Assembly (NCBI GenBank): GCA_951406725.2
Contig: OX597822.1
Span: 101,246,001-101,310,000, forward strand
Direction: 5' to 3'
Length of the DNA stretch: 64,000 nucleotides
Origin: Octopus vulgaris
Taxonomy: Eukaryota
Shown here piece by piece: positions 1 to 64,000 of the stretch. Position 1 is the stretch's first letter. Each line of letters starts with the position of its first letter. A program made the translations under genes and the position numbers. Below the pieces are notes generated by a model. That model was given only the letters and a program-made list of their open reading frames with translations. It was not told the origin of the DNA and searched no databases.

Positions 1-210
1 TTTATATATTATGCACACACACACACACACGCACACACACACACAGAGGTACAAACACACATGCACACACATATATCCTTTGAGTTCGTATATGTGAAAC
101 GCGTTTAAGCTCGCTCAGAAAAATTCCTATTTTATTCCGCCTTCAGAGTAATTTTATGGGATGTTTATTAGTAATGGTGCTGCTATAGCGCAGGATGAAT
201 ATAGTAAAAC

Positions 211-2083
<1,873 letters not shown>

Positions 2084-2950
2084 AATTTACTTTTCGTTAG
2101 ACTATAAATCAGAATATAGAACAGGGTATCTTTAAAAACAATGAAGAAATTATCTAAGTAAAGGATGCGGCAGTAAAACCTATTATATTTTACAACCGTC
2201 ATTGGTACATGTAAAGTTAGATAGATAGCAACGGCGTCTTCATATAACCGGTGTCTTCATATATAGGTGCTTCACCGCTCCATTTTTCAGCTACCGTCGT
2301 TGTTTGGACCGTACCTTTCGGTTTGAGAATTTGTGAAGTATGACGAATCTGAATCTATTTTACCGCATCTTGTACAAAGATGCAGAAATGAACCATAAGG
2401 TTATGGGGATTGAAAAAAACCATCTCTACCATATTATATATTTCGAGAATGATGAGAAAAGATGTAAACGAGTATATAACCAAAGGTCGCAGGACAGACA
2501 CAAACATATATATACTCACACAGTCATACTTATATGTTATAAAACACTATTGTTGGTAAAATACGACTTTAAGCACATTCTATTCTATTGCTGTGCAGGA
2601 AAAAGGAAAAAAAAAGAGGGGACCCTGAAAGACCGATTTAAAGTTTATTGGCCACTCCTTGTGGTAGATGTATCCGGCTTCTTTTCTTCCACAGTAGCAT
2701 AGAACAGCATCTTATAGCCCAGTAGTAGCCAACGTAAACTGCATATTTGACATTTTAATGAAAACTTATCATTCATGCATGATACTGAGTATATTAGAAC
2801 GTTTTATAATATTTATATATATTTTAGTTCTTCTGAAATAATAACAATGTTGTGTATGCATTTGTATATAATATAAGTTTACGTATATCTGAATGAAAAA
2901 AAAAATATATATATATTTTCATTCAGATATACGTAAACTTATATATATAC

Positions 2951-3240
2951 TGGAGATGCAATGACCCAGTGGTTAGGGCAGAGGACTCGCGGTTTGGATT
3001 CCCAGACTGGGCGTTGTGAGTGTTTATTGAGCGAAAACACCTAAAGCTCCACGATGCTCCGGCACGGGGTGGTGGCGATCTCTGTTGTAATCTTTCGCCA
3101 CAACTTACTCTCACCCTTTCTTCTGTTGGCCTGCTCGCTTAGCCAGCGAGGAGACGTCATTTGAAAGCTAAAACAATGCGAAGTGCATTGTGACCAGCGA
3201 TGTATAGCAAAATTTGATAGCCTGGTTGATCACGGTGATA
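2951..3240 (+). mobile_element. tRNA-derived SINE family A, tail variant 2
   Basis: Same head as family A; 3' half matches 52560-52690 rather than the common tail. Confidence 0.85.
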
Positions 3241-3331
3241 ATATTTATATATATTTTAGCTGTTCTGAAATAATAACAATGCCGTGTATGCATTTGTATA
3301 TAATATAAGTTTACGTATATCTGAATGAAAA

Positions 3332-3373
<42 letters not shown>

Positions 3374-3834
3374 GTGTGTATGTGTGTGTGTAATGGACTC
3401 TCCCGGTTATTTCGACGCATGAACGTCCAGTTCTTCGAGGAGCTGAATGACCTATTCATATGATTAATGCGTTAAGTGATTGAGTATTCAACAATCGACG
3501 TCTATCCTTCAACTGTTTCACAAGAAGTATCCGCTTGACCCAGTGTTAGAATTACTGATTCAATCCATGCCACGAGCTGATTAAACTAAATGCTATTACA
3601 AGCTAATGGAAGCAGTATCTGTGTAATGTTAATATTGCATAATTTTAATTTTATAATCATAATAACATTAACGTCCACACTTACAAGAGCCTTAGATTAA
3701 AATTCCAGTGTGTATAATGTTAGTAAAGTGGATACAAAAGAAGAACGGTAATTGCTACAATAATTTGTCTCAGGGAAACATCTCCAGGATGTTAGAAAAC
3801 AGGGGTTCACTCAGGATGATGGGGGATCGCATAG

Positions 3835-4222
3835 AGAAGCACTTCGTCGGTTACGACGACGAGGGTTCCGGTTGATCCGAATCAACGGAACAGCCTGCTC
3901 GTGAAATTAACGTGTAAATGGTTGAGCACTCCACAGACACGTGTACCCTTAACGTAGTTCTCGGGGATATTGAGCGTGACACAGAGAGTGACAAGGCCGG
4001 CCCTTTGAAATACAGGTACAACAGAAACAGGAAGTAAGAGTGAGAGAAAGTTGTGGTGAAAGAGTACAGCAGGGATCACCACCATCCCCTGCTGGAGCCT
4101 CGTGGAGCTTTTAGGTGTTTTCGCTCAATAAACACTCACAACGCCCGGTCTGGGAATCGAAACCGCGATCCTATGACCGCGAGTCCGCTGCCCTAACCAC
4201 TGGGCCATTGCGCCTCCACGGT
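3835..4222 (-). mobile_element. tRNA-derived SINE family A
   Basis: A box TGGCCCAGTGG, B box GGTTTCGATTCC; TSD GGATCGCATAG at 3824/4223; many near-identical copies in window. Confidence 0.92.
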
Positions 4223-4504
4223 GGATCGCATAGCACAGTGTTTCGATCTTAGTGACGAATAACAAAACGGGTTATTTCGCTAATGAGGAGAATACGTGAG
4301 CTTTTTAACACATAAATCTCTTTAAGATGTTTTTCTGCGCCAAGATATTACACTTGGTGCCATTGCATATTTATATATATAGACTGAAATATGATACACA
4401 ATATTATAATAAAAAGGTTTCTGATAATTATAACGTTAATCGATCAGATATCGCTACAAATAGTTAACCAAATTGTCGTGGCTGTGTAAACATGCTCTGG
4501 GCAT

Positions 4505-4922
4505 ACTCTCTTTACTCTTTTACTCTTTTACTTGTTTCAGTCATTTGACTGCGGCCATGCCGGAGCACCACCTTTAGTCGAGCAAATCGACCCCGGGACT
4601 TATTCTTTGTAAGCCCAGTACTTATTCTATCGGACTCTTTTGCTGAACCGCTAAGTGACGGGGACGTAAACACACCAGCATCGGTTGTCAAGTAATGCTA
4701 GGGGGACAAACACAGACACACAAACATATACACACACACTTATATATATATACATATATACGACAGGCTTCTTTCAGTTTCCGTCTACCAAATCCACTCA
4801 CAAGGCATTGGTCGGCCCGGGGCTATAGCAGAAGACACTTGCCCAAGATGCCACGCAGTGGGACTGAACCCGGAACCATGTGGTTGGTTAGCAAGCTACT
4901 TACCACACAGCCACTCCTGCGC
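4505..4922 (-). mobile_element. tRNA-derived SINE family C (internal TA/TG microsatellite, (GTAAAAGA)n tail)
   Basis: Head GGAGTGGCTGTGTGGTAAG..GGTTCAGTCCC, CORE-like TTGGGCAAGTG; multiple copies. Confidence 0.9.
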
Positions 4923-5133
4923 ATGTTAAAGTATATTAACAAAAAAATAAAAATAAGGAATATTAACAAAAAATGAATATCCAGACCAGCACATAGCCAA
5001 AGCTCCATGAGTTACAAATACGCGCAACGTAGAGGTAATAATGTAGCCAGATACATCACATGTATTACGTAGAATACTTTCAAAAGTACCGGTAGTACCA
5101 AACCAGATCATAAGACTGTAAGTATTTAAGTCA

Positions 5134-5519
5134 GTGGAGGCGCAATGGCCCAGTGGTTAGGGCAGCGGACTCGCGGTCGTAGGATCGCGGTTTCGATTCC
5201 CAGACCGGGCGTTGTGAGTGTTTATTGAGCGAAAACACCTAAAAAAGTTCCACGAGGCTCCGGCAGGGATGGTGGTGATCCCTGCTGTACTCTTTCACCA
5301 CAACTTTCTCTCGCTCTTACTTCCTGTTTCTGTTGTACCTGTATTTCAAGGGCCGGCCTTGTCACTCTCTGTGTCACGCTGAATATCCCCGAGAACTACG
5401 TTAAGGGTACACGTATCTGTGGAGTGCTCAGCCACTTACACGTTAATTTCACGAGCAGGCTGTTCCGTTGATCGGATCAACCGGAACCCTCGTCGTCGTA
5501 ACCGACGGAGTGCTTCCAA
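5134..5519 (+). mobile_element. SINE family A, full length
   Basis: TSD AAGTATTTAAGTCA at 5120/5520. Confidence 0.94.
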
Positions 5520-6822
5520 AAGTATTTAAGTCACAAAAAAATGCACTCAGTAATACTGTGAACGAAGACAATGAAACCAGAATAGCTGAAAAATATAATA
5601 ATATTGAATTTTATAAATAGGTTAATAACACGATCCCTCATTATTCGATAATAAGATGGTTAAGAGATCGAGCGGATAGCAATCGGTTGTAAACACGAGG
5701 ATCATAACAAGAAATAGTAAATGGAAGATAGAATTCCACTATTAAAGTCAATAGAATAAACTGTCAATGGGACAGCTTATGTTTATTGATTTTTATTGCA
5801 TGTTTGATACTCTTAGCAAAGATTGTAAGGGATGGACGTATTGTCATAAAGGAAGTAAAACATCTTTCTTACATAGAAGAGATGAAAGTGTTAACAATGA
5901 ATGAAGGACCAACAGGCTTTCTATTACAACCAGCACATGGATTGAGTGAAGGTATCGTGATGAAAGATATTAATGAGAGGGAACATATCGGAAAGTAATA
6001 TAATTTAATTATATAATAAATTACTATATGATTAATATATAATGATTACTATATAATAAAATAACACAGGTAGCTATAGATACTTATATGTAACTGATAT
6101 ATAAGATGAAAGAAATTAATACAAAACAAGAGTTTTAGAAAGAAATACATCGCAAATAATAATTAGATATAAGCTAAATATATGAAAGTATAAATGTAGA
6201 TAATTGATAATGCAGATAATTAATAATAAGCAGGCGTAAGGGGCATAACAGACGCGCAGATATTTGCTACATATTCCATACTGAGAATATCCCTGTATCA
6301 TTATTATGTACCACAACAATTACTGTTAGTTTGGTCCATTTTAGAGAAAACACAGAATTTTCTTTATAAAATGTAAAAACATGGTAACACAGTATGGATC
6401 ATACATCTGGAATATATTTGTAAACTATAATTAAAGAATTTGAATTGATTCTCAGTACGTTTTTTATCCACCCTACTTTCTTTTGGAAGTTAGACTTGAA
6501 GAATTTAATGAGGAATTGGCCTGAGACTTAACCTATGGCTGTCTACAAAATTCTGGAGAACATACATTCCAGTTTGTAAAAGACAATAATGTAGTAAATT
6601 ATAACAGATTAGGTGTAATCCTACCTCTGTTCGACATTACCTTGAGAGGTTCCCCTCATGTTTTTTCTGGGTAAGACTAACTCCCACTTTGCTATTTCGT
6701 TTCAATTGCTATCCTCCTGTGGGCCCAACCAAACTCGAGATGAAGAAGCTTAAGGGATATTTCTTATAGCACTTTCCATGAGTTAAGAATGGGGCATCCT
6801 TCTTCTTCTTCTTATTATTATT

Positions 6823-7120
6823 CAGTAATCTTATTTTTATCACGTGGTTTCACTGCACGACCGAGCGCAGCTCTATGTGCGCCTTGGGTATGTTCTGTAG
6901 TTCTTTTTGTAGTACTCTTATTTTAACTGCATTGAAAGTGTTTTACGTTGAGTGTGTGCGGTGCCTAGTAGGACTATTTTCTGTATGTTAAACATACTTG
7001 TAAGTCCTGGTGTTTTAGTTATGTACTTGTCTGGCTTTTTTATATTAGTATACCTAATGTGCCTACTACAATAGGGATTGTTTCTTCTTTTAGGCCCCAC
7101 ATTATTCGAGTTACATCTAT
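6823..7120 (-). mobile_element. R4/Dong-like LINE 3' end fragment
   Basis: NIQKIVLLGTAH motif; 3' UTR matches 51062-51158; flanked by (TTA)n. Confidence 0.8.
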
Positions 7121-7149
7121 TATTATTATTATTATTATACGAGATAAAT

Positions 7150-7320
7150 GTGGCGAGAGTCCCAGATGAACTTACCTCACGGCAAGAGTTTCAAATGAGG
7201 GTAACTATATCAAACTCCATTCTTCACCAAGTGCCACATATTAGAGGAGGCTCGTAGTAATAACAGTGTAGCAAAACGGCGGTGCATCAGCATGGCCATA
7301 GCTCTGAGCTAAAACTTGAG
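7150..7320 (+). mobile_element. CR1/L2-group LINE extreme 3' end
   Basis: Translates VPDELTSRQEFQMRVTISNSILHQVPHIRGG, homologous to 43050-43390; tail CAGCATGGCC. Confidence 0.7.
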
Positions 7321-7324
7321 AAAA

Positions 7325-7665
7325 AAATGTGGGATTTTACAATCCAGTATGATTTAGTGATTGATGCTCGTAGACCAAACGTTGTTGTAGTTCATAAAAT
7401 GATGAAGGAAACTTTGATGATCGATTTTCCTACACTTGAGGATGTACGAGAGAATGATAAAGAACTGGAAAATATTGAGAAGTACAAACCACTAAAAAAT
7501 GTTGGCAAGGAAGAAAGTAACTGTCATCCGAGTAGTTCTAGGGGCGTTGGGAGTATTAACAATCACACTTGAGAAATTTGTTGGAGAAATTAGGATTGGC
7601 ATGAGAGGAGAACATGCTCAGAAAACTGCTTTGTTGTGTACAGTGGTGATTTTGAGATTGGTATT
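7325..7665 (+). mobile_element. Degenerate R4-like RLE endonuclease fragment
   Basis: WDFTIQYDLVIDARRPNVVVV..LMIDF..KELENIEKYKPL resembles the RLE PD..D..K region. Confidence 0.65.
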
Positions 7666-7675
7666 TAGATGTTAA

Positions 7676-8068
7676 AAGGTGGCGAGCTGGCAGAAACGTT
7701 AGCACGCCGGGCGAAATGCGTAGCGGTATTTCGTCTGCCGCTACGTTCTGAGTTCAAATTCCGCCGAGGTCGACTTTGCCTTTCATCCTTTCGGGGTCGA
7801 TTAAATAAGTACCAGTTACGCACTGGGGTCGATATAATCGACTTAATCCGTTTGTCTGTCCTCGTTTGTCCCCTCTATGTTTAGCCCCTTGTGGGTAATA
7901 AAGAAATAGGTATTTCGTCTGTCGCTACGTTCTGAGTTCAAATATTTCTTTCGGGGTCGATTAAATAAGTACCAGTAACGCACTGGGGTCGATATAATCG
8001 ACTTAATCCGTTTGTCTGTCCTTGTTTGTCCTCTCTGTGTTTAGCCCCTTGTGGGTAGTAAAGAAATA
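7676..8068 (+). mobile_element. SINE family B, head-to-tail dimer
   Basis: GGCGAGCTGGCAGAA head, B box GAGTTCAAATTCC; second unit restarts at GGTATTTCGTC; TSD GGTATTTRGATGTTAA at 7660/8069. Confidence 0.9.
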
Positions 8069-8632
8069 GGTATTTGGATGTTAAGTATCATGGAAAAAGA
8101 CCCAGTGAGACCCTTGACAACAGGTTGTCCGCTTTTACAGATTTAGCCGGAGCAAGTGAAATCAAGAACTCTAAGTGAAGTGAAGTGACAATAAATCGTC
8201 AGCTTATTTAACCGCTTGGTGTAACTAATTTTATTATAATGCACGTGCAGTCAAAATATGTAACGTTAGAACTTGGGTTTAACTGAAGAACGTATGGGAT
8301 CGGTCAGGAAATTATATATAAACGAAGGGTTGATTAGAGACGTTGTACAAAGAGAACTTTTAAAAACGAAAACAAACACATTCATAAACAACTATAAACG
8401 ATCGCATACTGTGAATTATATAAGATACTATTTAGGCAGTCCATGCATTTAGGATTCCCCACCCACAGAACCGGTCAGAAACCATTTGTTTTATCGTTTA
8501 GAACGTTTCACCTCTTTGCTCTCCCCTATTCTGCCGCTCATACTGGAGTATTATGTATCAACATTCTTTGCGTGAGAGGAGACAAGATACAGTACGTACC
8601 CCCTGGAGAGTCCTGCCTTACTATGTTATAAT

Positions 8633-9018
8633 GGAGGCACAATGGCACAGTGATTAGGGCAGCGGACTCGCGGTCGTAGGATCGCGATTTCGATTCCCAG
8701 ACCGGGCGTTGTGAGTGTTTATTGAGCGAAAACACCTAAAAGCTCCACGACGCTCCGGCAGGGGATGGTGGTGATCCCTGCTGTACTCTTTCACCACAAC
8801 TTTCTCTCACTCTTACTTCCTGTTTCTGTTGTACCTGTATTTCAAAGGGGCCGGCCTTGTCACTCTCTGTGTCACGCTGAATATCCCCGAGAACTACGTT
8901 AAGGGTACACGTGTCTGTGGAATGCTCAGCCACTTACACGTTAATTTCACGAGCAGGCTGTTCCGTTGATCGGATCAACCGGAACCCTCATCGTCGTAAC
9001 CGACGGAGTGCTTCCATC
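8633..9018 (+). mobile_element. SINE family A
   Basis: TSD ATGTTATAAT at 8623/9019. Confidence 0.93.
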
Positions 9019-9803
9019 ATGTTATAATGTTATGGTATTATTTTCGTGTAATGTCTGTCACGAGCACGTTTCCTGCATTCTGGCCATATTTGTTGTTCTG
9101 AGAATTAGAACAGCTGTTATTTTCTGCTTGCTCTTCCCTCTAAGCTTCGCTGCTGAAGTGCAGGTCGGCGGTACCATAGCGTAGTCTTGATAAATGGATG
9201 CAATTACTGTCTAACTTATTGTCCAAGACTTACCTCAAGTCTGTGAATGAGACTGTTCTTTTTAATGTTATTTTCGTTGCTGTTATCAAGCAAAGTAGTT
9301 AAGTCACTTTCGGTGTTTCAAATATCTATATGTTGGTGTGAAGAATTTGTATTCATGTTATTACACATTATAAAGGAATCTTTCTTTAATACACTGAAGA
9401 AGACAATAAATAACAACATTACGATGCCTTTTACATTTATCCAGTAAAAATTAGTTTCTATACGCTTGAATACTCAAAACCAGTAGATTGTGCGGGATTA
9501 AATAAGCAATCTATGCCACACAATTTACAAGATACCAAGAAAAAACACAACTGGATGAGAAAATTAAATTCTAAGCTGCGAAGCATGTAAAATTACTCAA
9601 CTGAAAGTATATAACCCTTCATAGAAGAAAAAAGGGAATTAATAAAACACATGATGTGTGATTCAACACAGCATAAACAACGAACAAACAAGATTCCTAA
9701 CATTTGAATTTTTGAAACGAAAATAAAAAGCAAAAACCAAAATATCAACTTTAAATAATAAATTAAAATTCTATACCATTCGAGAAAAAAATCTATACCA
9801 TTC

Positions 9804-10160
9804 GAGGCGCAATGGCCCAGTGGTTAGAGCAGCGGACTCGCGGTCATAGGATCGCGGTTTCGATTCCCGGACCGGGCGTTGTGAGTGTTTATTGAGCTCC
9901 GGCAGGGGATGGTGGTGATCCCTGTTGTACCCTTTCACCACAACTTTCTCTCACTCTTACTTCCTGTTTCTGTTGTACCTGTATTTCAAAGGGCCGGCCT
10001 TGTCACTCTCTGTGTCACGCTGAATATCCCCGAGAACTACGTTAAGGGTACACGTGTCTGTGGAGTGCTAAGCCACTTACACGTTAATTTCACGAGCAGG
10101 CTGTTCCGTTGATTCGGATCAACCGGAACCCTCATCGTCGTAACCGACGGAGTGCATCCA
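9804..10160 (+). mobile_element. SINE family A with short internal deletion
   Basis: Matches other copies; interrupts the 9587-10262 duplicated segment. Confidence 0.9.
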
Positions 10161-10263
10161 CGAGAAAAATAGTACTTGTAAATTCCATTTTGGGAAATAA
10201 TATACAAAAAATTTAAAAACCAATAACAGCAAACCTAAGAAATATTTTGAAAACAAGGTTATA

Positions 10264-10485
10264 CATGAGATGGTGCTGAACAATTCCTGGTTTTAAGGGT
10301 TTCGTGAAAGGCCTGGTTAGAGGCCCAAACTTCCGAATCCTTTTACAGGACTTAGAAGAACTGAAGGATTGCTGCAATAAGTATATGGATCTGAGAGGAG
10401 AATGTGTTTAATAAAAATCATAATTAACTGATTCTCCTGTATTTTCTTTTACCTAAAGCCAGGAACTTTTCAGCAACACCTTGTG
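10264..10485 (+). mobile_element. mariner-derived MITE
   Basis: Terminal inverted repeats (TIRs) GTGCTGAACAATTCCTGG / CCAGGAACTTTTCAGCA; internal remnant of the transposase C-terminus; inverted sister copy at 34761-34969. Confidence 0.75.
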
Positions 10486-10721
10486 TGTATCCTGCCTGGA
10501 TAGAAGTGTACATAGCAATAATACAAATTGGACAAAATCTACTCAAAGCATCACAAATATCTGATTTATGACTTCGAAAACTGAAAATATTCTGTCGTTA
10601 GCAGCATTCAAAACTATTGGTATTTGTTGTTTGAGATACTGCACTACCAGATGATGGCAATGTTCAGCATTCTCTTTCTCAAACAATTCAAATCAAGTCC
10701 TTAGACGGTAATTTACCAGTA

Positions 10722-11064
10722 GGATTGAGACCCCCTTCGGTCATGACTGACCATGGGATTGCACCTAGAAAGTTACCCTCCCAGGCACAAGTCCGGACAA
10801 GGTTGTTTATGGAAGACCAGCAGTCGCCCATGGATATCGGCCTCCCCTCTCCACGTCACCAGTGTTATCCAAGGGAAAGGCAAAGGGGCCGATACAGCTT
10901 GGCACCGGTGACGTCGCAACTCCTTTCTACAGCTGAGTGAACTGGAGCAACGTGAAATAAAGTGACTTGCTCAAGAACACCACACGCAGCTCGGTCCGGG
11001 ATTCGAACTCACAACCTCACGATCATAAGCTCGACACTCTAACCACTGAGCCACGAGCCTTCAC
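10722..11064 (-). mobile_element. tRNA-derived SINE family D (CORE/Meta-like body, RTE-like 3' part)
   Basis: Minus strand TGGCTCAGTGGTTAGAG..GAGTTCGAATCCC, then TTGAGCAAGTCACTT..CCAGTTCACTCAGCTGTA. Confidence 0.8.
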
Positions 11065-12203
11065 CAGTAGGATAATAATGACATTAAAGAAATATTTAAA
11101 GAGGAATGCTCTCATGGTTTTCATTTTGTCCTATGGTTGCTGCCCTTAAATTAGCTAATAATTAAGCTAATTCAGATCACACAGCAATCTACAGCCTTGC
11201 ACTTCATTGTCTGTGACGTATAAATCATTTTCTAAATATCGAACAGAATAATCGAACATCAGCAAAAGAACAATTAATTCTTATCGAGCAGAGGGCTTGT
11301 ATGCCCAAAGTCCTACTAGACGATTCAACATTTCTTTGTTAACATGATATTACAGAGACTGTTTCTTCCTCTTGTGAGGTAAAATTACTCAACTGAAATT
11401 ATATAACCCTTCATATAAACAAAAAAAAAAGGGAAATAAAACACATCATGTATGATTCAATACAGCATAAACAGCGAACAAACACAATTCCTAACATTTG
11501 AATGTTTGAAACGAAAACAAAAAGCAAAAACCAAAACATCAACTTTAAATAATAAATTAAAAATTCTATACCATTCGAGAAAAATAGTACTTGTAAATTC
11601 CATTTTGGGAAATAATATACCCCAAAATTTAAAAACCAATAACAGCAAACCTAAGAAATATTCTGCAAATGTACTTATGAAAACAAGGTTATGTAAGAGA
11701 GGAAGAGGCTCTCAATTCCTCTTGTGAGAACAATTGAAACCCTCTTCCATTTTTTAGTATACCAAACAAACGAAATTCTATTTTACAATTCTCGCATATA
11801 TTCATCAAGTAAGGAGAGCCGGTTTCACTTCACCTAGTTCTGCCAGGATCCTTGCTATTCTGTATATTTCCACATGTCCAGTTATTCTCTTAATCTAACA
11901 ACACAATCAACACTGTCTCTTTTAAAGAGTATTTCTGTTTACATTTTGCTCGGTGTACGCGCCTGCAAGTCGTTCAGGTTATTGTTTGCTAACAATGTCA
12001 GCTACATTTGTGTTAATAGTATTCATGGGAAATCAATAGTCTTTCGTTTGTTGATCTGTGTTGCGCATTTGTTAATTTTAATTTTCCTTATTTTCTGCTT
12101 TTAAAATGCATTATACTCATTATTACTTTAAAGGAGAGTTTCAAATTGTTATAGCTGTTTTGGGCGACATATATGCAATGTGACTCTGACCGATTTAAAC
12201 TAA

Positions 12204-12597
12204 TCTTTATATATAAAAGTGAAGTTGTATGTCTGTCTCCTACGATTTAGATTCCTAACTACTCTCACATTTTGCGGTGCAGTTTAACCAAAACCGGGTA
12301 TCTTATAGTCGTGATTCATATCGAGCCCTTCTGGGTATTAGCGCGCGTCTACGATGAGTCTACGATTTAAAAAAAAATTACCATCAATTTTTCCCATTTT
12401 TAATGCATTTTTGGCATATATAAGGGAAGTAACTCTCTAAAAATATCTACGATGAGTCAACGATTTAAAAAAAATTTACCATAATTTTTTTCCCATTTTT
12501 AATGCATTTTTTTGCTATTTTTTGGCTATAACTCTCTAAAAATGTTTATATAGTTATTTTCCTTACAAACCCGAGCAATGCCGGGCGATACTGTTAG
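12204..12597 (+). mobile_element. Non-autonomous Helitron
   Basis: A|TC start, subterminal hairpin CCCG..CGGG, end TTAG|T (CTAG in sister copies), no TSD. Confidence 0.85.
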
Positions 12598-13156
12598 TAA
12601 CGTATAAAAAAACTGACTGGACAGTTATGGATAACCTTACTTCTAAAAGTTCGCGGTCTTTTTTTCCCCTGTGAAATAATTTTCTTCAAGAACATGGTAA
12701 TAGCCAACGTTTTCGAGATCCATAAAACGCATCTTGTCATGATAAGAAACAGTAAACACGGCAACAAGATTTACTTAATTTTACTAATACACCAACGCGG
12801 AGATGAAGAAGCAGTTTCGAGTCTTCTAGATCGTACCTGGATAGAATTTGATTTTGATTTGGAAGGTTGGGGAAGTGTAAGCTGTCACAATTGTTATAGT
12901 CAGCTACCACAGACAACATATTTGTGATCTACCGGATCAGTTTATCAAAAAAAGCCAACTAGACAAGTCTGATTATTTGTCAGACGTCTGCCACAACTGT
13001 GCGAACCGTGAAGTGGTTAAAACACAGGAGAACGAATAAAGGAATGGTGGCGATAACAATTTCAAAAGACCATTTGCTCATGATAGACATCATGTCTCTT
13101 GTTTACATATATTAGCATTTCATCTCCCTCTCTCTCACACACACATACACACTATC

Positions 13157-13192
<36 letters not shown>

Positions 13193-13217
13193 CTACTCTC
13201 TCTCTTCTCTCTCTCTC

Positions 13218-13640
13218 GTTGGTGGCGAAAAATTTCTCTTGAATTTTTAGCTACCCTGATATTGATTAATTAATGATTTTTTTGCTAATTCTGAAATTAA
13301 ATCAGCAGTTTATATTTGCTGCTGAGAAGTTGGCGCGGTGACGGTAGATTTTGAAAATTTAGAATATATATTCTCGAGGCGTCGATGCTGTCGCCTCATG
13401 GATATATATTTCCCTGGCTTCTTTGCTGACGAGACAGGCCAGTGGCAAATAGATTTAATTTAATTTAATTAAATCGGTTTGCCAATATGTATGTCGAAAC
13501 TATGCATAGTCCAAAGATGATAAGGGTAAATGTTTTTATTTTCCATTGGTTTCTGAATTACAACTATTTAGCGGTTTGAGTTTAGCTGCTCTTTCTAGTA
13601 GGTCGAATGGCCTATCAAGGCCATTCCTTAATATTGTTGT

Positions 13641-13642
<2 letters not shown>
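13218..13642 (+). mobile_element. Non-coding PLE-related/retrozyme-like element carrying a hammerhead
   Basis: Colinear homology with the 493-nt unit at 49005-49797; lies between (TC)n and (TA)n. Confidence 0.8.
13420..13517 (+). ncRNA. Type I hammerhead ribozyme, canonical core
   Basis: Stem I TCTTTG/CAAAGA, CTGACGA 13426-13432, stem II GACA..TGTC with long inner hairpin, GAAA 13496, palindromic stem III ACTATGCATAGT, GUC cleavage after 13511. Confidence 0.9.
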
Positions 13643-13691
<49 letters not shown>

Positions 13692-13795
13692 TATAATAGT
13701 CTGTTTGCCTAACTGTCTGTCTTTCTGCATGAAGTAATAAATATATTTATGATTGTATGTTTGTATGCATTTATGTGTGTGTCTGAGTATGCATG

Positions 13796-13846
<51 letters not shown>

Positions 13847-15104
13847 TGCGTGGGTCTGTGTAAGTGTGTACGTATGCGAGACTGAAGGAGAAAGAGAGTG
13901 GTGAGGAAGAGAGAAAAAGAGAGAGAGAGGAACACGCATGAATTGAGAAATTGATAATACTTATATTTCTCGTAGTTATTTGTACATTCATTAAATTTCC
14001 CGAAACTTCATGGCGAGTGGTAATTTTCAATGAGTTTCCAAAAATTGGTACCTACCATCAGTTGGTTGCATTTAATTTCGACATTTGTACCTCGGGCGTT
14101 TCCATTAAGTTAACGTCCATTTGTAAATACTTTTGCTACTTCAAGATTTTTTTAATATCATGCTGTTTGTAAGATTCTCTATTTACTATATTTATATTCT
14201 TCTACGTCTTCCTGCAAAAGTTTTATCAGATTTCATGCCACAGTATTATTGGTCCTACGGTATTGGTTGATATCTTATAAAATTTTACACTATCTTCTTT
14301 CATGTTTGTATCATACTGCTATATTAATTTGAATGGTTAAAATCGAAGTAAAGGACTTATAACTTATTTCAGAAGTGTCATCGTCTTATGGAGGTGGCTT
14401 TACACCACGAACATGAAATATATTTTCATCACGCATGCATCAAGTTCATAGAATAGATTAAGTAAAAATAATTAAATATATGAATAAATAAAATAGGAAA
14501 TAATCGAAAAGCTTATAACAATCTAATCCTCAAATGCTTTCTCACAGTTGGATGGTACTCAAGGAAATAGGAATAGAAAAGAAATTTTGGCAACTGTTAG
14601 GAAGACGAAGCTACAGTATATGCGTGCATGTCATCAGAGCCCAGAACCGCAGCCCCTACATCCGAGAAGGAACAGGCAATTTCAGGGAAGACAGTAAAGA
14701 AAGACGCTGGGCAGACTTCAAATAACGGCCCGGATAGATTCTTGGAGAGAAGAAGCAGGAATCGAGAGAGAGAAGGAGAGAGACAGAGAGAGAGAGGGAG
14801 AGAGAGATATGATGTCTACATCCATGATCTCCAGCGCTTAACAAAGAGGAACGGAATTCAAAAGGCAATATGTTTCTTTTGTGCGTTGTCCTTCATTGCT
14901 TTTCTTGTGGACACTCAGAATGTCGCGTCTTTTAAGCTTTTTCTTCTGTCTTTTGTTCACTCATACTCTGGATGTATCCAACCCGATCTTACCACCATGC
15001 TATTATAAATTGTCATTCAGTTTTGTTTGGTCTCGAATCCAGTTGGTAGTTTTATGGTTTTTCTACGTAAATAATTTACACATAAACAACTATGATGGAA
15101 TTCA

Positions 15105-15334
15105 GGCGAGCTGGCAGAAACGTTAGCACTCCGGGCGAAATGCGTAGCCGTATTTCGTCTGCCGCTACGTTCTGAATTTAAATTCCGCCGAGGTCGACTT
15201 TGCCTTTCATCCTTTCGGGGTCGATAAATTAAGTACCAGTTACGCACTGGGGGGTCGATATAATAGACTTAATCCGTTTGTCTGTCCTTGTTTGTCCCCT
15301 CTGTGTTTAGCCCCTTGTGGGTAGTAAAGATATA
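15105..15334 (+). mobile_element. SINE family B monomer
   Basis: TSD TATGATGGAATTCA at 15091/15335. Confidence 0.92.
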
Positions 15335-15729
15335 TATGATGGAATTCATATCGGTTTCGAGAAGGAGTATATACTAATCATTTCATTTAACTAATTCATT
15401 ATATTACGCATCATTTAATCTACATACTCATAGTGAATTTACTGCTACGGAGATGTACTTGCATAGTAATATTTTGATGTGAAATCGTGTACGGAAACTT
15501 AAACGATAGTAGCATGAAAAGCACAAGTTAGACATTCCGAAACAAACGAAGACCTTTAATTTCACTAAAACATTTATTTGCAATATGGCATCAAAATTTT
15601 CGCCGTTCGAAACCATAACCTATTGTACTGCATATAAAAAATGTTTGTCTGAAAATAGTTTCCGGTTTCGTGCGATGAACATTTTAACACCATATTACAT
15701 ATGGATGAAGTTAACGGTGTGTGTGATTC

Positions 15730-16330
15730 TTATTTCTTTATTGCCCAAAAAGGGGCTAAACATAGAGGGGACAAATAAGGATAGACAAACGGATTAAGTC
15801 GATTATATCGACCTCAGTACGTAACTGGTACTTATTTAATCGACCCCGAAAGGGTGAATGGCAAAGTCGACCTCGGCGGAATTTGATTTCAGAACGTAAC
15901 GGCAGACGAAATACCTATTTCTTTACTACCCACAAGGGGCTAAACACAGAGGGGACGAACAAAGGCAGACAAACGGATTAAGTAGATTATATGGACCCCA
16001 GTGCGTAACTGGTACTTATTTAATCGACCCCGAAAGGGTAAATGGCAAAGTCGACCTCGGCGGAATTTGAACTCAGAACGTAGCGGCAGTCGAAATACCT
16101 ATTTCTTTATTACCCACAAGGGGCTAAACATAGAGGGGACGAACAAGGACATACATAGGTATTAAGTCGATTACATCGACCCCAGTGCGTAACTGGTACT
16201 TAATTTATCGACCCGAAAGGATGAAAGGCAAAGTCGACCTTGGCGGAATTTGAACTCAGAACGCAGCGGCGGACGAAATACTGCAAAGCATTTCGCCCGG
16301 CGTGCTAACGATTCTGCCAGCTCGCCGTCT
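15730..16330 (-). mobile_element. SINE family B tandem trimer
   Basis: Three units about 180 bp apart, joined at GAAATACCTATTTCTTTA; only the last has the full head. Confidence 0.9.
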
Positions 16331-17069
16331 TAATGTTTAATGTGATTCTGAATGCATAACCTCTGTCTTCGACGCTGCATTTACTAAATCTATTGTTTTT
16401 CACATAAATTTGTGCAGTTAATGGAAACATTGGAAATGCACGATGAGACAATAAATATAAGAAGGCTGGCCCTTTGGATTGCAAAATATCTGGTAGGCTT
16501 CCACATAGTTTCCCTCACTTTTCTTCCAGTTACCAGTTAAAGGCTATAGAAAAAGGACATATCGTTTAGTGGGCGTCTCTCAGTGAGATTAATCTCGGCA
16601 TATTATGATTTCAAAAGTTAATTTCTTAAAATCTTAAACATTTACTCATGCTTATGTCCCAAACATAAACATACATGCGTAGTTTATCGTTCAAATCTTT
16701 AAACCAGTTGCTGTCGTTGTGGTTCTTGTTATTCATCCTTGTGTCAGAAATAATCATAGCAATTTCAACCATGGCCATCTCGTCTATCGTAGAACTAAAT
16801 TATTAATGTGCTTTTTGTATCTTTACTACTGTAAGAATGACAGGTTGACAGAATCATAAAGCTTCGGACAAAACTTCTCGTGATATGTAGCCGAAGATTC
16901 TAATATGTGAAACCAAATTCCATCGATCTCAACTTTACCTTCCATCATCTAGGATCGATGAAAATAAAGTACCTGTCAAAAACTGGGATTGATTTATTCT
17001 ACAGCTCCTCAACACTAAATACATCGACCTTGCACTTGAATTAGTAATCGTTGTTATTCAAGATAGATA

Positions 17070-17405
17070 AGGCGGCGAGCACGACCGGTAAAATGCTTAG
17101 CGGTATTTCGTCTGCCGTTACGTTCTGATTTCAAATTCCGCCGAGGTCGACTTTGCCGTTCATCCTTTCGGGGTCGATAAATTAAGTACCAGTTACGCAC
17201 TGGGGTAGATATAATCGACTTAATTCGTCTGTCCTTGTTTGTCCCTTCTGTGTTTAGCCCCTTGTGGGTAGTAAAGAAATAGGTATTTCATGCGTCTTTA
17301 TGTTCTGAGTTCAAATTCCGCCAAAGTAGACTTTGCCTTTCATTCCTTCGGGATCGAAAAAATAATCACCAGTTGAACACTGTGGGTCGATGTAATCGAC
17401 TTAAC
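17070..17405 (+). mobile_element. SINE family B plus a diverged second unit
   Basis: Sequence match to other copies. Confidence 0.82.
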
Positions 17406-18311
17406 CCCTACCATGAAATTACTACCTTGTGCCAATATTTTAAAACCATTATTATTGAAAATGTTAAGGGATGACTTAGATGAGATTAGGCTGCTATTAA
17501 TAGCAGGCTAAATGATCACAGAGAGATCTCTTGACGGTTGAGAATTGCAATGGCACTGTTTTTGTACTGAGTCAGTATTGTTTTATTTTAAAGTTCCGTG
17601 TCGATGTTTTCCATCATTCAAATACTAATTATATCGATTATGCTTGTTCTGGAGATTGTAATCCTCTACTGGAAGGACACATCAGAATTCTTTCAGTCAT
17701 TCTATGCTGCTTTATTTTATATAATTTCATTTTATTTTATATTTTTGTTCATTGGATAGTGTGTTCAAGTTCCCATCTTCTTTATCCTTGTTTTTGTTTG
17801 TAATCTCTACGAGAAAGGTTGTGCATGTGTCATTATTACGTAAGTATTTTCTGGCATGACAACAAATATTTAAACTTTGATGTACCTTTAAAATTTGTTA
17901 CCCAATGCCAGGGGCTTTACTTATCCTATAACATAGACGCAATTGTGACATTTTAATCTATAATTTATGTTGTTGTTGATGGTGGTGGTGATGGGAATTG
18001 CATTAGATAAAAATGAGATCATCTCTTGCTTTGATCATAATGACGTCGAGGCATGTCATTTCAGATAAGAGCAAATAAAACGTTAAGTTGAAGAGTTAAA
18101 AGTGCCAGAGTTAAAAAACAAACAAAACAAACAAAGAGAAAAAAATGTAAAAGGAAAGTTCAAATTTAACTCGTCACTAGAACAGTTAGGAAATGAATAT
18201 TAGTCTTAGTCGTTAATGCTTGTGATATGTTCTGACAGATCGATCGGTCGATCAATCATTCGGCTGGTATTAGCGCTGAAGCACGTATATATTCTTATAT
18301 ACCCATTCATC

Positions 18312-18327
18312 ATATATATGTATATGT

Positions 18328-18425
<98 letters not shown>

Positions 18426-18461
18426 ATGTATATATATATATATGTGTGTATATGTATATAT

Positions 18462-18493
<32 letters not shown>

Positions 18494-18521
18494 GTATATA
18501 TGTATATTATATATATATATG

Positions 18522-18578
<57 letters not shown>

Positions 18579-18595
18579 GTATGTATGTATGTATG

Positions 18596-18637
<42 letters not shown>

Positions 18638-18745
18638 ATACATATACATCATTCTCTCTCTGTCTCTCTCTAAATATATGCATACACACATATACATACA
18701 TGCGCATGCATGCATGCATACATACATACATACATACATACATTC
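18312..18745. repeat. Compound (TA)n/(TATG)n/(CATA)n microsatellite
   Basis: Direct reading. Confidence 0.95.
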
Positions 18746-19066
18746 ATAGATGCATACATAATTACATAATACATACAGAGGTACACAAATAATTATCGAC
18801 AATTTTGAATATCTTCGTATGTAGCCATGATCAATGCCTACATGCACACACACAGATGCACACGAACAGATGTGCGTACACGCACGCACGCACGCACTCA
18901 CACAAAATCGCATTATCTATCGATGAAGTGAAAGCGAGAAGAGGGAGGGAACGAGATTAGATATATATATAGATAGAGAAATACATTCGCAGTTTAATGA
19001 CTGAGTCAAATATTGTAAGATGTCATACGTAATAAAAACACAACATAGATATTAATGAAGCCAAAG

Positions 19067-19097
<31 letters not shown>

Positions 19098-19204
19098 TGT
19101 ATGTATGTATGTATGTATGTATGTATGTATGTATGTATGTGTAGGTGTGTATTTGCGTTTGTATATGTGTTTGTATATACATATGTATGTGTACATGTGT
19201 ATGT

Positions 19205-19360
19205 ATGCGTGGAGACGTGGAAATAGCTGGGCTGGTGTCCAGGAGCGCGGTTAGCCCAGTGAGAGCTGGAGGCCCCTCTCGTGTTGTCAGAACTCTCTAG
19301 GAGAGGGAAACTCTAAGGGAAAACCTGCGACACTGACATTATCCGATGATGTAGACTAGG
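19205..19360 (+). mobile_element. Possible RTE 5'-UTR-derived fragment
   Basis: CTAGGAGAGGGAAACTCT resembles the RTE 5' motif; GC-rich island after (TATG)n. Confidence 0.35.
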
Positions 19361-20007
19361 TCTTCTTTTTGAGTTTATGTTGTCCACGTTCAGTGAGTGG
19401 GATTGGATTTGTGCAAATCCTTTCCCCACATACAAAAATCATCATGCACAGGCATCGCATGAAAAAAAAGGTAAGATCTATCACAAAAGTGGTAGCTTTC
19501 GCATGCGTGGGACTTCCGATCAGGTGAAGGCAATATTCGAACACGAGTTTACAGCCATCATATATATAATGTACATACATATACGCAGAGATATTCCGAT
19601 ACAACGACATCCCGATACACCGACATTCCGATACTACATATATGCATCCAGACACAGAAGCACGCGAAAACATAGATATACATAGAAACCACACAAAAAT
19701 GCGTGTTTAGATATTAATATATATACCAGTGTATACTGTAGCCACGAAAGTCAATTTAGTTTTTCATTGGGATAAAAATTTATAACACAAATAGATAATA
19801 AGTATATATTCTTAGAAACAAATAAGATCTTACTAATTATTGCTGATCATATAAATTGAATTCAATTATAACAATTTGTTTGCAACATTACATCCGAATA
19901 TCAAATGTAATGGCGCAGACGAAATTATATAAGATATACGAGTGTTTTTGATATATGTTTTCTTATGTGTTAAACAACACGAAGGTGAGTATATTTATAA
20001 ATAATAT

Positions 20008-20430
20008 AGGAGTAGGAGTGGCTGTGTATATAGGCGTAGGAGTGGCTGTGTGGTAAGTAGCTTGTTTACCAACCACATGGTTCCGGGTTCAGTCCCACTG
20101 CGTGGCACCTTGGGTAGGTGTCTTCTACTATAGCCTCGGGCCGACCAAAGCCTTGTGAGTGGATTTGGTAGACGGAAACTGAAAGAAGCCCGTCGTATAT
20201 ATGTATATATAAGCGTGTGTGTGTTTGTGTGTCTGTGTTTGTCCCCCTTGCATTGCTTGACAACCGATGCTGGTGTGTTTATGTCCCCGTTACTTAGCGG
20301 TTCGGCAAAAGAGACCGATAGAATAAGTACTGGGCTTACAAAGAATAAGTCCCGGGTCGAGTTTCTCGATTAAAGGTGGTGCTCCAGCATGGCCGCAGTC
20401 AAATGACTGAAACAAGTAAAAGAGTAAAAG
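20008..20430 (+). mobile_element. SINE family C with duplicated 5' head
   Basis: Full match to family; TAGGAGTGGCTGTGT occurs twice. Confidence 0.9.
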
Positions 20431-20947
20431 ACTAATAATAAATAATGGAAATATTTTTAATAAATGCCTTGATGCAGTACGAGGCACTGGTTCTCATGGC
20501 TTCTGATCTTAACTGATTGGAAGTGTTATGTACATGTTTTCTTGTGGTATAAAAGATGGGCTACAGTAAATGTTCTGCTCAATACCACAGATTTGCTTGT
20601 CAGTTGCTTGACCTTAAACTGTTGAGCATGTCCCTTGGTGACTGACGATTTGTGCGTCTCTGATCACGAGTAGAAGTAGGGGGAGCATTATGGCCATATG
20701 TTGAGAGGAATTCTTTGGGGGTTTGAATAAACTCACATGTGCGAGCTTCATAATAACGCAACCATAATGGTAGCATGCAATACAGTTATATAAAATGTAC
20801 CAACAAACTTGTTACCAGTTCAAATATGCTTGTATATTTCGAACCCTAAACAAAGCCATTCACTGCATTTCGGCATGAAGAAAATTTATCGCTGTAGACA
20901 CGCAGGTAAAAATACACAGAGTTAGTTCACGGCGTTCCCTGACTAGA

Positions 20948-20995
20948 CTGTTAAATGCATGCATTTCGTAGCGGTTATCTCTTCTTCAGTAACAG
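20948..20995 (-). ncRNA. Type I hammerhead-like motif (weak stem II)
   Basis: Minus strand CTGTTA CTGAAGA AGAGATAACCGCTAC GAAA TGCATGCA TT TAACAG: 6-bp stem I, palindromic stem III. Confidence 0.65.
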
Positions 20996-21146
20996 ACACC
21001 AGAAAAGCTGACGCTGCCAACTGACGCGAGATTTAATAATATTCCTGTCATCGTACAACGACAAGCTGTGCTTTTCAACGACTCGCCGTGGCAGAGCTAC
21101 GCATATATCTATATACTCATCGAAGTTTCCGCTATATATTTACGCC

Positions 21147-21244
<98 letters not shown>

Positions 21245-21307
21245 GACCTACCTACCTACCTACCTACCTACCTACCTACCTACCTGTCTGTCTGTCTGTA
21301 TGTCTGT

Positions 21308-21382
<75 letters not shown>

Positions 21383-21481
21383 GCTAGCTAGCTAGCTAGC
21401 TAGCTAGCTACCTACCTACCTACCTACATACGTACCTACGTACCGACCTACCTGTCTGTCTGTCTGTCTGTTTATCTTTCA

Positions 21482-21541
<60 letters not shown>

Positions 21542-21600
21542 GTCTATCTATCTACATATACATACGTACATGCATGCATACATACATACATACATACATA
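21147..21600. repeat. Compound (TATC)n/(TACC)n/(TAGC)n/(TGTC)n microsatellite
   Basis: Direct reading. Confidence 0.95.
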
Positions 21601-22214
21601 CACACACGTTTATATACACATACTCATATATGAATACACACGCACATGCATGTATATTCACACTCATATATATTTAACTAATATTTATAAATGTAAATAT
21701 CTAGATGGGACATAGGTAAGTGTGTGTGTGTATGTGTGTGTGCGCGCGTGCTCGTGTGAAAGAAAGAAAGAGAGAAAGAGAGAATGAGAGAGGGGCTGTC
21801 GTGAAAGAAAACGTCTCTAAAAGGTTAGAAAGAATCGAAGTTACTAACTTAACGTATGTCAAATGATTAATATGAATACCAAAAGTCTAAAACTACCAGA
21901 GACAACCATTAATATTGCAAAAAAGAGAGAAAGTTTCTACATACCCAAGTAAATAGAAAAGAAACCAATCAAGAGCAAATTTAGGATGGTAATCACTATT
22001 ATCATTCCGTGTATTACTTCGTAATAGATCAGACTAGCTTAGCGCCCGTAACGGAAACTCTGTCATAATATCCAATTATCTTGCAATTCCATTTCATCAC
22101 AGATATAATGCTTTGGTTGTGTATTATCAAAATCGCTCTCTCTGTACATACATACGTACGTACATACATGCATACATACACACACATATATGCATATATA
22201 TTCGCATAAATATA

Positions 22215-22215
22215 A

Positions 22216-22281
<66 letters not shown>

Positions 22282-22308
22282 ATATATATATATATACATA
22301 TATATATA

Positions 22309-22360
<52 letters not shown>

Positions 22361-22484
22361 CATTTGTTCATATATACATACGCAAAAACATACACATACA
22401 CTTGAGTATGGTGTCTGTATGTAGGTGTATGTACAGATATGTATATGTATACATGAATTTTTATAAATACACCTATGTGCGCAC

Positions 22485-22539
<55 letters not shown>

Positions 22540-22540
22540 T
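22215..22540. repeat. (TA)n tracts
   Basis: Direct reading. Confidence 0.92.
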
Positions 22541-22706
22541 AATTATATGTATGTATATGTACTTATATATACGCACATACATATATGTATATATATATCT
22601 GTATTCAAATTCACACATTCATTATATATGTACGTGTGCGTGCACGTGAGTGCTTGCGCATTTCTATTAGTGTGTGTGCGTGCACGTGAGTGCTTGCGCA
22701 TTTCTA

Positions 22707-22742
<36 letters not shown>

Positions 22743-23053
22743 CCTGAATATATGTTTAAATCAATGTATAATAACTACACATATGTCAGCTGGAAACAGT
22801 AGTCCTTAAATTTCAAGTATTATATTTTTACCGAGATGTTGGAGCAGTAGCACTTATCTCAATGTTGTAATTGCTATTGTACATTATTATGTAGACAATT
22901 TAACTCGTTTGCACAAACAGACGATCATATATCTAAAGATTCACATATGATGGTATTCATTTAACAAAATATGTATATGTATAATCCTGATTCAACGTTA
23001 TACAATTAAATTGTAAATTTCCATTGTCGTTTAGGACTAATTCTCAATGGTTA

Positions 23054-23439
23054 CTCTTTTACTCTTTTACTTGTTTCAGTCATTTGACTGCGGCAATGCT
23101 GGAGCACCGCCTTTAATCGAGCAAATCGACCCCGGGACTTATTATTCTTTGTAAGCCCAGTACTTATTCTATCGGTCTCTTTTTGCCGAACCGCTAAGTG
23201 ACGGGGACGTAAACACACCAGCATCGGTTGTCAAGCAATGCTAGGGGGACAAACACAGACACACAAACACACACACACACACATATACATATATATACAT
23301 ATATACGACAGGCTTCTTTCAGTTTCTGTCTACCAAATCCACTCACAAGGCATTGGTCAGCTCGGGGCTGTAGCAGAAGACACTTGCCCAAGATGCCACG
23401 CAGTGGGACTGAACCCGGAACCATGTGGTTGGTTAGCAA
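23054..23439 (-). mobile_element. SINE family C, 5' end clipped
   Basis: Sequence match; splits the left copy of the neighbouring SINE B TSD. Confidence 0.9.
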
Positions 23440-23451
23440 GTATAATATATA

Positions 23452-24039
23452 TGTTTCTTTATTACCCACAGAGGGGACAAACAAGGACAGACAAACGAAT
23501 TAAATCGATTAGATCGACCCCAGTGCGTAACTGGTACTTAATTTATCGACCCCGAAAGGATGAAAGACAAAGTCGACCTCGGCGGAATTTGAACTCAGAA
23601 GGTAACGGCAGACGAAATACCTATTTCTTTACTACCCACAAGGGGCTAAACACAGAGAGGACAAACAAGGACAGACAAACGAATTAAGTCGGTTACATCA
23701 ACCCCAGTGCGTAACTGGTGCTTAATTTATCGACCCCGAAAGGATGAAAGACAAAGTCGACCTCGGCGGAATTTGAACTCAGAACTTAAAGACAGACGAA
23801 ATACCTTTTTCGTTACTACCCACAAGGGGCTAAACACAGAGAGGACAAACAAGGACAGACAAACGAATTAAGTCGGTTACATCAACCCCAGAGCGTAACT
23901 GGTACTTAATTTATAGATCCTGAAATGATGAAAGGCAAAGTCGACCTCGGCGGAATTTGAACTCAGAACGTAACGGCAGACGAAATACGGCTACGCATTT
24001 CGCCCGGCGTGCTAACGGTTCTGCCAGCTCGCCGCCTTA
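23452..24039 (-). mobile_element. SINE family B tandem trimer
   Basis: Three units joined at GAAATACCT; full head at 24000-24039. Confidence 0.9.
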
Positions 24040-24371
24040 TCAATGGTTAATGTATAATATATAATGCTTAATGATTGTTTCGCATATATCAGTGGAATAA
24101 GGAACTAGCTATTAGGGAGGACATTAAAAACGCATACACATATTCAAATACACGCAACGCACGGATACATACAAACACCGGCGATCAGTCTCTATTAAAA
24201 GAGGTGGTGGTTGAGAAACATCCGGTCGGATTTTATTGTTTTAGTATCCCAAATCTTCCCCGATATTCCAGTTTGCTTTTATTGGCTCGCTTGTCGTCGA
24301 GTATTTGGTTTCCATTTTTTCGTTCCTTCTTACTTTGCGAAAACGATTAAGAGTCAGGATTGGTGTATATA

Positions 24372-25190
24372 CAGAATGTAATGGACAAATTGTCGCCATT
24401 TTATATTTTGAATTTCGTGCATTGTTTGTTTTTGATTTTGTAGACTACACAGTATAGTAGGGTCAGTTTGGCACCATCTGTGAGAAAGACAACACCATGA
24501 CGCAATTCACTCAACTAGAAATTTGGAAACGACCTGCTGTACTGCTTGGTATTCGTGCCGGAAGCTACAATACGAACATTTCAAAATGTTTGGGTGTCAA
24601 TCTAAGGATTGCAATCTGAGGACATGTACCGAAAGTTATAAAAGTCAAACATCCAGACAACATCATGGTGTTTGGAGTGATCACTAGTGTTGGCGACGTT
24701 ATGCCTCCATTCAGCTCCCCACACAGCCTCACACTCAACACGGAGGCCTACATCAAGTGCCCGCGTTAAGAGGGTGGCTGCTGGAACCCAGGAGAACCCA
24801 GTCATGGCTGCCAGACAATTTCTGCGACCACATCACCCCTAACATCTGGCCACCTAATTCCCAAACTACAACCCCCTTGATTATTATGTGTGGGGCGCAG
24901 TTGAATGAGAGATAAAAAAAACTCCTTGTAACACCAAAGATAACCTGAAGGCAAGGATTATGGTAACATTCACGAACTTAAACAAGAAGACCGTCCAGAA
25001 GTGTTGCAGGAGATTTCGAAGTCGTCTGGAGGTCGTGGTTGAAGCCAATGGCGAATTTATTACATAAATTTACTCTTTAGTATTTCAAGATATGTTTATG
25101 TAATTTTGCTAAATGTATCTGTTAAATTGACATGCCAGTGTTATTGTCATTTTTGCGTAATGTAGACGACAGTTTATTCACCGCACCCTG
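24372..25190 (+). mobile_element. Internally deleted Tc1/mariner-superfamily element (maT/DD37D-like)
   Basis: TA-flanked diverged TIRs CAGAATGTAATGGACAAATTGTCG / CGACAGTTTATTCACCGCACCCTG; remnant IMVFGVI..WPPNS..PLDYYVWG..RLEVVVEANG. Confidence 0.8.
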
Positions 25191-25419
25191 TATATGTTCT
25201 GCTGGTTAAAGTGTCTTATCGATGCCAGTTAATTTCTCCCTTGTTTTGCGTACTTATGAAAAAAGCAGGAGTAGTTCTATCATTTAATGAATCGCTTCTT
25301 CTCAAAAGCAGTATTTCCTTTATTCTTTGCTGTTTGTTTAAACCTTGTGAATCAAACTGCGCTGATTTTATCAATTTTAGTCAAGCAGCTCTCAGGAGTC
25401 GATCACAAAGTTAAGGTAA

Positions 25420-26400
25420 AGTAAAAGTCATCAAAATCCTTAGTCGTCGATCGGAGTGCGAGGCTGTCCTCTCAGCAATGCACTGCCGGACTCGGGTGAT
25501 GGTATTGTTCCAAGGCGGCGAGCTGGCAGAATCGTTAACACGCCGGGCGAAATGCTTAGCAGTATTTCGTCTGCCACTACGTTCTGAGTTCAAATTCCGC
25601 CATGGACGACTTTGCCTTTCATCCTTTCGGGATCGATTAAATAAGTACCAGTTACACACTGGGGTCGATATAATCGATTAATCCGTTTGTCTGTCCTCGT
25701 TTGTCCTCTCTGTGTTTGGCCCCTTGTAGGTAGTAAAGAAATAGGTATTGTTCCACGCTTAGCATACTTATGGTCGAGGCGCTGCAACTTCAAATCTTCC
25801 TTACTTAGGTTCGCCCATGGCTTCTTTGGTGCAGTGCGCTGGATTCTCCAGGACGTGGGTCGCTTGTCCCACAAATATTGGTTTGTTAGACTTCCGGTGC
25901 TCATTTCAAGGTATTTTACAGAAGCTTTTAGGTAATGTTTCAGTTTCTTCATTTGCTTCCCAGCAACACATTTCTGTGATTGAATTCATCGTACAGGAGC
26001 TGTTGGCGGGGTGGGTGGGTGGTGTATATATCTGACATGCGATTGACATGACTATCCCATCCCATTTTGACTTTCAGCAAAAGGATGTCAATCATCGTGT
26101 TTTTCCAGCGAATCAACTGAGTATTGAGCAGAGATACATAATTTGGAAGTGTTTGAGCTGTTTTACATGTCTCCTAAAGACTGTGCAGGGCTCAGATGAT
26201 CGTGAATACCTCTGCATGGTAGACGTTCGCCTTGGAGGCAAGCCATTGGGCTTACATCAGATCTCATTCATTCTACCACAGTCAGCTAAAGCTTGTACAG
26301 GTGGTGTAGTGTATCGTGTACTATTATATTGTGTGTCCTTCCATTACACATCGTGCATCATTTTATGGTGGTTTAGCTTGTTTTTTTCTGGTAGGTGAAC
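25420..26400 (-). mobile_element. Degenerate RTE-like LINE 3' fragment interrupted by SINE B
   Basis: RPTSWRIQRTAPKKPWANLSKEDL resembles the RTE C-terminal GRP..W..D motif; boundaries approximate. Confidence 0.5.
25513..25743 (+). mobile_element. SINE family B
   Basis: TSD GGTATTGTTCCA at 25501/25744. Confidence 0.92.
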
Positions 26401-27574
26401 CAACCCGTAGAAGTTTCCTCATTGTTCCTATGTCAAGTAGTTTGCTGTTTTTGTTGTTTTTTTAAAATTTCGCATAAGCTTATATAAATTCAAATTTAAT
26501 GTGTACGTCGTAAAATAGACACACACACGTACACTCACACATATGCACACACACGCACACACATATATATACTGCGTGTACTTTTATGAAACTAGAAACA
26601 ATGAATATTCCTTATCAACAGAAGCTTTACTATTTTAGTTACATTTTTGCGTAATGCATAACGTTGCTTCAGTTAAAATCAAATTCATTTCGTTTTTTTA
26701 ATGGCAGCTGGAGACGACCTGTCGACTACGCAACCACGTGGCTTAAATTCGATTAGAAAAGAGCGAAAATGTCACTGGGGCCACACTGATGGGAATCGAT
26801 TTTCTTTAAGTAGAATCATGGATTACTGCACATGCAACAAAACAAGTGCCAGAGTCAGCTATCACTGTAGCTGTTATCAGCAAAATGAAGAGCCAAAAAA
26901 AAAAGGAAAGAAAAAGAGAAAGAAATGAGAAAAAAGTCAGCTCCAAATGATGCAAAGCATAAAAGCTACAAATGGAGTTCTTTCCAATAAACAAATGCAT
27001 GTTGATCAAGGACATACTTTTAGTAGAGAGACAAAGGAGGACAATTTTCTCTAAATAGAGATTCCCTTGCTTAAGCACATAATGCGTTCTAATTATCATA
27101 AAGGAGAATTTCGCGGCTGGTTGAACAAAGAAAAAGAAAAAAAAAAAAAAATTCCCTTCTCCGAATGAAATTGTAGAAAATTAAAGGTCCTAGTGATTTT
27201 ATAAATGATTGATGCTGCTTTCCCACTCTACTCAGGTAACGCTTGAGGACCTACTAACTAAAGTGGCAATGCGTAGATAGATATAAGACGAAATTGAAAG
27301 GACAGACATCTTGAAAACTTGACAAGCATCATAGAGTAATTAAACTGGTATGAAATGAAGATACTAAGCAAATATCCAGCTTATATATATATATATATAT
27401 AAACATGTATGTATGTATGTATGCATGCATGTGTATATATTTATATCTATCTATATATATATATGTATGTATGCATGTATGTGTGTGTATATGTATATAT
27501 ATATATGTTGATTAGCTAGCTTCTGCACGCATTTTTTTCTCTCCTTGTGTCTCTCCGTGTTTCTTTTCTGTGTA

Positions 27575-27612
27575 TCTTTCTGTTGAAGAGCGTAGGCTCG
27601 AAATGTAAAAGA
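27575..27612 (+). ncRNA. Minimal (stem-III-less) hammerhead-like motif in a ~200-bp PLE pLTR-like element, degenerate
   Basis: TCTTT CTGTTGA A GAGC-GTAG-GCTC GAAA TGTA AAAGA; element 27508-27708 sits between TA tracts and resembles 46786-47018. Confidence 0.6.
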
Positions 27613-27704
27613 CTTGTTTTATTTATATTCCAGAGCGCCATACTAATACAATTGTGTGTTTGTATTCCAGCTGCCTTTGTCTTTTGTTTATTTTCATAAC
27701 GCTT

Positions 27705-27751
<47 letters not shown>

Positions 27752-27844
27752 TATAATATAAATAGTATGCTTGTGTGTTCGTGCGCGTGTATGTGTTCAG
27801 AATTAATTCATATGTGACCTTAGAATATACTACGGGGGTATGGT

Positions 27845-28210
27845 TATCATTTTCTTCTACTTGTGTTAATCACTGGATTGTGTCCATGCTGGAGCACCGC
27901 TTTAAATGGTTTAGTCGAAAAATCGAACCTAATACTTACGCTTTCCACTTAGTATTTATTCTACTGGTCGCTTTTGACAAACCGCTAAGTTACGGGGGCG
28001 TAAACACATTAATAAAGGTCGTAAAGCAGTGAGGAGACAGAAACAAAGGCACACGTATACACACAACAAGCTTCCACCCAGCTTTTGTCTCCTAAATTCG
28101 CTTACAAGGCATTGGTGAAGGGAGGATGACCAATGTCGCACAAAGGGATTGAACCCAAGATTACATGGTTGCCAAGCATGTTCTTAATCACACAACCATA
28201 CCCGCGCCTA
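27845..28210 (-). mobile_element. Diverged SINE family C
   Basis: CCATGCTGGAGCACCGC, CCGCTAAGTTACGGGG and head remnants. Confidence 0.75.
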
Positions 28211-28499
28211 GTTTTTGAAAATTCTACATGACTGAATATATTGTATAAGACTAAAAGCTGTTAGATTTAGATATTAACTGTGGAAGCTACGCTAACCCTC
28301 TCTTAGTGCAAACCATAAATGTATGTAATTTGTTGTACAGAAACAAAACCAAAAGGTAAAAGAAAAAATGAATTAATAAAAGGAACTCGAAGATATTCTT
28401 TTTTTCATCTAATATTATCACTTACTGTTGCAATGCTATGCTGTAGCGGTGAGCTTTGCATTTTTCATTCGACGCCAATTATTAAATCTACGGGTAATA

Positions 28500-28530
<31 letters not shown>

Positions 28531-28819
28531 CACACACATATCCAACCCACTCTCACACGCATACATAGAATATCCCGGTATAAATTTAGAAGCTCATAGT
28601 TCAAATGACAACTCAAGTCATAATTTTGTAGAGTGTATATTTTCATGGCTGTGTCTGCCTCCATTTCTTAATTTATCTATGTCATACAAAAACATTTCAC
28701 TTAACTCTTGAATTTCTACCTTTATAAGTAGGTTGTAATATCCTTGGCACTTATGTGAATTTTTGCTACCCAGGTAACTATTTTTTTCCTTGTTATTTGT
28801 ACACAGTAAAAAAAATACC

Positions 28820-28888
<69 letters not shown>

Positions 28889-29147
28889 GAGTACAGAAAT
28901 TCGGGGTGAGTACTTGATAATTGTAAGCACCTGTATATACCGTTTGGTGGTATTAGGAGAAACAGAGGCGGAAATAGCAGATTACACAAATATATATGAT
29001 ACAACATACCATACAACTTAGCAGTTAGGGGTAAATTATGTAAGAGAATATTCTCTATCATTTCCAACAACTTCCCACCCACCCATAAGTATAGAAGTAT
29101 CTTCTCCAACAAAACCTATTAGGATCTCCTACTCTACCCTACCCAAC

Positions 29148-29846
29148 ATGAGCTGCCTCATAGCTAAACATAACTATATTAACATGAGAACAGCTAGATT
29201 AAGAGCAAGCTATAACAACCAATCGAACCCCATTCATCCAGACAGTAGACAATATAATCGAGCTGGCAGCCATAATACCCAAACAGTTAGTAATAACACC
29301 CGCCAACACAACAGAGGCAATACCACACCCATCAACAACCAGGAGGATAACAGCGCCCCTACACGTAATGCAACACCTCCGCCTGGGATTAACAGCGCAC
29401 GACCAGGAAATGCAATGCACTGCAACTGCATATGTGCATCCGAATGTCCACTACGTGGTGCATGTAGGGCGAAAAACGTAATCTATTCATGTGAGGTGAG
29501 TACCCAGTTTAACACACTCACCTACATAGGTTGCTCGACCTCCTGGAAATCTAGATACTACAACCACCGGTCCTCGCTTAAGCATAGGCATAAAGCTAAC
29601 AGCACCTCCCTTTCTAAAAAAATTTGGGAATTAAAAGACAAAAGCATAGGTTTCAAACTCAGGTGGTCCATCATCGGATCAGCTGCACCTTATTTAAACA
29701 ATAGAGCAGGATGCCAACTATGTTGTGTAGAACTCCTGAATATCTTGAAATTCAAGGAGAAACACAATCTTATTAACAAAAGGTCAGAGTTCAAACCATC
29801 CTGTATACACAAACTTATTAATACTTTCAAATACTACAAAGCTTAG
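29148..29846 (+). pseudogene. PLE GIY-YIG endonuclease domain (C-terminal part of truncated ORF)
   Basis: CNC..CPLRGAC..NVIY..YIGC..WKSRYYNH..LSKKIWELK..CQLC..E..LINKRSE..C.H. Confidence 0.88.
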
Positions 29847-31420
29847 GCTATTATACCAGCTTCCCCATGCAATTTTCCCCCACCCGGTGCAACCTGTCGG
29901 CTCCATTTCTAACTCTGATGTTGAGCGCACACCACCAAACCCCGCTTCCCACCCTTCCAACTTTCAGTTCACCCCGCCCGCCCCTACGTGGTCACCTTTA
30001 GCACACACCTTTAACTTTACACTTTCAACCACCTTTTATTTTTACCTTCATCTCATGTTAAGCTTTACCCGATTATATTTTTATTTTTATTTTATTTTAT
30101 CCTATTTTATTTTGCTTTATCTTTATTCTTATTTTTATTTTCATTCTTTATATTAATTTTTATAGTTTTTATAATTTTTATACTTCATTTCTAATTTTTA
30201 TACATCTTTTAATATCTTATTTCTATACCTGTATGTGTGGGCATCTGTGTATGTGTATGTAAGGGTATGCGCACACGCGCGTATAGACACACAGATGTGT
30301 GTGTGTGTGTGCGTGTGGATACGTGCGCGTGGGTCCGTGTGTATGTATGTATGCGTGTATGTATGCACACGTGGGTGTGCATGTATGCACACATATATAT
30401 GTGCGTGTGTGGCTATGGGTGTGAGTATATATATACGTGTGTGTATGTATATGTGTATGTATGTATATGTATACATGTGCATATATATGTATGCATATGT
30501 GTATGTGTATATATATATATATATATATATGTATATACGTATGTGTGTGTGTGTGTATATGTATATGCACATGTATATTGTCCGTGTATATATATGCATA
30601 TTTTGTTGTGTGTATATATATATGCGCATGTGTGTGTGTGTATATGTGTATCTGTATATGTTTACACGTGAGTACGTATGTATGCTTATATGCTTGTGGC
30701 TGGGTATGCGTGCATATATGTGCGCGTGTATATGGGTGTATGTATCCATGCGGGTACGTATGTACCAGATGACCACTTAATACGTTACGAAGAACTAGAG
30801 GAACTAGATAAGCTGCTCAACAACTCTGATTTACAATACACTAAGTCCCCAGACGCCCCTGTTGATCTATGACACCCAAGACTTCTACAACCAGAATTTG
30901 TCATTTCCCTGACCACCATGTTTGGTCCGTAACTACTATATATCCCTTATCCTTATATTCTTTTACATTTCTTATTATTTTTATTTCTATTTTTATTTTT
31001 ATAACTTTATACCGTTATATTCATTTATATTTTTTTATATTTTTTAATATTTTTTATATTTTTTATATCTCTTTATATCTTTATACTCTACATTTTTATA
31101 TTTTTCTATACTTTCACTTTTTATATATTTTTTATCCTTCGTCCTGAATTCTCGCCCCTCCATCTTTATCTCTATTTACTCTTATTACCAGGTTCCTTCA
31201 CGTCTGTCTGCATTTATATATTTATATATGTATATATTTATTTATTAATTTATTTACATTACTTCAACATCCAAATTTCCTCATTCTACATTGAGAGAAG
31301 AACGAGATGGACGCTTCATTTTTATGCTGTTGCCGCATTATGTCGTACGCGAATGAGAGGATTTGCATCCCCAACCAAGAATTTTTGATGTAATACATGT
31401 CCTTGTGGAAGTTATTGTGC

Positions 31421-31498
31421 GCGGCTGAAGAAGGCCACAGACATACATTATGCATTGTTATAAATCCGTCTAATAAAGGCCCGAAACATATGTACCGC
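31421..31498 (+). ncRNA. Type I hammerhead ribozyme at PLE 3' end
   Basis: GCGG CTGAAGA AGGCC..GGCCC GAAAC ATAT GTA CCGC; palindromic stem III ACATATGT; predicted cut after 31494. Confidence 0.8.
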
Positions 31499-31531
31499 TG
31501 AATCCTTGGCATCATGTTTTTATTTTGATTA

Positions 31532-31566
<35 letters not shown>

Positions 31567-31805
31567 CGCGCATGGCGGAGACGTAAACGGACCCCTTCCC
31601 CCTTTAGAAAATTTGTTTTACGGAATCTCACGTTTTCGGCTATGGAGATTCCGATTCAGAAGAAAGTTTTCAAAAATCGCTACTCCAAAAGTTCAATCCC
31701 CGCCCCATTTCTTCATTTTTCACTTTTTCCGGAATTTGTTTTTTGTCTGAAATACTTATAAAAATACGGAGATTATGTATCTTAAAAAAAAATTACCCAA
31801 CTCAC

Positions 31806-33457
31806 ACAAAATGATATGCTGTCGCTTATTCATCTCGAAGTCATGAGTTAATTTCTGTTACTGCGTTACACGTTAATTTTGTTAAACGTTTTTTGTTGTG
31901 CGGTTACACGGTATTTGTCTGTCTGTGTTGAGACAGACAAGGACAGCCCCTCCCTAATGGGAGAGACGGCAAGAATATTCGAAACCCAATCAGACTTGTC
32001 TACGTCTGAGGAGAAGTTGGAGGAAGCGGTAAAAAGAATGGATCAAAAATTGGGTAATACCTATGCTGGAGTTGCTAAAAAATCAGAGGAGAGAGAGTTG
32101 GACTTAGCCAAGCTGCCAAGTTACCAGAAGTTTATCAAGAAAGAGGGCGGTGAGGTGGAATTAGCACCGCCACCAAAGCGTAGAGAATGGTACGAGAAAA
32201 GGACCATTACATACAGGGTCTATGTAAACGGAAAGAGAAAAATCGAAGTGGTAAATATGGAATGGATAGAAGAGGCTCTGAGAAGAACAGAGGATGAGAT
32301 AACATTTCTGACAAGAGGTATAAGCTACGGTATTGTGGTGGTACAGTTCAGGAGTGAAAATGTAGCAAGGAAGATGGCGGCGAAAGCAGTAAAGTCTGAG
32401 AGGGTATTCCTTTTACCCTCATACCTAAACAGGAAAATCACTAGAATAAGGGTAGAGGGAATACCCCCAAATGTCGAAGCTGAATGGATTGTGGCAGCTA
32501 TAATTAGCGGTCATGAAGAGGAAGTGAACATCCTCCACGCCACGGTAAAAATCGAAGGCTGGAGAGGCACAACGCTAGATTTGAATGCACAAGCGGAGGA
32601 TGAAGTACTAGAGAATCTAACAGAGAATATCAGAATGGGAGGCGTGATCATGAGAGTGTGGGTGGAGGGCCGAGCTCCTCGCTGTTACAAATGTGGCCTG
32701 AGAGGGCACATAAGAGCTAACTGCCCTCCCCCAGAGAAAGATATGGATGCGGAACCACAAAAAGAGGCGGAAGAAGTGCAGAAACCAGAAGAGAAAGAGA
32801 CAACAGAAGAAGAAGAGGCTTCAAAATAATGGGAAGAAGCCAGGAAAAAGAGGAAAAGAAGAATAAGAGGAAAAGCAAACAACACGGAATACCAATCCAC
32901 CCCAACACCACCCACACCCTCTGAGTCCCACCCTCTCCCCACAGACAGTGAATCCACCCGCTCCCCTCCAATAAGAAAACAGAAAAGAAAAGACACACAC
33001 AACCAAAATACAAAAAATGAACCCAGGCCCAACATTGTATGTATGACGGGAAAAGAAAAGATTAAAAAGACAATGGAAGAATATCAGTGGTGTGACAGAG
33101 GACCGATCAGATATGCAGTAATTGAAAAGGAACGAATGGACGAGTTTATGGAAATGTGTGTTAGGGAGGATTGGGAAGTAAGTGAAGTGAGAATGGACGA
33201 AAAAAATCATGAGGGATTTGGAAGAGACGTTTGAAACAAGGATGGAGATAGATGGATTTTGTATAGGAACTGAACAAGGAGCATTTGTGTGGGATTAATA
33301 ACTAAAGGACAGGTAAGAGATGCTAGCGGATGGGGCCGTTAGCATCACTTTCATAATATCATTTTCAAAATTCATCTTTCATTTTTATGTAATCGTGATG
33401 TTTTATGTCCCCAATGTTTGTAGTGTCCCCTCTGTGTGGCCCTTGTGGGTAATAAAG
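31806..33457 (+). mobile_element. ORF1-only non-autonomous Tx1/L1-type retroelement (half-LINE)
   Basis: TSD AAAAAAAATTACCCAACTCAC at 31785-31805 and 33458-33478; single gag-like ORF; AATAAA at 33451; tail shared with Tx1 and SINE B. Confidence 0.85.
31957..33234 (+). pseudogene. Tx1-type ORF1/gag-like nucleic-acid-binding protein (about 425 aa) with one in-frame stop at 32827
   Basis: TYAGVAK, RRM-like TRIRVEGIPP, zinc knuckle CYKCGLRGHIRANC. The frame continues after TAA as WEEARKKRKRR into ORF 33043-33234. Confidence 0.85.
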
Positions 33458-33763
33458 AAAAAAAATTACCCAACTCACCCCTCACCTTGCGATTCTACAA
33501 CCATGGCCTTCAAACCGGCTACCCATCTCCCAATTCTACGGCCTTGGCCTTCAAGCAGGGTTATCCACATGCTAGAAATAATTGTATCGGCAGAAGTAGT
33601 TCTAGCCACCGTAGTATTACTGTTTATAACAGTAATAATACTTCACATATTTGGATTTTTATTGTTTACGATAGTTTCTTTTTAAACGGAGCGGGACGTT
33701 TAAAGTTAGAAACGCACACGAGTTGATGTAGTGAATATTTTAGAAATAGATGTTAAATACTAT

Positions 33764-33825
33764 TTCCAACTGATGATCGCAGAGCATGATTTTCACGCAG
33801 AGCATGAAATCAATTGATATTGGGA
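33764..33825 (+). ncRNA. Degenerate hammerhead-like motif
   Basis: TTCCAA CTGATGA .. GAAA TCAATTGA TA TTGGGA; palindromic stem III; stem II scrambled by a CGCAGAGCATGA duplication. Confidence 0.55.
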
Positions 33826-33979
33826 CATGTATTATCTATTTTCGTATTCCATTCTGAAGGTAGGCCTATTTTTAAGATGTTCATTGCATTTCTGGTGTGT
33901 ATATTTATCGCTAGATTTGTGTTTTTTTAAAGCTGCTACTTTGACTTTTATCAAGCGGTATTTTTACTCTTCTTTTCTT

Positions 33980-34045
<66 letters not shown>

Positions 34046-34047
<2 letters not shown>

Positions 34048-34409
34048 ATAAGATCGTTAATTTAAAAATAAAACAACGATTTTATCAAGTGGTCAGCATG
34101 GAAAAAATAACCTTCAAAGGTAATAATTATTAAAATTATAAATTAGGGTATCTACGAGATACCACCATGCTGAAAATATTTATGTATTTATGTTTCTCTT
34201 CTGTGTGTATTCTACTGACGAGGCAAAGCATTACTAAATGCAAGGTTGGAAATCCGGGATCTAGAATTATCCAGTAATTTTTTACTAGTTTCATCCTTGT
34301 CGCTTCGTTTTCTCTCCGTGTTGATATATGGACAATTAAGGTGGTTTTAGAGTCAGATCATGGCTGCTATTTTTAGCATGGTGGTAACTCGTAGATATCC
34401 TAATTTATA

Positions 34410-34415
<6 letters not shown>
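34046..34415 (+). mobile_element. PLE pLTR-like element with 5' inversion and degenerate HHR
   Basis: 34132-34178 is the inverted copy of 34368-34414; ATTCTA CTGACGA..GAAA TCCGGGAT C TAGAAT at 34209-34267; (TA)n on both sides. Confidence 0.65.
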
Positions 34416-34445
<30 letters not shown>

Positions 34446-34760
34446 CGGCAACGAGAGTGCATCTACATTATCACTCAAATCACTAAAAATGTTAAGCAAC
34501 GATCGCTTTATCTGCAGTATATCATGTAATAAAAAACATTTTGGATAATTTACACGAGACTACACTTAGCATGGTAAAATGACGGTGGAATGTTACCGCC
34601 TAAATGCCTTTGATCATAACTTTATTCAGGCAGAACTGATTTTAGAGATAATCGACAGTTGCAATAATTCTCTTTTTTTTTTTTAATCATAAGCCGAATA
34701 AAGATTCACAGTAAGTTGATATGCAGGAAATAGAAGACATAGGCTTTTTGGAACCATATA

Positions 34761-34969
34761 ACGAAGTGGTGCTGAAAACTTCTTATCTTTGGGCAAAAAA
34801 AAAAAAAATACAAGAAGATCAGTTATTATAATTTTATTTAACATATTCCCCTGTCAGATTCGCACACTTATTGTAGCGGTCCTTCAGTTTTTCCAAGCCC
34901 TGTTTGGGCCTCCAACCAGACCTATCGTGATATCCTTAAAGCCAGGAACTGTTCAGCTTCCCCTCGTAG
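34761..34969 (-). mobile_element. mariner-derived MITE, same family as 10264
   Basis: TIRs GTGCTGAAAACTTC / CCAGGAACTGTTCAGC; reverse-complement match to 10264-10485. Confidence 0.72.
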
Positions 34970-35475
34970 GGGGATTAAGGGGGACTATTGAACAATGTAG
35001 CTCTGTGTATACTGTTTACGGTAAAAAGGCAAGAGGTTCATGGCTGAAATCCTTGAATCATACGCTTCCTGTTCAAGGTTAACCTAGGGTTAAATAAAGG
35101 CAGTAGCACATTTAATGAAAGTTTGCAAAGTAAAATTGGTGCTTGAATTTTTGAAAAAGATCAAGGCTGCATTTATTTTCTTAATTCTTAATTAATTGCT
35201 GTATCAAATTATATATTCATCTACTTAATTCATGTATTTTATTGTTTAATTAAAATGTCGGTTATCTTAACTGCACAGCTTACCACTCAGGGGAAAACTT
35301 AAATTTAAACCAATTAAAACCAAATTAAATCTAAAACGTTTATTCCACCTTCTACTATAAACCATTTTGTAATGTTCTCTATATCGTTATCAAGATAGTA
35401 AATCACGTCATATAAACAAAAGAAGAAAATATGAGAAAGCCAAAGTTTCCCAGACATTAATACATAGTAAAACTA

Positions 35476-35864
35476 CGTGGAGGCGCAATGGCCCAGTGGT
35501 TAGGGCAGCGGACTCGCGGTCGTAGGATCGCGGTTTCGATTCCCAGACCGGGCGTTGTGAGTGTTTATTGAGCGAAAACACCTAAAGCTCCACGAGGCTC
35601 CGGCACGGGATGGTGGTGATCCCTGCTGTACTCTTTCACCACAACTTTCTCTCACTCTTACTTCCTGTTTCTGTTGTACCTGTATTTCAAGGGGGCCGGC
35701 CTTGTCACTCTCTGTGTCACGCTGAATATCCCCGAGAACTACGTTAAGGGTACACGTGTCTGTGGAGTGCTCAGCCACTTACACGTTAATTTCACGAGCA
35801 GGCTGTTCCGCTGATTCGTATCAACCGGAACACTCGTCGTCGTAATCGACGGAGTGCTTCCATC
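35476..35864 (+). mobile_element. SINE family A with 122-bp flanking duplication
   Basis: 35354-35475 is repeated at 35865-35986. Confidence 0.93.
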
Positions 35865-36148
35865 ACTATAAACCATTTTGTAATGTTCTCTATATCGTTA
35901 TCAAGATAGTAAATCACGTCATATAAATAAAAGAAGAAAATATAAGAAAGCAAAAGTTTCCCAGACATTAATACATAGTAAAACTATATTAGAGAAGGCA
36001 GATGTTTCAGAGCAAAATTATTTTAGAAAATATTATCGCCATATTGGCATCTACATATTTATGCAAAAATGCAATTCATACACTCTAGACCTCACTCTAT
36101 AGGTAGTTCTATTAGTTTTTTTGTTTTTTTTAACTAATACAAATATAT

Positions 36149-36801
36149 AGGCGCAGGAGTGGCTGTGTGGTAAGTAGCTTGCTAACCAGCCACATGGTTC
36201 CGGGTTCAGTCCCACTGCGTGGCATCTTGGGCAAGTGTCCTCTGCTATAGCCCCGGGCCGACCAATGCCTTGTGAGTGTATTTGGTAGACAGAAACTGAA
36301 AGAAGCCTGTCGTATATGTGTATATATATATATATATATACGTTTAAATATTTGTTGTGCAAGATTTTTTATGTGAAGTCGTGTGTTGAAACAGATATTG
36401 TTATATTTCGAAATGGTCATATTGTCAGTTTAGCCAATAAAAACACACGCACTATATATTTGGTGTTATTTTGCTTCAGTGATATTTATTTTTTACATTA
36501 ATCTTAATCTTATTTCGGCCAGAGTTCTTTCGTCACACTCCTGTGACCGCATCAGTGGTCCTTTGTTTTCTTCTCACTTATTTGTGTCTCTCTTTACTAA
36601 CCGTCAGTAAGGAGAGACACAAATAAGTGAGAAGAAAACAAAGGACCACTGATGCGGTCACAGGAGTGTGACGAAAGAACTCTGGCCGAAATAAGATTAA
36701 GATTAATGTAAAAAATAAATATCACTGAAGCAAAATAACACCAAATATATAGTGCGTGTGTTTTTATTGGCTAAACTGGCAATATGACCATTTCGAAATA
36801 T

Positions 36802-36865
<64 letters not shown>

Positions 36866-37081
36866 GTGTCTGTGTTTGTGCCCCTAGCATTGCTTGACAA
36901 CCGATGCTGGGGTGTTTACGCCCCCGTCACTTAGCGGTTCGGCAAAAAGTGACCGATAGAATAAGTACTGGGCTTACAAAGAATAAGTCCCGGAGCACTC
37001 GACTAAAGGCGGTGCTCCAGCATGGCCGCAGTGAAATGACTGAAACAGGTAAAAGAGAGAGAGAGAGAGAGTAAAAGAGTA
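36149..37081 (+). mobile_element. SINE family C split by a palindromic insertion in its internal (TA)n
   Basis: 5' half at 36149-36340, 3' half at 36810-37081. Confidence 0.9.
36395..36809. repeat. Near-perfect palindrome with 204-bp arms and 7-bp spacer; PLE-pLTR-like
   Basis: 36395-36598 is the reverse complement of 36606-36809; HHR-like motif at 36643-36687. Confidence 0.93.
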
Positions 37082-37606
37082 TATGAATGAACAAATAAAC
37101 AAGTATAGATGTAAGCTTAATTATCTGGCTTAAGATTTCGCCTCACAACTACCTGGATACAGGTTCGAATCCACGAAATGGCACAGTGATCGAGTGTCTC
37201 CTCCTAACAGAAGATATCAATACATTTTGAGTGAAAATTTGTACAGATTTATAGCTATTATGCGCAAACACAAAATTCATATCATACAGCCATTTGTAAT
37301 ATAAAGGTTATAGTTTACTGTTTTTTTTTATAATAGACAAATATATTGGTATTTATAGCTATTTATAGTATACACAAATGTTAAGGATTAAAATGCTTTT
37401 TAATAATTCAAATATGACTACAATCGTTGAAGGTGTGAATCATAAATTAACAGAAAAAAAAAATGGGGTAAAATAGAATTGGTAAATTTTCGAGGATGTA
37501 TTATTAGCAAATACACATTATTGTTAAAATATGGTTTAACTAACATAAGTTTTTTGTTTGTGACCATAAAAGGAACTGATCAGTTGAGTTTCATTTTGCA
37601 TGGTTA

Positions 37607-38001
37607 TCTTTATATATAAAAGAGAAGTTGTGTGTCTGTCTCCTACGATTTAGATTCCTAACTACTCCCACATTTTGCGGTGCAGTTTAACCAAAACCGG
37701 GTATCTTATAGCCGTGATTCATATCGAGCCCTTCTGGGTATTAGCGCGCGTCTACGATGAGTCTACGATTTAAAAAAAAAATTACCATAATTTTTTTCCA
37801 TTTTAATGCATTTTTTCGCTATTATATAAGGGAAGTAACTCTCTAAAAATGTCTACGATGAGTCAACGATTTAAAAAAAAAAACCATAATTTTTTTCCAT
37901 TTTTAATGCATTTTTTTGCTATTTTTGGGCTATAACTCTCTAAAAATGCTTATATAGTTATTTCCCTTACAAACCCGAGCAACGCCGGGCGATACTGCTA
38001 G
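37607..38001 (+). mobile_element. Non-autonomous Helitron
   Basis: A|TC..hairpin CCCGAGCAACGCCGGG..CTAG|T; near-identical to 12204. Confidence 0.9.
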
Positions 38002-38272
38002 TAATACATAGAAATGTAAAGTGACGCTTACGAGCATGAGTCTTATCTTTGATGAAGTACTAAAATCACTGAATCTAGTGATATCGGTGTTTTTGCAACT
38101 TAATAAATATAAACGGGAAAACTAATCTGTAGGGTTTAGTTTTCGCATTCATATAAAAATGTGTATATAACGCACATTTTCTCGTTGTTTGCCACGTACA
38201 GCCAGTTGCCATTCGTGAGTGAGTTTGCTTTAGTAATTGTTTTAGGTGATGATGTAGTCGCAGCCAGACATA

Positions 38273-38650
38273 CACTACCGTCAGAAATTAATTAGCACCC
38301 TTGATTTGCTCTTTACTCAAGGTATGTGCTGTCACCTAGTGGCCATATCTCGAACTATTGCTTTGTTGCGTGTTCACTGTTGCGCAGAACGATGACGTAA
38401 CTTTGTTTGCAGAGCAGTTTGAGAGTCTACACCCTTATGATGTTGACATAGCAGTGCAACAACAACTTGGAGTGCGGATGCAGACAAATCTTCCTTTGTT
38501 TAATAGATATAGGTAGCGCTTCGCAGGGACCGAAATCACACCATACTAAGTTTTCTAATCGCGTAAGACGTTTTGAATAGCTCATAGGTTAATTGATTTA
38601 ACCTATTTAATGTAGAAATTTGAGAAGTGCTAATTAATTTCTGACTGAAT
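38273..38650. mobile_element. Tc1-like MITE
   Basis: Perfect 19-bp inverted repeat GTCAGAAATTAATTAGCAC at 38280 and 38627; left end TA|CACT. Confidence 0.7.
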
Positions 38651-38993
38651 ACAACTGAATACAACTGAAGCAATCAGAAATGAAATGACTTGGCCAAAGG
38701 CAGAAACGCCGCTTGGTTAATCGAAAAACTTAACAGCTAGACTACGCACTTTCACATTGCATCTCTCTTGCATTACATGGCTTTTTATCGTAGCCCCGTG
38801 TGACACCACATTTATTTAATTATTTACGATGTTAACGCATACTATGTTTCGGAAATTAGTGATCTCTTAGTCCAGTTCGAGTTTGTGTTTACTATAAATA
38901 GCGATAAGCTATTTATCTCTGTCTATTCAGGGAAAAGAATAACCAATATCTGACGAAAGAATAAAAAGACAGAAACTACTCAATGTTTCTCGT

Positions 38994-39024
<31 letters not shown>

Positions 39025-39362
39025 GAAGGAGATCCGTTGTTTTAATCACATTATTTTTAACGGCGATGTTAATAAGCGTATTTACTGAAAACATACACGT
39101 AAGCTTAACTCACATCGCTCTCTCTCCCTCCCTTGTCTCTCTATATGAATTGTGCGTGTGTTTGAGTGTGTGTGTGTGTGTGATGGGTATGTCCAGCTTG
39201 TCGCCCCGTGTTAAGCTGATTCTATCAGAGGCTCAGCCATAAGTGGATACGTATATAGCGATAGAATACTCAGCCCCTTCGTACACATATTAAATGAGCA
39301 AGTGGCTCAGTTGAAAGGAAAACTGGTTGCTCATGCGTCGAAACCGACGAAACATCATCATA

Positions 39363-39413
<51 letters not shown>

Positions 39414-39614
39414 GTCTGTCTGTCTGTCTGTCTGCCTGCCTGCCTGCATGTATGTATGTATGTATGTATGTATTTATGTACGTACGTACACACACAATCA
39501 GTATTTTCGGAGAGCTGTAATGCCACAACATCATTCAACGTATTTTGCTGGTGGTAGTTACGAGGACGCTATATGACTTCCAGTGACATAGATATGAGAA
39601 ATGTTTAACATTAC

Positions 39615-39843
39615 ATATTTCTTTATTACCCACAAGGGGCTAAACATAGAGGGGACAAACAAGGACAGACATAGGTATTAAGTCGATTACATCGACCCCC
39701 AGTGCGTAACTGGTACTTAATTTATCGACCCCGAAAGGATGAAAGGCCAAGTCGACCTCGGCGGAATTTGAACTCACAACGTAACGGCAGACGAAATACC
39801 GCTAAGCATTTCGCCCGGCATGCTAACGTTTCTGCCAGCTCGC
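39615..39843 (-). mobile_element. SINE family B
   Basis: TSD TGTTTAACATTAC at 39602/39844. Confidence 0.92.
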
Positions 39844-40564
39844 TGTTTAACATTACGAAATCAATTTGTGTGCCACACAGAATTATAATGAAAAATATTT
39901 AGCTTTTACAGCCTATTACAACATATTACAACGTATTATAACTTAACATTTCTGCGAGGCAATAAGCTTGTAAAACGTGTCGCAGGAGTAAAGCCTAATC
40001 ATAAATGAAACTTATTTTCTGAGGCAAAGGAAGGCGAAGGGACTTGTTACAAGAATATTACATTTATAGAAAGTCCCTAAGCATATTACAACTTGTTAAT
40101 AAGATCTAGGAATATTAACACTTCATAAACTTACCATATGCTTTCATGTACTCAACTATTTGGTAAATATGCATGATCCCTCTTAACTATTTATGTATTT
40201 TTGCATGCTTATGCCTGTATATGGATGTATAAGAATATTCATGTCGATATAGAAGCATATGCATGCGTATGTATTTATGAGTGTGTGTGTGTATCTGTGT
40301 AAGTGTGTGTGTGAACGTGTTCACGTATATATTTAAATATTTTCTCACAAGAAATACGTTACAAATAAATAAGTGCTATTCCTTTGATTTATCCGATAAA
40401 TTTCATACAAACAGCAGGAAAAAAATTACAAATATAAGAAAGCTGAAGTAAAAAGAAAGCTCTTTCTAAGCGATTCGTATCCACTTCATTTCAAGAGCAA
40501 ATCAGTTTGGCTTGATGCATGCGTACAATTGGATTTCTCGTAAGAGCGTTATAACGTGAAAAGT

Positions 40565-40949
40565 GGAGGCGCAATGGCCCAGTGGTTAGGGCAGCGGACT
40601 CGCGGTCGTAGGATCGCGGTTTCGATTCCCAGACCGGGCGTTGTGAGTGTTTATTGAGCGAAAACACCCAAACCTCCACGAGGCTCCGGCAGGGATGGTG
40701 GTGATCCCTGCTGTACTCTTTCACCACAACTTTCTCTCACTCTTACTTTCTGTTTCTGTTATACCTGTATTTCAAAGGGCCGGCCTTGTCACTCTCTGTG
40801 TCACGCTGAATATCCCCGAGAACTACGTTAAGGATACACGTGTCTGTGGAGTGCTCAGCCACTTACACGTTAATTTCACGAGCAGGCTGTTCCGTTGATC
40901 GGATCAACCGGAACCCTCGTCGTCGTAACCGACGGAGTACTTCCATCCC
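40565..40949 (+). mobile_element. SINE family A
   Basis: TSD ATAAYGTGAAAAGT at 40551/40950. Confidence 0.93.
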
Positions 40950-41420
40950 ATAATGTGAAAAGTAGACCGAAACTTCGTCAGTAAAAGCAAAAATCCTCAT
41001 TAAAAAAACGCTCACGGTTCCCATATACATATTTTTCTTTCTTTCATCCTTCCATGGGCCCCGTAAACTTTGACAGAGTAGTAATGAGGTAGTCGAAATA
41101 CACGACGTTTCTTGTGCACGTTTATATGTGCAAGGATTTTGGAGCAAAATCCCTGATCCCATCACTGGTAATATATTTATTGAACCTGGAAGAATAGAAA
41201 GCAAAGTTGCTATGGGCGGAGTTTGAACTCAGAGGAAGGAGAGCTGAAACGAAATACGTCGCAACATTGTATATTATGTCACTGAAAGCACTGCCGAGTC
41301 GCCAATACACACACACCCACACACACAGAGGCACACACATGCATACAGTCACAGACAGACATACCCCCCGCGCACACATAAACGCGCACACACACACAAA
41401 CACACATGCAGTAATTAAAT

Positions 41421-41660
41421 ACCTATTTCTTTACTACCCACAAGGGGCTAAACACAGAGATGACAAACAAGGACAGACAAACGGATTAAGTCGATTATAT
41501 TGACCCCAGTGCGTAACTGGAACTTATTATTTAATCGCCCTCGAAAGGATGAAAGACAAAGTCGACCTCGGCGGAATTTGAACTCTGAACGTAACGGAAG
41601 ACGAAATACGGCTACGCATTTCGCCCGGCGTGCTAACGTTTCTGACAGTTCGCCGCATTC
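41421..41660 (-). mobile_element. SINE family B
   Basis: TSD GCAGTAATTAAAT at 41408/41661. Confidence 0.9.
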
Positions 41661-41689
41661 GCAGTAATTAAATCTCATTAGTAAAGAAG

Positions 41690-42620
41690 TTTCCACCCTG
41701 TTCATTAAAAAGTCAACAACAAATATGACGTCATCATCCACTGCAATACTGCTTCTCAGTGTTTTCTCACGTTGAGGAACGGATGATAGTTAAATGGGAC
41801 CAAATTAGGAAGATAGGGAGGGAGAGCAACCTATTCAAAACCACAGCCATTCACAGTAGCCATTGAAACCAAGGACTTGTGTGCTGGAGCTTTATTCTGA
41901 TGAAATAAGATCCCCTTTCAACAGTTTTCTTCGGAGTTTGGTCTTGATAGCTTTTCGTAACTACCTCAGCAAGTCGGTATAGTACACCATTGATGGGATG
42001 GCCGTTTTGAAGGTAGTCAATAAACGCAATGCCTTTTGCTTCCTAAAAACTGAGGCTATTATCTTCCCTGCTGGCGAAACGACCATGACCTTATTTGGAA
42101 GAGGTGAGCTGTGGGTGTTCTCACTACATAGATTGTCTCTTTTTCTCCGGATCAAGGTGTTGAAGCCGGCACTAATTCGGGTTTTGGAAACGTTCAAGGA
42201 AACCCGTTGGATCTGCTTCAAATAGTGTCACATTTTCCCGCGCTGTGATCAGTCTGGTGCGTCTTGGATCAAGTATTAGAAGACGTGGCACCCGTGGAGA
42301 AGAAACTGTCCACCCCAAAATCATTGAAGAAAATATTCTTAACTCTCTCGCGGGATAAGCTAATAGAATTGGTTATTTGATATATAGAAAATCGCCTGTT
42401 ATCGGTGAGAATGTGGTGAACACGATCAATGTTCCTCAGTGGTAGCAACTGCAGGACATCCAGAATTAGAATCGTCTTCAAAACACTTTGTTCCCTTCCT
42501 AAATTCAGCTATTCAATTTTGCACAGATGATAAAGCTGGAGCGTCATCCCATAATCTAACAACGATGTCAGCATGAGAGTTGTTCGGGGTTAAACATTTT
42601 TTCTACTGTTCCATTTTCAA
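41690..42620 (-). mobile_element. Degenerate mariner transposase relic
   Basis: Minus strand PAGKIIASVF and FHQNKAPAHKS (HQDNAPAH) motifs; frameshifted. Confidence 0.75.
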
Positions 42621-43034
42621 GGGAAGTAGCTACTGATTAATTTTGAAGTCTTCTTTGAACATTTAGATGTCAATTGAAATAAAATTAACTACTAGCCATT
42701 GGATTTGGTTAAAAAGAGACGATGAGCGATGGCTAGAAGGATATTGAGCTTAACTTGATAACCAGCTGATCTAGCAAGCGGGGCCTCATATCAGTGAGGG
42801 TGGGGCGGTGCGCATTGATGCCGTCGAGAGGTAGGCCCCGAAACGGCGGGGCATTCTCTCCTGATGACCCCATACACTTGCTGGCTTCCGATATATGGAG
42901 CTTTTGACTGGTAGCACTTGCATGTGCAAGTTGTTTGCAAGACATCAAATTTTCACGTTCTGCAATTTCACGTATGCCGTATTTTTCTCCTCCGTTGTAA
43001 GGTAGAAGCAGTGATCGGTTAATGAAAGTTATCT

Positions 43035-43390
43035 ATCCTTAAATCCTTAAGAATGTTCCAGCCCGAAAGTTGCGGCCATGCTGGGGCCCCGCCGTTGAAT
43101 GTGCTACGCTAGTATATGTAACCACCTCTGATACGTGGCACTTGGCCAACAAGAGAGTTAGACGCTGCTGCTTGCATCAGTGTTTCCTGTCGAGAAGTAG
43201 GTTCATCTGGAACCCCTAACAAGAAGGGATCCAGTTTAGTTTTAAAGAAACCCACATCCACACCATTCACGTCTCTCAGGCAATTAGGATATTGAAGAGC
43301 TGTGGTCCCCCGAAACGCAAGCTGTTGCAGTATCTGGTCCTGTATTTTGATGGTGATGTTGGGATCTTTGGCACCATGCAGTGGCCCCCT
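43035..43390 (-). mobile_element. CR1/L2-group LINE 3' end
   Basis: FKTKLDPFLLGVPDEP..AAASNSL; tail GGCGGGGCCCCAGCATGGCCGCA ending in (TTAAGGAT)2. Confidence 0.78.
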
Positions 43391-43421
43391 GTATATATGT
43401 GTATATATATATTTGTATACA

Positions 43422-43462
<41 letters not shown>

Positions 43463-43680
43463 GTGATATATATATATATATGTGATATATATATATATTT
43501 TTATATATATGTGTATGTGTGTATATATATATATATATGTATATACAACATATATATATTATATATATAATATAATATATATGTTTATATATACATATAA
43601 ATACAAACACACACACATATATATATATATATATAAATATACATATACATATATGTATATATATATATATATATACAAAA

Positions 43681-43711
<31 letters not shown>

Positions 43712-44110
43712 TCTTATTATAAAAGGCAGATTTTATCTGCCTCCCTTTGGGAGTTATACAAATCTACAATATAGGATTTCTTCAATTACAATTTACCTAG
43801 CATTTTTAAGAGTACAATGCATCGCGTCATGCCAGGTCCAGTTTTTAAAATTTAAACTCCAATTAAGCAAAATTTACAGAAAACTCACATTCTGGTGTGT
43901 GTGTCAAATGCTTTTCTTAGTCTGGTTTACACCACACGCAAACGCACACACACAGTGGGCAACGAATAACGTGAAACTAGATGTAATATTTGTTTCTCTC
44001 TATCACGCTGATAGATACATGAGTAAAATGTATGGGAAGCTAACACATAAGTGTGAGTGAAAATGTTCTTGGAAGAGAGTAAATAGCCAGAGATAGTGAT
44101 TTGAGGAAGA
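43712..44110 (+). mobile_element. Possible Helitron 5' portion
   Basis: A|TCTTATTATAAAAG start like the other Helitrons; no 3' hairpin or CTAG found. Confidence 0.3.
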
Positions 44111-44191
44111 CTTTACATTAAATAACTGTAGTGGCTTGTGTTAGTAATAAAGTAAACATACACTCATACATACATACATACATACATACAT

Positions 44192-44224
<33 letters not shown>

Positions 44225-44258
44225 TACATACATACATACACACACATACATACATACA

Positions 44259-44290
<32 letters not shown>

Positions 44291-44580
44291 CATACATACA
44301 TACACACACACACAGTATTGAAGCTTGAGAACAATCAGATACATTTGCAACACATCTGTTGAAAATATTATTGTTCACACACATACATATACATATATAC
44401 ATACAGACAGACAGACAGATAGACACACACACACACACACACATGATCCAGCATGGCCACAACCTCAAGGCTGAAACATATAAAAGAATAACAGAATATA
44501 AATGTGTGCATGTGTGTGAGAGAGAGAGTGTATGTATGTGTATGTATGTATGTATGTATGTATGTATGTATATATATATA

Positions 44581-45010
44581 TAATGCGGTTTTTTCAACAG
44601 CTTGAACTAAAAGTCAGAGGGGAATGGGATAAACTACTTATATTAACTTGCTATAAAAGCAGGTAGTAATTTTATCTTGTCCTTATTCATAGTGCAAGTT
44701 TTGAAGAGTGCATTTCGATTTTAACAGCTATTTTTTTCAAAGCTATATTGGAACAGCCTAGAAGACGAGCCTCATCCTGAAAGATCTGTAGAACTCGACA
44801 AGGACATCCTGAAAACCCTGGTGGAACAAAATCTCATCGTAACTGTTGAGGAACTAGCAGAGAAGCTTGGATTTGGTCATTCAACCATTCATTGAGACCT
44901 GTGTGCTATCGGAAAAGTCAGCAAATTGGGTCAATGGGTTCCTCACGAACTTTCCGAGTCTAATTGCATGCAGAGAGTGAATGTATGCTTTTCTTTGCTG
45001 TCACATCTCA
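44581..45010 (+). mobile_element. mariner transposase N-terminal relic
   Basis: LEDEPHPERS..TVEELAEKLG..KLGQWVPHEL. Confidence 0.85.
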
Positions 45011-45030
45011 CCACTACTGCGCTATGTATA

Positions 45031-45667
45031 TCTATATATATAAAACTGTAGTTGTGTGAGTGTCTGTCCCCTTCGATTTAGATTCCTAACTACTCCCACA
45101 TTTTGCGGTGCAGTTTAACCAAATTCGGGTATCTTATAGTCGTGATTCATATCGAGCCCGTCTGAGTATTAGCGCGCGTCTACGATGAGTCTACGATTTT
45201 AAAAATAATTTAACATCATTTTTTATTCCATTTTAATGCATAATTTTTCGTGTGTCGATGGCGGCGGAGTTGGCGTCCACGCTCACACCTGCACCTGTGG
45301 GGAAGAGAGTGTAAGGAAATCAACGTCGTAATGCGTTGTCAAGGAGACCAGCGTTCTTTTAGAACAACGACTTCATGGCTTGAAGACACCAAAACAGAAA
45401 TGGCTAAGAAAGCGTCTACATGAGTCTACGATTTAAAAAAAAATTTACCATCGTTTTTTTTCCATTTTAATGCATTTTTTCGCTATTATATAAGGGAAGT
45501 AACTCTCTAAAAATGTCTACGATGAGTCAACGATTTTTCAAAAAATTTACCATCATCTTTTTTCCATTTTTAATGCATTTTTTGCTATTTTTTGGCTATA
45601 ACTCTCTAAAAATGCTTATATAGTTATTTCCCTTACAAACCCGAGCAACGCCGGGCGATACTGCTAG
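45031..45667 (+). mobile_element. Non-autonomous Helitron, longer variant
   Basis: A|TC..CTAG|T, same hairpin; extra internal segment at about 45245-45415. Confidence 0.9.
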
Positions 45668-46132
45668 TATATATATAAGAATGAGTGTTGGAAATTGGCG
45701 TCCATAAGCAACCTGTCTAAATAATTCTTTATCACAGCCATACATATATATAAGCCCCATTTTAACGGTACATAGAATAAGTAAGTGGATAGTATTTGAA
45801 TTGAAGGCGTCTTGTTATTTTGTAATTTTCCGGCTATGAAACTAATATCTTAGTTTTCATTGTGCTTAGTTGCTCACGCTGATGAGAGCATCCCTTCAAT
45901 TATTATTTGTAAAGGAAAGGTTAATAGTTTCTAAACACCCACTCACTCACACGGATTGTTATATCGCTAGATGAACATAAGTACATATATATATGTATGT
46001 ATGTATGTAAAAATGTAGTCTACGTTGTGTGTACGGACTTTCAACTGTACGAATGTGTATTTTCTTATTGATTGAAATTCATATCTATATGTCAGTCTAT
46101 GAATATCTCGATCTCTCCGTCTGTCTGCTGAT

Positions 46133-46374
<242 letters not shown>

Positions 46375-46899
46375 CGAATTTATCTTTTAAATTATCTTTT
46401 TGTCTACTCGTCTATATCTCTATCTCACTGTCTATCTATCCAGTTACAGAGTGCAAGTGTTGCGCGTTTGTATGTATCTGTGTGGGGGCGGAGGTTGTGT
46501 ATGCCTATTGTTGCCAATGTGTATACAAGCTATTAACCTTTCTTTTACAAATAAATATTGAGGGGCTTGCTTCATATGTCTATAAGGCTACTGTACATTG
46601 AAAGCTATGGTATTAATTTCATAGCTAGAAAATTACAAAATAACAAATATTCATTTACTATCTGGTTACATAGAATATACTCCATTAAGTGGATAGTATG
46701 ATATTGTATATATGTGATAAACAACGATTCACTTATTTATCTTTCTCACACTCTCTCCCTCTCATTCTCACTATATATATATATAAAGTTAATCCAAACA
46801 AGAAAACACAAAAAAACAAAAAAAAAAAAACACAACAACACGAGGACGTGGAACAAATAAAGTATTATTGGACGCTCAGGAAAGAAGGGAAGAAGGAGG

Positions 46900-46934
46900 G
46901 TTTAACGTTTCGAGCGGAGCTCTTCGTCGGAAAC
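46900..46934 (-). ncRNA. Minimal hammerhead-like motif in a ~230-bp PLE pLTR-like element (46786-47018)
   Basis: Minus strand GTTT CCGACGA A GAGC-TCC-GCTC GAAA CGTT AAAC; TA tracts on both sides. Confidence 0.68.
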
Positions 46935-47016
46935 ATAGGAGAAGGAAAGATCCCGAGAAGGGAAGACAGAGGAAAAAAAATCGCCAGCGGTACTCACGAG
47001 GTCACATATTGAAAGA

Positions 47017-47071
<55 letters not shown>

Positions 47072-47303
47072 TGTATATATATATATAAAATTTAAGTATT
47101 TATACATGTACATATACTATTGAGTATAACCTAAAGGCTTAAGGCTTTGCTGCATTCCTAAATCAAATGTTTTCACTAGATACAAGGAAACATGGAAATG
47201 TCTCTTTTATTTATCGTACAATGTCACTCATAGATCAAAAGAGGGTCCGCTAGTTTCAAGTATTCGTATATTTTCAACAGTACTTTACGTATGTGTGTAT
47301 GTA

Positions 47304-47360
<57 letters not shown>

Positions 47361-47363
<3 letters not shown>

Positions 47364-47504
47364 GCAGGAGTAGCTGTGTGGTAAGTAGCTTGCTAACCAA
47401 CCACATGCTTCCGGGTTCAGTCCCCTGCGTGGCATCTTGGGCAAGTGTCTTCTGCTAGTGGATTTGTGGGTGATTTGGAAACTGAAAGAAAGAAACCTGT
47501 CGTA

Positions 47505-47505
<1 letters not shown>
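47361..47505 (+). mobile_element. SINE family C 5' half running into a large TA/TATG expansion
   Basis: Head match; no 3' half found. Confidence 0.85.
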
Positions 47506-47555
<50 letters not shown>

Positions 47556-48100
47556 ATGTATATATATATATGTATATGTATATATATATATGTATGTATA
47601 TGTATATATATATATGTATATATATGTGTATATGTATATATATATGTATATATATGTATATATGTATATATATATGTATATATATATATATGTATATATA
47701 TGTATATATATGTATATATATATGTATATATATGCATATATATATATGTATATATATATGTATATATATGTATATATATGCATATATATATATGTATATA
47801 TATGCATATATATATATGTATATATATATGTATATATATATGTATATATATGCATATATATATATATATGTATATATATGTATATATATATATGTATAAG
47901 TATATGTATATATATATGTATATGTATATGTATGTGTATATATATATATATATGTATGTTTATATATATATATGTATGTATATTTGTATATAATAGTATA
48001 CATGTATATGTATACATATATCCATGTATATATGCACATATATATATATATATATATGTATGCATATATATGTATATATATATATACATATATATATATA

Positions 48101-48135
<35 letters not shown>
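47503..48135. repeat. Degenerate (TA)n/(TATG)n tract
   Basis: Direct reading. Confidence 0.95.
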
Positions 48136-48138
<3 letters not shown>

Positions 48139-48391
48139 ATCAAAATAAGCAACAAGAATGTTGCTTAATATATATATATTATCAGCCCTGTCGTTGAATT
48201 TTGTGAACATTTAATCATTTACTTCGCAACTTGAAATTGTTAAAATTCCATTGCTTATACCATCGATAAGCAAAAAGATGTTGAAACTAGCTTGGTACGT
48301 ACTTAAATAAATTTATTTAGAAAAAAAAAACGTGTCAAATTCAGGTGCATTTATTCCTGTTTCTTCCTGCGTGGAAATACAAGCCTCCTTT

Positions 48392-48392
<1 letters not shown>

Positions 48393-48426
<34 letters not shown>

Positions 48427-48510
48427 TACAGACACACACACACACAGACACACACACACATACACACACACACACACACACACTGACAGATACAGACACA
48501 CACAGACACA

Positions 48511-48573
<63 letters not shown>

Positions 48574-48666
48574 ACAGATACAGACACACACACACACAGA
48601 CACAGACACACATACACACACACACACACAAACACACTGACAGATACAGACACACACACACACACA

Positions 48667-48725
<59 letters not shown>

Positions 48726-48737
48726 ACACACACACAT
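48393..48737. repeat. (CA)n with recurring CTGACAGATACAGA motif
   Basis: Direct reading. Confidence 0.93.
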
Positions 48738-48868
48738 ATATATGCTGCATCATTCGGTGTAAATGTGTGCAGATTTGTCGCACACAAAGGTAATACCTTA
48801 CTCCATAAGCGCTGTTTTGCTTGTTATTTATCTGAAGCTGGTGGTACACAGGTTTCATGGTTTAGAAT

Positions 48869-48897
<29 letters not shown>

Positions 48898-48902
<5 letters not shown>

Positions 48903-49794
48903 AATCAAGGAACGGCCATAATAGGCCATTCACCCACTAGAAATAACAGCCAAAAGCTTCAACCGCAAAATAACATCAATTCCGTAGACCAGGAGAAAAT
49001 TAAAATTGGCTTGATTTAATTTAATCAGGTTAGTTTACCATTAAACAGTAGACGAAACGGTGCATCGTATAAGAAATTACAGGGTAAAAGTTTTTTTTTA
49101 ATTTTCTCCTGGTCTACGGAATTGATGTTATTTTGCGGTTGAAGCTTTTGGCTGTTATTTCTAGTAGGTGAATGGCCTATTATGGCCGTTCCTTGATTGT
49201 GATGTTGAACTTAAAAATGGTTTATGACTATTTAATTTTTTCCCACTAGGCCGCTGGTGGCAAAAGAATTCTACAAAATTTTTTTGCCACCCTATATTGA
49301 TTAATTATGAATTTTCTGGTTAATTCCGTAATGGAATCGGCGGCTTATATTTATTTGCTGCCGATAAATTGGGCGTGAGTGCGATGATTTGAAAATTTTA
49401 GGTCAGATATTGCCGAGGCAGGGACGGGAATGCCTCGTGAAAAATATCTGTTCCGACTTGGCTATTTCTTACTGATGAATCTAAGGGCCTATGGTAGATT
49501 GGCTTGATTTAATTTAATCAGGTTAGTTTACCATTAAACAGTAGACGAAACGGTGCATCGTATAAGAAATTACAGGGTAAAAGTTTTTTTTTAATTTTCT
49601 CCTGGTCTACGGAATTGATGTTATTTTGCGGTTGAAGCTTTTGGCTGTTATTTCTAGTGGGTGAATGGCCTATTATGGCCGTTCCTTGATTGTGATGTTG
49701 AACTTAAAAATGGTTTATGACTATTTAATTTTTTCCCACTAGGCCGCTGGTGGCAAAAGAATTCTACAAAATTTTTTTGCCACCCTATATTGAT

Positions 49795-49797
<3 letters not shown>
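48898..49797 (+). mobile_element. Retrozyme/PLE-pLTR-like tandem element: 1.6 copies of a 493-nt unit plus a 108-bp 5' inversion
   Basis: 49005-49304 = 49498-49797; 48898-49005 is the reverse complement of 49096-49203; (TA)n on both sides. Confidence 0.88.
49464..49570 (+). ncRNA. Type I hammerhead ribozyme
   Basis: Stem I ATTTCTTA/TAAGAAAT, CTGATGA 49472, long stem II (first pair A.C), GAAA 49547, stem III ACGGTGCATCGT, GUA cut after 49562; 3' half repeated at 49048-49077. Confidence 0.85.
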
Positions 49798-49851
<54 letters not shown>

Positions 49852-50529
49852 ATGTGTGTGTGTGTGTGTGTATGTATATATATATATTTATATATATGTG
49901 TGTGTATGTATATATATTTAAATATGTGTGTGTGTATGTATATATATATATATATATGAGTGTATATATATATATATATATATATATGAGTGTATATATA
50001 TATATATATATATTAAACAAAAAAAATTAACACCCAATTACTGAGATTTTAAATATTGGACTAAAACTTGGAACCTTTGACAAAGTAAATCCAATAAAAT
50101 CAGAAATAATTAGAGGCACCTGCTGATCAAAAATAATCTTTCTATACACACCTAATTTCTTTTTGTGAACAACTAATTTTCAGACTTATGACATAAGCAA
50201 ACACAACCAGGTATTTCACAAGCTTAAATTTGCAAAGATATAAAAGTAGTACTTGTATATGATATATGGTGCAGTTATTGAATGGAGTCCCATAAAACTC
50301 ATCAACTTAGTTAAAAATGGAGGAGACAAGTTGTTAAAATATATAAGAAGTTTAATACTTGCAGACGATCGTTTCGTACAGAGATATAATAATAATACAG
50401 AGATATAATAATAATGTAGATTCATGAGTGAATTAAATTAAATTGATTAATTATCAACGAACTCTTCAGTGCAGGAAGCAAAAACCATTATACCAGGAAC
50501 TTGAGAAGGAATATAACAGGAAAATTGGA

Positions 50530-51061
50530 CTTTTGTTAGCCGCTCTCCAGCCATCTATTTAAAACTGTATACAGCTATGGTACGACCACACTCGGAATTC
50601 GCATCATCAGTTTGGAACCCCTATCTTGCTCAGAACATCGACCTCCTGGAATCTGTTCAGAGACGTGCAACCAAACGCATACCCTCCATCAGACACCTAC
50701 CATACTCTGAGCGCCTTGTTTCCCTGGGCATGGGAAAACACCCACAAAGTTATCAACCACCTCACCAACAACAACACTGAACACATTTTTGATCTTCATG
50801 TGTCTAACACACGTGGACATGCCTACAAAGTCAGAAAACAACACAGCTCCCATGACTTTCGGAAACATTTTTTCACGCTCAGAGTTGCTGAAGCATGGAA
50901 CAAACTGCCTGCGTCAGTTGTTGACTGCCATGACATTGCATCCTTTAAGGCCCTCATGCTTTCCGAAATCCGCCGAAACTACACCTGATTATACATACAC
51001 TTTAGATGAGTTGTAGTGCACCTGAGCACTGTACACAATGTTTATTATTATTATTATTATT
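50530..51061 (+). mobile_element. CR1-clade LINE 3' end with (TTA)n tail
   Basis: VRPHSEFASSVWNP..LESVQRRATK..TRGH..FFTLRVAEAWNKLP. Confidence 0.88.
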
Positions 51062-52095
51062 CAGTAGTTTTATTTTTATAGCGTGCTTTCACTTCACTAC
51101 CGAGCGCAGCTCTGTGTGCCTTGGGTATGTGCTGTGATTTGTTGTGATGCTCTTATGGTTATTGTATGGAAAGTGTTCTGCGTAGGATGTGTGCAGTACC
51201 TAGTAGTGCAATTTTCTGTATGTTATATGTGTTTGTAAGTCCTGGTGTGTTTGTTATGTATTTGTCTGAATATTTTTTTATCATGCCTAATGCACCTACT
51301 ATGATAGGAATTGTTTCTGTTTTCAGATTCCACATTCTAGTTACCTCTATTTCCAGGTCTTTGTATTTTGGGAGTTTCTCCTTTTCTTTTAGAGACACGT
51401 TGTCATCTGCCGGTATTGATACATCAATTAGAAAGCATTTTTTTTTCTTCATGATCTCTGACAACTATATCTGCTCTGTTGGCCCTAATTTCTCTATCTG
51501 TGTGTATCGGCATATCCCAGAGTATGGTTGCTTTCTCGTTTTCTGTGACCTTTTCTGGTGTGTGCCTATACCATCTTTTTTCTGTTGTTATTCCATAATG
51601 TTGGCATAGCTTCCAATGTATGTAGGTTCCAACTCTGTCATGTCTGTGAATATATTCCTTCTTAGCCAGGACTGGGCAGCTAGAGATAATATGATTTATT
51701 GTTTCTTGTCCATCTCCACATATTCTGCAGTTACTTGTAATATTTCTTTTCATTACATGTTTTTGGTAATTTCTGGTAGGGAGGCTTTGGTCTTGTGCTG
51801 CAATTAAAAATCCCTCTGTTTCTGCTTTGAGTCCTGAGCTTCTCAACCATTGCTGGGATTTTTCTTTGTCTATTTCTTTTGCGTTTAGTTTAGTCCAGTA
51901 TTTACCATGAAGGGCTTTTCTTGCCATCGTTTTATCATGGTTCGTTGCTGTTCTATTTTTAGTTTGGATTTCATTTGTTTTATAGCTTTTGTTGTTTCTT
52001 CATCTTCTTCTTCTTCTTCTTCTTCATGTTTATTAGGTGGTATGATTTCTTGTTTGTATTTGTCAGCTTCCTTAAATACTGAGAACAGTTTTTTG

Positions 52096-52099
<4 letters not shown>
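51062..52099 (-). mobile_element. 5'-truncated R4/Dong-like LINE (CCHC + RLE) in (TAA)n
   Basis: ETEGFLIAAQDQ, CRICGDGQETINHIISSC, RHD, ANRADIV..LIDVSIP..KYKDL; TTA tracts on both sides. Confidence 0.92.
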
Positions 52100-52156
<57 letters not shown>

Positions 52157-52432
52157 CTATCCGTATGAGAAAGAGCTGCGTCACGTCGGATATTTAACCA
52201 TAATTAAGGCTTTCAACGGTTATTTGAAAACATAAGTAAAGAGGTATGACAGACGTTCTCTCTATAGATGAACATGGAAATTAGAAATTTTAGCTCCAAA
52301 TAAGTAACGTAAGGCAAATATGTGTAGGGCATATTTGCCCTAAGCTACTTATTTGGAGCTAAAATTTCTAATGAATAACCTGCCCTTGAAAAGATGAAAA
52401 AAAATAAATGATATATATATATATATATATAT

Positions 52433-52690
52433 ATCGCGGTTTCGATTCCCAGACCGGGCGTTGTGAGTGTTTATTGAGCGAAAACACCTAAAAGCTCCAC
52501 GAGGCTCCGGCAGGGGGTGGTGATCCCTGGTGTACTCTTTCACCACTCTTTCTTTCACTCTTCCTTCTGTTGGCCTGCTCGCTTAGCCAGCGGGGTGGCG
52601 TCATTCGAAGGCTAAAACAATGCGAAGTGCATTGTGACCAGCGATGTGTAACAACATCTGATGTTCTGGTCGGTCACGTGATCACGTGAT
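52433..52690 (+). mobile_element. SINE family A tail variant 2, 5'-truncated, in (TA)n
   Basis: Matches 2951-3240. Confidence 0.85.
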
Positions 52691-53188
52691 ATATATATAT
52701 ATATATATATAAGTAATGTTTGTTGCCACTCCAACGCTTCAACATGGCTGTTCTGTAGGAACCGACGTTACTATCATTTTTAAACCCAATAGGACGCCAC
52801 CTTACGGTAGTTATCGATGAAGTCTGCACGCGATATATATTATAAGCAGAGGAGAGTATCTCTACCATCTTCTAGTGACTTGACAGGACCATCTGACGGG
52901 ACCACATACGTGCACATATATGTGCATGTATGTGTATGCGCCTGTGTATATGTGTGTGTACTTATGCATTGTCATTTAAACATCTACAAAAATTTCTATT
53001 TGTACACTATTAAACATGCGTTCTCTTCATCATTACATCCATCAAAGCTGCTTCATTTCTTTCACAAGAAAATGCGAACTATTATCGAAATTGATATCAA
53101 TATATGTGTCTTTTTCTATACAAGGGTCAGTTTACATGAATACGCCTTATATACCCTTATATACAAATCTGTCTCTCTGCATGTCTTG

Positions 53189-53443
<255 letters not shown>

Positions 53444-53716
53444 CGCTCACATATGTCTATGAATGTATGTATGTATGTATGTGTCTGCCTACCCCCTCTT
53501 TCCGTGTGTGTGTGTGTGTATATATACACAAGCACACACATAATTCTAACATATACATGCGCCATGCATCTTCGTGTGCATGCATACATATGTGCATATA
53601 TCTATATGCGTGTGCGTGTGTTTGTGTGAATGTTTTGTATATGATTGTATGTATAAACGGATACATAACACACGTGTAAACATAGACAAACTCTTATTTT
53701 TTCACAAGTCTGTATA

Positions 53717-54098
53717 TCTCTCTATATATAAACGGCAGTTTGTCTGTGTGTGTTTCTGTGTGTCTGTCAGGTTGTACCCTCACCCTGACCACGGCTTTCA
53801 ACCGATTCTGATGAAACTTGACACACACATAGCCCAATGTCATAATTCAAAACTAACGCAGCGAAAATTTTGAAAAGTTCCCCCAGTTCTGAAAAAATCG
53901 ATAAATTCGACATGGGGTCGAGAATCAGAAACACAAACCACAGACTGTCTAGGGGACGCAACTCGACCTTTTTAACTCTCAAAAAAATTTACCATAATTT
54001 TTTTCCATTTTTTTTGCTATTTTTTGGCTATAACTCTCTAAAAATGCTTTATAGTTATTTCCCTTACAAACCCGAGCAACGCCGGGCGATACTGCTAG
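53717..54098 (+). mobile_element. Non-autonomous Helitron with a different 5' half
   Basis: A|TC start; last ~115 bp including hairpin and CTAG|T shared with the other copies. Confidence 0.87.
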
Positions 54099-54209
54099 TG
54101 TGTTTATACACGCATGATTTATTTCAATCTGTTATATTCTTATTATTAACACTGTGATGCTAGTAAAAATATAGGATTTTTCTTACCCAACTAAATAGTA
54201 TTATTATTT

Positions 54210-54592
54210 TTTTTTTTTACTTGTTTCAGTCATTTGACTGCGGCCATGCTGGAGCAGAGCAAATAGACCCCCCGGGACTTATTCTTTGTAAGCCCAGTAC
54301 TTATTCTATCGGTCTCTTTTGCCGAACCGCGAAGTGACGGGGACGTAAACACACCAGCATCGGTTGTCAAGCTATGCTAGGGGGACAAACACAGACACAC
54401 AAACATGTATATATATATACATATATACGACGGGCTTCTTTCAGTTTCCGTCTCCCAAATCCACTCACAAGGCATTGGCCGGCCCGGGGCTATAGCAGTA
54501 GACACTTGCCCAAGATGCCACGCAGTGGGACTGATCCCGGAACCATGTGGCTGGTTAGCAAGCTACTTACCACACAGCCACTCCTGCGCCTA
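54210..54592 (-). mobile_element. SINE family C
   Basis: Sequence match. Confidence 0.9.
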
Positions 54593-54678
54593 TGTATAAC
54601 TTTTAATACTATAATACGATAAGCTTTGTATGCGAGATGTGACAATCAACTCAACCAGCTAATAATATATGCTGGTAA

Positions 54679-54900
54679 TAAGGCGGAGAGCTGGCAGAAA
54701 CGTTAGCACGCCGGGCGAAATGCTAAGCAGTATTTCCTCTGGCTTTACGTTCTGAGTTCAAATTCCGCCGAGGTCGACTTTGCCTTTCATCCTTTCGGGA
54801 TCGATAAATTACGTACTGGGGTCGATGTAATAGACTTAATCCGTTTGTCTGTCCTTGTTTGTCCCCTCTATGTTTAGCCCCTTGTGAGCAGTAAAGAAAC
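54679..54900 (+). mobile_element. SINE family B
   Basis: TSD AATAATATATGCTGGTAA at 54661/54901. Confidence 0.92.
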
Positions 54901-55269
54901 AATAATATATGCTGGTAAGTTTATGTGTTTGGCTTGCAACTTTGAAGCTTTACGTTCGATTCTATTGCGAGGCATTTTCGGCCAAAATGTTTTTTTATAG
55001 AATTGGTTCAACCCATAATTTGTAAACAAAATTGAATAGACGGAAGTTGTATAGATCACTTTGGGTGATTTGCACCTGTAATGCAAAAGATACAACCTTG
55101 TCACACACACTGTTTCTTGCTTATACCTGAGACTTATTTTAACGATATGTGTTTCATTGGAATTACTCTAAATTCAAGGGCAGGTAATTCATTTGAACGA
55201 ACAACTAAATCTTCAAGGTCGAACGACAGAGACTCACTCACACTAAGTTAAAGTGCGATATACTGGATC

Positions 55270-55690
55270 TATCTTTTATCTTTTATTTGTTTCAGTCATT
55301 GCATTGCGGCCATGGCGGGGCATCACCTCGAGGAATTTTAGTGGAATCAATCGACCTCAGTGATTTTCTGCATGATGTTTTAAGCTTGGTATTTATTCTA
55401 TCGGCACATTTGCTGAACTGCTAAGTTACGGGGGGGGGGGCGCAAACACACTAAGACCGGTTGTCAAGCGGTGGTGGGAGATAGATAAAAAGACACCCCC
55501 ACCATATGTGTATATATATATATGTAAATATATATCTATCTATCTATCACTCTCTCTCTCTATATATATATACATGTACATACATACATGCATATATATA
55601 TACGACAAAATTCTTTCACTTTCTCGCTTCCAAATGCACTCATAAGGCCTTAGTCTGCCCGAGCCCATAGTAGAAGACACTTGTTCAAGG
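55270..55690 (-). mobile_element. Diverged SINE family C
   Basis: GTTTCAGTCATT..GCGGCCATG tail and TAGTAGAAGACACTTG body. Confidence 0.75.
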
Positions 55691-56198
55691 TTGTCAGTTA
55701 TTGAAATGTTCCTTCCAAGTGGAAGAGGATAGCAAAGAAAGAAAAACAAAATTGATAATTATTAGTTGTAGACTCTCTCTTATGAAAGTGGAAATAATTT
55801 GAAAATGTCAGCTCTCAATTTTTCAGACACAACGGAAGAAAGTAGGAATATTCTTTTCCTTATTCTTTTGTTTTTTGATACCTATGTAACTATACATTCT
55901 CTGATATGCAGGCTTTCGTAGAATGTTCTCTGCTGAAGATAGTTGTTATTGAAATTAGACTCCATTAATCTAGCTGCAAAAATCCGGAACCAAAATTTCC
56001 CTCGAACCCGCAGACCATAACCCCATACCCTATACAGTGAAAAATGAGTTCCATGCACACAATGATTGAAAACAAGTCGAATTGATCATGACTGGAATCT
56101 CATTGGTCATGTGTTCACACGAATCAGGCTTGTCTGCTACTGAATAAGTACAACCCATATATACATATACATACATACATATATATATATAAGATATA

Positions 56199-56245
<47 letters not shown>

Positions 56246-56289
56246 GTGTGTGTGTGTGTCTGTATGTATATATGGTTCCATTCTATATA

Positions 56290-57843
56290 TTGGGTTGGCG
56301 ACTAAGCTCCTGCCGTTTTTTAAATTTAAATATTTTAAAAGGTTTAATAAAAACAACTAATTAATCACCTTTGCTGTTTACAACTTCTTGGCAACGTTCA
56401 CCAAGATTTAAAAAACCTCGTTGGTAGAAATCATCCGATTTCGACTCGAAAAACTGATCCCACCAAGCTCTCAATTGTGCATTAGTATTGAACAAAACTC
56501 TGCGCATAGCATTTGAAAGGGATCGAAAGAGGTGGAAATCCGTTGGTGCCAAATCAGGAGAGTATGGCGGGTGTGGCAGCACTTACCAGATATGTGTTTG
56601 AATGGCTTCATTGATCATATTGGCAATATGATGGCGGGCGTTGTCGTGCACCAGAAGAACTCCATGTTGCCGATTAGGTCTTTTCTCTTGAATAGCCGTG
56701 TTGAGTCGTTCCATCTGTTGAACATAGAGTTCCGTGTTGACCGTTTGTTTGCTCCTTCTCGAGCCATGCCTGGCTCAATAGGGCCGGTTTCCTTGACGTA
56801 TAGGTTCCCCACCTGGACGGGACGCCGGTCCGTCGCAGTTGACCTGCAAGATGCAGGAAGAAAGAGTGAGAGATAGTTGTGGCGAAAGAGTCAGCAGAAT
56901 TTCGCCATTACTTTCTGCCGGAGCCGCGTGGAGCTTAGGTGTTTCGCTCATAAACACACACATCACCCGATCTGAGATTCGAACACACGATAGCTCGACC
57001 GCTAGTCCGCTGCTGTAACCTCTAGGCCCTGTGCCTCTACACTGTTGACCGTTTGGTTTCGTTCAAGCAATTCGTAAAGGATAATCCCTTCCCAGTCCCA
57101 CCATACGCATAACATCGTTTTACGCGGATGATCTTGTTTCACGCGCGATGTCGCCTGTTTACGGGGCTAAGCCATTCCTTACGCTGATTCATATTGATGT
57201 ACAAGCACCAGTTTTCGTCGCCAGTAACGATTCGGTAAAGAAATCGTTGCTTGTGTTCATGAGCAAGCAAACCAGCGGAGATTCTAGCTTGTTGATTTTT
57301 GTTGATGTCACTTAAAGCATGCGGAACCTATACTCCATACTTTTAAACTTTTCCCATCGAGTGAAGATGCTTGTTTATAGCAGTTTGGGGGCATTCCATT
57401 TTCGCTGCCAGTTCCCTTGTCGTTTGACGAGAATTTGCGTGCAAAAGTTGTTTTAATCACTTTTCATCGAACTCAACTGGACGGACAGAACGAGGTCCAT
57501 CTTGGAGTTCAAAATTTCCATTTTTGAACTTGGCATACCAATCACGAGCGGTTCTTTCACCTTTGGCATCCTCTCCATACACGGCACATGTATAGAACTT
57601 TGATTGAAAGCAAAAAGAAGGTGTCGAAAATGCTCGTTTTTCTTAACTTGACATTCCATTTTAATGATCTAAAAATAAACAAAAATTAAGTAAAATTTAA
57701 CTAAAAGACAAAAACAAAATAGATTCCAAAATGATTCAAAAATAGAATTCTCGAAAAAAAAAAAAAAAAACAGATCCCCAAATTTAAAAGCGCAATAAAC
57801 TCCAGAATTAAAAAAAACGGCGGGAACTTAGTTGCCAACCCAA
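56290..57843 (-). mobile_element. mariner (DD34D) element with both TIRs and a decayed transposase
   Basis: TA-flanked TIRs TTGGGTTGGCRACTAAG; MECQVKKNEHFRH start at 57659; HPPYSPDLAPTDFHLF at the C-terminus. Confidence 0.93.
56748..57042 (-). mobile_element. SINE with family-A-like head and a third tail type, nested in mariner
   Basis: TSD TGTTGACCGTTTG at 56735/57043; B box GTTCGAATC. Confidence 0.85.
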
Positions 57844-57919
57844 TATATTCTTGTGATTTAAGGAAACCAGTCATGAAACTACAGGAAAACATCTCAGCTA
57901 ACTAAATAAGCATGATAGA

Positions 57920-58046
57920 GCTTTGAATAATGACGACGACGATGATAGGTGTAACAATAATAATAATAACAATGATGATGCTGAAGATGACAATAATAAT
58001 AATAAAAATAATAATAATTATAATAATAATAATTATAATAATAATA
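57920..58046. repeat. (TAA)n-rich trinucleotide tract
   Basis: Direct reading. Confidence 0.9.
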
Positions 58047-59358
58047 AGAAGAAGAAAAGAGGGAGGCCGTGGTCTTTTGCAACTGGCAATAACAATGAAG
58101 ATTGCTACAATTGGCCTAGACACCTACCTGAAAAACTCTGAGGACTGGATGTTAAAACTTGTCTCAAAACACGAACACAAGAAAGCATCATACTCAGTCA
58201 CAAAACAGGCAAAGGAATATCTAAGTGAATTCCGAATACAACCAATTTCGGAATTAGAGATAGATATACAAGAAACAAGCACAGAAAAATCTAGGCGCAT
58301 GAAAACCCGTGTCAAAACTGCGGCCTTAGATATTCTGAATAATAAATGGCAAGAAAAACCTCTCTATGGCAAATACCCAAAGAGAGCGAATAATGCAGAT
58401 ATCGACAAAGCCCTGACCCATCAATGGCTAATGGCCTCTGGCTTAAAATCTGAAACAGAAGGGGTTTATCATAGCAGCTCAAGATCAATGCCTACCAACA
58501 AGAAACTACCAGGCCAACATATTAAAGAACGGCAGTAGCCCAACATGTCGTGTATGCCGACAACAAAATGAAACCATTGACCATGTTGTCTCCAAATGCA
58601 GTCTTCTAGCGCCTACAGAGTACCTCAGTAGGCATGATAGAGCTGCACAATATATTCACTGGGTAATTTGCAAAAACCTGGATTTGCCCCATGAAAAAAA
58701 ACTGGTGGGAACACAATCCACGTCCTGTGCTTGAAAATGACCACATCTCACTCCTCTGGAACTTCACCATTCAAACTGACAGGAAGATAGATGCAAATAG
58801 GCCAGACATTATATTGAAAGACTTCAGACAAAGAACATGCCTCCTCATTGATATGACTGTCCCAATCGATATAAACGTATCTGTCAAGACCTACCAAAAA
58901 CTGGGCAAATATAAAGATCTTGAAATAGAAATCAGCAAAATGTGGAAGCTGAAGACTAAAACAATACCTGTTGTCATAGGTGCCCTGGGAATGATAGCGA
59001 AAGGGACTGATTGCTACCTAACTCAGATACCAGGAAACCCCAAAATGGCAGAAATTCAAAAGATAGTGCTCATGGGAACTGCTCATATCCTACGCAAAAT
59101 ACTCTCTATGTAATCCCAAGGTTTAAAACAAACTTTTTTTTATTTATTTTTATTTATTTTTTGTTATTATTTTTTATATATTTATTTTTTATTTTTATGT
59201 ATTAGACATTCACTAGTACAACACAAAAAAAACAAAAAACAAAAAACAAATATATGGCACAGAACTTCCAACCTGTTGTCTCTTGAGGTCTCTGGGTGAG
59301 ACTTGGAGCCTACTTGTACAGACATAAAGCAAAAGTCAAACATAGAATAATAATAATA
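58047..59358 (+). mobile_element. 5'-truncated R4/Dong-like LINE, second subfamily, in (TAA)n
   Basis: RKEGGRGL, GLKSETEG, CRVC..HVVSKC, RHD, ANRPDII..LIDMTVP..KYKDL; ends in (TAA)n at about 59347. Confidence 0.92.
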
Positions 59359-59399
59359 GAGTTCCCACTTGAAACTGCCCTGCGAACATTCTTAAAAGG

Positions 59400-59945
59400 G
59401 TAATGATCCTGTCTGCTGCTTTAATGGTGCAAGCAGAGAAACAATTAACCACTTTGTCTCTGGATGTTCTATTTTAGCCTCAAATGAATATATTGCCATA
59501 TTAAACTTTGCCAGTATTTGCTCTGCATCATAAGTAGTCAGTCTGGATTCTCATATGAACTGCTGGGAACATAATCCTGCGGAAGTGATAGAAATTAAGG
59601 ATATCAGCCCTCTTTCAAATTTCAGTAATCAAACTGACAGTGCCTTTCAGGAAAAGGGACCAGATATTGTAGTAAAACTTACGTTCATAAAAAATGTCTG
59701 CTCATAGATATATAGATCGCAGCAAACTGCAGCACTTCTGTGAAAGCATTTGAAAAGTTAAGGTCTCAAAAATGCAGTATCTTAGAACGCCTGCATCAGT
59801 GATAATCATAGCTTTTGTTTGGGGGGGGGGGGAGGGTATTAAGTAACGTATTATGGACAAATACCAGGAAACTCCAAATTATATGAACTACCAAGAATTG
59901 TCTCCGTGGGTCCTACCCACCTCCTAGGAAAAAACATTGTTAACT
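59400..59945 (+). mobile_element. Older degenerate R4-like fragment
   Basis: ETINHFVSGCSILA and GPDIVV remnants. Confidence 0.55.
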
Positions 59946-60150
59946 TGGAAATACCTGATTCTCTTAAAAAAAAACTCTTCGAAAAGTGAAATATTACAAA
60001 TTAAATGGTAACTTAGTTCCCTGATACCAGTTCCCTTCCTTTATCATTGCTTATCATAAATAACACCAATAATAAAAGTCTGAGTTGCTGTTAAGGAGTT
60101 GTCTGGGTGAAACTTGGAACAGCTTGTATAAAACAAAGCAACTATAACGT

Positions 60151-60152
<2 letters not shown>

Positions 60153-60201
<49 letters not shown>

Positions 60202-60231
60202 CCACCACCATCATCAACAACAACAACAACA
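60153..60231. repeat. (CAT)n/(CAA)n microsatellite
   Basis: Direct reading. Confidence 0.95.
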
Positions 60232-60573
60232 TGTTAACGAAGAGCCCCTCTACGTGGTCACTGGATCCTTAAGGAATCACCAAACCTCTCTAAAAGAGAA
60301 CTCTTCTCTCTTAAGTGCAAGAACATTCGAAAACATCGTCGTTCGTACATTTCAAGTGTAAATTGGAGAGCTTGGGATATTATTTGCTCGTATGTCTGAT
60401 CGATCGGATTTGCCCTTGGACAACAGCAAAAGCAGTTCAGGTCATCGTCGAAGGTCCTTCAATCATTCTTTCTATAATTATTGTAATCAGCTATGACAAA
60501 ACTTATTTCTTTTATTTTTCGTTTTTGAATTTGGTTTGCAAGATTCTTTATATGAGTTCGTGTGTTGAAGCAT

Positions 60574-60784
60574 ATTCTATTGTGTCTGGGGAGAGTCATT
60601 TACTTTTTGTGTCATATTATGTAACACACTCACCGGTAAAATTTCCACTTTTTTTCTTATTTTTATTTTCCTAAAATTTTCGTTGCGTCTTGCAACCTTT
60701 TCAATACTTTTGGAAATTTTACCGGTGAGTGTGTTACATAATAAGGCACAAAAAGAAAATGACTCTCCCCAGACACAATAGAAT
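60574..60784. repeat. 74-bp inverted repeat around a degenerate HHR-like spacer; related to the 36.4-kb element
   Basis: 60574-60647 vs 60711-60784; upstream TGCAAGATT..TCGTGTGTTGAA shared with 36358-36390. Confidence 0.8.
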
Positions 60785-60862
60785 TGCTTTTATTGTTTTT
60801 CATTTAATTTGAAGTATAAACTTGGTTAGCTCTAACTGACCCCCACCAAGAATTTTGAAACT

Positions 60863-61239
60863 GGATGGAAGCACTCCGTCGGTTACGACGATGAGGGTTC
60901 CGGTTGATCCGAATCAACGGAACAGACTGCTCGTGAAATTAACGTGTAAGTGGCTGAGCACTCCACAGACACGTGTACACTTAACGTAGTTCTCGGGGAT
61001 ATTCAGCGTGACACAGAGAGTGACAAGGCCGGCCCTTTGAAATACAGGTACAACAGAAACAGGAAGTAAGAGTGAGAGAAAGTTGTGGTGAAAGAGTACA
61101 GCAGGGATCACCACCATCCCCTGCCAGAGCCTCGTGGAGCCTTTTTAGGTGTTTTCGCTCAATAAACACTCACAATGCCCGGTCTGGGAATCGAAACCGC
61201 GAGTCCGCTGCCCTAACCACTGGGCCATTGCGCCGCCAC
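60863..61239 (-). mobile_element. SINE family A
   Basis: TSD AATTTTGAAACT at 60851/61240. Confidence 0.92.
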
Positions 61240-61829
61240 AATTTTGAAACTATTTGATCGATGAAATGCTCCATCATAGTTACTAGTCACTGTTATATGA
61301 TCGTCACAGTGTAGCACGTCTTCAGACTATATCAATGCTAAGCTGAAACTTAACGTTTAACGTTCTGCTAAATTGATCAGGTTGAGTAACAGCTCAGAAG
61401 TTCCTTTATTAATTCGTCTACAATTTCCTCTACAATTTCATGGAATGAAATATTAGTGAAAAGAATTCCTGTCCAGGTCAAGAACCTAAGTTGTACTCAT
61501 ATGATGCTGTCATTGAAAGACACATAAGTGTACAACACGAGCTTGAAAATCTACGTACCTCATGTGTAAGATAAGAACAATTATATAACGAATGGAATAC
61601 ATTGCAACGTATTGTTAATATAAATAAATGCCCAGTCAGAAAAAAAAATTATGTAAACGTAGTGAAAGGTGAATGTATTTCATTCTGAATTTTGGAATTC
61701 TCTGTTCATGAAATGCTCTCCCTCTCTCTCTCTCTCTCCCCCCCTCTCTCTCTCTCCCCCCTCTCTCTCTCTCAATCTCTCTCTCAATCTCTTCCATTCT
61801 GTGCAGGTGTTATCTTGTTACTGAGAACA

Positions 61830-62122
<293 letters not shown>

Positions 62123-63160
62123 TGGCCCGAAACCGTCGAGAAGCTTAACGAATTTCACACTCTTATAAATGGGCTCAACACAAACATTATTTTCACAATG
62201 GAATACAGCCCTCAACAAATTCCCTTCCTCGACATCCTCATTAAAATTCACAACAAAAAAATAGAAACAGACATATACTACAAGCCCACAGACTCCAAGC
62301 AATACCTCCCTTTCAATTCATGCCACCCTAGACACGTTAAAATTAACATTCCCTACAACTTAGCCAAGAGAATTTGCACTATAGTCTCCAATAAAAACAC
62401 CCGTCTCTTACGTCTACAAGAACTCAAGGGCACATTAACAAGCAGGGATTACCCCACGTCACTAATTGACAATGGGATCCAACGCGCCCTAAAACTCAGC
62501 ACGCAGGAACTTAGACGCCCTAAACCTGTTACATCGAAACCCCATACTCTACCATACATCTCTACACACAACCCCCTCAACAATGAAGCTTTTGACACCA
62601 TCCTCCAGAACATTCCTGTATTACAAAAGGACCATAGAATGAACCAAATCCTCCTAACACACGAAATCATAAAGAGCAAAAGGCAACCCAAATCATTGAA
62701 AACCATCCTAACAAATGCCAAAGTACAGCCAACCACAACAACTAAACCCACAGTAAACAAATGCAATAGACCCAACTGTGGTATATGCATCAACCTAATA
62801 GAAGGTCCGGAATTCCTTTTTAAACAAGGACAACGTTTCACAGTAAAACACAACTTCACATGCGCATCAGAAAACCTAGTATATGTCTTAACTTGCTCGG
62901 GATGTAATGAACACTACATAGGCCAAACAAAAAATAGCCTCCGCCAACGCATGACTGTCCACAGATCCCAAATAAAAATACAGGAATATAGAAAAATAGC
63001 ATTTAGTGCACATATTGATACCTGTGCCGCACAACTCCATCCCAATTTTAGAATCTTTCCCCTCTACAAATTTAAAGACAATGCCACTCATACCCAGCGA
63101 ATAACCATGGAATCCCACCTTATTAATAAATACAGACCACTTCTAAACACATGCCCCTAA
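62123..63160 (+). pseudogene. 5'-truncated Penelope-like (Neptune-type) RT C-terminus, Cys linker and GIY-YIG endonuclease, open frame
   Basis: [50 protein letters not shown]; no stop over about 345 codons. The ORF-track N-terminus is microsatellite. Confidence 0.92.
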
Positions 63161-63639
63161 CACGAACCCACAACAAACACACTTACACCTGCACACACCC
63201 TACACACACCTTTACCCAGATATTAACACCATGACACACACAAATATATGGTTCCACACATACACATAATTGAATACGGGTGCAAAACATCCAACACTAT
63301 TTTTTGGAAATGGCTGTAAATATTGACTTCACACAAATACGTTGCTTCCCGATACAGGCACAAGGCCAGCAGAACTATAAATATTGAAAATTGTACCCAC
63401 ACACACACACATATATACACGCGCGCGCGCCCCAACATACATATAAACACACACACGCGCGCGCGCGCACACACATACATACATACAGCTCTCCCTGTTC
63501 TAAACGAACTTACTTATCCAGTCAAGCGGAAAATACACTCCCTAACTACGCGCTAAAAAGCTATTTAAAATATCCACATGACGTCTACTGACCAGCCTGA
63601 ACAATAAGAATTTTCAACAACACTATTTTCGAAAATTCT

Positions 63640-63835
63640 AAACATTCACGTGACCTCTTTATTATGGCCAATAAGAAATTTTAGGCGGGACACTAGCCAA
63701 ATTTTAACTTCTCTGGAGCCTTTTTTCTTACCCCAACACCAACTTCCATTCAAACATTCACGTGACCCCTTCATAATGACCAATCAAAATTTTAGGCGCG
63801 AAACCAAGCAAATCCAAAACAACTCTGGAGCCTCT
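63640..63835 (+). promoter_or_regulatory. Duplicated 112-bp module with E-box, CCAAT and E2F-like sites in the PLE 3' region
   Basis: TCACGTGA..CCAAT..GGCGGGA and TCACGTGA..CCAAT..GGCGCGAAA at identical spacing; function inferred. Confidence 0.5.
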
Positions 63836-64000
63836 TTTTTTCACATATAAGAGACAGACTCTAATCTCTCTTTTATATTTTGATAAGCATAACAAATGCG
63901 CAACCGGTAAAAAAGAACTTTCACCTAATTAAATTACTTAAATTACTTCAATTATTTGTCAGCATTTTCTTCATTTCCTTTTTTATATATATGTATATAT

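Follow-up and report, generated by a model that had tools for sequence, protein, structure and literature searches.

Animal non-LTR retrozymes, known from coral, mussel and axolotl, are AT-rich, coding-free units arranged head to tail, each with a type I hammerhead ribozyme (Cervera and de la Peña 2020, PMC7229834; bioRxiv 10.64898/2026.07.22.740005), and they are further marked by a palindromic stem III, a highly self-paired predicted circle and Penelope-like elements in the same genomes. Their movement is treated in both accounts as a hypothesis, with Penelope-like elements named as the likely partner and the mechanism not demonstrated. Hydra-clade Penelope-like elements are in turn described as inserting as partial tandems, with an inverted 5'-truncated arm and a tail at one end, as targeting (TA)n and as carrying a hammerhead near the 3' end (Craig et al. 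2021, PMC8557442).

We find the features of both systems in a repeat of Octopus vulgaris, one copy of which lies about 13 kb into the window analysed here (64,000 nt of contig OX597822.1). This coding-free hammerhead repeat of ~470 nt is likely an animal non-LTR retrozyme, copied into (TA)n by Penelope-like enzymes. By every feature tested, its clan of families likely belongs to the animal non-LTR retrozymes (see also PMC6155905), a likeness seen at the level of DNA sequence; the present analysis documents both inverted arms and fixed ends.

The repeat also differs from what has been described. Its monomers measure 470-490 nt, against 170-400 nt (PMC7229834) and 51-972 nt (bioRxiv 10.64898/2026.07.22.740005); its stem II of 63 nt is unlike those of the animal retrozymes described; and the ribozyme is largely masked in its predicted fold, a trait found in some mussel circles but not in most of those from animals (PMC7229834). 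The fold outside the ribozyme is backed here by covariation, a word with no occurrence in the main text of PMC7229834. Unlike Hydra-clade elements, the retrozyme has no reading frame (the unit contains no protein-like frame of at least 130 aa), and no similarity was detected to the autonomous ends tested. Its tail is ~100 nt, compared with the 30-40 bp described (PMC8557442) and ~70 nt in the local Hydra-type element, which shares with the retrozymes an A·C/GUA core and an ACCC near the long end.

Our literature searches returned no report of a cephalopod retrozyme; supplements and repeat libraries may contain these families. Because this kind of element is already known, the surprise is moderate. 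The clan bears a direct Penelope insertion signature, shares its genome with young autonomous elements of the Hydra and Neptune types and comprises at least eight diverged families for comparative structure; it makes testable whether a circle is the template, which of the hairpins are required by the partner enzyme, and whether A·C, A·A and U·U at the base of stem II are tuned or broken. It also represents an abundant class of long-stem hammerheads that Rfam misses.

The window copy is a member of a repeat dispersed through the 2.8-Gb genome, with top matches 95-98% identical among the best 40 of 1,996 candidates. Relatives were collected by flank scans, DNA searches and patterns; exact patterns identified at least 855 stem-III motifs and at least 1,592 terminal motifs genome-wide, and none in each reversed control. 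The family A ending occurs in 15 among the first 100 stem-III motifs listed. Families A (that of the window copy), B, C, D, E, F, F2 and H are joined by whole-unit BLAST at ~66-87% identity, and further sublineages exist. Family B (monomer 492 nt, top matches 97-99%) is represented by a unit about 49 kb into the window, which is homologous to the 13-kb copy (68% identity over 452 columns, E 2e-28). Between-locus divergence is 1.4% in family B and 4.4% in family A, and family B is the younger. A further family, G, has a ~550-nt unit with a layout and end motif like those of the clan, a stem III of 1-2 pairs and a GUU site; it gave no whole-unit BLAST match to A-H and was excluded from the covariation tests. 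Families I and J were considered as clan members and rejected, as they show no relation outside the ribozyme.

The window copy and its hammerhead

The window copy comprises 0.9 of a unit, truncated at the 5' side, and its 3' terminus lies at the "short" end of family A. It differs from the family A majority by 6 substitutions, none inside the ribozyme. It has no coding sequence, and as 0.9 of a unit with one ribozyme it cannot release a monomer alone. The 2-kb bin that contains it has a GC content of 34%, and its folding z-score is -4.85 (-6.41 for the 49-kb unit). The features of the copy are as follows.

13155-13217: (TC)n/(TCTG)n flank
13220..13642, + strand: copy of the family A retrozyme, covering ~1-422 of the ~470-nt monomer
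13221..13255, + strand: hairpin P1, GGTGGC/GCTACC
13286-13296 with 13550-13560, + strand: long-range helix P2, which encloses the ribozyme domain
13302..13325, + strand: hairpin P3, TCAGCAG/CTGCTGA
13364..13409, + strand: two-part hairpin P6, ATATATATTC..GAGGCG/CGCCTC..GGATATATAT
13412..13526, + strand: type I hammerhead motif
13416-13419 with 13437-13440, + strand: predicted loop1-loop2 pseudoknot, GGCU with GGCC, with modest covariation support
13420-13425/13512-13517, + strand: stem I, with a CCCT/AGGG extension across an internal loop
13426-13432 and 13496-13499, + strand: hammerhead core, CUGACGA and GAAA
13433-13495, + strand: stem II, 63 nt with an internal loop
13499-13510, + strand: palindromic stem III; GUC site with C17 at 13511 and a predicted cut after 13511
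13606..13625, + strand: hairpin P11, AATGGCC/GGCCATT, whose outer pairs alternate between A-U and G-C from family to family
13643..13695, + strand: (TA)n flank at the 3' end, likely the target

Directly beyond the (TA)n run, at 13696-13710, ATAGTCTGTT corresponds to the stretch of the unit that follows; the run may therefore have expanded inside the element, and the copy may reach unit position ~445.

The initial annotation had described a fully canonical core with a GUC site, and this is what we find, with a G10.1-C11.1 pair at the base of stem II. The same combination of G-C and GUC is present in 30/32 family A motifs, and stem III is palindromic across the families inspected, a known mark of dimer cleavage (PMC4209133). 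The Rfam search gave no match here at the gathering score, and the hammerhead was absent among the 28 matches at E≤10; the likely reason is its 63-nt stem II, interrupted by an internal loop. In folding predictions, the active form lies 2.8 kcal/mol above the ensemble for a 136-nt piece and 6.7 above it for the whole copy, with the energy of the pseudoknot outside the model. We consider it probable that the transcript would cleave itself, and likely that it would do so during transcription or as a dimer, since the palindromic stem III permits dimers and the active form is not the one that the whole unit favors. In frogs, in vitro cleavage is reported for just one of nine predicted retrozymes (bioRxiv 10.64898/2026.07.22.740005).

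The 13-kb motif had been rated the likeliest active ribozyme in the window solely for its canonical core. We regard that ranking as doubtful because A·C with GUA is fixed in the younger family B and present in a young Hydra-clade element, whose hammerhead in the window the ranking had left out of account; the motif is the most textbook hammerhead in the window, and not clearly the most active. In family B, the parsed units have A10.1 in 44/44, C11.1 in 48/48 and GUA in 47/48 (54 examined, 6 unparsed). Among 100 anchored clan motifs, 56 are G-C/GUC, 17 A·C/GUA, 8 G-C/GUA and 6 A·A/GUC, with 13 others. Family B and the unrelated Hydra-type element have A10.1·C11.1 with GUA in common, and two lineages are too few to claim that G-C/GUC and A·C/GUA are coupled states. 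Several lineages have A10.1·A11.1 with GUC and a B-like subfamily has U10.1·U11.1 with GUC; the stem II base thus appears unusually plastic. A CCGAUGA core variant (U4 to C) is common to tandem units and to more than one family (4 loci).

Parts of this variation have precedents. GUA is a working natural cut site, and the sCYDV-RPV (+) hammerhead combines a long stem II broken by internal loops with an A at the cut site (both PMC1636495); U10.1·U11.1 is a known natural variant (PMC3088659); and a related trait, one base left unpaired between positions 9 and 10.1, is reported for Penelope hammerheads (PMC4209133). A10.1·C11.1/GUA and A·A/GUC as fixed states of expanding animal repeats are absent from the available text of PMC3088659 and PMC1636495. 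No A10.1·C11.1/GUA pairing was reported in the literature that we searched, in which subscription papers and supplements are incompletely covered and an earlier description is possible. A pattern search for G10.1 cores with a non-T stem III start and AGGGTAA gave no matches. Within families, core bases are mutated in 5/399 cases (A) and 2/599 (B), too few events for a claim of a lower rate.

Loop complementarity suggests that a loop1-loop2 pseudoknot forms, which we think somewhat better than an even prospect; a pseudoknot between stems I and II is found in ~40% of hammerheads (Perreault et al. 2011, PMC3088659). Of 124 motifs, 11 had no anchor and were set aside. Across 48 family-haplotypes, the third position forms C-G in 32, U·G in 7 and U-A in 4 and is broken in 5, and the fourth position pairs in 22/48, in four ways. 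The permutation test is weak (p ~0.02 with 48 family-haplotypes, not significant with 21 distinct haplotypes), and there were no same-branch events in the automatic alignment, where the pseudoknot is out of register.

Altogether 170 distinct hammerhead motifs were present in the examined loci, mostly of targeted families, with none in the reversed control. Many other long-stem type I hammerheads, unrelated to these and also with a palindromic stem III, were chance finds in the flanks of 10 loci, and the genome may contain very many such ribozymes.

Insertion anatomy and the copying template

Full insertions have a recurrent anatomy, as in the family B insertion in the window.

48898..49800, + strand: family B insertion, with an inverted arm (48898-49005), 1.6 direct units (49005-49800) and (TA)n on both sides
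49472, + strand: family B ribozyme core, A10.1·C11.1, GUA

In the partial upstream unit of this insertion (49005-49254), the cut-site half is kept and CUGAUGA is missing, so the downstream core could in principle cut the upstream unit at a distance.

At 29 family A loci we mapped 47 arm 3' ends, of which the short end accounts for 23 and a long end, lying another ~100 nt around the unit, for 16; at 20 family B loci, 14 of 39 were at the short end and 19 at the long end. The long end of full insertions mostly falls 8-18 nt downstream of the ACCC of P1. Fixed 3' ends adjoin TA-type repeats in 34/39 (A) and 32/33 (B) cases. Neither fixed 3' end coincides with the cut site, and 5' ends lie there in only 1/47 (A) and 0/39 (B) arms. 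The commonest layout is one inverted and one direct arm (16/29 A loci, 17/20 B loci). Arms exceed one unit in 16/47 (A) and 24/39 (B) cases, the longest being a pure tandem of 4.3 units. Animal non-LTR retrozymes lack LTRs, a primer-binding site and a polypurine tract, and any target duplications they have are long; none of the examined insertions has an LTR-type layout, and target duplications are masked by the microsatellite flanks. The insertions thus have the hallmarks of the Penelope type: tandems, an inverted 5'-truncated arm, two fixed ends and (TA)n. The proposal of a replicating or retrotransposing RNA holds in its second half; nothing here points to RNA-to-RNA replication.

We propose that source arrays would be transcribed, that hammerheads would cut the transcript to unit lengths, which likely circularise, and that the folded RNA would be copied into (TA)n sites by enzymes of a Penelope-like element, its reverse transcriptase and its endonuclease, with the conserved hairpins serving closure, stability and recognition by the partner enzyme. 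That the template is circular is, on balance, favoured. Units within an array are closer to each other than units of different loci (0.74% vs 1.38% divergence in B, 3.3% vs 4.4% in A), which would fit copying round one template and is no proof of a circle. Contigs from 4 of 24 sequencing runs guessed to be RNA partially cover the unit, most highly near the terminal hairpins; they are uninformative on ends, strand and circles, and none of the runs with the unit is recorded as RNA.

The strongest competitor, which we nevertheless judge improbable, is a non-autonomous Penelope-type element copied from long linear multimers, in which the hammerhead trims or cuts rarely and no circle forms. Families with non-consensus cores (A·C in B; A·A, U·U and CCGAUGA variants) have still expanded, and 5' ends away from the cut site fit uncut multimers as well as they fit circles. 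Many variants private to a locus occur in just some units of an array (60/69 in B), which later decay also explains. Against this, the hammerhead stems covary strongly, with 10 same-branch compensatory events where 0.95 are expected in the tree test described below; the predicted circular folds of families A, B, C and H pair across the unit junction; and relatives in coral, mussel and axolotl form circles (PMC7229834). We continue to prefer a retrozyme that would be cut, and probably closed, before it is copied.

Covariation outside the ribozyme

The comparison of the 13-kb copy with the 49-kb unit had been taken to show compensatory changes across the whole RNA, and the helices and motifs named in the initial annotation are all present where it placed them; P2 was absent from its list. 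We scored a pair as D when both sides change and the pair is kept, and as S when one side changes and the pair is kept. The TCAGCAG helix has 1D+1S, the GAGGCG helix 1D, the GGTGGC helix 1S and the GGCC hairpin, retained in the 49-kb unit as had been said, 1S with the pair kept. Outside the ribozyme there are accordingly no breaks, but just 2 D (with 3 S) in the 26 pairs of these four helices. Within the hammerhead, stem I has 3D, upper stem II 1D+1S and stem III 1D+1S. GACA/TGTC had been set against TCTA/TAGA with a shift of one base; once this is corrected, the G10.1-C11.1 pair is broken to A·C in the 49-kb unit, and 2 D come next. For families A and B alone, the 83 pairs of the A fold outside the ribozyme have 5 double changes against 2.4±1.1 (reached in 427/20,000 null draws), and 88% are paired against 84% (2,051/20,000). 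The two-sequence case for selection on the fold is suggestive, not strong, and becomes solid with more families.

When family majorities were compared on the A fold (83 pairs outside the ribozyme, 7 other families), 399/478 cells were paired, where a null of matched columns gave 76% (0/20,000). Double cells numbered 47 (null 22, 0/20,000) and pairs with a double change 22 (null 13, 7/20,000). We also examined 23 real copies, chosen by hand with regard to their length and to coverage of the families, and aligned on sequence alone: outside the ribozyme, 87.3% were paired and 22/62 pairs had a double change, which 0/500 shuffles reached, and sliding the partners lowered pairing to 35-46%. On a tree of these copies, 11 same-branch compensatory events lay outside the ribozyme against 2.3±1.5 (0/5000 null draws). 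Homologues, which had been suggested as the check, thus reveal significant covariation outside the hammerhead across families.

Some results count against a selected fold. On the tree, pair-preserving changes made up no larger a share than under the null (0.49 vs 0.48), and the long-range helices P2 and P12 were not significant singly; further pair types did not exceed the shuffles of the 23 copies (81/500). RNAalifold, its recovery limited by truncated and decayed copies among the 16 raw ones supplied, returned unsupervised just P6, P11 and a short core-hiding hairpin (25 pairs, 13 with a double change).

Where this selection acts can be judged from decay within families. Stems and loops decay equally in the 41 units of family A (159/6625 and 221/9045, both 2.4%), which points to selection on the source lineages while inserted copies drift; in the 63 units of family B, the values are 0.9% for paired and 0.7% for unpaired positions. 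Selection for a multi-hairpin fold, as the initial annotation had it, therefore stands for the source lineages and not for the window copy.

A second alternative, which we regard as very unlikely, is that the seemingly compensatory changes arose by DNA-level correction of quasi-palindromes through template switching. The element is prone to inversions, and both strands fold better than shuffles, with z-scores so alike (-5.4/-4.7, -6.1/-5.9) that they do not distinguish RNA from DNA. Most of the significant helices are local hairpins. Yet P2, whose strands lie ~260 nt apart and which is not significant by itself, has double changes in 5/10 pairs among the 23 copies, and the non-palindromic core CUGANGA/GAAA is preserved across families. 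Double changes are nearly absent within families (2 kept among 147 changed cells in A, 0/93 in B). One-sided changes, read on the + strand, yield G·U more often than A·C (35 vs 11, p = 5e-4), a bias to which base skew may contribute. We continue to attribute the covariation to selection on RNA.

Candidate partner elements in the same genome

The window contains the remnant of one candidate class of partner.

about 28820-31560: Hydra-clade Penelope-like remnant, with RT C-terminus and GIY-YIG frame at 29022-29843
31425..31494, + strand: third type I hammerhead of the window, A10.1·C11.1, GUA, at the 3' end of this remnant

The A·C/GUA core pattern of the Hydra-type family has 1,805 exact matches in the genome, and nearly all of the first 100 listed belong to that family, which is young. 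Relatives with long reading frames occur at five other loci. Where a phylum is on record, the protein clusters nearest to a neighboring element come mainly from molluscs. A second young autonomous type, with 150 scored matches at ≥94%, appears Neptune-like by its motifs. At 62123-63157 lies a Neptune-like Penelope fragment that comprises the RT end, a zinc-finger linker and GIY-YIG; its identity to a family sampled at another locus is 56%.

The Hydra clade appears the likelier partner because the Hydra-type element likewise ends at two fixed places, separated by ~70 nt, and its long end closely follows CACCC, much like the ends of the retrozymes, most of which fall 8-18 nt beyond YACCC. The retrozyme profile matched 0/9 loci of Hydra and Neptune autonomous ends, and no longer similarity was detected. 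On these sequence likenesses a Hydra-clade partner seems possible, at somewhat under even chances. A fuller reading, speculative and unlikely to hold in every part, would join several of these observations: the whole ~470-nt fold would be a conserved docking structure for a Hydra-clade Penelope RT, two hairpins would define two fixed places for priming on an RNA circle, with ~100 nt between them, and the ribozyme would be a pseudoknotted type I hammerhead with a long stem II, whose stem-II pair and cut-site base switch together (G-C/GUC, A·C/GUA) and are tuned separately in the retrozyme and the autonomous element.

It is less likely again than quasi-palindrome correction that some autonomous Penelope-like element has the unit as its terminal repeat (pseudo-LTR), the window copy being a solo remnant. 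The insertion anatomy matches that of Penelope-like elements, other hammerhead families in this genome do adjoin RT or GIY-YIG frames, and frog retrozymes resemble pseudo-LTRs (bioRxiv 10.64898/2026.07.22.740005). The clan itself forms pure tandem arrays of up to 4.3 units, and a piece of Penelope-type frame occurs near just 14/178 loci, and near 2/30 unselected loci, in no fixed arrangement; Pfam was weak on short fragments (GIY-YIG at E 0.0065 for 1/9). A viroid-like replicator that copies RNA to RNA and is occasionally reverse-transcribed into the genome is hardly credible: predicted circles are strongly self-paired and mussel circles differed from genomic copies (PMC7229834), but the ribozyme is found on one strand of the unit alone, and the hundreds of dispersed DNA copies fall into successive age classes with retrotransposon-type ends. 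A retrozyme served by Penelope-like enzymes is the reading that we retain.

Two other features were observed in the window. A 325-aa frame at 31852-32826, with a weak zinc-knuckle match (E 0.0012), is likely a retrotransposon ORF1 remnant. A dispersed repeat with tandem units of 160-184 nt, presumably a SINE, occurs at 7788-8075, 15731-16281, 23467-23988, 39609-39843 and 41417-41653.
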